Source of the DNA: Candidatus Peregrinibacteria bacterium
GTDB lineage: Bacteria > Patescibacteriota > Gracilibacteria > UBA1369 > PNNO01
Direction of reading: 5' to 3'
DNA: 28,439 nt
Assembly (NCBI GenBank): GCA_030595015.1
Contig: JAUVDZ010000001.1
Coordinates: 1-28,439 of the forward strand
In this document: positions 1 to 28,439 of the stretch, one piece after another
How the letters are laid out: each line of letters starts with the position of its first letter
Position numbering within the stretch: position 1 is the first letter of the stretch
The notes under the pieces: model-generated
Database searches by the model: none
What the model was told of the DNA's origin: nothing
The model's input: the letters and a program-made list of their open reading frames with translations, nothing else
Position numbers and translations under genes: made by a program

Positions 1-344
1 TGTGCAGTAATAATTGCGCTTTTATAAGGGGCGACAGTTCCAACTTTTTGAAAATTAATTCGTTGTAAAGGATCATCTGTAATTTCAATAGTTTCAACTT
101 CGATATCTCCAATGGTTACATCGTTTACTATTTCCGCTTCGCTTACTTCGTTCGTCTGTTCAGTTTGCTCTGTATCTTCTGAAGTTTCATTATCAATTTG
201 TTCGCAACCTCCAAAAAAGTACATACCTAAGAGTACAATCCCAATGATTAAACCAATAGTGAATAGCACATTAATAAATTTTGAAAGATTAGATTGTTTC
301 TTTTCAGAAACTAAATCATATCTATCAGGTTCAGTAGTTTCCAT
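1..344 (-). CDS. Partial (N-terminus only; runs off the left edge) membrane-anchored protein, probably an efflux periplasmic adaptor (MFP/HlyD family)
   Basis: Not in the ORF track; translated by hand from ATG at 344: METTEPDRYDLVSEKKQSNLSKFINVLFTIGLIIGIVLLGMYFFGGCEQIDNE...RINFQKVGTVAPYKSAIITA. No stop before base 1. One TM helix, an acidic linker, then a G-T-V-x-P-x-K-S-A-x-I-T-A segment like the start of an MFP lipoyl domain. A consensus promoter lies directly upstream. Confidence 0.6.
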   Translation of the reverse strand, partial: METTEPDRYDLVSEKKQSNLSKFINVLFTIGLIIGIVLLGMYFFGGCEQIDNETSEDTEQTEQTNEVSEAEIVNDVTIGDIEVETIEITDDPLQRINFQKVGTVAPYKSAIITA

Positions 345-376
345 TATATAAGGGGTCAATTATAAAATAAGAGCTT

Positions 377-404
377 ATTATAGTAGATTACACTATAATG
401 TCAA
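377..404 (-). promoter_or_regulatory. Sigma70-type promoter TTGACA-N16-TATAAT for the gene starting at 344, overlapped by the inverted repeat ATTATAGT-N7-ACTATAAT
   Basis: tgtcaa at 399-404 and attata at 377-382 on the plus strand. IR arms at 377-384 and 392-399. Confidence 0.75.
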
Positions 405-432
405 CTCTTCTGTATGAAATTAATTACAAAAT

Positions 433-651
433 TTACTTGCCTTCTACCTCTATTTTCTCGTTTAATAAATCAACAAATTTATCAACATCGATTCCATGAG
501 AAGATAAACCTTCATCAATAGTTTCAAATTCAGCTGCATGGCACATAGCACAGCCAATATCATGATCCATAAAAATATCGAATAATTCTGGGTATTTTTG
601 TAGGACTTCTAGAATAATCATATCTTTTTTAACCTTTTGATGTTTTCTCAT
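433..651 (-). CDS. DUF1858 domain protein (small CxxC protein)
   Basis: 72 aa. The pattern DM.I.EVL.KYPE...IF....IGCAMCHAAEFETIDEG...HGIDVD.FVD.LN matches the DUF1858 family. Confidence 0.85.
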   Translation of the reverse strand: MRKHQKVKKDMIILEVLQKYPELFDIFMDHDIGCAMCHAAEFETIDEGLSSHGIDVDKFVDLLNEKIEVEGK

Positions 652-722
652 ATATATAAGTGCATTAATTTATAAATTATTTCAACTCTACGCTGATTTG
701 ATTCACTTTCAACTCAATATAC

Positions 723-750
723 TTGACAAATAATAAGAAGTCAGTATAAT
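723..750 (+). promoter_or_regulatory. Sigma70-type promoter TTGACA-N16-TATAAT for the 782-tlyA operon
   Basis: TTGACA at 723-728 and TATAAT at 745-750; ATG at 782. Confidence 0.8.
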
Positions 751-781
751 CATAATCTTTACTTAAATCAAGTCTAAATTT

Positions 782-1375
782 ATGGATTCACGAATAAGGA
801 AAAATCGAATTATGAATATGCTTGAGAAGTATGATGAAAAACTTCTTAAATTTTATTTAAATGAAGGTCCTGCTAAGCTTAAGAAAAGGCTTGAGATAAG
901 GGATGATGAGTTGTGGCGGATCGTCTTTGATTATCTTATTTTTGAGAAAAATGCAGTTAACGTTTGTACTAAAAAGAATACTAATTATATTCATAGTATC
1001 TTTGCTGAAAAAGGTCCAAATCATATTAAAAAAGCTTTTTATTTAGATAATTCTAAATATGAAAGTACTTTTGAAGAAATTCTGGATTTTATAGGAATTG
1101 CCAGAGGCGCGATATATGAGTATGTACGTAATAATTCACATTATTTTCAGGATTTAATAAGAAATGGAAAAGCTGAGAGAATTCGTATTGAATTAGGCTT
1201 GGAGAAGCTGAAATACGACGGTGTTTGGGAAGAAGTTCTTGATATCCTATTAGAATGTGTAAGTTTTAAAAATTTTACCTACAGCATGTTTGAGCAGGGT
1301 TTGAGATTTTTTACAAACATGTATAATACTGGTCGTACACATAGATCAGTAAAAAATTCCAATGAGATTAGATAA
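782..1375 (+). CDS. Hypothetical all-helical protein with three ~50-aa internal repeats
   Basis: 197-aa ORF with a strong promoter; overlaps the tlyA start by 14 nt. Repeats are anchored on G29/G78/G129 and D50/D102/D154. Confidence 0.8.
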   Translation: MDSRIRKNRIMNMLEKYDEKLLKFYLNEGPAKLKKRLEIRDDELWRIVFDYLIFEKNAVNVCTKKNTNYIHSIFAEKGPNHIKKAFYLDNSKYESTFEEILDFIGIARGAIYEYVRNNSHYFQDLIRNGKAERIRIELGLEKLKYDGVWEEVLDILLECVSFKNFTYSMFEQGLRFFTNMYNTGRTHRSVKNSNEIR

Positions 1376-2081
1376 ATTTTTGACTAGTCAAAACTACGTT
1401 GAGTCGCGAGAGAAAGCGAAATTTTTAATCGAACAAGGGCTAGTGAAAATTAATGGAATTATTGCTCAAAAAGTTGCATATAAAGTTAAATCTGATGACA
1501 TTATAGAAGTAGATAATAGCGATATGTTTGTTAGTCGAAGTGGAAATAAACTTGAAGCAGCGCTAAAAAACTTCAATTTAGATGTGAAAGATTACATTTG
1601 TTTGGATATTGGGGCTTCTATAGGCGGTTTTACTGAATGTTTGCTCAAGTATAATGCTAAAAAGGTTTATACCATTGATGTTGGCACTGACCAGCTTCAT
1701 AAAAAACTTCGCAGCAATAATCGTGTTATTTGTTATGAAGAAACGGATTTTCGCACTTTTAAGCGCTCAGAAATTGCTGAAGATCTTGATATTATAGTAA
1801 TTGATGTGTCATTTATCTCAATTAAAGAAATTATTGATCATATCTCTCCATTTTTAAATAAAAAAACCAAAGTAGTTGCGCTTTATAAGCCTCAATTTGA
1901 AGTAGGAAAAGGCAATATTAAGAAGGGGATTGCCAATAATGAAGAAGTAGTACAAAGAACCATTGAAGATTTTAAAGAATACATCGCAAAATATGACCTA
2001 CAAGTTACAGGATCTATGAAATCCCCGTTAAAAGGGAAAGAAGGTAACCAGGAATATCTTTTACTGATCCACTTGAGGTAA
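1362..2081 (+). CDS. tlyA: TlyA-family rRNA 2'-O-methyltransferase (S4 + FtsJ domains)
   Basis: N-terminal MRLDKFL...SREKA..LI..G.V.ING (S4 domain), then FVSRSGNKL, LDIGASIGGFT, IDVGTDQL, IDVSFIS, KPQFE and SPLKG.EGNQEYL. Confidence 0.95.
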   Translation: MRLDKFLTSQNYVESREKAKFLIEQGLVKINGIIAQKVAYKVKSDDIIEVDNSDMFVSRSGNKLEAALKNFNLDVKDYICLDIGASIGGFTECLLKYNAKKVYTIDVGTDQLHKKLRSNNRVICYEETDFRTFKRSEIAEDLDIIVIDVSFISIKEIIDHISPFLNKKTKVVALYKPQFEVGKGNIKKGIANNEEVVQRTIEDFKEYIAKYDLQVTGSMKSPLKGKEGNQEYLLLIHLR

Positions 2082-2375
2082 AGTTTTAAAATAAAGTTGT
2101 TTTTTTACTTTTTGATTTTGATCTATCAAATCAACTCTAAATGCTGTTTCGCGATCAGGAAGAAATTTATAGTACGCAAGATCAGCAATTAGCGTATCTT
2201 TTCCTAAACGTTCAAGATTCAAGTGATTATCGCTATCTTCTCGCTCACTTTGTTCAAAAGCTTCATACTCTTCACGAGTAAGATCTTTTATCCAAATACT
2301 TTTAGCATCATAAATAGCCATTAATTGAGATTCAGCCTCATCAACGTTGTTTGCTTTGATAATTTCTCCAGCCAT
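2061..2375 (-). CDS. Hypothetical protein
   Basis: 104-aa ORF with its own promoter upstream; its 3' end overlaps the convergent tlyA by 21 nt. No recognisable motif. Confidence 0.65.
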   Translation of the reverse strand: MAGEIIKANNVDEAESQLMAIYDAKSIWIKDLTREEYEAFEQSEREDSDNHLNLERLGKDTLIADLAYYKFLPDRETAFRVDLIDQNQKVKKQLYFKTLPQVDQ

Positions 2376-2399
2376 GATTGTTGGTTAATGTGTGTTTTT

Positions 2400-2428
2400 A
2401 TTTTATAGGGATAAGTTTGTATATTCAA
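2400..2428 (-). promoter_or_regulatory. Sigma70-type promoter TTGAAT-N17-TAAAAT for the 2375 gene
   Basis: On the minus strand the -35 reads at 2428-2423 and the -10 at 2405-2400. Confidence 0.55.
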
Positions 2429-2431
2429 GTA

Positions 2432-2474
2432 CCTTATCAAATTTGCCGTATTTTTGCCGTCATTTTTGATAAGG
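2432..2474. repeat. 10-bp inverted repeat (CCTTATCAAA / TTTGATAAGG) enclosing a tandem direct repeat TTTGCCGT x2
   Basis: Arms at 2432-2441 and 2465-2474. Direct repeats at 2442-2449 and 2453-2460 (11-bp period). Confidence 0.7.
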
Positions 2475-2541
2475 GATAGTTTCTACACTACGTCGTACTC
2501 GCTCAACCTGCTCAATCAGTCACATTCGTTCCTTCATCGCA

Positions 2542-2588
2542 GCTAGATCTAGCACTCCAAGAGACCTCCGCGCTTTGCGCTGCGGTCT
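2542..2588. repeat. Perfect 12-bp palindrome GCTAGATCTAGC plus a GC-rich hairpin immediately 3' of the tRNA
   Basis: Palindrome at 2542-2553. Hairpin at 2562-2588 reads AGACC-GCA-GCGC-AAA-GCGC-GGA-GGTCT on the minus strand and has no U-tract. Confidence 0.65.
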
Positions 2589-2589
2589 G

Positions 2590-2666
<77 letters not shown>

Positions 2667-2688
2667 ATATTAATCGTTAACGCTATTT

Positions 2689-2717
2689 AAAAAGCGCAGA
2701 CCCTTACGAGCCTGCGC
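2689..2717 (-). terminator. Intrinsic terminator downstream of secDF
   Basis: The minus strand reads GCGCAGGCTC-GTAA-GGGTCTGCGC-TTTTT: a 10-bp stem (2 G-U), a GNRA loop and a U5 tract, 27 nt after the secDF stop. Confidence 0.8.
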
Positions 2718-2718
2718 A

Positions 2719-2747
2719 ATTTTAACATTTATGTAATCTATTATCAA
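2719..2747 (-). promoter_or_regulatory. tRNA-Arg promoter TTGATA-N17-TAAAAT with an extended -10 (TGn)
   Basis: The -35 at 2747-2742 overlaps the secDF TGA stop. TG-T-TAAAAT ends at 2719. The predicted start site is ~2712, inside the terminator's 5' arm. Confidence 0.65.
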
Positions 2748-5700
2748 CGTTCTTTTCTAGATTCTGCTCTGTTGTTCCACCAGACAAGTACAGGACTTGC
2801 CACAAAGATTGATGAGTAAGTACCAATGATAGTACCAAGTACTAATGCAAGTACGAACCAGAAGATTGATGTGCTTCCTAAAATCAAGAGTGCTACTAAT
2901 GTGAATAGCGTAGAGATAGATGTGTTTATTGAACGAGCCATTGTTTGTGTTAAGGCTGCGTTTGCAACATCTTTGAATGTGACACCTCTTCCCATATCTT
3001 TTAAGTTTTCACGCACTCTGTCGAATACAACGATTGTGTCATGAACTGAGAAACCAAGTATTGTTAGAAGTGCAGTAATAAATAGGGCATCTACTTCAAC
3101 ATTAAGAACATTTCCTAATATCGCAAATATTCCAACTACGATTATTACATCATGTGCTAAGGCAACGATTGCAGATAATCCGAATCTCCAAGGAGAAACT
3201 TTTTTAGGGATTTTCCTGAATGCAAATGCGATATAGAATACAATTAATATTAATGCTATTACAAGTGCGAACATTGCTTTACTCTTCATTGTTTCTCCAA
3301 CAGTAGGACCCACTGTTGTGAATCTTGGTTCATCAAGTGCCCCGAATCTTTCTTCAAGTTTTTCTAATATCTGATCGTGAACTTCTACTGAGATGTATTT
3401 AGTTTTGATAATATATCCATCAGAAGACCAGATTATTGAAGCAGTACTAAAGTCTACAGCTTCTTCAACATCCGGAACAAATTCTGCTCCACCTGTTTCA
3501 GTTGTTGCAGCTACAGCTCCATCATCAGATCCATAAATCTCATTACCGATTTCTTCAAGAGCAGTGCTTAAATCTTCCTGAGCAACTTCCTGTTCAAATT
3601 TAACTTGCATCAATGTTCCTCCAGAAAAATCGATTCCGAATTTAAGTCCGAATGTGAAAATTGAAACAATCGCAATTGAGACTAAGATTCCTGAGAAAAC
3701 GAACCATTTTTTACTGTTACCAATAATATTATAAACTTTTCGTTTCTTTTCAGTTGGTTTAGCTCCTAATAAGAAGTAATTTTTAGCAAATCTTGTTCCA
3801 ACCATTAAATGTAAGAATGTTTTTGTAATAGTAATAGCCGTGAACATTGAAACTAAAATACCTGCAGCTAAGTTGAAAGCGAATCCCTGAATGATTGAAC
3901 TTCCAAAATAAAACAGAATTGCACAGGTAATCAATGAAGAGAAATTCGAATCTCTAATTGAGCTCCATGCACGGGCAAATCCAACATCAATAGCTGACCC
4001 AAGAGGTCTTCCGTCTCTAATTTCTTCTTTAATTCTTTCAAAGATAAGTATGTTAGCATCAACTGCCATACCAATCGATAAGATCACACCGGCTACACCA
4101 GCAAGTGTTAGAACGATTGGATTAGCAAGCAGGAATACTATAAAGAATAGGGCAAACACCGCCAGAACTGACGTGACCATTTTTTCCCACCCATTGTCTT
4201 TGTCATTTAATATTCGCATCATTAAGACGACGAACATCGTGACAGCAATAATAACTGCGACTATGGTATTTAATTGGGATTGTATTAAGAAAAGTAGAAT
4301 TACTGCGTAAACTCCTAATGCAACAACTGCCATTAATCCTAGAAGTCTGTAGTAGAGAGTCATGTAAATACCAAGAATGATCAATCCAATCATACCTGCC
4401 CACAAGCTCTTAACTAAGGCATCCTGACCAAGCTCTGCACCGATTGTGTATTGACCTGACAATACAATTGGTGCTGGAATTGCACCTGTATTTAAGTCAC
4501 GAGCTAAAGTAGTAGCCTCATCAATAGTGAAACTACCTTCGATAATTGCATTCCCTCCTGTAATTTTTGATCTTACATTTGGAGCAGAAATTAATTCACC
4601 TCCAACAAAAATTGCTAAAGGTTTTCCAATATTTTTATCTGTTATTTCAGCAAACAACTCTGCCCCTTCATCATTAAATGCGATTGAAACATAAGGTTCA
4701 TAAAGTTGATTGAACTGAACATCAGCATGTACGAAATGCTCACCAGTTAAGTTAGTATCCTGCCATTGGTTTGGAATAGTTGAGAAGAAAATTGATTCAT
4801 ATTTAACCTGTTTCTCAACTTTTGTTTCTGTAGTTCCTCCAACAATTGAACCTGATTTAAGTACGTGGTATCCAAATTCAGTTTCAACAGGATCACTTAC
4901 TTCATCTTTTTCTTCCATTATAAGTGCTGCTGATTCGAATGCTTCTGTGTATGCACCTTCACCTGCAGGTTTGATTAATACTCCACCTACTTCTTTTGCA
5001 GCTGAATCATCATTATATTCATCTGATAAAGTTTTAAATTCTTCACCATCACGTGCACGGCTTGAAATTTCTTCAGCTAATGCCAATGCTTCTTCTTTTG
5101 TTCTCGTAACTTCTTCTCCAGCTCTTTCAGCTCCTGCGTAAGCAACTAAAACATGAGAAACATTTACTTTCTTTTCATCAGTAACTGTTCTGTCAGCGTC
5201 TTGAGTTTCAATTAATTTGATTACGTTTAATCCAGTTAATTCGATTAGTTCACCTTCAGGAGAAACTGTGTATTCTCCGCTTGTTTCAATTGTTCCTGAA
5301 TAAACTTGTCCTTCTGATAAGTCGAATATTTTACCAGCAATTGCTGAATTTAATTCGTCTTCAAATTTCCAATCTTCTTCTTGAGTATAAGTAACTACCG
5401 CAGGATTTGCCTGCTCTTCTTCCTGAGCGACTATGGCAAATTCTTCTCCGCTTTGAATTCTTTGTAATACATTATTTGCCTGCGTTTCAATTTCTTGTTT
5501 TTCATTTGGATCAATTTCGTCTTTTCTTTCTTTAAATTCTAATTGGATTGTTTTACCAATAGTTGCTTTTGCTTCTTCTACATCAACTCCGGCTAAATCA
5601 ACTATGATATGACTTTCACCCGCAGCTTCAGATACTACAATTCTTGGTTCGCTTACCCCAAGTGCATTTACACGCTTATTAATAACCTCTTTTACACCTT

Positions 5701-5926
5701 CAATGATAGCTTTTTGATCTTCTGATGGTACTTTTCTGAGATCAATTTTATAATCAAGTTGAGCTCCTCCTTGTAGGTCGAGGCCTAAATGAACATGCTG
5801 ATTTTTTATTTCATCAGGAGTCCAGCCGACCAATGGAGCTTTTGTCTCTGGTGGTAGATCGAGTATCCCGAGTATCACAGCAATAAATAGAATAACTAGA
5901 ACTTTAATAAAAGTTTTTCCTTTCAT
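2744..5926 (-). CDS. secDF: Fused protein translocase SecDF with parvulin-type PPIase modules inserted in the P1 domain
   Basis: SecD motifs LGLDLQGG, RVNALGVSEP, IG..LG and IGMAVDANILIFERIKEE. SecF motifs GIDFSGGT, VGPTVG, GFSVHDTIVVFDRVRE and GTYSSIFVA. Parvulin motifs VNVSHVLV and VETEFGYHVLK. Confidence 0.97.
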   Translation of the reverse strand: MKGKTFIKVLVILFIAVILGILDLPPETKAPLVGWTPDEIKNQHVHLGLDLQGGAQLDYKIDLRKVPSEDQKAIIEGVKEVINKRVNALGVSEPRIVVSEAAGESHIIVDLAGVDVEEAKATIGKTIQLEFKERKDEIDPNEKQEIETQANNVLQRIQSGEEFAIVAQEEEQANPAVVTYTQEEDWKFEDELNSAIAGKIFDLSEGQVYSGTIETSGEYTVSPEGELIELTGLNVIKLIETQDADRTVTDEKKVNVSHVLVAYAGAERAGEEVTRTKEEALALAEEISSRARDGEEFKTLSDEYNDDSAAKEVGGVLIKPAGEGAYTEAFESAALIMEEKDEVSDPVETEFGYHVLKSGSIVGGTTETKVEKQVKYESIFFSTIPNQWQDTNLTGEHFVHADVQFNQLYEPYVSIAFNDEGAELFAEITDKNIGKPLAIFVGGELISAPNVRSKITGGNAIIEGSFTIDEATTLARDLNTGAIPAPIVLSGQYTIGAELGQDALVKSLWAGMIGLIILGIYMTLYYRLLGLMAVVALGVYAVILLFLIQSQLNTIVAVIIAVTMFVVLMMRILNDKDNGWEKMVTSVLAVFALFFIVFLLANPIVLTLAGVAGVILSIGMAVDANILIFERIKEEIRDGRPLGSAIDVGFARAWSSIRDSNFSSLITCAILFYFGSSIIQGFAFNLAAGILVSMFTAITITKTFLHLMVGTRFAKNYFLLGAKPTEKKRKVYNIIGNSKKWFVFSGILVSIAIVSIFTFGLKFGIDFSGGTLMQVKFEQEVAQEDLSTALEEIGNEIYGSDDGAVAATTETGGAEFVPDVEEAVDFSTASIIWSSDGYIIKTKYISVEVHDQILEKLEERFGALDEPRFTTVGPTVGETMKSKAMFALVIALILIVFYIAFAFRKIPKKVSPWRFGLSAIVALAHDVIIVVGIFAILGNVLNVEVDALFITALLTILGFSVHDTIVVFDRVRENLKDMGRGVTFKDVANAALTQTMARSINTSISTLFTLVALLILGSTSIFWFVLALVLGTIIGTYSSIFVASPVLVWWNNRAESRKER

Positions 5927-5966
5927 GGAAATTGGGGTTTAAAAAATAGTATGAAAAATATATAAA

Positions 5967-6389
5967 TTATTGGTTTTCTGAGTGTAGTTTTTGATCGAGC
6001 TCTTCATTGTTGCCCTTTCCTGATCTTCCATAGTCATCATGTAGTTTTACAACGTCAGTTAAGTGAGGTGTTGAAACTTCAAAGATTTCAGAGTCTTCAA
6101 GTGCTTCAGCACGATGAATAGTATACGGATTTACATCGAATTTGTCACCTGGTTTTAGTATAATTTCCTTTAAATTTTTCTCTTCTGTGCCATAAACCAT
6201 TTTCACTAGTCCTGAGTAAACATATTGAGTTTCGAGTTTTTCCTCATGATACTGCAAAGAATAGCGGTGTCCCTTCTTGATTTCGAGGATTTTCCCCGCA
6301 TATTTCTCATTTTGAGCAAACCAAATCTCACGGCCCCAAGGTTTAGGTTTAATAAGTGCTTCGTGCTTTGGAGTTTGTTCGTTGTTCAT
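5967..6389 (-). CDS. Cupin protein, similar to the C-terminal mannose-6-phosphate isomerase domain of bifunctional ManC
   Basis: KPWG...KILEIKKG.RYSLQYH..K.E...V.SG and PYTIHR...LEDSEIFEVSTP..DVV.L.DDYGR; lies directly downstream of manC. Confidence 0.8.
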   Translation of the reverse strand: MNNEQTPKHEALIKPKPWGREIWFAQNEKYAGKILEIKKGHRYSLQYHEEKLETQYVYSGLVKMVYGTEEKNLKEIILKPGDKFDVNPYTIHRAEALEDSEIFEVSTPHLTDVVKLHDDYGRSGKGNNEELDQKLHSENQ

Positions 6390-6395
6390 AGAAAT

Positions 6396-6424
6396 ATTAT
6401 AAGGGAAAGAAGGGGATATGGGAA
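6396..6424 (-). promoter_or_regulatory. Promoter TTCCCA-N17-TATAAT, 6 nt before the cupin ATG (leaderless candidate)
   Basis: TATAAT at 6401-6396, then ATTTCT, then ATG at 6389. Confidence 0.55.
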
Positions 6425-6491
6425 GGAATTATGGCTACCATTTTTTAGGAGTTTTTCAAAATTTCAAAAATTTTGAATTTCTCCCGTATTA

Positions 6492-7556
6492 TTACAGATA
6501 CTTTCCTTCCTCTTTTAACTTTTCAACTACTTTTTTAACATCTTGTGAGCGGTTTTTTGCGCAAATTAGAAGTGCATCTTCAGTATCAACTACTACAATG
6601 TCATCTAAACCGATTGTTGCGATTATTTTATTTGGATTGTCTGTTCTAATTACTGAACCTTTTGTGTCGATGCCGATGTGTTTACGGTGCATTACATTTT
6701 CTGTTGATTCCGGAGCTAATTCATCATGGATTGATTCCCACGTACCAACATCGCTCCATCCAAAATCAGCTGGGATTATTTTAACTTCATCAGTTGAAAC
6801 TTTCTCCATTATTGCGTAGTCAATTGAGATTTTTTCGCATGCACTATAGTGTTCGCGGACTTTTGCGTTTTCTTCTTTTGTGCCGATTGAATCTTTAATT
6901 TTCATTAATTTATCGTATGTATCAGGTACATGTTTTTGATATTTTTCTAAAATTGTATCGATTCTCCAAACATACATTCCTGTGTTCCATAAATAGTCTC
7001 CGCAGTCCATAAACTCTTTTGCTTTTTCGAGATCAGGTTTTTCTGTGAAGCCTTTGAACTCTAAAACATCGTCGTTTATAGCTTCTCCGACTTTTACCCA
7101 ACCTAAGTTAACGTTAGGGAAGCGTGCTTTAACTTCAATTATATTAAGAGAGCGCTCGTCGCGAGCTACTTTTTCAGCTAATTCTAGTTTTTCACGGAAT
7201 TGTTGATTGTCTTTCACTAAATGATCAGCATATATAATAGACATCACTTCATCAGGGTCGGCATCAAGGCTTAAGCGCATTGCAGCGTAGCCAATACACG
7301 TTGCTGTGTCTCTAAGAGCAGGTTCCAAAATTATATGATCGTGTGAGATATTAGGAAGTTGTTGAACAATATCATCAAAAAAGTTTTCGTTTGTAGCAAT
7401 ATATATGTTTTCATCGCCAAGATACTTAACTCTTTCATAAGTTTCCTGTAGCATTGTTAAGTCACTTGTGAGTTTTTGGAATTGTTTAGGTCTTTCTCTC
7501 CGGCTTAAAGGCCAGAGTCGTGTTCCTGTGCCACCTGCTAATATTACAGCTTTCAT
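6492..7556 (-). CDS. manC: Mannose-1-phosphate guanylyltransferase (monofunctional, no cupin domain)
   Basis: VILAGGTGTRLWPLSR..RPKQF, EPALRDTA.CI, ADH, F.EKPD, WNTGMYVW, ISIDYAIMEK and WSDVGTW. Confidence 0.93.
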   Translation of the reverse strand: MKAVILAGGTGTRLWPLSRRERPKQFQKLTSDLTMLQETYERVKYLGDENIYIATNENFFDDIVQQLPNISHDHIILEPALRDTATCIGYAAMRLSLDADPDEVMSIIYADHLVKDNQQFREKLELAEKVARDERSLNIIEVKARFPNVNLGWVKVGEAINDDVLEFKGFTEKPDLEKAKEFMDCGDYLWNTGMYVWRIDTILEKYQKHVPDTYDKLMKIKDSIGTKEENAKVREHYSACEKISIDYAIMEKVSTDEVKIIPADFGWSDVGTWESIHDELAPESTENVMHRKHIGIDTKGSVIRTDNPNKIIATIGLDDIVVVDTEDALLICAKNRSQDVKKVVEKLKEEGKYL

Positions 7557-9043
7557 TTCTTAATAATTAATGATTTATCCCAGTCTTTTGGCGGTTTTAT
7601 CCCGAGGAGATCCAGTATAGTCGGAGCAATGTTAGAAAGTCCACCCTTTTTACGTAGTTTTGCCTTTTTATATTCATTTGAACAAAGCATGAATACAACA
7701 GGATTCAATGTGTGACTCGGACACTCTTCTCCATTTTTTTCATAAATCATATAATCTGCGTTTCCATGATCTGCAGTTACAAGCACGTGATATCCTTTAG
7801 TCATAGCCGCAGGAACGACTTTGGTTAGACATTCATCAAGAGTTTGGATAGCCTTTATTGTGGCTTTATAATCACCGGAATGACCAACCAGGTCACCATT
7901 TGCAAAGTTCATTGCTATGAATTTGTACTCATTAATTTTTATATCTTTTAAAAATTCTGTTGTGATTTTTTTTGCACTCATTTCTGGTTTCGAAGCGTAT
8001 GATTTTACTTTCGCACTTGGCACAAGAATTCTCTTTTCATTTTTATATGCTTTCTTATCTTGTGAATTAAAAAAGAAAGTTACGTGTGCATATTTTTCTG
8101 TTTCAGCGATTCTTAATTGTTTATAATTTTTCTTTGAAAGAATTGTTCCAAGATTTGTTTTAAGTTTTGGAGCAGGGAATGCAACCTTTGCTTTTTCTGA
8201 ATAAGGCCCAAAACAACAAAAATAGGGCTTGATTCCTTTCATAAACTTTTCAGTAAGCTGAGATGCTCTATCGGTCCTGTAGTTGAAGAAAATCACACTA
8301 TCTTTTTTGGTGATTTTTCCATTTTTATCCAAAACCACCGGTTCAATATAGTAATCTGACTCAATATTTTTTTTGTACTGATTTTTCAAAGCTTGTATTG
8401 GATCATCTTCAAAATGGCCTTTCATTTTAGTTAATAAATCATATGCTTTTTTTGTACGATTCCAATTTGTATCTCGGTCCATTGCAAAATATCTTCCAAC
8501 CATTGTTGCAATTTTTCCAACTCCAATTGCAGCTATTTCTTTTTGAACTCTTTTGATAAATTTATCACCTGAACGCTCCGGAACATCACGACCATCCATA
8601 AACATGTGAATATAAACTTCTTTAATTTTATGTTTTTTAGCGAGTTTTAATAAAGTGAATAGGTGATTGTAATTTGAATGAAGGCCTGCGTCAGAAATCA
8701 TTCCCATTAAATGTAGCTTACTTCCTTTCTTCTTGGCATTTTTAAATGCACCTTCGACTTCTTTGATTTTATCTAGTTTATTGTTTTTGATAACCTGATC
8801 AATTGTTTTCATTGCTCCTAAAACGATTTTACCAGCTCCCATTGTGTAATGACCAACTTCAGAGCCTCCTTGAAAGCCTGGAGGTAAGCCTACAGCAGGC
8901 CCATGGGCTCCAAGTAGAGTTTTAGGGTATGTTCGTCTTAATTTATCTATAAAAGGGGTTTTAGCATTAGTAACAGCGTTCCCTTTATACTTTTTGCCCT
9001 CACCATATCCATCTAAAATAATTAATAGAACTTTTTTATCCAT
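7553..9043 (-). CDS. gpmI: 2,3-bisphosphoglycerate-independent phosphoglycerate mutase
   Basis: LIILDGYG, SEVGH (phospho-Ser), DGRD, GRYFAMDRD, NYRTDRA, ETEKYAHVTFFFN, N.DLVGHSG, TADHGNA and HT.NPV. Confidence 0.96.
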   Translation of the reverse strand: MDKKVLLIILDGYGEGKKYKGNAVTNAKTPFIDKLRRTYPKTLLGAHGPAVGLPPGFQGGSEVGHYTMGAGKIVLGAMKTIDQVIKNNKLDKIKEVEGAFKNAKKKGSKLHLMGMISDAGLHSNYNHLFTLLKLAKKHKIKEVYIHMFMDGRDVPERSGDKFIKRVQKEIAAIGVGKIATMVGRYFAMDRDTNWNRTKKAYDLLTKMKGHFEDDPIQALKNQYKKNIESDYYIEPVVLDKNGKITKKDSVIFFNYRTDRASQLTEKFMKGIKPYFCCFGPYSEKAKVAFPAPKLKTNLGTILSKKNYKQLRIAETEKYAHVTFFFNSQDKKAYKNEKRILVPSAKVKSYASKPEMSAKKITTEFLKDIKINEYKFIAMNFANGDLVGHSGDYKATIKAIQTLDECLTKVVPAAMTKGYHVLVTADHGNADYMIYEKNGEECPSHTLNPVVFMLCSNEYKKAKLRKKGGLSNIAPTILDLLGIKPPKDWDKSLIIKK

Positions 9044-9846
9044 TAGAAAATTGAGTTTAAATAAATGTCGAGAATTAAGTCACCGAACAATAAAGTAACA
9101 AAAGTACCGATTACTAAAAACGGTGCAAAAGGTATTTGCGACTTTGGTGTGACTTTTTTTAAAGCTAATAAAGCTATGCTAATAATAGAACCAATAATGT
9201 AACTTATCAAAACAGCTAGTATTAAAAGCTGCCATCCAAACAATAATCCCATCAGGATCCCAACCTGAACATCGCCTGCACCAAGCCATTTTTCTTTGCT
9301 TATCCATACTTGTGCTCCAAAAAACAAACCTCCTAAAGCTCCGCCAATTACCATGCTTTGCAATCCTGGTTCAGGTAGAAATAATCCAACCACAAATATT
9401 AAAAGAATTGTTGGGAGTGTAAAAATTTCAGGGATTTCTAAATGTTTTGTGTCATAAAAAAGAATTCCAATCAGAATCCATCCTACAAAAACAAAGTATA
9501 TAAATTTTAAAAGTAGAATAAAATCAAAAAATATTATTGCATCAAAATTGAAAGTAAAAAATGGATAAACGAGATAAAAAGAAACAAATAAAAGTCCACA
9601 TACTAATTCTAATAAAAGATAACTGATGTGGATGGGTTTTTTGCAATGAGCACACTTGCCTAAATGCATTAAATAGCTAACTACAGGTATTAAGTCTGAC
9701 CATTTTAAATGTTTATGACAGTATAGGCATTCTGATTTTCCAAAGAAAATCCCTTTTTTTTCTTTATGAAGTCGATAAATAACTACGCTTAAAAAACTTC
9801 CGAATGCTGCCCCGATAATGAAGAGTACAATAATTGGAAGTATCAT
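9043..9846 (-). CDS. pilD: Prepilin peptidase (A24 family, PilD-like)
   Basis: GSFLSVVIYRL, two CxxC pairs (CLYC, CAHC), LIPVVSYL, YD...LEIP, LGAGDV and IPFAPFL; multi-pass TM protein. Confidence 0.93.
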   Translation of the reverse strand: MILPIIVLFIIGAAFGSFLSVVIYRLHKEKKGIFFGKSECLYCHKHLKWSDLIPVVSYLMHLGKCAHCKKPIHISYLLLELVCGLLFVSFYLVYPFFTFNFDAIIFFDFILLLKFIYFVFVGWILIGILFYDTKHLEIPEIFTLPTILLIFVVGLFLPEPGLQSMVIGGALGGLFFGAQVWISKEKWLGAGDVQVGILMGLLFGWQLLILAVLISYIIGSIISIALLALKKVTPKSQIPFAPFLVIGTFVTLLFGDLILDIYLNSIF

Positions 9847-9849
9847 ATT

Positions 9850-11274
9850 TTAGTTTAAAATATTAGCAAGTAATTCATTATATCTTTCTGCTGCAAGTTT
9901 ACCAACAGCTGATCCATCACCTAACTCATATGCTTTTTTGTACATCTCTCTTGCGCGACTATCATCACCCTGGAGTTCATACATTGTTCCTAAATTTAAG
10001 TAAGGAGCATCAAAAGCATGATCAAATGTTAAAGCTTTTTGTAAGTTTTTTTTTCCGTTAATAAAGTCATTGTTTGAAATTTGTGCCCATCCTAATAAAT
10101 TAAAAGCCATAGGGTTATCAGGATGATTAATGCTCGCGATTTCAGCTAACTCAACCGCTTTTGCGGGATTACTAACTTTATCAATATAAACCCAAATCGG
10201 CCGCACAAAATAATCCAAATCGCTCGCATTCATGCTAATAACTTCTTCATATTTTTCACTCGCTTTTTCATAATCCTCTACTTGAAAATATAGTTCTGCC
10301 AATTTTTGTTCTACATGAATTTTAGGTTCATAATTTAATTTCAAAGCAAGTTCCAATGACTTAATTGCATCTTCCAGTTGATTATTTCCTGCGTAAGCCA
10401 AACCTAAGTAAAATAAAGTCTCTGGTTTATCAGGATCCTGCCTTGCTGCTTCTTCTAACGCATCAACTGCATCCTGATAGCTATTTAACTGAAGATAACT
10501 GTAACCCAAAACAATCCAGGCATCACGATAAGTTCGATCCTCCTTTAAAACCTGCCACAAAAGCTCTTTTGCCATTTGCGGTTGTTCGTTTTGCACCATT
10601 GCACGCGCAACCAAAACTTTTAAATGTTCATGAAGTCCGGCTTGATATGCATCAAATTCATTCATTGCATTAATCATTCTCTGTGTTTTTGCTTTAATAT
10701 CCAGTGATGGATTTTTTTCAGGATCAATAGCGCCATTTAATAAACCACGAGCTCTTTCATACTCTCCAAAATATAAAGCAATCATACCCTGATAATAAAG
10801 AACATCCGGGTAATCAATTGTGATACTGTCTAGTATGGTTTTTGCTTCAGTGAATTGCTCTAAGCCAATATTTGCACGTCCTAAAATTACTTTTGCGTCA
10901 GTATTTGTTTCGTTTTTTTGTAGGATTTTAGTAGCAAGATTTTTTGCCCCTTCATAATTTCCTTCCAAAATTTGAAGTTCACCGATTTCAACTAAAGGTT
11001 CGATTCTGTCTGGCTCTTCTTCACTTGCATTAGTATATGAATCGATTGCAAGAGCGTAAAATCCACTTGTTTTAAATGTATCTCCTTTTTGCATATATTC
11101 TTCATAGGATTTTCGACGTTCTACTTTATCCGGAGTATCTGGGACTTCAACTAAAATAGTTTCTTCAGGTCGGTCTTTTAGAAAATTAATATCTATTACA
11201 TCAAAAACATATAGTGATAAAACTACTAATGTAATTAATAATATGATATTTAGGACGGTAAGTATTCTTCTCAT
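9850..11274 (-). CDS. Membrane-anchored tetratricopeptide-repeat (TPR) protein
   Basis: One N-terminal TM helix followed by many 34-aa TPR units, e.g. AWIVLGYSYLQLNSYQDAVDALEEAARQDPDK and TLFYLGLAYAGNNQLEDAIKSLELALKLN. Confidence 0.88.
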   Translation of the reverse strand: MRRILTVLNIILLITLVVLSLYVFDVIDINFLKDRPEETILVEVPDTPDKVERRKSYEEYMQKGDTFKTSGFYALAIDSYTNASEEEPDRIEPLVEIGELQILEGNYEGAKNLATKILQKNETNTDAKVILGRANIGLEQFTEAKTILDSITIDYPDVLYYQGMIALYFGEYERARGLLNGAIDPEKNPSLDIKAKTQRMINAMNEFDAYQAGLHEHLKVLVARAMVQNEQPQMAKELLWQVLKEDRTYRDAWIVLGYSYLQLNSYQDAVDALEEAARQDPDKPETLFYLGLAYAGNNQLEDAIKSLELALKLNYEPKIHVEQKLAELYFQVEDYEKASEKYEEVISMNASDLDYFVRPIWVYIDKVSNPAKAVELAEIASINHPDNPMAFNLLGWAQISNNDFINGKKNLQKALTFDHAFDAPYLNLGTMYELQGDDSRAREMYKKAYELGDGSAVGKLAAERYNELLANILN

Positions 11275-11768
11275 GCGGGAACAGTGTAAAGTGATTGATT
11301 GTTTAAGCAGTGCCCGTGAGTAACTGCTATTGCAAGCGCATCAGCAGCATCATCGGGTTTTGGAATATCTTCTAAATTTAAAAGTATTTGCATCATTTTT
11401 TGAATTTGAGGTTTCTTTGCTTTTCCATCTGAACAAATTGCCTGTTTAATTTGCATTGGATTATAAGAGGCAACTGGAATCTGTTCTTCTGTTATTTTTT
11501 GCATAATTACGCCTCGTGCCTGAGCAACGCTAATTGCAGTTTTAACATTTTTTGAGAAAAATATCTCTTCAACTGCTGCATAGTCAGGTTTAAATTTGCT
11601 AATTATAATTGAAAGATCAAAAGCTATTTCATTGAGTCTTGCGGGAAGTTCTAAATCTTTTGAAGTAGTTATGCAACCGTATGTAATCATTTTAAAACCA
11701 TTAGGTCCTTCTTCTACTACGCCATATCCAGTTGTTGCAGTACCAGGATCGATACCTAAAATACGCAT
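11271..11768 (-). CDS. ruvC: Holliday junction resolvase RuvC
   Basis: ILGIDPG...TGYGV, AVEEIFF.KN, QARGV, IKQAI and DDAADALAIA. Confidence 0.97.
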   Translation of the reverse strand: MRILGIDPGTATTGYGVVEEGPNGFKMITYGCITTSKDLELPARLNEIAFDLSIIISKFKPDYAAVEEIFFSKNVKTAISVAQARGVIMQKITEEQIPVASYNPMQIKQAICSDGKAKKPQIQKMMQILLNLEDIPKPDDAADALAIAVTHGHCLNNQSLYTVPA

Positions 11769-11804
11769 AAAATAAAAAGTGTTACATACCTTCCTATTTT
11801 ACTT

Positions 11805-13178
11805 TTATAAAGTCGTTGATACAATATGATTTTGCTTATTTCCAGTGTATAAAATAGCAACTTTCTTACCTTTTTCTCTCGGAAGCAGCTTTTTTATATC
11901 TTTAAGGTAATTTTTCTTTGTAACTTTTCCAACCACAATATCATTTATTCCCCATAATAGAGCCAATTGATTTGCAGTCTTTTTTGAATTGGTAATTACG
12001 ATAGTTGGAACGTAACATCTGTGTTTTGAAACATAACGAGCTTGTTTGTCATCATCAGTAACAACAATTATTCGATCAGCCTTGGTTTTTTCAGCGATTT
12101 TACAAATTTCAAGACCCAAAGCATCCAATAAAACTTCTTTATTATGAATCTGCCTCACTGGCAGCAAGTGATCATATTTTTTTAATTCAGCTTCAACCAG
12201 AGTCGCAACTTTTGCAAACATCTGCACAGCTTTAATAGGATATTTGCCAACAGCAGTTTCATTTGAAAGCATAATTCCATCTGAATGATCATAAATTGAA
12301 TTCGCAATATCACTAACTTCAGCTCTGGAAGGCGTAGGATTATTAACCATTGAAGCAAGCATTTGAGTGGCTGTAATAACAGGCTTTCCAGCTAGATTAC
12401 AAAGCCGAATTATTTCTTTTTGAACAATCGGAACCCTCTCAGGACCAATCTCCATCGCTAAATCACCACGCGCAACCATCAAAGCATCTGAAGCCTCAAT
12501 TATCTCTTTTAAATTCTCAACAGCCTCACTTCTTTCAATTTTTGCAATAATTTTCACGTTTTGACCTTCTAATAGTTTTCGTAAATTGTGAATATCCTTT
12601 GCTTCTGTTACAAAACTCAAAGCGACATAATCAATATTTTGAGTTAATCCAAATTTGAGATCCTTTTTATCTTTCGCAGTGATAGGGGATATTGAGATAG
12701 TCGCGTTAGGAACGTTAATCCCTTTATTTGCACGAATCACACCTGAATTCAAAACTTTACAATGAATATCTTTTTTAGCCTTTCGCACTACTTTAAGCTC
12801 AATCAATCCATCATCAATAAGTAAGAGAGAACCTTTTTTAACGTCTTTATAAAGGCCTTTATATTGAACCGGTATTTTATTATCGGATTTAGGCCCACAA
12901 GTTAAAATAATCTCTTTGCCCTTTGTGACTTTTGTATCATCAATTTTTCCAACTCGAATTTTAGGACCCTGAAGATCCTGCATAATAGCCAGAGGAACGC
13001 CAACTTTCTTAGCTGCAGCTCTAATTCTTTTAATTAAAAGCGCATGATTATCATAAGATCCATGCGAAAAGTTAAGTCTAGCAACATCCATTCCAGCTTT
13101 CATCAGCTTTTGCAATATTTCCGGCGATTCTGATGCCGGACCAAGCGTACAAACAAATTTTGTATTATGAGCTCTCAT
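11805..13178 (-). CDS. pyk: Pyruvate kinase
   Basis: TKFVCTLGPAS, ARLNFSHG, DLQGPKIRVG, IIAKIER, MVARGDLAME, ATQMLASM and MLSNETAVG.YP. Confidence 0.97.
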   Translation of the reverse strand: MRAHNTKFVCTLGPASESPEILQKLMKAGMDVARLNFSHGSYDNHALLIKRIRAAAKKVGVPLAIMQDLQGPKIRVGKIDDTKVTKGKEIILTCGPKSDNKIPVQYKGLYKDVKKGSLLLIDDGLIELKVVRKAKKDIHCKVLNSGVIRANKGINVPNATISISPITAKDKKDLKFGLTQNIDYVALSFVTEAKDIHNLRKLLEGQNVKIIAKIERSEAVENLKEIIEASDALMVARGDLAMEIGPERVPIVQKEIIRLCNLAGKPVITATQMLASMVNNPTPSRAEVSDIANSIYDHSDGIMLSNETAVGKYPIKAVQMFAKVATLVEAELKKYDHLLPVRQIHNKEVLLDALGLEICKIAEKTKADRIIVVTDDDKQARYVSKHRCYVPTIVITNSKKTANQLALLWGINDIVVGKVTKKNYLKDIKKLLPREKGKKVAILYTGNKQNHIVSTTL

Positions 13179-13200
13179 AAAACGAGTTTAATTTCCCTCT

Positions 13201-13209
13201 ATTATACCA
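13201..13209 (-). promoter_or_regulatory. Extended -10 promoter TG-G-TATAAT for pyk, lying in the loop of a CCCTCT/AGAGGG inverted repeat
   Basis: attataccag at 13201-13210; IR arms at 13195-13200 and 13213-13218. Confidence 0.55.
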
Positions 13210-13226
13210 GAAAGAGGGGATTTATG

Positions 13227-14432
13227 CTATTCACTTCTTAGTGCATCAACGGGGTCAAGTCTACTTGCTTTTAATGCAGGATAAAAACCAAAGAATATTC
13301 CAACAATAACAGAGAAAGAGAATGCAATTACAACCCCTAATACTGAGGCAACGACGGTCATATTTGCAAATTTTTCTACTAAAGGTAAAATCGCTTGTCC
13401 GACGCCAATTCCTATGACGCCACCAATAATTGAAAGTATAATTGATTCAAGTAAAAATTGCATAAGTATATCACTTTGTTTTCCTCCAATTGCTTTTGCG
13501 ACTCCAATTTCTTTTGTTCTCTCTGCAACAGTAACAAACATTACGTTCATTATTCCAACACCTGATACTAGCAATACAATTGCAGCGACTGAGGTTAGCA
13601 ATATTGTCATGGTTGAAGCAGTACTTTGAGCTGCTCCGATTATACTACCTGCATTTAATAACCTGAAATCATCATCTTTATCTGCTTTAAGATTATGCGC
13701 TTCTCTTAATATTAAACCTAGTTCTTCAAAAGCAAGATCTATCACGTCAAGATTATCTGCTAACACTGTAAGCATAATTCGAGTACCAGTACCTAGAATG
13801 CTTTTTTCTGCTGTTGAATAAGGGATGTAAATTGAATCATCATATGAAAGGAATTGGCCCATTGTTGTTCCTGTTTCTTCTAAAGTACCAATTACTTCAA
13901 GAGTTTTAGCTCCAACATTAATTGTTTCCCCGATTGCAGATTCCGGATCTCCATCAAATAATTCTTCTACAATTGTACTTCCAAGTACTGCAACTCTTGC
14001 TCTATTATCGTTATCTTCTTCAGTATAAAGTTCGCCAATAACTAAATTTAGATTTGAAATTTCAAATTGATTTGGCAAGGCTCCAAATATTGTAAATTGA
14101 TTTGATGCTCTACCGTAAGAAACTTGCATATCTCCGCTAACAGCAGCAGTTGCAGTGTCGATATATTGTTCATTTGACATAATAGTATTAACATCTTCAG
14201 CACTGATTTTAGAAGCTGTTGTGACACTTTGTCCTCTGCTTTCTAATACAATAATTGATGTAACACTTAAATTTTTATATTGGTCTGCAACATCTTGCTG
14301 AGCACCTGCACCGATACCCACTACTGCAATAACTGTTGAAACTCCGATTATAATTCCAAGCATTGATAGCAAAGTCCTAATTTTGTTGGCCAATAGAGCT
14401 TCAATGGCCATTCTTAACATTTCAAAACTCAT
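13227..14432 (-). CDS. ABC transporter permease, MacB/FtsX type
   Basis: RTLLSMLGIIIGVSTVIA, a large periplasmic domain, GVGIMNVMFVTVAERTKEIGV.KAIG and FFGFYPA.KASRLDPVDALRSE. Confidence 0.93.
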   Translation of the reverse strand: MSFEMLRMAIEALLANKIRTLLSMLGIIIGVSTVIAVVGIGAGAQQDVADQYKNLSVTSIIVLESRGQSVTTASKISAEDVNTIMSNEQYIDTATAAVSGDMQVSYGRASNQFTIFGALPNQFEISNLNLVIGELYTEEDNDNRARVAVLGSTIVEELFDGDPESAIGETINVGAKTLEVIGTLEETGTTMGQFLSYDDSIYIPYSTAEKSILGTGTRIMLTVLADNLDVIDLAFEELGLILREAHNLKADKDDDFRLLNAGSIIGAAQSTASTMTILLTSVAAIVLLVSGVGIMNVMFVTVAERTKEIGVAKAIGGKQSDILMQFLLESIILSIIGGVIGIGVGQAILPLVEKFANMTVVASVLGVVIAFSFSVIVGIFFGFYPALKASRLDPVDALRSE

Positions 14433-15136
14433 AATTTGGGTAGTTTATAGTCCTGATCAATTATTTGACCATCTCTTAAAAATATAATTCTGTCTCCATA
14501 TGTGGCGATAGCTGGTTCATGTGTAACCATAATTATTGTTTTTCCTTTCTCATTTAAATCTTTAAAAATTTTCATTACTTCTTTACCAGATTTTGTATCT
14601 AATGCTCCAGTTGGCTCATCAGCTAAAATTATTTCAGGATCGTTTACTAATGATCGTGCAATTGCAACACGTTGTTGTTGGCCACCTGATAGTTCAGTAG
14701 GCTTATGATGAATCCTGTCTTCAAGTCCTAGACTTTTTAGAATTTTAGCTGCATTTTCTTCACGTTCATGTTTTGGCGAACCTGCATATAACGCAGGAAG
14801 TGCAACATTTTTTAATGCTGTTGATTTTGAAAGTAAATTGAATTGTTGAAAAACAAATCCAATTAATTTATTTCTAATAAAAGCTAAAGTGTAGTCATCA
14901 CGTACAGTGCCAATATTTTCACCTTTCATATGATAACTACCACTTGTTAAAGGATGAAGGCATCCAAGTATGTTTAGTAAAGTAGATTTCCCTCCACCAC
15001 TTTCACCCATTATTACTAAAAATTCACCTTTATTAACAGTAAGATCTAATCCTTTTAAAATAGGGACTTCAATACCGTTAGATAGGAAGTATGATTTATG
15101 AATATTTTCTAAATGAATTAAGATATTTTCTGGCAT
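14429..15136 (-). CDS. ABC transporter ATP-binding protein, MacB/LolD type
   Basis: Walker [21 protein letters not shown], signature [13 protein letters not shown], Walker [12 protein letters not shown] and H-loop VTHE. Confidence 0.95.
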
Positions 15137-15141
15137 TTTAA

Positions 15142-16962
15142 TTATTTATAAATTTTATCACCAGCATTAAGGCCACTAATTATTTCAACTTTACTACCAT
15201 CTGTGAAGCCAGTTATAACATTCAGCCATTCATTATTTTCCATTTGAACTGAGGGTTTACCTTCGTAATTTTTGACAGCAGATACAGGGATCACTAGGAC
15301 ATCAGTAGTTTCTGAAATAACAAATTCTACAAAACTTGTCATACCTTCTCTAATTCCAGCGTCTCTAACATCATCTAATAAAATTCTAACTAAATAAGTT
15401 ACAATGCCACTGTTATCAGTTTTTGAGGTTAAAGAGACATAACTAACTTCACCAGTTAATTTCACTCCTTCAACCGCATCAAATGTTGCATATATTTTTT
15501 GATTAACGCTAATTTTATTTATATCCATTTCTTCTACATTAGCTTCAATATAAAAAGTGTCTTTATTTAAAATAGTTACAAATGATTCATTGGTATCTTT
15601 GACAATATATTCATCAACTTTACCGTTTAATTGCGCAATTTCGCCATTAATTGGCGCGTAGAGTGTTGCTAATTGGATATCATAATTCAGTTTATCAATT
15701 CTATATTGAGATTTATCAACGGCTGCTTTTAATGAAGTTAAATCTGTACTACTTATACCTTCATTTTTTTGATCTAATTGTATTTCTGCATTTTCAAGTT
15801 GAAGAAGCGCATCTTCTTCTGATGCATCTGCTTTTGTTTTAGCAGTTTTTAAACTTATTACTGCTTCATCATATTTGTCCTGAATAGTATCTTCGCTATT
15901 TTCTAACTTAGCAGAATCAATTGCCTGATTAGCATTAATTAAAGATTCTTTTTGAGAATTTATTGATGATTGCTGACTAGTAATTAAATTAATAAATGAT
16001 TCTAATTCAGTTTCTGTATAAGTTGATTCAAAACTCTGATAATCAAGAGAGATCCTCATCAAATCAAGCATTTCCTGAGTATTTTCAATAACATTTAAAG
16101 CTGAGTCCAAATTTTCCATAATTAAATCCTCACCATCTTCAAATTTTATATCATCATATGTATTTTTGTGTTCATTATACAAATTAATAACAACATTATA
16201 TTGTAAATCTGTATAAATTACATTTTGAAGATTTCTGACTTTATTATATTTATATGAGTTTTCATAAAGCACTTTTTCAATAGCAGCAATTGAACTATTA
16301 ACTGCTAATATTGAACTATTTACTTTTGAAATTGAATCCTCTAAAGCCTGATTAACCTTAAGCTGATCTTGCTCGATTTCATCATCAATATTGTCCAGAT
16401 TTTTTTTTGCTTGTTCATAATCAAGCTCAGCTTTTTCAATATCCAATTCATTTTGTTTAATAATTTGATCTAAATTTGCTTGAGCCTGCTCAACATTCAA
16501 TAGCGCTAGCTCAAGCTCGTTCTCAGTTACATCATTTTCTTTTGCTTCTAAATTAGCTTTTGCAATCTCTAAATCAGCATAGGCAGAAGCAAGATCAATT
16601 CCCATGTAAGTGGTATCAACTTTAGCTAGCTTCGCACCTTTTACTACAAAGTCGCCTTCATTTACGTATATTGCATCTATTGTGGTCCCAGAAGTGCTAA
16701 AAGATAGGTCAACGCCATCCTCAGCTACAACTTTACCATCTGTTTCAATAGAAACAGTTATATCATCTTTAGCAACTGTATAAATTTGTCTTTCAACAAC
16801 TTTATTGTCTGTATCTCCATCTTCAAAGAAAGAAAAAATACCAAGTATCAATAATAATATTATTCCAACTGCTAATAGTAATTTCCATTTTTTAAATATT
16901 TTATGCACTAAACCATTTAGACCCTTTGAATTTCTGCTTTGCTCCAGTATTGATTTTTCCAT
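15142..16962 (-). CDS. Efflux periplasmic adaptor (MacA/YknX-like) with a very long helical hairpin
   Basis: TM anchor, split lipoyl halves (IYVNEGDFVVKGAKLAKVD at aa 98-116 and LYAPINGEI at aa 434), beta-barrel VEEMDINKI..GMT and C-terminal VEIISGLNAGD. Confidence 0.9.
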   Translation of the reverse strand: MEKSILEQSRNSKGLNGLVHKIFKKWKLLLAVGIILLLILGIFSFFEDGDTDNKVVERQIYTVAKDDITVSIETDGKVVAEDGVDLSFSTSGTTIDAIYVNEGDFVVKGAKLAKVDTTYMGIDLASAYADLEIAKANLEAKENDVTENELELALLNVEQAQANLDQIIKQNELDIEKAELDYEQAKKNLDNIDDEIEQDQLKVNQALEDSISKVNSSILAVNSSIAAIEKVLYENSYKYNKVRNLQNVIYTDLQYNVVINLYNEHKNTYDDIKFEDGEDLIMENLDSALNVIENTQEMLDLMRISLDYQSFESTYTETELESFINLITSQQSSINSQKESLINANQAIDSAKLENSEDTIQDKYDEAVISLKTAKTKADASEEDALLQLENAEIQLDQKNEGISSTDLTSLKAAVDKSQYRIDKLNYDIQLATLYAPINGEIAQLNGKVDEYIVKDTNESFVTILNKDTFYIEANVEEMDINKISVNQKIYATFDAVEGVKLTGEVSYVSLTSKTDNSGIVTYLVRILLDDVRDAGIREGMTSFVEFVISETTDVLVIPVSAVKNYEGKPSVQMENNEWLNVITGFTDGSKVEIISGLNAGDKIYK

Positions 16963-16975
16963 TTTTATAAAATGA

Positions 16976-17548
16976 TTACATGCTTCTAATAACTACAAAT
17001 TCTGCAATATTTCTGTCAGCAATCTCTTTATTAAGCCAGATCGTAAGCATTCCACCTACTTTAACATCTTCTAAAGAAGCATTATTATCTTGAGGTGTAT
17101 TATTTTGTTCTTCAGTTTTTATTCTGCCACCGCCTGTTTTTATCATTTGAATCCCAACTGGAATTGTTATTTTTATATCACCTAATGATTCCATTGAATC
17201 AAATATTGCAGTAGGATCTCCACTTCCATTACCTGTTCCACCACCCATCCCACCACCACTGCCAATTCCACCAGATGCAACAATAGTGGTTTTTTCTTCT
17301 TCGGTTATAGTAGTTGGTGTTTTTTCTTCTATTTCAGATAAATCATATTGAGTTATAGTTATTTCATTTCCAACCATCGTTTTAATAATGCCCACAATAT
17401 TAGCTTCACTTTCGGGTTTTTGATATTGTTGAATAGAATTTTGTTCAGAATTCTCTGCTGAGTTTCCTGATGTGCATGCTGAAAATCCCATTACAGTAAT
17501 TAATAAAATTATGCATAATGAAACAAACTTGATTATTAGTTTAAACAT
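16976..17548 (-). CDS. Hypothetical lipoprotein, first gene of the ABC operon, with a Gly-rich linker
   Basis: Signal peptide with lipobox FSAC (Cys25) and the segment GGIGSGGGMGGGTGNGSG; 13 nt from the adaptor gene. Confidence 0.75.
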   Translation of the reverse strand: MFKLIIKFVSLCIILLITVMGFSACTSGNSAENSEQNSIQQYQKPESEANIVGIIKTMVGNEITITQYDLSEIEEKTPTTITEEEKTTIVASGGIGSGGGMGGGTGNGSGDPTAIFDSMESLGDIKITIPVGIQMIKTGGGRIKTEEQNNTPQDNNASLEDVKVGGMLTIWLNKEIADRNIAEFVVIRSM

Positions 17549-17657
17549 TTTGATTAAATTAAAAGTTGCCCTACAAATTAATACAATTGTACCTGTGGTT
17601 TTCTTTCAATAAAAGAAACAATGACTTTACAATTGCGTAGATATATTCTCTAACTTT

Positions 17658-17741
17658 CTAGCTATCTATTAATACATCCAAATCAATTGAAATATCTTCA
17701 AATCGTTTTTGAAGTAATTTTTTAGAATCTTCAATTCCTTT
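17658..17741 (-). pseudogene. Displaced 3' end (27 codons + TAG) of the DUF2164 gene
   Basis: Translates KGIEDSKKLLQKRFEDISIDLDVLIDS* versus KGIEDSKKLLQKRFEDISIDLDVLGDQ* at 18240-18157. It has no start, and there is an in-frame TAA upstream at 17780-17778. Confidence 0.85.
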
Positions 17742-17752
17742 TAGCCTATTAA

Positions 17753-17784
17753 AGCTTGACAAAATTAAGACAAGCTGTTAAAGT
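17753..17784 (+). promoter_or_regulatory. Promoter TTGACA-N17-TAAAGT (extended -10) with the overlapping palindrome AGCTTG-N12-CAAGCT
   Basis: TTGACA at 17756-17761, TG at 17776-17777 and TAAAGT at 17779-17784. IR arms at 17753-17758 and 17771-17776. Confidence 0.7.
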
Positions 17785-17811
17785 ATGTCCTTACAAATTA
17801 ATAAAATAATT

Positions 17812-18153
17812 ATGGAAGTTAAATCAATAAAACCAAATAATAGTAGAGATGGAATTCCAGCTGATATGAGTTTTGAGCCAACTGACAAACTACGAATTGC
17901 AATCCTGTCCATTTTTGAAGAACCAGGTAATCACTTTGATGTTATCTGGCCTGGACAGGATAAACTTCTCCATTTATATAGTGAGGATAGAATAATCGAA
18001 TTTCTTGAAATTTCTAATTCTGAGTTAACTGATTTACTTATGGATGAGGAGATTGAAGAATTAAAAGCTTTAGATAGCGGCTCCGTTAGTTCTATCATTA
18101 ATCTAATTGGAAGAGCGCTTTGGGAAAGAGCTAAAGTTGATTGTAAAGAATAA
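17812..18153 (+). CDS. Orphan acidic hypothetical protein (cargo of the 499-bp insert)
   Basis: The ORF track starts at 17785, but that ATG directly abuts the -10 box. The in-frame ATG at 17812 (MEVKSIKP..., 113 aa) fits the promoter. The protein is D/E-rich with no recognised motif. Confidence 0.7.
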   Translation: MEVKSIKPNNSRDGIPADMSFEPTDKLRIAILSIFEEPGNHFDVIWPGQDKLLHLYSEDRIIEFLEISNSELTDLLMDEEIEELKALDSGSVSSIINLIGRALWERAKVDCKE

Positions 18154-18156
18154 TAA

Positions 18157-18411
18157 TTATTGATCCCCAAGCACATCCAAATCAATCGAAATATCTTCAA
18201 ATCGTTTCTGGAGTAATTTTTTAGAATCTTCAATCCCTTTGCTGTAGATGAATAGAGCAGTGCTTTCTAAAAAGAAATCCAAAACTTCTTCAGCAGCAAT
18301 CATGCCAATTTCTTCATCTCGTTTCTCTTTGAAAAAGTGAATGATTTCTTCACTAACTCTTTTTTTCTCAGGTTTTGAAAGGAGATCCCATTTTCGTTTG
18401 ATTTCTTTCAT
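18157..18411 (-). CDS. DUF2164-family protein
   Basis: 84 aa; I..FF...RDEEIGMIAAEEVLDFFLE......Y.KGIED matches DUF2164; 1 nt after the glmS stop. Confidence 0.8.
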   Translation of the reverse strand: MKEIKRKWDLLSKPEKKRVSEEIIHFFKEKRDEEIGMIAAEEVLDFFLESTALFIYSKGIEDSKKLLQKRFEDISIDLDVLGDQ

Positions 18412-18412
18412 A

Positions 18413-20197
18413 TTATTTAACTGTTACAGACTTCGCTAAATTCCTAGGCATATCCGGGTTGTTTTCACGTAATAAGGCGAGTTGATATGCAAGTAGTTGT
18501 ACTGGAATGATGTTGATGATAGGAGACGCATTGCCTCCATCCGGTACTTTTATCCAATAATCGAATACTTCGTGGTTGTCTGGGGAAACACCGATTATAT
18601 AGCCGCCTCGTGATCCGACTTCGATTGCGTTTGATATTATTTCGTGTTTAGTCTCGTCGTTTGAAACTAAGGCGATGCAAGGCACTCCGTCGTGAATTAA
18701 TGCGATAGGGCCGTGTTTGAGTTCGCCTCCGGCAAATCCTTCAGCGTGAATGTATGAAACTTCCTGTAATTTGATTGCAGCTTCTAAAGCCATTGGGTAG
18801 TTCATTCCTTTTCCTATTACATACATGCTTTCGTGGTCTTTAATTTGCTTAGCGAGTTTTAAAATATGTTCTTCATACCTCGGATTTAACATGTCATTGA
18901 TTTTACTTGCTGTATCAACGAGCAAAATTTTTCCTTCGTCTAATTTGTCAGCGCAGGCGTATGCGAGCAAGGTGAGAATTGCCATTTGAGCGGTTGTTGC
19001 TTTTGTTGATGCTACAGCCTTTTCTGGCCCTGCTTTGATGTAAATTGAATAATCTGAGATTCGATCCATTGAAGATCCTTCAACATTTATAATTGAAAGG
19101 ACTTTTGCACCTTTTTTCTTTGCAATTTCAAGAGCTTCCATTGTGTCAGCGGTTTCACCTGATTGAGAAATAGCAATAACCAGGCTTTTATCAGTAATAA
19201 AGTTTTGCATTGATGGAAATTCTGATCCAAAAGTTGTGTTTACATGTCGTTCTGCAACTTTTGAGAATAAATATGAGCCAGCGAGTGCAACTTTTCCTGC
19301 AGTTCCACATCCAATTATATAAGTTCCATAAGCACTTTTAATTTCTTCTGCAATTTTCATAATCATTTCATCATCCTGATTAATTGCACGTGCAATTGTA
19401 TCTTTTTGTTCAGAAATTTCTTTAATCATAAAATGAGGGAAGTCGCCTTTCTCTGCGCTTTCAACATCCCAATCAATCTCAACAACACGTTTATCTATTT
19501 TATCTCCGCTTTTAATATCAAAAAATTCAACTTTATCATTAATAACAACCATTTGATCATCATCTAAATACATTACATTACGAGTGTATTCTAAAAATGC
19601 AGGAATATCCGAAGCAACAAAGAATTCGTCTTCGCCTTTTCCAACAATTAACGGAGATCCGCGACGTGCTGCGATTAATTTATCTTCATCAGCGCACATA
19701 ACTAAAATTGCATAACGACCTTCAAGTCGTTCAATTGCTTTTTTAACTGACTCAACAATGTCATTATCTTTTTTATATTCCTGAATTAGTTGAGCAATAA
19801 CCTCTGTATCAGTTTCTGATTCAAACTTGTAACCTTTTTCTTTAAGTTCATTCCTTAATTCAATATAATTTTCGATAATTCCATTATGAACAATAGCAAT
19901 CGACTTATCTGTAGAATAATGCGGATGTGCATTTTCAACAGTAACTCCACCATGAGTCGCCCAACGCGAATGTCCCATTGCTAAACTGCACTCACGTTTA
20001 AGATCGCATTCAGGAGGTGGGTTATCAAAATCAAAATCGCTGATTTTTCCTATCTCTTTATAAATAGAAACTTCGCCATCGCATTTTGAAGCAACGCCCC
20101 ATGAATCATAACCTCGATATTCGAGCTTCTTTAAGCCTTTAATGACAAGTTCGCTTGCATTAGTTTTTGGCCCTTTATAGGCAAATATTCCGCACAT
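18413..20197 (-). CDS. glmS: Glutamine--fructose-6-phosphate aminotransferase
   Basis: True start MCGIF at 20197 (catalytic Cys1; the ORF-track extension overlaps purQ). Also LEYRGYDSWG, GHSRWATHG, VHNGIIEN, SQSGETADT, ELKHGPIALI and PRNLAKSVTV. Confidence 0.97.
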   Translation of the reverse strand: MCGIFAYKGPKTNASELVIKGLKKLEYRGYDSWGVASKCDGEVSIYKEIGKISDFDFDNPPPECDLKRECSLAMGHSRWATHGGVTVENAHPHYSTDKSIAIVHNGIIENYIELRNELKEKGYKFESETDTEVIAQLIQEYKKDNDIVESVKKAIERLEGRYAILVMCADEDKLIAARRGSPLIVGKGEDEFFVASDIPAFLEYTRNVMYLDDDQMVVINDKVEFFDIKSGDKIDKRVVEIDWDVESAEKGDFPHFMIKEISEQKDTIARAINQDDEMIMKIAEEIKSAYGTYIIGCGTAGKVALAGSYLFSKVAERHVNTTFGSEFPSMQNFITDKSLVIAISQSGETADTMEALEIAKKKGAKVLSIINVEGSSMDRISDYSIYIKAGPEKAVASTKATTAQMAILTLLAYACADKLDEGKILLVDTASKINDMLNPRYEEHILKLAKQIKDHESMYVIGKGMNYPMALEAAIKLQEVSYIHAEGFAGGELKHGPIALIHDGVPCIALVSNDETKHEIISNAIEVGSRGGYIIGVSPDNHEVFDYWIKVPDGGNASPIINIIPVQLLAYQLALLRENNPDMPRNLAKSVTVK

Positions 20198-20210
20198 AGT
20201 TTTTTTAGAA

Positions 20211-21524
20211 TTAAGCTTTATAAATATCCATTGAATGTGGATTGTGGAAGATATGTGTTTCAACAATCTTTGATGCTTCATCTGCATCGCAGGTTAGCGA
20301 CCATCTTTTTCCTGCATGGATTCGCTGCACACCTTTTATTTCAAAATGGTTTTGAATTGTTTGTAATCGGCTTTCACCAACTGTATCTTCTTTATTAAAT
20401 GTTAGATAGCTTTCACCTCCAACTTCTTTTTCGTCGATTTCACTTAATCCTTCTGCAGGATCAAACTCGTAATATTTATCACCAATTTTGATTAATGGTG
20501 ATTCTTTTGCCATATTCACTATTTCACCGGATTTCAATAAAGCATCGGCAGTTTCAACTTTATCAATATCACCTGATGTTTTAATTCCGTAATATAAAAG
20601 TTTTTTAAGTTTAGCTTCACCAAATCCTAAATTGTGAATCGCTGATTCAAGAGTTCTTTCTTCGTTATCAGTGATTACAGTATCAACAAATACTTCAATG
20701 TCAGGTTTGTTATAATTTCCAACTTCACCAACTTCAAAAGCTGGTTTATTCATCACTAAATCAGTTGGTCGCGCAATTTCGAAACTTTTTCCAATATATT
20801 CACGAATTGATTCAAAAATCGGATCGCCAACCTCAGTTCTTTCAGGATGTGGCATCAAACTCATTACATTTCCTTCAGGATTACAAACTCCAGCCAAATT
20901 TAGCAAAGCTCCGTTTGGATTAGTAGGGAAGTCTTCCTTAATTTCACCGTTTTCATCACAATATCTAAATACGGTTTGTTCATTTTTCAAGAGTAACTCT
21001 TTCATTTCAGGATCAATCGAAGTAAATCGGCCTTCTCCATGAGCAACCGGGATTCTTAATAATTGATCCTGTTCATAATAGTTAAATGCTGATCGGCCTT
21101 TTGGTACAGCGTTTTTTATGTAAATCCAGTCATTATAAAATCCAGTTCCTAAAATATTCCCGTCTTTATCAACTCGTTTATTCCATGCTAATGCCATTTC
21201 AACATGTTTTTTATCTAAGCCAGGAATTAGCCCAGCTTCAACAACTACCTGTGCTCCGTTACAAACACCTAAAACAGGTTTTCCTTTATTTGCTTCTTCC
21301 CGAACTTTATCAAGTAATGCGTTTTTAGATGCGATAATTCCGCTGCGTCCTCGATCTTCATAACTAAATCCACCTGGAATAAAAAATCCATCAAAACTCG
21401 CATAATCAACTTCTGTGTCATTCCATCTTATTAGTTTAGGTTCCATCCCGCTTCGCTTAATCGCCCTTAAAGCTTCAAGTTCGCAATTGGTTCCAGGAAA
21501 CAATATTACAGCTATTTTTGGCAT
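20211..21524 (-). CDS. purQ: FGAM synthase glutaminase subunit PurQ fused to two C-terminal PurS-like modules
   Basis: FPGTNC, PGGFSYED, LGVCNG (C88), PVAHGEGRF, NPNG and MPHPER (H226/E228) lie within aa 1-245. The remaining ~190 aa contain two PurS-like repeats. Confidence 0.9.
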   Translation of the reverse strand: MPKIAVILFPGTNCELEALRAIKRSGMEPKLIRWNDTEVDYASFDGFFIPGGFSYEDRGRSGIIASKNALLDKVREEANKGKPVLGVCNGAQVVVEAGLIPGLDKKHVEMALAWNKRVDKDGNILGTGFYNDWIYIKNAVPKGRSAFNYYEQDQLLRIPVAHGEGRFTSIDPEMKELLLKNEQTVFRYCDENGEIKEDFPTNPNGALLNLAGVCNPEGNVMSLMPHPERTEVGDPIFESIREYIGKSFEIARPTDLVMNKPAFEVGEVGNYNKPDIEVFVDTVITDNEERTLESAIHNLGFGEAKLKKLLYYGIKTSGDIDKVETADALLKSGEIVNMAKESPLIKIGDKYYEFDPAEGLSEIDEKEVGGESYLTFNKEDTVGESRLQTIQNHFEIKGVQRIHAGKRWSLTCDADEASKIVETHIFHNPHSMDIYKA

Positions 21525-21525
21525 A

Positions 21526-22593
21526 TTATATTTTGATTATTATGTCTTTTAATTGCTTAGGAGCATTTGTGATATTTTTCGCTCCTGTACGGGATATTAT
21601 TAGCATATCTTCGATGCGAACACCAAAGTTTTTGGGTAGATATATACCCGGTTCTATTGTGGTGATCATATTCTCTTTTAGTTTGTATGGTTTCTCGATT
21701 CCAAGGTTTGGTAATTCATGGATATTTAGTCCGGACCCATGCCCTAAAGCATGCTGGAAATATTCTTCCATATTTTTTTCTTTGATTGGTTTCATTGCGG
21801 CTTTTACAACATTTGCAACCGTAGCATTATGTTTAAGTGCATCAATTGCAGCTTGCTGTGAGGCCAGAACGGTTTCATAAACCTTAGCCTGTCGCGTTGT
21901 GGGTTTTGAAGTAAAAAATGTTCGTGTCATATCTGAACAATAGTGTTTATATTTCACACCCATATCAATTAAAATTGTGTGTCCTTTTTTAAGTTTTCGA
22001 TTTGTATTTTGATGATGGGGGATTGCCGAATTAGATCCAAAAGCAACAATAGGATCAAACGAAGAATCTTCAGCTCCTAATTCGCGTTGAGCTTTAATTA
22101 TAAACCATTCAACTTCAGTTTCGGTTCTGCCAACTTTTAAGTAATTTAAGACTTCATCAAGCACTTGTTCGTTTATTCTCTGCGATTTCCTCATACGTGC
22201 GATTTCATACCCCTGTTTGATTTCCCTGATTTGTTCAACAATATTCCCGGCCTTTTTAAATCGAACTCCTTTTGAGATTTTTTTAAGCCCAGCATATTGA
22301 TTTACTGTTAAATAGTTTTCTTCGAATCCTAAATCTTTTACACGGAATTTTTTAAGGATTTTTGGCCAGTCTTGTTTCCATTTTTTATCTATTTGCATAA
22401 CTTCAAAATCGGGTGGTACGATTTTTTTAGCGTATTCGAGGTAGCGGAAGTCCGTGAAAAAATATGCTTTTCGTTTTGTGATTAAAATCATACCGCGCGA
22501 ACCTGTGAATCCTGTTAAATAATAAACATTAAGAGGATCACTTATGAACAACGCATTGAAGTTTTTAAAGTGTTTTCTGATTTGTTTAAGCAT
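21526..22593 (-). CDS. Xaa-Pro aminopeptidase / M24 peptidase
   Basis: N-terminal creatinase-like domain (N..YLTGF.GS, TDFRY), DMG...Y.SDMTRT, H.LGHG.GL.IHE.P and TIEPGIY...GVRIED. Confidence 0.93.
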   Translation of the reverse strand: MLKQIRKHFKNFNALFISDPLNVYYLTGFTGSRGMILITKRKAYFFTDFRYLEYAKKIVPPDFEVMQIDKKWKQDWPKILKKFRVKDLGFEENYLTVNQYAGLKKISKGVRFKKAGNIVEQIREIKQGYEIARMRKSQRINEQVLDEVLNYLKVGRTETEVEWFIIKAQRELGAEDSSFDPIVAFGSNSAIPHHQNTNRKLKKGHTILIDMGVKYKHYCSDMTRTFFTSKPTTRQAKVYETVLASQQAAIDALKHNATVANVVKAAMKPIKEKNMEEYFQHALGHGSGLNIHELPNLGIEKPYKLKENMITTIEPGIYLPKNFGVRIEDMLIISRTGAKNITNAPKQLKDIIIKI

Positions 22594-23152
22594 TTTGGAG
22601 GAAGTATTTAATTATATCTTCAGGCTCTTTTATTTCTTGCGGTAAGTTTTTGAGTTTTTGTATGATTTGATGCTTTCTGTAGCCAAGATTTATTAAAGCT
22701 CCAATTGCATCTTCGTTTAAATTTGAAGGAGTTTTATAGTTTTCCGGCTCACTTGTTGCACTGATTTTTTCTTTAAGATCAATTACAATACGTTCTGCTG
22801 TTTTTTTGCCGATTCCTTTTGTTTGAACAAGAAGATCAACATCTCCTTTTGAAATTGCGAATCTAATTGAAGATAGGGGATTGTTTAGAATTTCAAGTCC
22901 TGATTTAGGACCAACTCCTGAAACTGAGATTAATAACTTGAATGTTTCGAGTTCTTCAAATGTCGCGAATCCATATAAACTAATATCATCTTCACGAACT
23001 GCTGTGTGAATGTATAGTTCAACGGAATCATTGGCTTCGTGCTCGCTTAGATAATTGTGGGTTGCTGAAACCAGATATCCAATTTCTCCAGCATTTAAAA
23101 TAATTGCTGAAGGCAGCTTTTTTTGAATTGTTCCTGTGAGGTATGCGATCAT
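22586..23152 (-). CDS. ruvA: Holliday junction branch migration protein RuvA
   Basis: MIAYLTG, LYIHTAVRED..LYGF, LISVSGVGPK, GIGKKTAERIVIDLK and ALINLGY. Confidence 0.96.
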   Translation of the reverse strand: MIAYLTGTIQKKLPSAIILNAGEIGYLVSATHNYLSEHEANDSVELYIHTAVREDDISLYGFATFEELETFKLLISVSGVGPKSGLEILNNPLSSIRFAISKGDVDLLVQTKGIGKKTAERIVIDLKEKISATSEPENYKTPSNLNEDAIGALINLGYRKHQIIQKLKNLPQEIKEPEDIIKYFLQNA

Positions 23153-23158
23153 AAGACA

Positions 23159-23167
23159 ATTATAGCA
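23159..23167 (-). promoter_or_regulatory. Extended -10 promoter TG-C-TATAAT, 6 nt before the ruvA ATG (leaderless candidate)
   Basis: The minus strand reads AAATGCTATAAT-TGTCTT-ATG, with TATAAT at 23164-23159 and ATG at 23152. Confidence 0.65.
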
Positions 23168-23299
23168 TTTGAAAGATGAAAATTGAATGCGATTTAGTTA
23201 TTGTTATTACTCTGGCTTGACGTTTGTTTTTGAGCGCGTTGAAATATGCAGATTCTGGCATGTGTCAGCCAATAGTCAATGGTTTTTTGTTGCGAATTT

Positions 23300-23308
23300 T
23301 GGTATAAT
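23300..23308 (+). promoter_or_regulatory. Extended -10 promoter TG-G-TATAAT for the HNH gene
   Basis: tggtataat at 23300-23308. It lies inside the ORF-track N-terminal extension, which supports a start at 23336. Confidence 0.6.
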
Positions 23309-23335
23309 TCAAGCATAAATAGTAACCATTTTTTT

Positions 23336-24133
23336 ATGAGCAATTTTAAGAAAATGGGTGATCGGGAGCTTTATGACTATTGTCGCGAAGCAGGTACTAA
23401 TGCCCACAAATACAAGAGGATGCTGTGCGCAGCTATCCCAGAAGTCTTTAAAAGACGTTTGTATCGCAAATATGGATTCGGATCAATCCATGAATTTGGT
23501 GCAAAGGTTGGAGGATTGAGTCATAACTCTGTTAATGAAGCAATTCGAGTAAACGAAAAATTAAAAGACAAACCAAAACTAAAAGAATTAATAAAAGATG
23601 TTGGACTAAGTAAATTGGCTCGGGTTGCCAATATTGCAACAAAAGAAACTGATGAGAAATGGGCAAAAGATGTAATCCAATTATCAAAGGCTGCTCTTGA
23701 AACAAAAATTCAGGATGAAAGAAGATCCCTGCCCGGGCAGGGATTTAAGCTTGAAAACCATTTAATTTTCGACAATATGTCAAGTCGCGAGGCTTTCAAA
23801 GTTGACCTTGACCCCAAAACAATCCAGGATCTCAAAATCCTGAAAGCCAACATGAAAAAAGGCACAACATGGAATGATGTATTCAAAATTTTACTAAAAG
23901 GCAAACTTCCAAAGAAACAAAGAGCGCGTGAGCTAAAAGTACAAGCCAAAAAAATCTGCGAAATTTCAGGATGTAACAAACCAGCAGTTGAAATCCATCA
24001 CAAAAATCCATGGGCAAAAAGCAAATCTCACGAAAACCTAATGTCGGTTTGCCAGCCACATCATGAACTAGCACATCAATCTGATTCGATGATCGATCAA
24101 AAATTTAGGCAATATAAGTTGAGATTTTCGTAA
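23336..24133 (+). CDS. HNH endonuclease with a helical DUF222-like N-terminal region
   Basis: C-terminal CEISGC...EIHH...W......ENL..VC..HH...H (Zn-binding HNH). The N-terminal LYRKYGFGSIHEFG..VGGLS...VNEAIRV resembles the DUF222-like HNH families. Confidence 0.8.
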   Translation: MSNFKKMGDRELYDYCREAGTNAHKYKRMLCAAIPEVFKRRLYRKYGFGSIHEFGAKVGGLSHNSVNEAIRVNEKLKDKPKLKELIKDVGLSKLARVANIATKETDEKWAKDVIQLSKAALETKIQDERRSLPGQGFKLENHLIFDNMSSREAFKVDLDPKTIQDLKILKANMKKGTTWNDVFKILLKGKLPKKQRARELKVQAKKICEISGCNKPAVEIHHKNPWAKSKSHENLMSVCQPHHELAHQSDSMIDQKFRQYKLRFS

Positions 24134-24135
24134 AT

Positions 24136-24165
24136 CACGACCGCGATCGTGCAAAAAGTGCGCAC
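24136..24165. repeat. Two short GC-rich palindromes directly after the HNH stop
   Basis: CACGACCGCGATCGTG at 24136-24151 (14/16 symmetric) and GTGCGCAC at 24158-24165 (perfect). Confidence 0.55.
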
Positions 24166-24182
24166 ATACAACATGCAAGATT

Positions 24183-24210
24183 TTGACATACTTGAATCGT
24201 TGTATATAAT
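24183..24210 (+). promoter_or_regulatory. Sigma70-type promoter TTGACA-N16-TATAAT, 9 nt before the ATG at 24220
   Basis: TTGACA at 24183-24188 and TATAAT at 24205-24210. Confidence 0.75.
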
Positions 24211-24219
24211 TAGATTTAT

Positions 24220-24561
24220 ATGGAACAACGAATTCATCGATCAATCAGGCGTCGTGCTAAGACTGTTAATCCAACCAGGATTGCTGATACTGCTGAAAGT
24301 TATTTGGAAGGATGTAAGCTTTATAAACGTGATATTGAAGGGATAAGAGGACAAAACCTTGCAACACCTTTAAGTATTAAAAATGCAGTTAAAAGAATAG
24401 ATAAATTAGAAAGAGAAATAATTATGTATGAAGGCAGAATTGAACGGCTTGAAGAACGCCGCGCAATTGAGGCAGCGAAACTCGAGCAGGAATTGAAATA
24501 TAATAATTCAGTTTTAAAGCAGTATTTTTCTAATAGTGAAATGAAAGGATTCTGGCATTAA
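24220..24561 (+). CDS. Hypothetical protein with a C-terminal coiled coil
   Basis: 113 aa with a perfect promoter. Heptad pattern IDKLEREIIMYEGRIERLEERRAIEAAKLEQEL. Its stop shares TTAA with the convergent HD gene. Confidence 0.7.
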   Translation: MEQRIHRSIRRRAKTVNPTRIADTAESYLEGCKLYKRDIEGIRGQNLATPLSIKNAVKRIDKLEREIIMYEGRIERLEERRAIEAAKLEQELKYNNSVLKQYFSNSEMKGFWH

Positions 24562-25118
24562 ATCTTTTTTAAGTTTTTCCACCAATCCGTAAAATGTGTT
24601 TTTTCGAGTTCTTTAATCAACTTCTTGGCACTCGCTGTTTTTAAATGATCCTTTACATTATCAATCCAACCCTGAGTAGGGTGGCCAATGTCTAAATATT
24701 CTTTAGCCTGGATAGCTGTTTCTAAAAGGTCTGCATCGTGTGCAACCAATGCTAATTTTGAACTTCCCTTGTGCTTATCGATCCACATTTCTTCAATATC
24801 TTTTGCCATGGCCAAAGGCAATCCTTCAACTTGTTCTTTTAAAACATTTTCTTCAACCTCTTCTCTATCAATATATCTTTGGGCAATTTTATTGTGATCT
24901 CCAATCCGTGCTTCAGGGGCATCGTGAAATAAAAGCATACAAGCGGCTTTTTCAGCATCAACTCCTTCTAGTTTTCCTAAAACATATGCAATTACTGCAG
25001 CTCTATAAGAATGTTCTGCAACTGTATCCGGAATTTTAACTCCAGCAGCCATCACGCCATTGTGATGATATTTTTTTAGCATTCCAAGTTCAAAAAAGTA
25101 GTTAATTATTTTTTTCAT
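24558..25118 (-). CDS. HD-domain hydrolase (YfbR/HDDC2-like 5'-deoxynucleotidase family)
   Basis: DTVAEHSYR, LLFHDAPEARIGD and VAHDADLLE. Confidence 0.88.
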   Translation of the reverse strand: MKKIINYFFELGMLKKYHHNGVMAAGVKIPDTVAEHSYRAAVIAYVLGKLEGVDAEKAACMLLFHDAPEARIGDHNKIAQRYIDREEVEENVLKEQVEGLPLAMAKDIEEMWIDKHKGSSKLALVAHDADLLETAIQAKEYLDIGHPTQGWIDNVKDHLKTASAKKLIKELEKTHFTDWWKNLKKI

Positions 25119-26260
25119 AAATATCTTTTTAAGAATCGCTTTTTAAATGAATCAAATGTTCCTTTTTTAATGTGATCTCGTGATTTTTCCATCAAGTCTG
25201 TTAAAAAATGAAGATTATGGATCGTAAGAAGTCTTTGTCCGAACATTTCTTTTTCCATAATTAAATGGCGAACATAACTAGCAGTGTAATTTTTACATGA
25301 ATAACATTTACATTTTTCCATCAAAGGAGTGTCTTCAAATTTAAATTCAGCATTTTTGATTGTATTACGCCCATTGCAAGTCCAGAAAGATCCATGACGG
25401 GCATTTCTAGTGGCCATTACGCAGTCAAACATATCAATTCCGTGTGCAATTGCCTCTAATAAATCTTCAGGCGTTCCTACGCCCATTAAATATCTTGGTT
25501 TTTGTATTGGAAGATACGGATTGATCGAATCAAGAATATTGTACATCTCATCTTTTGTTTCTCCGACAGCAAGACCGCCAATTGCAATTCCCGGTAAATC
25601 TAAATCAACCATAAATTTTGTTGATTCAATCCTTAGGTCTTTGTGAATTCCACCCTGAATAATAGGAAATAAAGCTTGTTGGTCCTTGCGATCTTTTTGT
25701 AGTTTTTCCCATTCTGTTTTGCAAAGTTTTGCCCAATTATGCGTGCGTTCCATTGCTTCTTTTGTGTATTGTCTTGCAGCATAAGCAGGGGAGCATTCAT
25801 CAAATGCCATAATAATATCTGCGCCAAGTTCTTCCTGAATTCGCATAGCACTTTCTGGTGAGAAAAAGTGAGTTGATCCATCAATATGAGATTTAAATTC
25901 AACACCGTTTTCTTTAATTTTAACCAGAGGTTTGTTTTTCACTTTATGAGCTAATGAAAAAACCTGAAATCCTCCCGAATCAGTTAAAATTGGCTTATCC
26001 CAATTCATCCATTTGTGGAGTCCGCCCATTCGTTTTACAATATCGCTGCCTGGTCTTAAATATAAATGATATGTATTTGCTAAAATAACTTGAGCTCCAA
26101 GATCATTTAATTCTTCGGGGCTCAATGTTTTAACTGTAGCTTTTGTACCAACTGGCATAAAAACCGGAGTTTTGATTTTCCCATGGGGAGTATTCAAAAC
26201 ACCGCACCGCGCATTGGTTTCTTTATCTTCTGCTTTTATTTCGAATTTAAAGTCATTCAT
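25115..26260 (-). CDS. tgt: tRNA-guanine transglycosylase (bacterial Tgt)
   Basis: TPVFMPVGT, ANTYHLYLRPG, LTDSGGFQVFSL, AFDEC, IIQGG, GGLAVGE, YLMGVG, DMFDCV and Zn site CKCYSC...H. Confidence 0.97.
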   Translation of the reverse strand: MNDFKFEIKAEDKETNARCGVLNTPHGKIKTPVFMPVGTKATVKTLSPEELNDLGAQVILANTYHLYLRPGSDIVKRMGGLHKWMNWDKPILTDSGGFQVFSLAHKVKNKPLVKIKENGVEFKSHIDGSTHFFSPESAMRIQEELGADIIMAFDECSPAYAARQYTKEAMERTHNWAKLCKTEWEKLQKDRKDQQALFPIIQGGIHKDLRIESTKFMVDLDLPGIAIGGLAVGETKDEMYNILDSINPYLPIQKPRYLMGVGTPEDLLEAIAHGIDMFDCVMATRNARHGSFWTCNGRNTIKNAEFKFEDTPLMEKCKCYSCKNYTASYVRHLIMEKEMFGQRLLTIHNLHFLTDLMEKSRDHIKKGTFDSFKKRFLKRYL

Positions 26261-27210
26261 GACTGCCTTAGTAAATGATCAACCAAAGTAATTGCAATCA
26301 TGCTTTCTGCAACAGGAATAACACGAGGGACAATACATGTATCATGTCTTCCTTTTATTTTAATTGTAGTTTCTTTCCCTTTGATTGTAACTGTTTTTTG
26401 TAGTTTGCTTATACTTGCCGGAGGCTTAATCGCAAATCGAATAATAATATCTTCTCCTGTTGAGATTCCACCCAGAATTCCACCAGAATTGTTGGTTTTA
26501 GTTCTGATGTGTTTATTTTTCATTTCAAATTCATCATTGTTCTCAGAACCAAGCATTCCTGCAACTCTAAATCCTGCACCAATTTCAAAACCTTTAATTG
26601 CACCAATCGACATAATAGCTTTCGCAAGATCAGCATCAAGTTTATCGAAGGCAGGCTCTCCTAGCCCTTGTGGAGGATTTTTAACAATTATTTCAACTAA
26701 TCCACCGCAAGAATCATTAGGTTTTAAATCGCCTGTTTCGACTTTTGAGATTATAATTTTACATTTATGTTTAGCAAGAATTTTCTTAGCAATAGCGCCA
26801 GCCATAACCCGGCTAACTGTTTCTCTTCCTGATGATCGTCCTCCACCTCTGTAATCGCGAATCCCGTATTTCAAATAGTAACTGAAGTCTGCATGCCCGG
26901 GTCTAAAAACGTTTTTTAAATCAGAATAATCTTTGCTTTTTGCATTTTTATTCCAAACAATCATAGAAATAGGCATTCCAGTAGTTTTACCTTCAAAAAC
27001 ACCAGATAAGATTTCTACTTTATCTGATTCTTTACGTTTTGTGCTCATTTTAGAAGAACTTGGTTTTCTTTTGTCGAGTTCTGTTTGAATGTCTTTTTCG
27101 TCTAGTTTAATACCAGAAGGGCAACCATCAATAATAGCGCCTAAAGCCTTTCCATGGGATTCACCCCATGTAGTTACTTTGAAAATAGTGCCGAAAGTAT
27201 TACCTGGCAT
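26257..27210 (-). CDS. aroC: Chorismate synthase (short, 317 aa)
   Basis: GNTFG, TWGESHG, R.E.D.VEILSGVFEG.TTG.PI, RPGHAD, RGGGRSSGRET, NNSGGILGGISTG and GRHDTCIVPR. Confidence 0.95.
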   Translation of the reverse strand: MPGNTFGTIFKVTTWGESHGKALGAIIDGCPSGIKLDEKDIQTELDKRKPSSSKMSTKRKESDKVEILSGVFEGKTTGMPISMIVWNKNAKSKDYSDLKNVFRPGHADFSYYLKYGIRDYRGGGRSSGRETVSRVMAGAIAKKILAKHKCKIIISKVETGDLKPNDSCGGLVEIIVKNPPQGLGEPAFDKLDADLAKAIMSIGAIKGFEIGAGFRVAGMLGSENNDEFEMKNKHIRTKTNNSGGILGGISTGEDIIIRFAIKPPASISKLQKTVTIKGKETTIKIKGRHDTCIVPRVIPVAESMIAITLVDHLLRQS

Positions 27211-27224
27211 AGATTATTTTATAA

Positions 27225-27764
27225 TTATTCTTTATCTTTTGTTTTCCCTTCGCTTCGCTCCTTAGAGCTCGCTTTGCTCGCTCCGGCAGGTGCTTTTTTC
27301 TTTGCTACTGGCTTCTTCTTAGCAGGAGCTTTTTTAACAGGAGCCTTTTTAGTTGCCGCACTCCGTCGTACAGGCTCTTCCTCCTCATTCAGTCGCTTTG
27401 GCTCCTTCTTCGAAGCAAGATCTCGCACTTTGCTCGCTCTTTTTTCAGCTTTCTTATCTTCTTTTTCCTTAATTTTATTTAATTTATCAAGTGTCATGTA
27501 TTTTCCTTTTTTTTCAGATTTTTTAGCACTTTCAGATATTTTTTCTTCTTTAACTTCTCCAGATGCGGCTTTTCGTTTAGCGTTAAATTTCTCAACTCTA
27601 CCTGCGCTATCTACTAATTTTTGTTTACCAGTGTAAAAAGGATGACAAGCAGAACAAATTTCTACTTTATATGACTCTAAAGTAGAACCAGCTGTAACCA
27701 CATTTCCGCATTCACAAGAGAAAATTGCTGCTTCGTTATATTTTGGATGTATATCTTTTTTCAT
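27225..27764 (-). CDS. rpmE: 50S ribosomal protein L31 (Zn-binding type) with a ~110-aa Lys/Ala-rich C-terminal extension
   Basis: [39 protein letters not shown], then a tail including [22 protein letters not shown]. Confidence 0.95.
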
Positions 27765-28439
27765 GATCTTGATTTAATCTTAGTAAGTATTTTTTTTGCC
27801 CATGAACTATACTTTAGGTTTATCAGAATTGCAAGCAGAATTATGATAATTACAAGCATGATCGTAATATAAAAATCTACATTAATTACATTGATTTCAA
27901 ATTCCAAAATTCTAAATTCATCCTTATTATCGTAAACTGTGATTTTGATTGCTTGTTTACCTTGTTCTGTAAACGTAAACTTAAATTTTTTCCCGGTTTT
28001 TTTAATCTCATTGTCAAATTCCCAGGTAATGTAATTTAAACTTCCATCAGGATCATAAGAATCATAAGCCGAAACCTCCCATTCACGGTTTAAATAAGCA
28101 AATAAAGTATTCCCGCCCAGTTCAATAATCGGACCTTTGTTGTGATCATCAGGATCATCTTCATCCAAAAGTCCATCATCATCGTCATCTTCATCAACAT
28201 TGTCTCCTAATCCATCATCATCATAATCATATTGTTCTGAAGGATTAGTAGGGAAGTCATCTTCTCCATCAATCACACCATCTTCATCAGAATCTTCAAT
28301 AAACGGATCAGTGCCGAAGCGTTCTTCATCATCATCACTTAATCCATCATTATCATCATCATTGTCTTCATTATCACCAATCCCATCTTCGTCAGTGTCG
28401 TTCCATTCCATTGAATCTAAAGGGAATTTATCATCATCG
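27761..28439 (-). CDS. Partial (C-terminus only) surface protein: thrombospondin type-3 Ca-binding repeats, PKD domain and C-terminal TM anchor
   Basis: The frame stays open past 28411 to the window edge ([14 protein letters not shown]...). It contains [19 protein letters not shown] repeats, [25 protein letters not shown]...G..F.FTF...G...I.ITVYD and a hydrophobic tail followed by basic residues. Confidence 0.88.

What the first reader, a model, noticed from the sequence alone, without database searches (positions are those of the whole stretch)
4772..5527. SecDF with nested parvulin PPIase domains built into its periplasmic P1 head
Seen: ~250 aa (aa ~134-385) inserted between the SecD strand QLEFKE and the W..T.LTG..F motif. 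It contains a complete parvulin domain (aa ~252-358: VNVSHVLV, GEEFKTLSDEYNDDS, VSDPVETEFGYHVLK) with both active-site His (H258, H354). Around it is a degenerate parvulin-like module (QANNVLQRIQSGEEFAIVAQE...IFDLSEGQV...TGLNVIKLIE) whose missing first strand appears after the inner domain (QVKYESIFF). That suggests a permuted outer domain holding the inner one on a two-stranded stalk (DRTVTDEK / GTTETKVEK). Known: SecDF P1 pulls emerging chains using proton motive force; PpiD and PrsA are separate parvulin foldases at the translocon exit; the E. coli PpiD parvulin is catalytically inactive. The proton-relay motifs AVDAN and HDTIVVFDR are intact. Inferred: a single-chain translocation-plus-folding machine. 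I know of no characterised example.
Basis: partly seen in the sequence, partly recalled or inferred. Interest (0 to 1): 0.75.

Follow-up and report, generated by a model that had tools for sequence, protein, structure and literature searches.

The report
SecDF with built-in nested parvulin foldase
The protein-export motor SecDF of this tiny-genome (Peregrinibacteria-type) bacterium has a rigid two-part prolyl-isomerase module spliced into its outward-facing arm, which probably joins export and folding in one protein; the design is conserved in hundreds of uncultured relatives, and I found no paper describing it.

Summary
Window 2744-5926 (minus strand) encodes a complete 1060-aa fused SecDF. 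Residues 134-385 (nt 4772-5527) are an insert between the P1-base strand QLEFKE and the P1 head.

- **Inner domain:** aa 253-362 is an intact parvulin (Pfam E 5e-22; structural Z 16.8). Its H258/D307/T349/H354 tetrad is conserved in relatives.
- **Outer module:** aa 140-239 plus strand 373-382 is a degenerate parvulin. It lacks both histidines (N234/S378).
- **Nesting:** my covariation analysis of 245 homologues shows one continuous antiparallel ribbon, 232-258 paired with 380-354. This supports the nested, permuted wiring independently of the AlphaFold2 models, whose strand pattern fits it.
- **Distribution:** the insert occurs in 95 of 151 sampled genomes of the class, and 320 species genomes encode a relative of it. 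Their titles name Peregrinibacteria, Peribacteria and Gracilibacteria.
- **Other foldases:** I found no PrsA/PpiD/SurA-type gene in this 79%-complete genome. The only other parvulin is a membrane-domain-less copy of the same ectodomain. Its relatives are lipoproteins.
- **Literature:** four full-text searches found no description.

This scan has already noted SecD-parvulin fusions on other DNA (189 notes). Function is inferred, not shown. The closest functional analogue is the Mycoplasma Sec-PrsA-like dome.

The parts
2744..5926 (-). Fused secDF gene, 1060 aa plus stop codon
   Evidence: ORF list. Pfam and NCBIfam SecD/SecF hits. The AlphaFold2 model matches SecDF structures 5xan and 3aqp with TM-score by target 0.72-0.74.
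5522..5701 (-). P1-base N-terminal part (aa 76-135), ending in strand QLEFKE
   Evidence: Pfam SecD_1st, E 5.4e-14. T126-E130 and F131 are invariant in 85 homologues.
4772..5527 (-). The reported insert, aa 134-385
   Evidence: Gap in the alignment to T. thermophilus SecDF between aa 136 and 392. AlphaFold2 model of aa 126-400: pLDDT 93.9, pTM 0.72.
5210..5509 (-). Outer degenerate parvulin-like module, aa 140-239 (helices 142-158, 163-173, 194-200; strands 178-188, 213-221, 227-239)
   Evidence: Pfam Rotamase E 1e-4, profile positions 11-87. hhalign against the inner domain: probability 94.5%, E 8e-8. N234 sits where the catalytic His would be.
5171..5209 (-). Ascending stalk strand, aa 240-252
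   Evidence: Part of the continuous AlphaFold2 strand 227-249. For residues 241-247, 249 and 250 the top covariation partner lies in 365-373.
4841..5170 (-). Inner intact parvulin PPIase domain, aa 253-362
   Evidence: Pfam Rotamase_3 E 5e-22. VIA-align Z 16.8 to Ess1 and Z 16.1 (rmsd 1.4) to B. cereus PrsA. H258 84/85, D307 62/85 (E in 13), T349 75/85 (S in 9), H354 85/85.
4811..4840 (-). Descending stalk strand, aa 363-372
   Evidence: Part of AlphaFold2 strand 366-382. Covarying pairs 250-365, 247-368, 245-370, 246-371.
4781..4810 (-). Tail strand, aa 373-382, which serves as the first strand of the outer module
   Evidence: Covarying pairs 167-379, 201-374, 237-377, 239-377, 234-378 and 153-381 are among the top 70. 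With the tail placed first, the hhalign match to the inner domain grows from 81 to 104 columns.
4460..4765 (-). P1 head, aa 388-489
   Evidence: Pfam SecDF_P1_head E 2.6e-27. Aligns to T. thermophilus SecDF 159-261.
3767..4441 (-). SecD transmembrane half, aa 496-720, with AVDAN (D623)
   Evidence: AlphaFold2 helices. A621, V622, D623 and N625 are invariant. Aligns to AVDGN of T. thermophilus SecDF.
2747..3724 (-). SecF half, aa 735-1060, with HDTIVVFDR at 962
   Evidence: Sec_GG at 754-781 and SecD_SecF_C at 858-1052. Aligns to T. thermophilus SecDF 556-730.

Best explanation
This is a functional, fused SecDF whose extracytoplasmic P1 domain carries a rigid two-parvulin module at the connection between P1 base and P1 head.

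The outer module is a parvulin that has lost both catalytic histidines. It is wired in permuted order, starting at helix 1 and ending with strand 1. Its last strand runs on without a break as one side of a two-stranded beta-ribbon and becomes strand 1 of a second, intact parvulin at the tip. The last strand of that inner domain runs back down the ribbon and becomes the missing first strand of the outer module.

The inner domain keeps the parvulin His/Asp/Thr/His tetrad. It most likely acts as a PrsA/PpiD-type prolyl isomerase and holdase for chains that leave SecYEG and are caught by the P1 head. A folding helper that other bacteria recruit as a separate protein is therefore built into the motor here.

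Shown: the architecture, the topology and the conservation. Inferred: catalytic activity, substrate contact, and any coupling to the proton-driven head movement.
For: - **Domain order:** Pfam and NCBIfam.
- **Whole-protein fold:** SecDF.
- **Inner domain:** parvulin fold, Z 16.8 to Ess1 and Z 16.1 (rmsd 1.4) to PrsA. The tetrad is conserved in 85 homologues and aligns residue for residue to Pin1 H59/C113/T152/H157 (Pin1 residue numbers are from my memory).
- **Outer module:** homologous to the inner domain, hhalign probability 94.5%.
- **Nested wiring:** mean-field covariation on 245 unique homologues (effective number 193) gives an antiparallel ladder, with i+j between 612 and 617, from residues 232-258 to 380-354. 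The band lies 4.5 SD above other antidiagonals, and 15 residues have their top-ranked partner on it. The known His258-His354 contact is recovered as a positive control.
- **Rigid module:** 17 of the top 137 couplings link the outer and inner modules, and the insert model has pTM 0.72.
- **Motor intact:** motifs are invariant and align to T. thermophilus SecDF.
- **Conservation:** 352 database proteins match, and all of the best 120 carry SecD plus Rotamase domains. The insert was found in 95 of 151 sampled genomes of the class, and 320 species genomes encode a relative of it.
- **No rival foldase found:** no SurA_N_3-type chaperone domain in the genome, and the only other parvulin is a copy of the same ectodomain without membrane domains.
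- **Functional precedent:** in M. pneumoniae the Sec translocon, including SecDF, sits under a dome of PrsA-like proteins, and substrate density touches the active PPIC domain (bioRxiv 10.1101/2025.04.25.650208).
Against: - No activity, substrate or expression data exist.
- Parvulin domains of PpiD and SurA are dispensable or inactive (established knowledge), so a conserved tetrad does not prove catalysis.
- D307 is Glu, Gly or Cys in about a quarter of homologues.
- I could not inspect model coordinates or predicted errors, so where the module sits relative to the P1 head, the membrane and SecYEG is unknown.
- The genome is only 79% complete, so a separate foldase could be missing from the assembly.
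- An insert at the hinge might instead alter or restrict head movement.
Confidence: 0.7

Rival explanations
1. The module is a non-catalytic chaperone or substrate clamp. It enlarges the substrate-binding surface of P1, as the inactive parvulin of PpiD or the SurA core do, and prolyl isomerisation plays no role.
For: The outer module has clearly lost its catalytic residues, N234 and S378. PpiD's parvulin is inactive and SurA's parvulins are dispensable (established knowledge). D307 is not invariant.
Against: H354 and G352 are invariant. H258 is kept in 84 of 85 homologues and T349 is Thr or Ser in 84 of 85. The lipoprotein paralogue keeps the same HILIAY and FGYH motifs.
Confidence: 0.2
2. The two parvulins are simple tandem beads, SurA-like, and the nesting is an artefact of structure prediction.
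For: NCBIfam aligns aa 143-357 collinearly to the two parvulin domains of SurA, residues 192-379. Moving the tail strand to the front adds only about 2 bits to the hhalign score.
Against: The outer module has no strand before helix 142-158. The covariation ladder pairs 232-250 with 380-365 and runs on into 253-258 with 362-354. The tail strand couples to outer helices and strands, for example 167-379 and 201-374. This analysis used the same kind of alignment as AlphaFold2 but did not use the AlphaFold2 models.
Confidence: 0.05
3. The insert serves something other than folding of exported proteins. It might anchor or space SecDF relative to the cell wall or S-layer, dock a partner such as the lipoprotein paralogue, or regulate P1 head movement.
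For: The insert sits in the base-to-head connection. One related protein without membrane domains carries S-layer homology domains (P0157). Seven of the top 137 couplings link the inner domain to the first head strand.
Against: Parvulin domains on the outside of the cytoplasmic membrane are, where studied, foldase or chaperone parts (PrsA, PpiD, SurA, Mdp444). The catalytic face is conserved.
Confidence: 0.05

Closest known systems
SecDF of Thermus thermophilus and Deinococcus radiodurans (PDB 3AQP, 5YHF, 5XAN, 5XAP)
   Same: Twelve-helix RND-type membrane domain, P1 base and head, P4, and the conserved Asp-containing motifs (AVDAN, HD..FDR). The fold matches with TM-score by target 0.72-0.74.
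   Different: About 250 extra residues replace roughly 38 residues between Tt residues 120 and 159 and form two parvulin-type modules. No solved SecDF has such an insert.
PrsA (Bacillus, Listeria, Staphylococcus lipoprotein foldase; PDB 4WO7, 5HTF, 6VJ6)
   Same: An extracytoplasmic parvulin domain with an Asp-type active site. It gives the best sequence matches (E 1e-12) and Z 16.1 at rmsd 1.4. The parvulin is also held between N- and C-terminal parts of another domain.
   Different: There is no SurA/PrsA-type NC chaperone domain. The holder is a dead parvulin inside SecD P1, and the anchor is the motor itself.
PpiD-YfgM at SecYEG in E. coli (PDB 8ZHT; PMC9643414)
   Same: A parvulin-containing chaperone stationed at the translocon exit and acting on emerging chains.
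   Different: PpiD is a separate single-pass protein with an inactive parvulin and a SurA-like domain. Only a weak two-domain structural match was found, Z 10 at rmsd 13.8.
Mycoplasma pneumoniae Sec translocon dome (Mdp444/436/489; bioRxiv 10.1101/2025.04.25.650208 and 10.1101/2024.09.05.611430)
   Same: A genome-reduced bacterium without an outer membrane. PrsA-like PPIC proteins are physically joined to SecYEG-SecDF, with one active and several degenerate PPIC domains.
   Different: The dome is a non-covalent assembly of separate lipoproteins with SurA-like domains. Here the parvulins are part of the SecDF chain.
SurA (PDB 1M5Y)
   Same: Two consecutive parvulin domains. NCBIfam aligns aa 143-357 to SurA 192-379.
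   Different: SurA's parvulins are complete tandem domains on an N/C chaperone core. They are neither nested nor permuted.

Membership tests
SecD/SecF (RND superfamily protein-export subunit) | Two SecD_SecF_C six-helix membrane modules | tested here: met
   Pfam PF02355 E 7.9e-64 with two stretches. Foldseek E 2e-35 to 5xan and 3aqp.
SecD/SecF (RND superfamily protein-export subunit) | P1 base and P1 head ectodomain | tested here: met
   PF21760 E 5.4e-14 and PF22599 E 2.6e-27. Alignment to T. thermophilus SecDF 23-120 and 159-316.
SecD/SecF (RND superfamily protein-export subunit) | Conserved charged residues of the proton path (TM4 Asp; TM10 Asp and TM11 Arg in T. thermophilus) | tested here: met
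   D623 and N625 are invariant. AVDAN aligns to AVDGN, and HDTIVVFDR to NDSIVVSDR. The T. thermophilus residue numbers are from my memory.
SecD/SecF (RND superfamily protein-export subunit) | Proton-motive-force-dependent stimulation of translocation | not testable with these tools
   Needs biochemistry.
Parvulin (PpiC-type PPIase), inner domain aa 253-362 | Parvulin fold: four-stranded sheet with four helices | tested here: met
   VIA-align Z 16.8, 16.2 and 16.1 to Ess1, TbPin1 and PrsA, with 94-108 aligned residues at rmsd 1.4-1.8.
Parvulin (PpiC-type PPIase), inner domain aa 253-362 | His / Asp-or-Cys / Thr-or-Ser / His active-site tetrad | tested here: met
   H258, D307, T349 and H354 align to the Pin1 tetrad and are conserved.
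Parvulin (PpiC-type PPIase), inner domain aa 253-362 | Prolyl cis-trans isomerase activity | not testable with these tools
   Needs an enzyme assay.
Parvulin, outer module aa 140-239 plus 373-382 | Sequence and profile similarity to parvulins | tested here: met
   Pfam Rotamase 23.5 bits against a 21.7-bit cut-off. hhalign probability 94.5% to the inner domain.
Parvulin, outer module aa 140-239 plus 373-382 | Canonical strand order, with strand 1 at the N-terminus | tested here: not met
   The profile match starts at position 11 and no strand precedes helix 142-158. The strand is supplied by aa 373-382.
Parvulin, outer module aa 140-239 plus 373-382 | Catalytic histidine pair | tested here: not met
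   N234 and S378 occupy the equivalent, covarying positions, and both columns are variable.
PrsA / PpiD / SurA chaperone family | SurA-type N/C chaperone domain flanking the parvulin | tested here: not met
   No SurA_N-type Pfam hit in the protein. No PF13624 hit in the genome.
Pin1-type phospho-specific parvulins | Basic triad in the strand 1 to helix 1 loop (Pin1 K63, R68, R69) | tested here: not met
   The loop is long and shares TRTKEEAL with Pin1, but the triad positions are A262, E267 and R268 (Pin1 numbering from my memory).

The most novel reading that the evidence does not exclude
The nested parvulin module rides on the mobile P1 head, so the proton-driven swing of SecDF hands each emerging chain directly to an active prolyl isomerase. 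Together with the lipoprotein copy of the same ectodomain, and perhaps the neighbouring trypsin-like peptidase, it would form a minimal extracytoplasmic folding and quality-control station. That station would replace PrsA/PpiD/SurA in this lineage, and would be a single-chain counterpart of the Mycoplasma Sec dome.
Probability: 0.3. Interest if true: 0.8.

Novelty: new variant of a known kind. Interest (0 to 1): 0.62.

Why it matters
How exported proteins are handed from the Sec channel to folding helpers is still debated. In E. coli and Mycoplasma the contacts are transient or non-covalent and hard to trap. Here evolution has fixed a foldase onto the SecDF arm at a defined site, in hundreds of species with minimal genomes.

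- It offers a natural single-chain system for structural and biochemical study of export-folding coupling.
- It shows an unusual protein-engineering solution: one parvulin grown out of the strand 4 / strand 1 ribbon of another.
- It suggests that these bacteria rely on SecD-P1-based foldases instead of PrsA or PpiD.

Tried and rejected
- **Outer fold by structure search:** searching with the insert model did not test the outer module. The inner domain dominates every alignment, and hits spanning the outer part are weak PAS/Cache-like matches (Z 4.4-5.2) that I regard as uninformative.
- **Model coordinates:** I could not read them, because /data holds no model files. Inter-domain geometry is therefore not described.
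- **Phylum survey with the outer module alone:** the single-sequence query was too insensitive. It missed class members known to carry the insert, so I replaced it with a profile search.
- **Permuted hhalign test:** it gave only a 2-bit gain, which is too weak by itself. The covariation analysis settled the point.
- **Assembly chimera or frameshift artefact:** rejected. The ORF is uninterrupted and collinear homologues exist in 320 species genomes.
- **Pin1-like phospho-specificity:** rejected, because the basic triad is absent.
- **Failed call:** one search was a malformed look-up and gave nothing.

Full report
**1. The observation**

The window's longest ORF runs from 2744 to 5926 on the minus strand and encodes 1060 aa. 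The reported coordinates 4772-5527 are exactly codons 134-385.

Pfam finds these domains, in order:
- SecD_1st, aa 76-135
- Rotamase_3 / Rotamase, aa 250-357 (E 5.2e-22 and 1.6e-18)
- SecDF_P1_head, aa 390-485
- two SecD_SecF_C modules, plus Sec_GG

NCBIfam calls the protein SecDF and also reports PrsA-type and SurA-type isomerase models over the insert.

Against T. thermophilus SecDF, the alignment runs to aa 136 (Tt residue 120) and resumes at aa 392 (Tt residue 159). About 255 residues therefore stand where the reference has about 38. The whole-protein AlphaFold2 model (pLDDT 84) matches SecDF crystal structures with TM-score by target 0.72-0.74. The membrane motifs AVDAN (D623 and N625 invariant) and HDTIVVFDR align to their T. 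thermophilus counterparts.

**2. The inner domain**

Residues 253-362 are a standard parvulin. In a search that does not depend on Foldseek, the model of aa 126-400 (pLDDT 93.9, pTM 0.72) aligns over model residues 126-238 to three structures:
- yeast Ess1, Z 16.8
- TbPin1, Z 16.2
- B. cereus PrsA, Z 16.1 at rmsd 1.4

The sequence alignment to Pin1 places the residues as follows (Pin1 residue numbers are from my memory):
- H258 on H59
- D307 on C113
- T349 on T152
- H354 on H157

It also shows a shared TRTKEEAL motif at the start of helix 1. The phosphate-binding basic triad of Pin1 is not kept (A262, E267, R268).

Conservation of the tetrad in 85 homologues:

| Residue | Conservation |
|---|---|
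| H354, G352 | invariant |
| H258 | 84 of 85 |
| T349 | Thr in 75, Ser in 9 |
| D307 | Asp in 62, Glu in 13 |

**3. The outer module and the nesting**

Scanned alone, segment 134-250 passes Pfam's Rotamase cut-off (23.5 bits, E 1e-4). It covers only profile positions 11-87, so it has no first strand. A profile-profile comparison of the outer columns (136-246) with the inner columns (247-365) gives probability 94.5%, E 8e-8. It aligns 'NVIKL' (aa 234-238) with 'HVLKS' (aa 354-358). With the tail strand (366-385) placed in front, the alignment grows from 81 to 104 columns and puts S378 on H258, but the score rises by only 2 bits.

Both AlphaFold2 models show one long strand at 227-249 leading into inner strand 253-261. 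Inner strand 352-362 leads into a long strand at 366-382.

I could not read coordinates, so I tested the wiring by covariation.
- I collected 245 unique full-coverage homologues of the insert (effective number 193).
- I aligned them to a profile of the insert and computed mean-field direct couplings.
- The known parvulin contacts come out, including H258-H354.

For residues 232, 237, 239, 241-247, 249, 250, 253, 255 and 258, the single strongest partner lies on one antiparallel register (i+j between 612 and 617) in segment 380-354. The band score is 4.5 SD above other antidiagonals. The tail strand also couples to outer helices and strands: 167-379 (rank 2 overall), 201-374, 153-381 and 180-377. 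N234 couples to S378 in the same register as H354 to H258.

The insert is therefore one continuous two-stranded ribbon:
- Outer last strand, then stalk, then inner first strand.
- Inner last strand, then stalk, then a strand that plays the part of the outer module's first strand.

The nesting and the 'permuted' reading are supported. A simple tandem arrangement is unlikely. Seventeen of the top 137 couplings link the outer and inner modules, which fits a packed, rigid pair.

**4. Distribution**

- A database search restricted to the insert found 352 proteins at E of 1e-3 or lower among the 8000 candidates scored. All 120 listed carry SecD plus Rotamase domains. They come as fused SecDF (about 1060 aa) or SecD alone (about 690 aa), and named ones are Peregrinibacteria, Gracilibacteria or Patescibacteria.
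- In a sample of the window's own taxonomic class, 95 of 151 genomes (70 of 114 genera) match the insert. Several families gave no match with this query. Representatives of three of those families still have a SecD P1 head, in shorter ORFs; in a fourth family's representative no P1 head was found.
- A scan of one genome per species found 320 loci that encode a relative of the insert. The best 80 cover nearly all of it, and nearly all their titles name Peregrinibacteria, Peribacteria, Gracilibacteria or 'Patescibacteria group' (a few say 'bacterium', Nitrospirota or Altimarinota). The nearest is a marine single-cell genome at 80% identity.
- A profile search across the phylum shows the full nested match only within the class. 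Some other lineages have ORFs of about 700 aa that match the inner domain, the tail and the first head strand. Most others have only ordinary parvulin proteins of 330-410 aa.

**5. Other foldases in this genome**

The assembly is 1.13 Mb in 151 contigs and 79% complete. It has only one other parvulin hit and no SurA_N_3-type domain.

That other gene lies on contig C122 and is cut by the contig end. It encodes a parvulin followed by a SecD P1 head and then stops, with no membrane domain. Its full-length orthologue in a same-family genome is 473 aa. It aligns collinearly with SecDF aa 70-489 at 34% identity, E 4e-76.

About 36 database clusters form this family. Of the 30 family members examined, 25 have a lipobox at residues 17-28, and the other five have an N-terminal hydrophobic segment ending 'ALSWSA', which I read as a signal peptide or membrane anchor. 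All 30 end just after the last P1-head strand. One further relative (P0122, 604 aa) also has a lipobox, and another (P0157) carries S-layer homology domains instead.

In this lineage the SecD ectodomain with its parvulins therefore also exists as a free-standing lipoprotein. This argues that the module works as a foldase or chaperone in its own right.

**6. Mechanism**

The most likely reading (about 0.7) is a built-in PrsA/PpiD-type foldase or holdase on the SecDF arm.
- **Shown:** the architecture, the wiring, the conservation of catalytic residues, and an intact motor.
- **Inferred:** enzymatic activity, contact with emerging chains, and coupling to head movement.

Rivals:
- a non-catalytic clamp or chaperone (0.2)
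- tandem beads rather than nesting (0.05)
- a non-folding role such as anchoring or regulating the hinge (0.05)

**7. Comparison and novelty**

The protein is a member of SecD/SecF by every feature I could test. The inner domain is a member of the parvulins. The outer module is parvulin-derived but fails the strand-order and histidine tests. The insert is not a PrsA/PpiD/SurA family member, because it has no SurA-type chaperone domain.

The closest functional analogue is the M. pneumoniae translocon with its PrsA-like dome (10.1101/2025.04.25.650208 and 10.1101/2024.09.05.611430). The next closest is PpiD-YfgM at SecYEG (PMC9643414). Four full-text searches found no description of a SecD-parvulin fusion. 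The sequences are in public databases under generic names.

This scan has already recorded 189 notes on SecD with parvulin inserts in other genomes, several with the same nested reading. I treated these as leads only.

- the covariation test of the wiring
- the fused SecDF form
- the lipoprotein paralogue family in the same genome

I rate this a new variant of a known kind, with interest about 0.6.

Noticed in passing
Own genome contig C122, locus L001 1054-1839 (minus); orthologue L007 1250-2671 (plus): A paralogue of the whole SecD P1 ectodomain with both parvulin modules but no membrane domains. Relatives are 455-531 aa. 25 of the 30 family members examined have a lipobox, and about 36 database clusters form the family, annotated only as hypothetical protein or peptidylprolyl isomerase.
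   Followed up: yes
L001 390-1112 (plus) and L007 2610-3350 (minus): A membrane-anchored trypsin-like peptidase (Pfam Trypsin_2; E 2e-9 in the own genome, but 25.4 bits, below the 27.6-bit cut-off, in the relative) lies convergent to the lipoprotein paralogue and overlaps its 3' end in both genomes. It may be a foldase-protease quality-control pair. I did not check the catalytic residues.
   Followed up: partly
Proteins P0157 (569 aa) and P0122 (604 aa): Variants of the membrane-domain-less P1-parvulin protein. One has two S-layer homology domains at the N-terminus in place of a lipobox. The other is about 130 residues longer than typical family members, and I did not identify the extra part.
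   Followed up: partly
window 4727-5170 (inner domain aa 253-362 against aa 385-400): Seven of the top 137 covariation couplings link inner-parvulin residues to the first P1-head strand, for example 263-400, 361-400 and 347-396. They could reflect a real contact or an edge effect at the end of the alignment. Unexplained.
   Followed up: no
window 2590-2666 (minus): A tRNA-Arg (anticodon TCG) lies about 80 nt downstream of the secDF stop codon on the same strand.
   Followed up: no
Own genome contig C61, about 975-2942 (minus): A second RND-type ORF of 1044 aa gives weak SecD_SecF_C matches (E 3e-8 and 4e-5). It is probably an MMPL/RND transporter rather than a second SecDF.
   Followed up: no
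Loci L009 (G011) and L012 (G022): In some families of the same class, the SecD P1-head matches contain in-frame TGA codons (1 and 7). This fits the alternative genetic code reported for Gracilibacteria and Absconditabacteria. The window's own genes are open under table 11.
   Followed up: no
window 5967-9043 (minus): The genes upstream of secDF are housekeeping: a small cupin/mannose-6-phosphate isomerase-like protein, a mannose-1-phosphate guanylyltransferase-like NTP transferase and a cofactor-independent phosphoglycerate mutase. A prepilin peptidase and a TPR protein follow. None has an evident link to secretion-coupled folding.
   Followed up: partly

Follow-up and report, generated by a model that had tools for sequence, protein, structure and literature searches.

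The window analysed here is an entire contig (28,439 nt; 28.4 kb) of G000, a metagenome-assembled genome from a cold-seep metagenome (1.13 Mb, 151 contigs, 79% complete). Read along the minus strand, it carries glmS, a small DUF2164 gene, a four-gene export operon and the pyruvate kinase gene pyk, with one ORF on the plus strand placed convergently against the DUF2164 stop, and the 3' end of the DUF2164 gene occurs in it twice. The features are given below in ascending coordinates.

11805 to 13178, minus strand: pyruvate kinase (pyk; Pfam PK, PK_C), the conserved right border of a variable slot
13179 to 13222, minus strand: right half of a conserved element, with the extended -10 promoter TGGTATAAT before pyk
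13223 to 17741, minus strand: the whole block interpreted as inserted, 4519 nt, flanked by a 4-nt direct repeat TAAA (minus strand)
13227 to 17548, minus strand: four-gene export operon (lipoprotein, MFP, ABC, MacB)
13227 to 14432, minus strand: MacB/FtsX permease (Pfam MacB_PCD+FtsX)
14429 to 15136, minus strand: ABC ATPase (Pfam ABC_tran)
15142 to 16962, minus strand: membrane-fusion protein, MFP (Pfam HlyD_D23/HlyD_3)
16976 to 17548, minus strand: lipoprotein
17549 to 17612, minus strand: the operon's own promoter and leader, co-linear with the region 5' of the homologous operon in L025
17613 to 17657, minus strand: spacer of about 45 nt between the stop of the distal tail and the operon leader
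17658 to 17741, minus strand: distal repeat copy, the displaced tail (tail'), from K58 to the stop, ending IDS-TAG; left end of the block
17742 to 17755, minus strand: left half (14 nt) of the conserved element upstream of the pyk/69-aa gene promoter, ending ...TAATAGGCTA (minus strand)
17756 to 17784, plus strand: promoter-like site of ORF122 (TTGACA, 17 nt, TAAAGT with TG; 10/12 matches, a consensus match only)
17785 to 18153, plus strand: ORF122, probable start ATG at 17812 (113 aa), of a small WPG...AVWERAK family
18157 to 18240, minus strand: proximal repeat copy, the tail of the intact gene from K58 to the stop, ending GDQ-TAA
18157 to 18411, minus strand: intact DUF2164 gene, 84 aa (Pfam PF09932, E 7e-20)

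The DUF2164 protein shares 87-95% amino acid identity with its same-genus orthologues encoded immediately 3' of glmS, and no solved structural relative of DUF2164 was found. A repeat search returned a direct repeat between 17674-17741 and 18173-18240 (68 nt, 94% identical, spacing 499), and on the minus strand tail' is in the DUF2164 frame from Lys58 and reaches its stop at the equal position; the 27-codon tail that the initial annotation had seen twice, 499 bp apart, was thus found again. Over codons K58-L81 the copies agree at 65 of 72 bases, and the 7 differences, spread over 6 codons (GGG/GGA, CTC/CTT, CAG/CAA, TCG/TCA, GTG/GTA, CTT/TTA), are all synonymous. The last three codons are unlike (GDQ-TAA in the gene, IDS-TAG in tail'), 25 of 27 amino acids are identical overall, and the similarity breaks off at the Lys codon, so the pattern of divergence described earlier was recovered codon by codon. 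In a simulation with random placement of substitutions, the probability of 7/7 synonymous differences under neutrality was 3e-5 to 1.5e-4, a signature of purifying selection, and each variant state of the distal copy is also present in functional alleles of relatives. These two observations together indicate, in agreement with the earlier claim that both ends evolved as functional gene ends in different lineages, that the two tails derive from two functional alleles of different lineages. The K58-to-stop segment is almost invariant across the genus, and the C-terminal three residues vary among the functional alleles of relatives at constant length. The proximal tail differs from the L019 allele at only 2/72 positions. 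Tail' differs from all sampled same-genus alleles at 7-11/72 nt and is closest to none, and no full-length protein ending in VLIDS occurred among the homologues retrieved from a 5.8-billion-protein database. A recent local duplicate under neutral decay was rejected as the origin of tail', since its differences are synonymous only and it is equidistant from several alleles.

The initial annotation had named a strain-chimeric assembly as one thing that could overturn its reading. Such an artefact has some opening in a genome held in 151 contigs at low depth (about 8x) from a sample in which related strains co-occur, but an independent k=31 assembly of the same sample (Logan) gives a single 5183-nt contig at depth 8.2 that covers 16800-18219 with 0 differences and even depth. 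This contig runs from the distal copy over the 17741/17742 junction and ORF122 into the proximal tail, of which it includes 63 nt with the diagnostic bases; this support comes from contigs, not raw reads, and the stretch compared takes in 17741/17742, not 13222/13223. Furthermore, on either side of 17741/17742 the sequence has no more than 3 nt in common with two hypothetical parent alleles; no path through a k-mer (de Bruijn) graph could therefore create the junction by misjoining. We consider a chimera in the metagenome-assembled genome extremely unlikely. Joints that would indicate a circle, including the 499-bp circle junction suggested earlier, were also sought in contigs assembled from four runs, from which rare variants drop out, and none was seen.

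Genes of the ORF122 family abut the DUF2164 stop in convergent orientation in G002, G004, L019, L024/L027-L029 and L026. At least six related lineages carry a family gene in this position and the repeat is absent from them; the spacing to the DUF2164 stop is mostly 0 nt, with 3 nt in G000 and a 7-nt overlap of the stop in L026. This shared position makes the pairing of DUF2164 with a convergent ORF122-family gene the apparent ground plan of the genus, with ORF122 and its promoter native to the locus. A promoter-like site does lie between the copies, as the initial annotation had noted, but the ORF is not the orphan it was taken for: foreign orphan cargo was rejected on its conserved position in relatives, and the proposal that 499 bp with ORF122 is foreign DNA that entered Campbell-style does not agree with family genes holding the same place in at least six lineages. 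The family loci compared, at each of which the gene is convergent with DUF2164 and abuts it, are window 17785-18153, L011:5399-6999, L019:852-1145, L024:1443-1787 and L026:541-846. Their products range from 68 to 223 aa (one G004 gene is two-domain), and the hallmarks in the alignment are an R-I-x-I strand, WPG and a C-terminal helix ending in AVWERAK....E. A profile search of 1.84 billion proteins returned only 17 representatives, and ORF122 shares about 30% amino acid identity with ORF97 of L019. ORF122 had no Pfam match, no Atlas match and no Foldseek match better than E 0.02, and its AF2 model has a pLDDT of 67.5. The family looks non-enzymatic and, judged from these comparisons, is tiny, fast-evolving and tied to the DUF2164 locus. 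It persists even in the L037-L040 lineage, where it stands beside a DUF2164 of 26 codons.

That shortened gene was observed in L037 (5292-5374) and also in L038-L040, where DUF2164 is cut to its first 26 codons and a stop and abuts the family gene ORF96. The truncation suggests that DUF2164 is dispensable in this lineage and that its border is prone to rearrangement. As the break lies near codon 26, a recurrent breakpoint at K58 was dismissed.

Both flanks of the locus are collinear with G004, which by its label is a Patescibacteria single-cell genome of the same genus, and with G002, on one side through 18157-23170 (DUF2164, glmS, a purQ-type gene, peptidase M24 and RuvA) and on the other through pyk at 11805-13178; 13227-17548 has no counterpart at this locus in either genome. 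The pyk gene is syntenic in all relatives. Nearly every sampled lineage has its own content between DUF2164 and pyk, and the relatives carry the following alleles.

L031: empty, 66 nt (432-496) with the conserved promoter element and then pyk, without a family gene and without the 69-aa gene
L026: one ORF122-family gene
L024, L027 and G002: one family gene and the 69-aa gene
G004: three genes, the 69-aa gene and a 187-aa gene
L019: family gene and a 168-aa gene, on a 1773-nt contig that stops before pyk
L020: a 145-aa membrane protein
L030: a Wzy_C protein and a 192-aa gene

The 69-aa gene lies between the promoter element and pyk in G002, G004, L020, L024 and L030; L026 and L031 lack it, and no copy turned up in the 79% complete G000. 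In almost all alleles the cargo begins 0-3 nt from the DUF2164 stop (in L026 with a 7-nt overlap), and none of the sampled slot alleles contains a recombinase or integrase. The DUF2164-pyk interval is thus a hypervariable slot with at least seven cargo states, the empty one included. The variable-cargo slot that the initial annotation had offered as one possibility is borne out by the empty allele of L031 and the other cargo of L020, L030, G004, L019 and L024, none with an integrase. Among the related DUF2164 loci collected, the expected empty and other-cargo alleles were present and larger islands with an integrase were not.

The border of the slot is also a mosaic. At the 3' end of glmS, G000 is 95-98% identical to L026 and 80-90% identical to L019, whereas in DUF2164 it is 83-88% identical to L026 and, over codons 14-78, 95-98% identical to L019 (window 18176-18716); at the 5' end of pyk it is 86% identical to L026. 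The switch from L026-like to L019-like sequence falls near 18380-18410, at the glmS/DUF2164 border. This pattern indicates that recombination broke the sequence where glmS borders DUF2164 and again at the DUF2164 stop, and it shows that homologous exchange is frequent around DUF2164. At its other end, the longest glmS ORF (18413-20287, 624 aa) starts 31 codons 5' of the conserved MCGIFAY start of the relatives (593 aa) and runs into the gene before it; the internal ATG is probably where glmS really starts.

The exact position of the extra DNA in G000 is given by a conserved element upstream of pyk. Its left half, at 17742-17755, aligns with ACTAGGCTAA (L026) and ACTAGTCTAAA (G004). On the other side, the 48 nt between the permease stop and the pyk start (minus strand), which include the extended -10 TGGTATAAT, are 86.7-92.3% identical to the region 5' of the 69-aa gene or of pyk in L020, L024, L031 and G004; in L026 only a 14-nt core of the right half matches, and this relative is placed by the joined alignment. 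When 17742 (...AGGCTA) is joined to 13222 (AATCCCC...), the alignment runs gap-free through the promoter with L026, G004, L031 and L020, the four relatives in which the element is uninterrupted and has the same spacing. Because removing 13223-17741 restores the element without a gap, the DNA that is extra relative to the relatives would be this 4519-nt block, starting with tail'. TAAA stands at both junctions of the block. No terminal inverted repeats and no att-like core were found at the block, and the 28-kb window contains no recombinase or transposase. Clean interruption of sequence that is contiguous in relatives, with a microhomology joint and no terminal inverted repeats, is the pattern of an illegitimate insertion. 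On this reading DUF2164 would never have been interrupted and nothing rebuilt, in contrast to the earlier idea that an insert had rebuilt the gene end.

Most of the block is the export operon. The same operon, with equal gene lengths, occurs in L025 (a 541-kb JGI contig) at 54/62/86/82% amino acid identity (lipoprotein/MFP/ABC/MacB), and the homology between G000 and L025 extends from the promoter and leader to the MacB stop, so that the only extra flank of the operon in G000 is the 84-nt tail' and about 45 nt. This 45-nt spacer has no similarity to any relative locus compared, and the lipoprotein was not found in 40 relatives. In L025 the operon lies within a 6.1-kb segment (7857-14028) together with two hypothetical genes (240 and 133 aa), and this segment is bounded by 62-nt direct repeats, 97% identical, which are the 3' part of a tRNA-Arg(GCG) gene (full copy 13952-14028, partial copy 7857-7918). 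With no recognisable integrase in it, the segment is a true case of an island that lacks an integrase and restores a 3' gene end. The homologous operon in a different context, supported by the tRNA repeats that bound its segment, suggests that the operon is movable cargo.

The reading towards which we lean, with modest confidence, is that the operon block was inserted from the allele of a relative by illegitimate, probably homology-facilitated recombination, and that tail' is a leftover of the donor flank. The recipient would have had the usual order of glmS, DUF2164, a convergent ORF122-family gene and the pyk promoter, with ORF122 followed directly by GGCTAAATCCCC and pyk, and its uninterrupted site would have read ...AGGCTAAATCCCC... 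The donor would have been a related genome with the operon as cargo directly 3' of a functional DUF2164 in the same slot; this former position of the operon is suggested by the tail' flank, which is about 90% identical to the tail of G000. After uptake of DNA from a co-occurring relative, a donor fragment starting by chance at codon 58 of the donor DUF2164 would have entered as the 4519-nt block at TAAA inside the element upstream of the pyk promoter, with an illegitimate left joint at A-rich microhomology and the other side most likely anchored by homology in the pyk promoter or pyk. G000 encodes ComEC, natural transformation has been demonstrated in Saccharibacteria, with com genes conserved across the phylum (PMC10633639), and the locus is a mosaic, all of which fits with DNA uptake from a relative. 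The identity of G000 to L026 is 95-98% in glmS but 86% at the 5' end of pyk, which would be compatible with a donor-derived anchor on the pyk side but is not diagnostic of one. In this account we infer how the donor was arranged, which way the transfer went and which enzymes acted. A donor allele with DUF2164 ending in VLIDS followed by the operon was not found when the tail pattern was sought in metagenome and genome collections, and searches for sequencing runs with tail' plus the spacer, and for the lipoprotein in 40 relatives, gave nothing beyond the known relatives.

If the block was imported in this way, it would be a datable trace of genes passing between related, uncultured Patescibacteria: a whole export operon would have been acquired, with a piece of the donor's adjacent gene still marking where the operon came from. 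The comparison also delimits a small hot spot of recombination (glmS-DUF2164 / cargo / pyk), which could serve as a strain marker or a neutral insertion site. Together these would make the locus a clear natural case of gene flow within a genus and of a small, hypervariable Patescibacteria slot.

Against an import of the operon stands that no donor allele was found in any collection or run searched, that the loss of no recipient DNA at the illegitimate joint is unusual for homology-facilitated events as the literature describes them, and that the identity switch between glmS and DUF2164 is also predicted by a rival displacement. In that displacement the resident order would have been glmS-DUF2164(IDS)-45 nt-operon-pyk, and a 499-bp unit consisting of a new tail, ORF122 and its promoter would have come from a relative and pushed the old tail aside. 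The unit would have arrived either as a small circle, recombining once within the 84-nt homology, or as linear DNA that was anchored in glmS/DUF2164 and joined illegitimately at K58 on its right; the linear route resembles C-terminal displacement. The A-B-A' order fits this model exactly, the switch from L026-like to L019-like sequence near 18380-18410 lies where its left crossover would be, and a comparable displacement model has been published for T6SS effector-immunity arrays and Rhs loci (PMC5361080). However, ...AGGCTA and AATCCCC... would then be adjacent in the ancestral element only by coincidence (roughly 1 in 50), the L019-like tract ends at the DUF2164 stop and does not continue through ORF122 (about 30% amino acid identity to ORF97), neither tail' nor the pyk side is L026-like, and no circle junction was seen in contigs. 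The comparative evidence favours insertion of a tail-bearing block over displacement, which we regard as unlikely. Less likely again is a duplication of the tail in situ, after which one copy was replaced by the allele of a relative through homologous recombination or gene conversion, leaving only synonymous differences. In its favour, tandem duplication at microhomology is a common event, most of DUF2164 lies in a recent L019-like tract, and both copies read AAA AAA (KK) where the closest sampled alleles (P0002-P0008) read AAA ATA/ATT or AAC; K at the second AAA position is also present in the more distant G002 and L030, and the shared KK could come from conversion between the copies. Such a history would take at least three independent events (duplication, insertion of the operon at the same nucleotide and allele replacement), and tail' is about as far from the gene copy (7/72) as from other alleles (8/72). 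Moreover, the rest of the unit is not duplicated, the spacer being the operon's own leader.

A site-specific cassette system without its own integrase, in which the DUF2164 tail or TAAA would act as the attachment site and the recombinase would be encoded elsewhere, appears highly improbable. It would explain why nearly all alleles have their cargo starting 0-3 nt from the DUF2164 stop, it has a parallel in L025, where the segment with the operon is bounded by 62-nt repeats of the tRNA-Arg 3' end and lacks a recognisable integrase, and one full tyrosine recombinase is encoded elsewhere in G000. Against this, only one displaced tail occurs among about 12 lineages, the L037-L040 truncation of DUF2164 breaks at another codon, and the cargo borders have neither inverted repeats nor a shared core; dense gene packing is normal in these small genomes, and the lone tyrosine recombinase is most simply an Xer-type housekeeping enzyme. 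We rate as very improbable the related idea that a trans-acting recombinase services the slot and places promoter-bearing cassettes or operons beside a copied 3' gene end. If it were true, the MacAB-type operon would be an integrase-less passenger, found once with a DUF2164 tail (G000) and once between tRNA-Arg repeats (L025).

Compared with known systems, the locus most likely holds an ordinary recombination scar, a known kind of event, and not a new mobile cassette or mobility mechanism. Integrative islands of one type carry an attP that makes the 3' end of their target gene (tRNA, tmRNA or protein-coding) whole again. The locus resembles these islands in its direct repeat (68-84 nt) of the 3' end of the target and in the intact gene that is kept, but differs from them in having no integrase, an interior made up of the native neighbour gene, extra DNA outside the repeats and no excision product seen in contigs; the attP strategy of tRNA/tmRNA islands invoked by the initial annotation is therefore not supported here beyond the 3'-end repeat itself. 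That architecture is truly present at the L025 operon, with its tRNA-Arg 3' repeat. Integron cassettes are likewise small single-gene units without a recombinase of their own at variable array positions, yet here there is no IntI and there are no attC-like imperfect inverted repeats, and the cargo has its own promoters and mixed orientations. A likeness in position is also offered by C-terminal displacement and orphan arrays (Rhs, CDI, T6SS; PMC5361080), where a displaced 3' end also lies 3' of an intact gene beside variable cargo and arose by recombination between alleles. There, unlike here, the tails are divergent toxin domains; the two DUF2164 tails agree at 25 of 27 amino acids, and after tail' come 45 nt and an operon leader instead of a cognate immunity partner. 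Homology-facilitated illegitimate recombination in natural transformation, for which cases in Acinetobacter, S. pneumoniae and P. stutzeri are cited in PMC5361080 and PMC3240628, shares with the locus the DNA of a relative, a joint at 3-4 nt of microhomology, no recombinase, a stray donor flank and competence genes in the recipient. It differs in that the anchor is inferred here, no recipient DNA was lost, and the event is deduced from one natural genome and not observed.

Two short features of the leaders and promoters at this locus were also noted. A 19-nt motif, CCYTACAAATTAATAMAAT, occurs at 17569-17587 and 17789-17807 (17/19 identical, same strand, 220 nt apart), and these are its only two copies in the whole genome (local-alignment P about 0.0025). 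One copy lies in the 5' leader of ORF122 and the other in the operon leader, which is co-linear with the L025 leader; the pair is possibly a short conversion patch, a shared regulatory site or chance. The motif pair had raised the idea that the left 190 nt of the block are a relic of a second tail-ORF-UTR unit, which was rejected because the spacer is co-linear with the L025 operon leader. At the pyk promoter, the -10 TGGTATAAT is bracketed by a short palindrome (CCCTCT ... AGAGGG in G000; CCCC ... GGG in relatives), which may be an operator or a hairpin.

Follow-up and report, generated by a model that had tools for sequence, protein, structure and literature searches.

The window, which is the whole stretch of DNA analysed here (28,439 nt from a Candidatus Peregrinibacteria bacterium), carries on its reverse strand a gene that we call purQ-SS (20211..21524; stop codon TAA at 20211-20213). 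The open reading frame, its homologues and AF2 modelling describe a 437-aa fusion of a PurQ glutaminase with a putative tandem PurS adaptor. The first-pass annotation had read a PurQ followed by two PurS modules in one protein and marked it at 20211-20708, which corresponds to aa 273-437 of the 437-aa protein. An M24 Xaa-Pro peptidase gene lies upstream (21526..22593, reverse strand; Pfam PF00557 and PF01321), with its stop 1 nt from the purQ-SS start. Downstream is glmS (18413..20197, reverse strand; GATase_6 and SIS domains), whose likely start is the ATG at 20197, 13 nt past the purQ-SS stop. A longer glmS start at 20287, 30 codons upstream and running into the purQ-SS stop (20197-20287), was rejected as an artefact of the ORF caller. 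The order M24 peptidase, purQ-SS, glmS was identical in loci L044 and L049. The wider order ruvA-pepP-purQSS-glmS (window 18413-23152, reverse strand) was kept in L044 and in L049, a Peregrinibacteria locus, with pyk and ruvC lying farther away. Elsewhere in the window, positions 2744-5926 (reverse strand) encode a 1060-aa SecDF fusion in which a parvulin-type PPIase (Rotamase) is inserted in periplasmic P1 at about aa 250-360.

The N-terminal part of the protein, aa 1-246 (20787..21524, reverse strand), is a PurQ class I glutamine amidotransferase domain, as shown by TIGR01737, the triad and the fold. It scored 208.8 bits with TIGR01737, passing the cut-off of 177.8, and the fusion scored under the cut-offs of NF002957 and NF002252. 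The triad residues C88, H226 and E228 (codons 21261-21263, 20847-20849 and 20841-20843, reverse strand) were invariant in 19 relatives. The fold matched PurQ of T. maritima (3d54_D) with Z 23.1. When the full-length model (pLDDT 84, pTM 0.83) was used in fold searches, the alignments covered the PurQ part only. The PurQ part is thus an intact glutaminase, with activity predicted from its triad. It is followed by a variable linker, aa 247-273 (20706..20786, reverse strand), in which identity among relatives was 15-67% vs 72-91% for PurQ and pLDDT was lowest. PurS-like module 1 comprises aa 274-347 (20484..20705, reverse strand; HHalign and VIA Z) and PurS-like module 2 comprises aa 370-437 (20214..20417, reverse strand; HHalign). 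Between them lie a beta-hairpin insert and the inter-module linker, aa 348-369 (20418..20483, reverse strand), recognized from AF2 strands at 350-355 and 359-363 and from gaps in the alignment. About 40-48% of this region was gapped in a 125-row alignment, and the hairpin was shorter or missing in many relatives.

All 19 full-length close homologues had a matching length (436-448 aa) with the tail in frame; two of them are labelled in their sources as Patescibacteria and Gracilibacteria proteins. Against G005, pN/pS was 0.06/0.53 for PurQ, 0.069/0.49 for module 1 and 0.068/0.66 for module 2. Among close relatives both tail modules are therefore under purifying selection comparable to that on PurQ, and the linker at 247-273 and the inner hairpin at 348-369 drift. 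The equal length and frame of the homologues and the selection on both modules confirmed that the fusion reading frame is real and that its tail is not a chance extension. The genome assembly is fragmented and of draft quality (1.13 Mb, 79% complete, 151 contigs), and a sequencing or assembly error could in principle have merged two genes. However, the frame was uninterrupted in 12 genomes of the family, in at least 28 named loci and in 40 genomes of the Legionellaceae family, and we consider the likelihood of such an artefact practically negligible.

The tail was modelled with high scores (pLDDT 95, pTM 0.89), and its predicted secondary structure consisted of two beta-alpha-beta-alpha-beta modules (model from the 125-row alignment). 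Among 48,161 chains the tail matched best, with Z 10.7, the N-domains of large PurL from Salmonella and human, which superposed on 136-139 residues with an rmsd of 2.8-3.2 A and 7-9% identity. The next were three PurS crystal structures, matched on module 1 with Z 4.9-5.3 (VIA), and the remaining matches formed a background at Z 3.8 or less. With Foldseek, ranks 1 to 18 were all large PurL. In HHalign comparisons with canonical archaeal PurS, module 1 gave a probability of 90.0 (E 1.6e-6) and module 2 one of 94.5 (E 8e-8). The two modules matched each other with a probability of 95.9, vs 0.2 for the reversed control. Free tandem proteins of 150-160 aa, found with the tail profile, exceeded the Pfam PurS cut-off, and in two Woesearchaeota such a protein did so in both halves.

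Direct searches gave less. PF02700 scored 14.5 bits on the window protein, below its gathering cut-off of 22.2 (E 0.042), and among 20 close homologues 10 matched it at E <= 1, the best at 8.5e-6. The tail sequence found no match in a direct search of the PDB, a 20-row tail profile found chance matches only, and a 125-row profile had T. maritima PurS as its top match, at E 0.48; at that value the sequence search alone was not taken as proof. None of the NCBIfam models covered the tail, and a feature search of the ESM Atlas returned only leads under 0.9. It is the fold match, the profile matches of the modules to PurS and to each other, and the transitive link through the free tandem proteins that together identify the tail as a pair of PurS modules. 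At the level of predicted structure and sequence profiles, the C-terminal 165 residues were confirmed as a single-chain PurS pseudo-dimer behind a complete PurQ, in agreement with the first-pass reading, on which the reading frame, TIGR01737, fold and HHalign converge.

The motif from which the modules had first been recognized (D-P-x-G, then GK, then N-P) held only in part. The Asp and the closing Asn were kept in both modules (D286 100%, N337 97%, D/N380 95%, N428 95%; 125 rows). The Pro was missing in both, module 1 reading D286-N-E-E and module 2 D380-T-V-G. LGF occurred only in module 1, and G-K, N-P and the Gly of the motif only in module 2. The family motifs of module 1 were I-T-D-N-E and S-G-E-x-x-N-x-x-K-E, and that of module 2 was D-x-x-G followed by G-K-x-W and N-P. 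The PurS-like part thus takes the form of two modules inside a 437-aa chain, as opposed to the stand-alone, homodimerising PurS of about 80 aa.

FGAM synthase catalyses step 4 of de novo purine synthesis. Its synthetase subunit was present in the genome as a single PurL of 776 aa, on a different contig from purQ-SS. This PurL scored 653.8 bits with TIGR01736 (cut-off 525.75) and was also over the cut-off of NF002290. It opens with the FGAR-AT_linker domain at aa 15 and has no PurS-like N-terminal extension of about 200 aa. The separate small PurL lacking an N-domain that had been predicted from the window is therefore present, and it has no glutaminase domain either. With TIGR01735 and TIGR01857 both PurQ and PurL of this genome were far under the cut-offs.

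No purS was detected in the genome by Pfam or by a PurS profile across all six frames. Because the genome is only 79% complete, this absence leans on the relatives. In the family, the fusion was present in 12 of 13 genomes and a small PurL in 13 of 13, and purS was over the cut-off in 0 of 13; one fusion-bearing member, G007, consists of one contig (99%). Likewise, no purS passed the cut-off in a further 26 genomes with the fusion, which include the G007 assembly. Weak PurS matches in these 26 genomes fell in frames of 420-451 aa, which is the size of the fusion, and none of the 26 had a PurL frame over about 830 aa. A large PurL chain (about 1240-1300 aa) was found in none of 34 genomes. A separate purS together with a full large PurL, which would have spoken against the fusion serving as adaptor, was thus not encountered in the genomes searched.

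The genome also contained homologues of purF, D, N, L, M, E, C, B and A, and a purH fragment at the end of contig C31. The pur genes are spread over at least six contigs, and purQ-SS lies outside any pur cluster. Peregrinibacteria are described as able to make nucleotides, unlike most CPR bacteria (PMC4736985), and this gene set fits that account. A predicted complex of PurL with the tail alone scored 0.20 (mark 0.32), a value given no weight in either direction.

A survey across taxa showed that the layout is widespread, not rare. The tail profile matched 219 clusters (50% identity), mostly fusions or fragments of them. We examined 169 proteins, namely the 20 close homologues and the best representatives of the 219 clusters: 85 were a complete PurQ with tail, 28 were partial, and most others were fragments or free tandem PurS. 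Among the matches listed, the fusion occurred within Patescibacteria in Peregrinibacteria, Peribacteria, Gracilibacteria and Magasanikbacteria, and outside them in Marinimicrobia, Opitutales, Coxiellaceae and the cultured species Legionella bozemanae and L. longbeachae. Among 301 sampled Patescibacteria 15 matched the tail, three of the 15 as PurSSL. Loci L178-L180, also Patescibacteria, encode PurS-PurS-PurL proteins of 946-978 aa and a short PurQ.

The fusion was present in 40 of 120 Legionella-family genomes, and in the five Legionellaceae genomes tested it was the sole PurQ-type glutaminase. Five Legionella-family genomes without the fusion (G352, G353, G358, G360, G367) had no PurQ-type domain either, which suggests purine auxotrophy. 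In L. longbeachae the gene order is purL(778 aa)-purM-purQSS-purC-purF-purD-purN-purE. In L. pneumophila, Lpg1676 and Lpg1678 have been named FGAM synthase I and FGAM synthase II (PMC5928044); their spacing, judged from the gene listing alone, equals that in L. longbeachae.

The position of the gene bears on whether the tail still serves PurL. It is possible to imagine a PurS-derived tail that is degenerate, has another partner, or serves oligomerisation by strand swapping between chains. The loss of the canonical D-P-x-G, the module 1 motif of its own (I-T-D-N-E, N-x-x-K-E) and the place of the gene outside a pur cluster in the window lineage would fit such a change. However, Legionella, Marinimicrobia and several Patescibacteria keep the gene in clusters of the purL-purM-purQSS-purC-purF type, the tail is constrained as strongly as PurQ in close relatives, and in the genomes searched the small PurL has no other PurS. 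A lost adaptor role is thus very unlikely.

The origin of the fusion was examined with a tree of one 242-column PurQ domain, with rows from the best 80 matches of one genome scan and rooted on monomer-PurS systems, archaeal only. All 23 fused rows formed one clade (100/96). Fused and free-tandem PurQ formed a joint clade (100/97), in which the free-tandem group alone had 87/78. Both stood apart from the PurSSL and monomer-PurS systems, and the PurQ of PurSSL systems was a separate clade (100/100); a larger quick tree agreed. The nearest unfused loci among the matches listed carried purL-purQ with a free tandem purSS behind them, and in 30 of 36 free purSS genes among these matches the start was at most about 20 nt away from the purQ stop. 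A tail profile built from fusions only gave medians of 57 bits for free tandem PurS, 17 for PurSSL N-termini (range 11-25) and 16 for monomers. PurQ extended 32-58 aa past HPER in unfused relatives, with one outlier at 93, and in the window protein 45 aa separate HPER from module 1. The fact that this distance falls within the range of unfused PurQ tails indicates that the linker at aa 247-273 is most likely the old PurQ C-terminal tail.

The simplest history is that two abutting genes, purQ and tandem purSS, were joined once, as the single fused clade beside purL-purQ-purSS operons and the linker matching a PurQ tail indicate. The first-pass annotation had left open an independent fusion or a permutation intermediate, and the former is favoured. 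A large PurL (S-S-L-Q) cut and rejoined as Q-S-S plus L would have the same domain inventory, and the tail's best fold match is the single-chain N-domain of large PurL. However, any tandem PurS would be expected to match in this way, and the identity is 7-9%. Both enzymes are small-type by score (for PurQ 209 bits with the small-type model against 86-93 with the large-type ones; for PurL 654-658 against 132-174), which makes a permutation or fission of large PurL unlikely. The nearest relatives among the matches listed, placed in a tree that holds no large-PurL rows, are unfused L-Q-SS operons in which Q already precedes SS. We regard the permutation as highly improbable.

Reversed polarity, in which Q-SS is ancestral in a wider clade and free purSS arose by fission, is less easily set aside and is still unlikely. 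Fused and free-tandem rows are sisters, the tree does not fix the ancestral state, and monophyly of the free-tandem group is only 87/78. Against this, the PurSSL and monomer-PurS outgroups both have a tailless PurQ, so that one fusion is the shorter path, and free-tandem operons occur in many phyla of both domains among the matches listed. On the preferred single joining, the proposal that the fusion hard-wires a 1:2 stoichiometry needs to be divided: the count of two PurS was most likely fixed by the tandem duplication before the fusion, and the fusion ties the pair to PurQ.

Inside the fused clade, the rows of Legionellales, Marinimicrobia and Opitutales nested among Patescibacteria, with the non-Patescibacteria rows beside Magasanikbacteria-type rows (100/98). 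A Patescibacteria-only fused clade was rejected (AU p 0.0165), the group having been defined after the first tree was seen. Large PurL is usual in Gammaproteobacteria. The nesting and the AU rejection, from one domain and biased sampling, hint at transfer from Patescibacteria. Tentatively, the enzyme may have arisen once in or near Patescibacteria and moved with the pur cluster to the ancestors of Legionella/Coxiellaceae and of Marinimicrobia, replacing large PurL, although we hold this to be somewhat less probable than its opposite.

We propose that PurQ-SS is very probably the glutaminase-adaptor subunit of a two-protein FGAM synthase with the small PurL, with a history of duplication, single fusion and spread; the proposal draws on sequence comparison and predicted structure. 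The PurQ domain, judged by its triad, would hydrolyse glutamine. The tail would act like the PurS homodimer or the large-PurL N-domain, bridging the glutaminase to PurL and making glutamine hydrolysis and ammonia transfer respond to the binding of FGAR/ATP in PurL. Pathway logic and co-occurrence point to the 776-aa small PurL as the binding partner, presumably at 1:1, with the tail in the PurS2 site on the tether of the flexible 27-residue linker. In the proposed history, a duplication of purS would first have produced a purL-purQ-purSS operon with a free tandem gene. A single fusion of purQ with the purSS next to it would have followed, in which the PurQ tail turned into the linker. The fusion would then have spread, probably with the pur cluster, to Patescibacteria, Legionellales, Marinimicrobia and others, and the operon would have been broken up later in the Peregrinibacteria lineage of the window.

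The known systems share parts of this design. The PurS homodimer is equivalent to the N-domain of large PurL (PMC3815217), which relays substrate binding in the synthetase to the glutaminase and the ammonia tunnel (PMC7124931, PMC13013826), and PurS is needed for purine synthesis in B. subtilis (PMC3261824). Like PurQ-SS with PurL, the PurS2-PurQ-smPurL complex (T. maritima 3D54; Bacillus subtilis) has three parts, with small-type PurQ and PurL and a PurS fold in each module. However, PurQ-SS and PurL are two gene products, not three, and two diverged, non-identical modules on the PurQ C-terminus take the place of a PurS homodimer. Large PurL (Salmonella 1T3T/4LGY, human PFAS 9N9W) also has a single-chain PurS pseudo-dimer, which superposes over its whole length. 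There it sits at the N-terminus, joined to the synthetase (S-S-L-Q), whereas PurQ-SS carries it at the C-terminus of the glutaminase and leaves the synthetase as a protein of its own. The mdPurL or PurSL of Brown et al. 2011, PurS-PurS-PurL with a separate PurQ (PMC3261824), likewise consists of two proteins, with a tandem PurS-like region on one catalytic subunit and purS usually absent. Its adaptor is on the N-terminus of PurL, in contrast to the C-terminus of PurQ, and the PurSSL proteins of L168-L180 have 946-1015 aa vs 776 aa for the PurL of this genome. Free tandem PurS is, among the matches listed, the nearest relative in both the PurQ tree and the tail profile scores, and it shares the order Q then SS; its operons have a stop codon between purQ and purSS that PurQ-SS lacks.

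Free tandem PurS of 143-240 aa was encoded right after purQ in loci L064-L080, L086, L089-L113 and L181. Its hosts, among the matches listed, were DPANN including Woesearchaeota and Nanoarchaeota, Methanotrichaceae, Eisenbacteria and further bacterial phyla. We found no paper on it. Other joinings were also observed. Proteins of 888 and 907 aa extend PurQ-SS (L039:6004-8667, L182:4884-7604), the L039 extension being PurC and PurE, and in P0059 Q-SS runs into PurC. PurL-PurQ fusions occur at L107:3358-6783 (1142 aa) and L115:672-3956 (1095 aa); no PurS-like N-domain was detected in either, and by profile neither genome has a tandem PurS. One Aenigmarchaeota record, P0153 (MBL7206802.1), carries tandem PurS on the PurM N-terminus and was for that reason rejected as an mdPurL. 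P0061 (1142 aa) was rejected as a Q-SS-L fusion; its extension is SMC/Rad50-like, and this single record of PurQ-SS with a SMC/Rad50-like ATPase is probably a read-through or assembly artefact. A 272-aa ORF just past purL in L004 (5791-6609) has a C-terminal HNH-like Cys/His motif.

The PurQ-PurS-PurS layout had been taken for a third architecture. Since PurS-PurS-PurL with PurQ was already described in 2011, Q-SS with L is at least the fourth layout of FGAM synthase and one of several; free tandem PurS and PurL-PurQ fusions exist as well. The literature consulted otherwise distinguishes two forms, large PurL and PurS/PurQ/PurL. We found no paper on the Q-SS layout and no family model for it, although it may be mentioned in the original reports on the T. 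maritima and B. subtilis complexes or in a structural review. PurQ-SS is a single-origin, widespread variant of a known enzyme and its chemistry is not new; specialists may find it neat rather than startling. The joinings of this enzyme so far are S-S-L-Q, S-S-L + Q, L + Q + SS, L-Q and Q-SS + L. These independent joinings of the three parts suggest that either tether allows the adaptor to work. The coupling role of the adaptor is still under study (PMC7124931, PMC13013826), for which a culturable organism with a two-protein enzyme would offer a convenient test system. If the transfer reading is true, the asymmetric C-terminal adaptor would let PurS coupling be probed without a synthetase tether. 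Many bacteria, Legionella included, have a small PurL and lack an annotated purS; the finding would mean that step 4 is still complete in them, with the adaptor inside a protein that databases label as plain PurQ.
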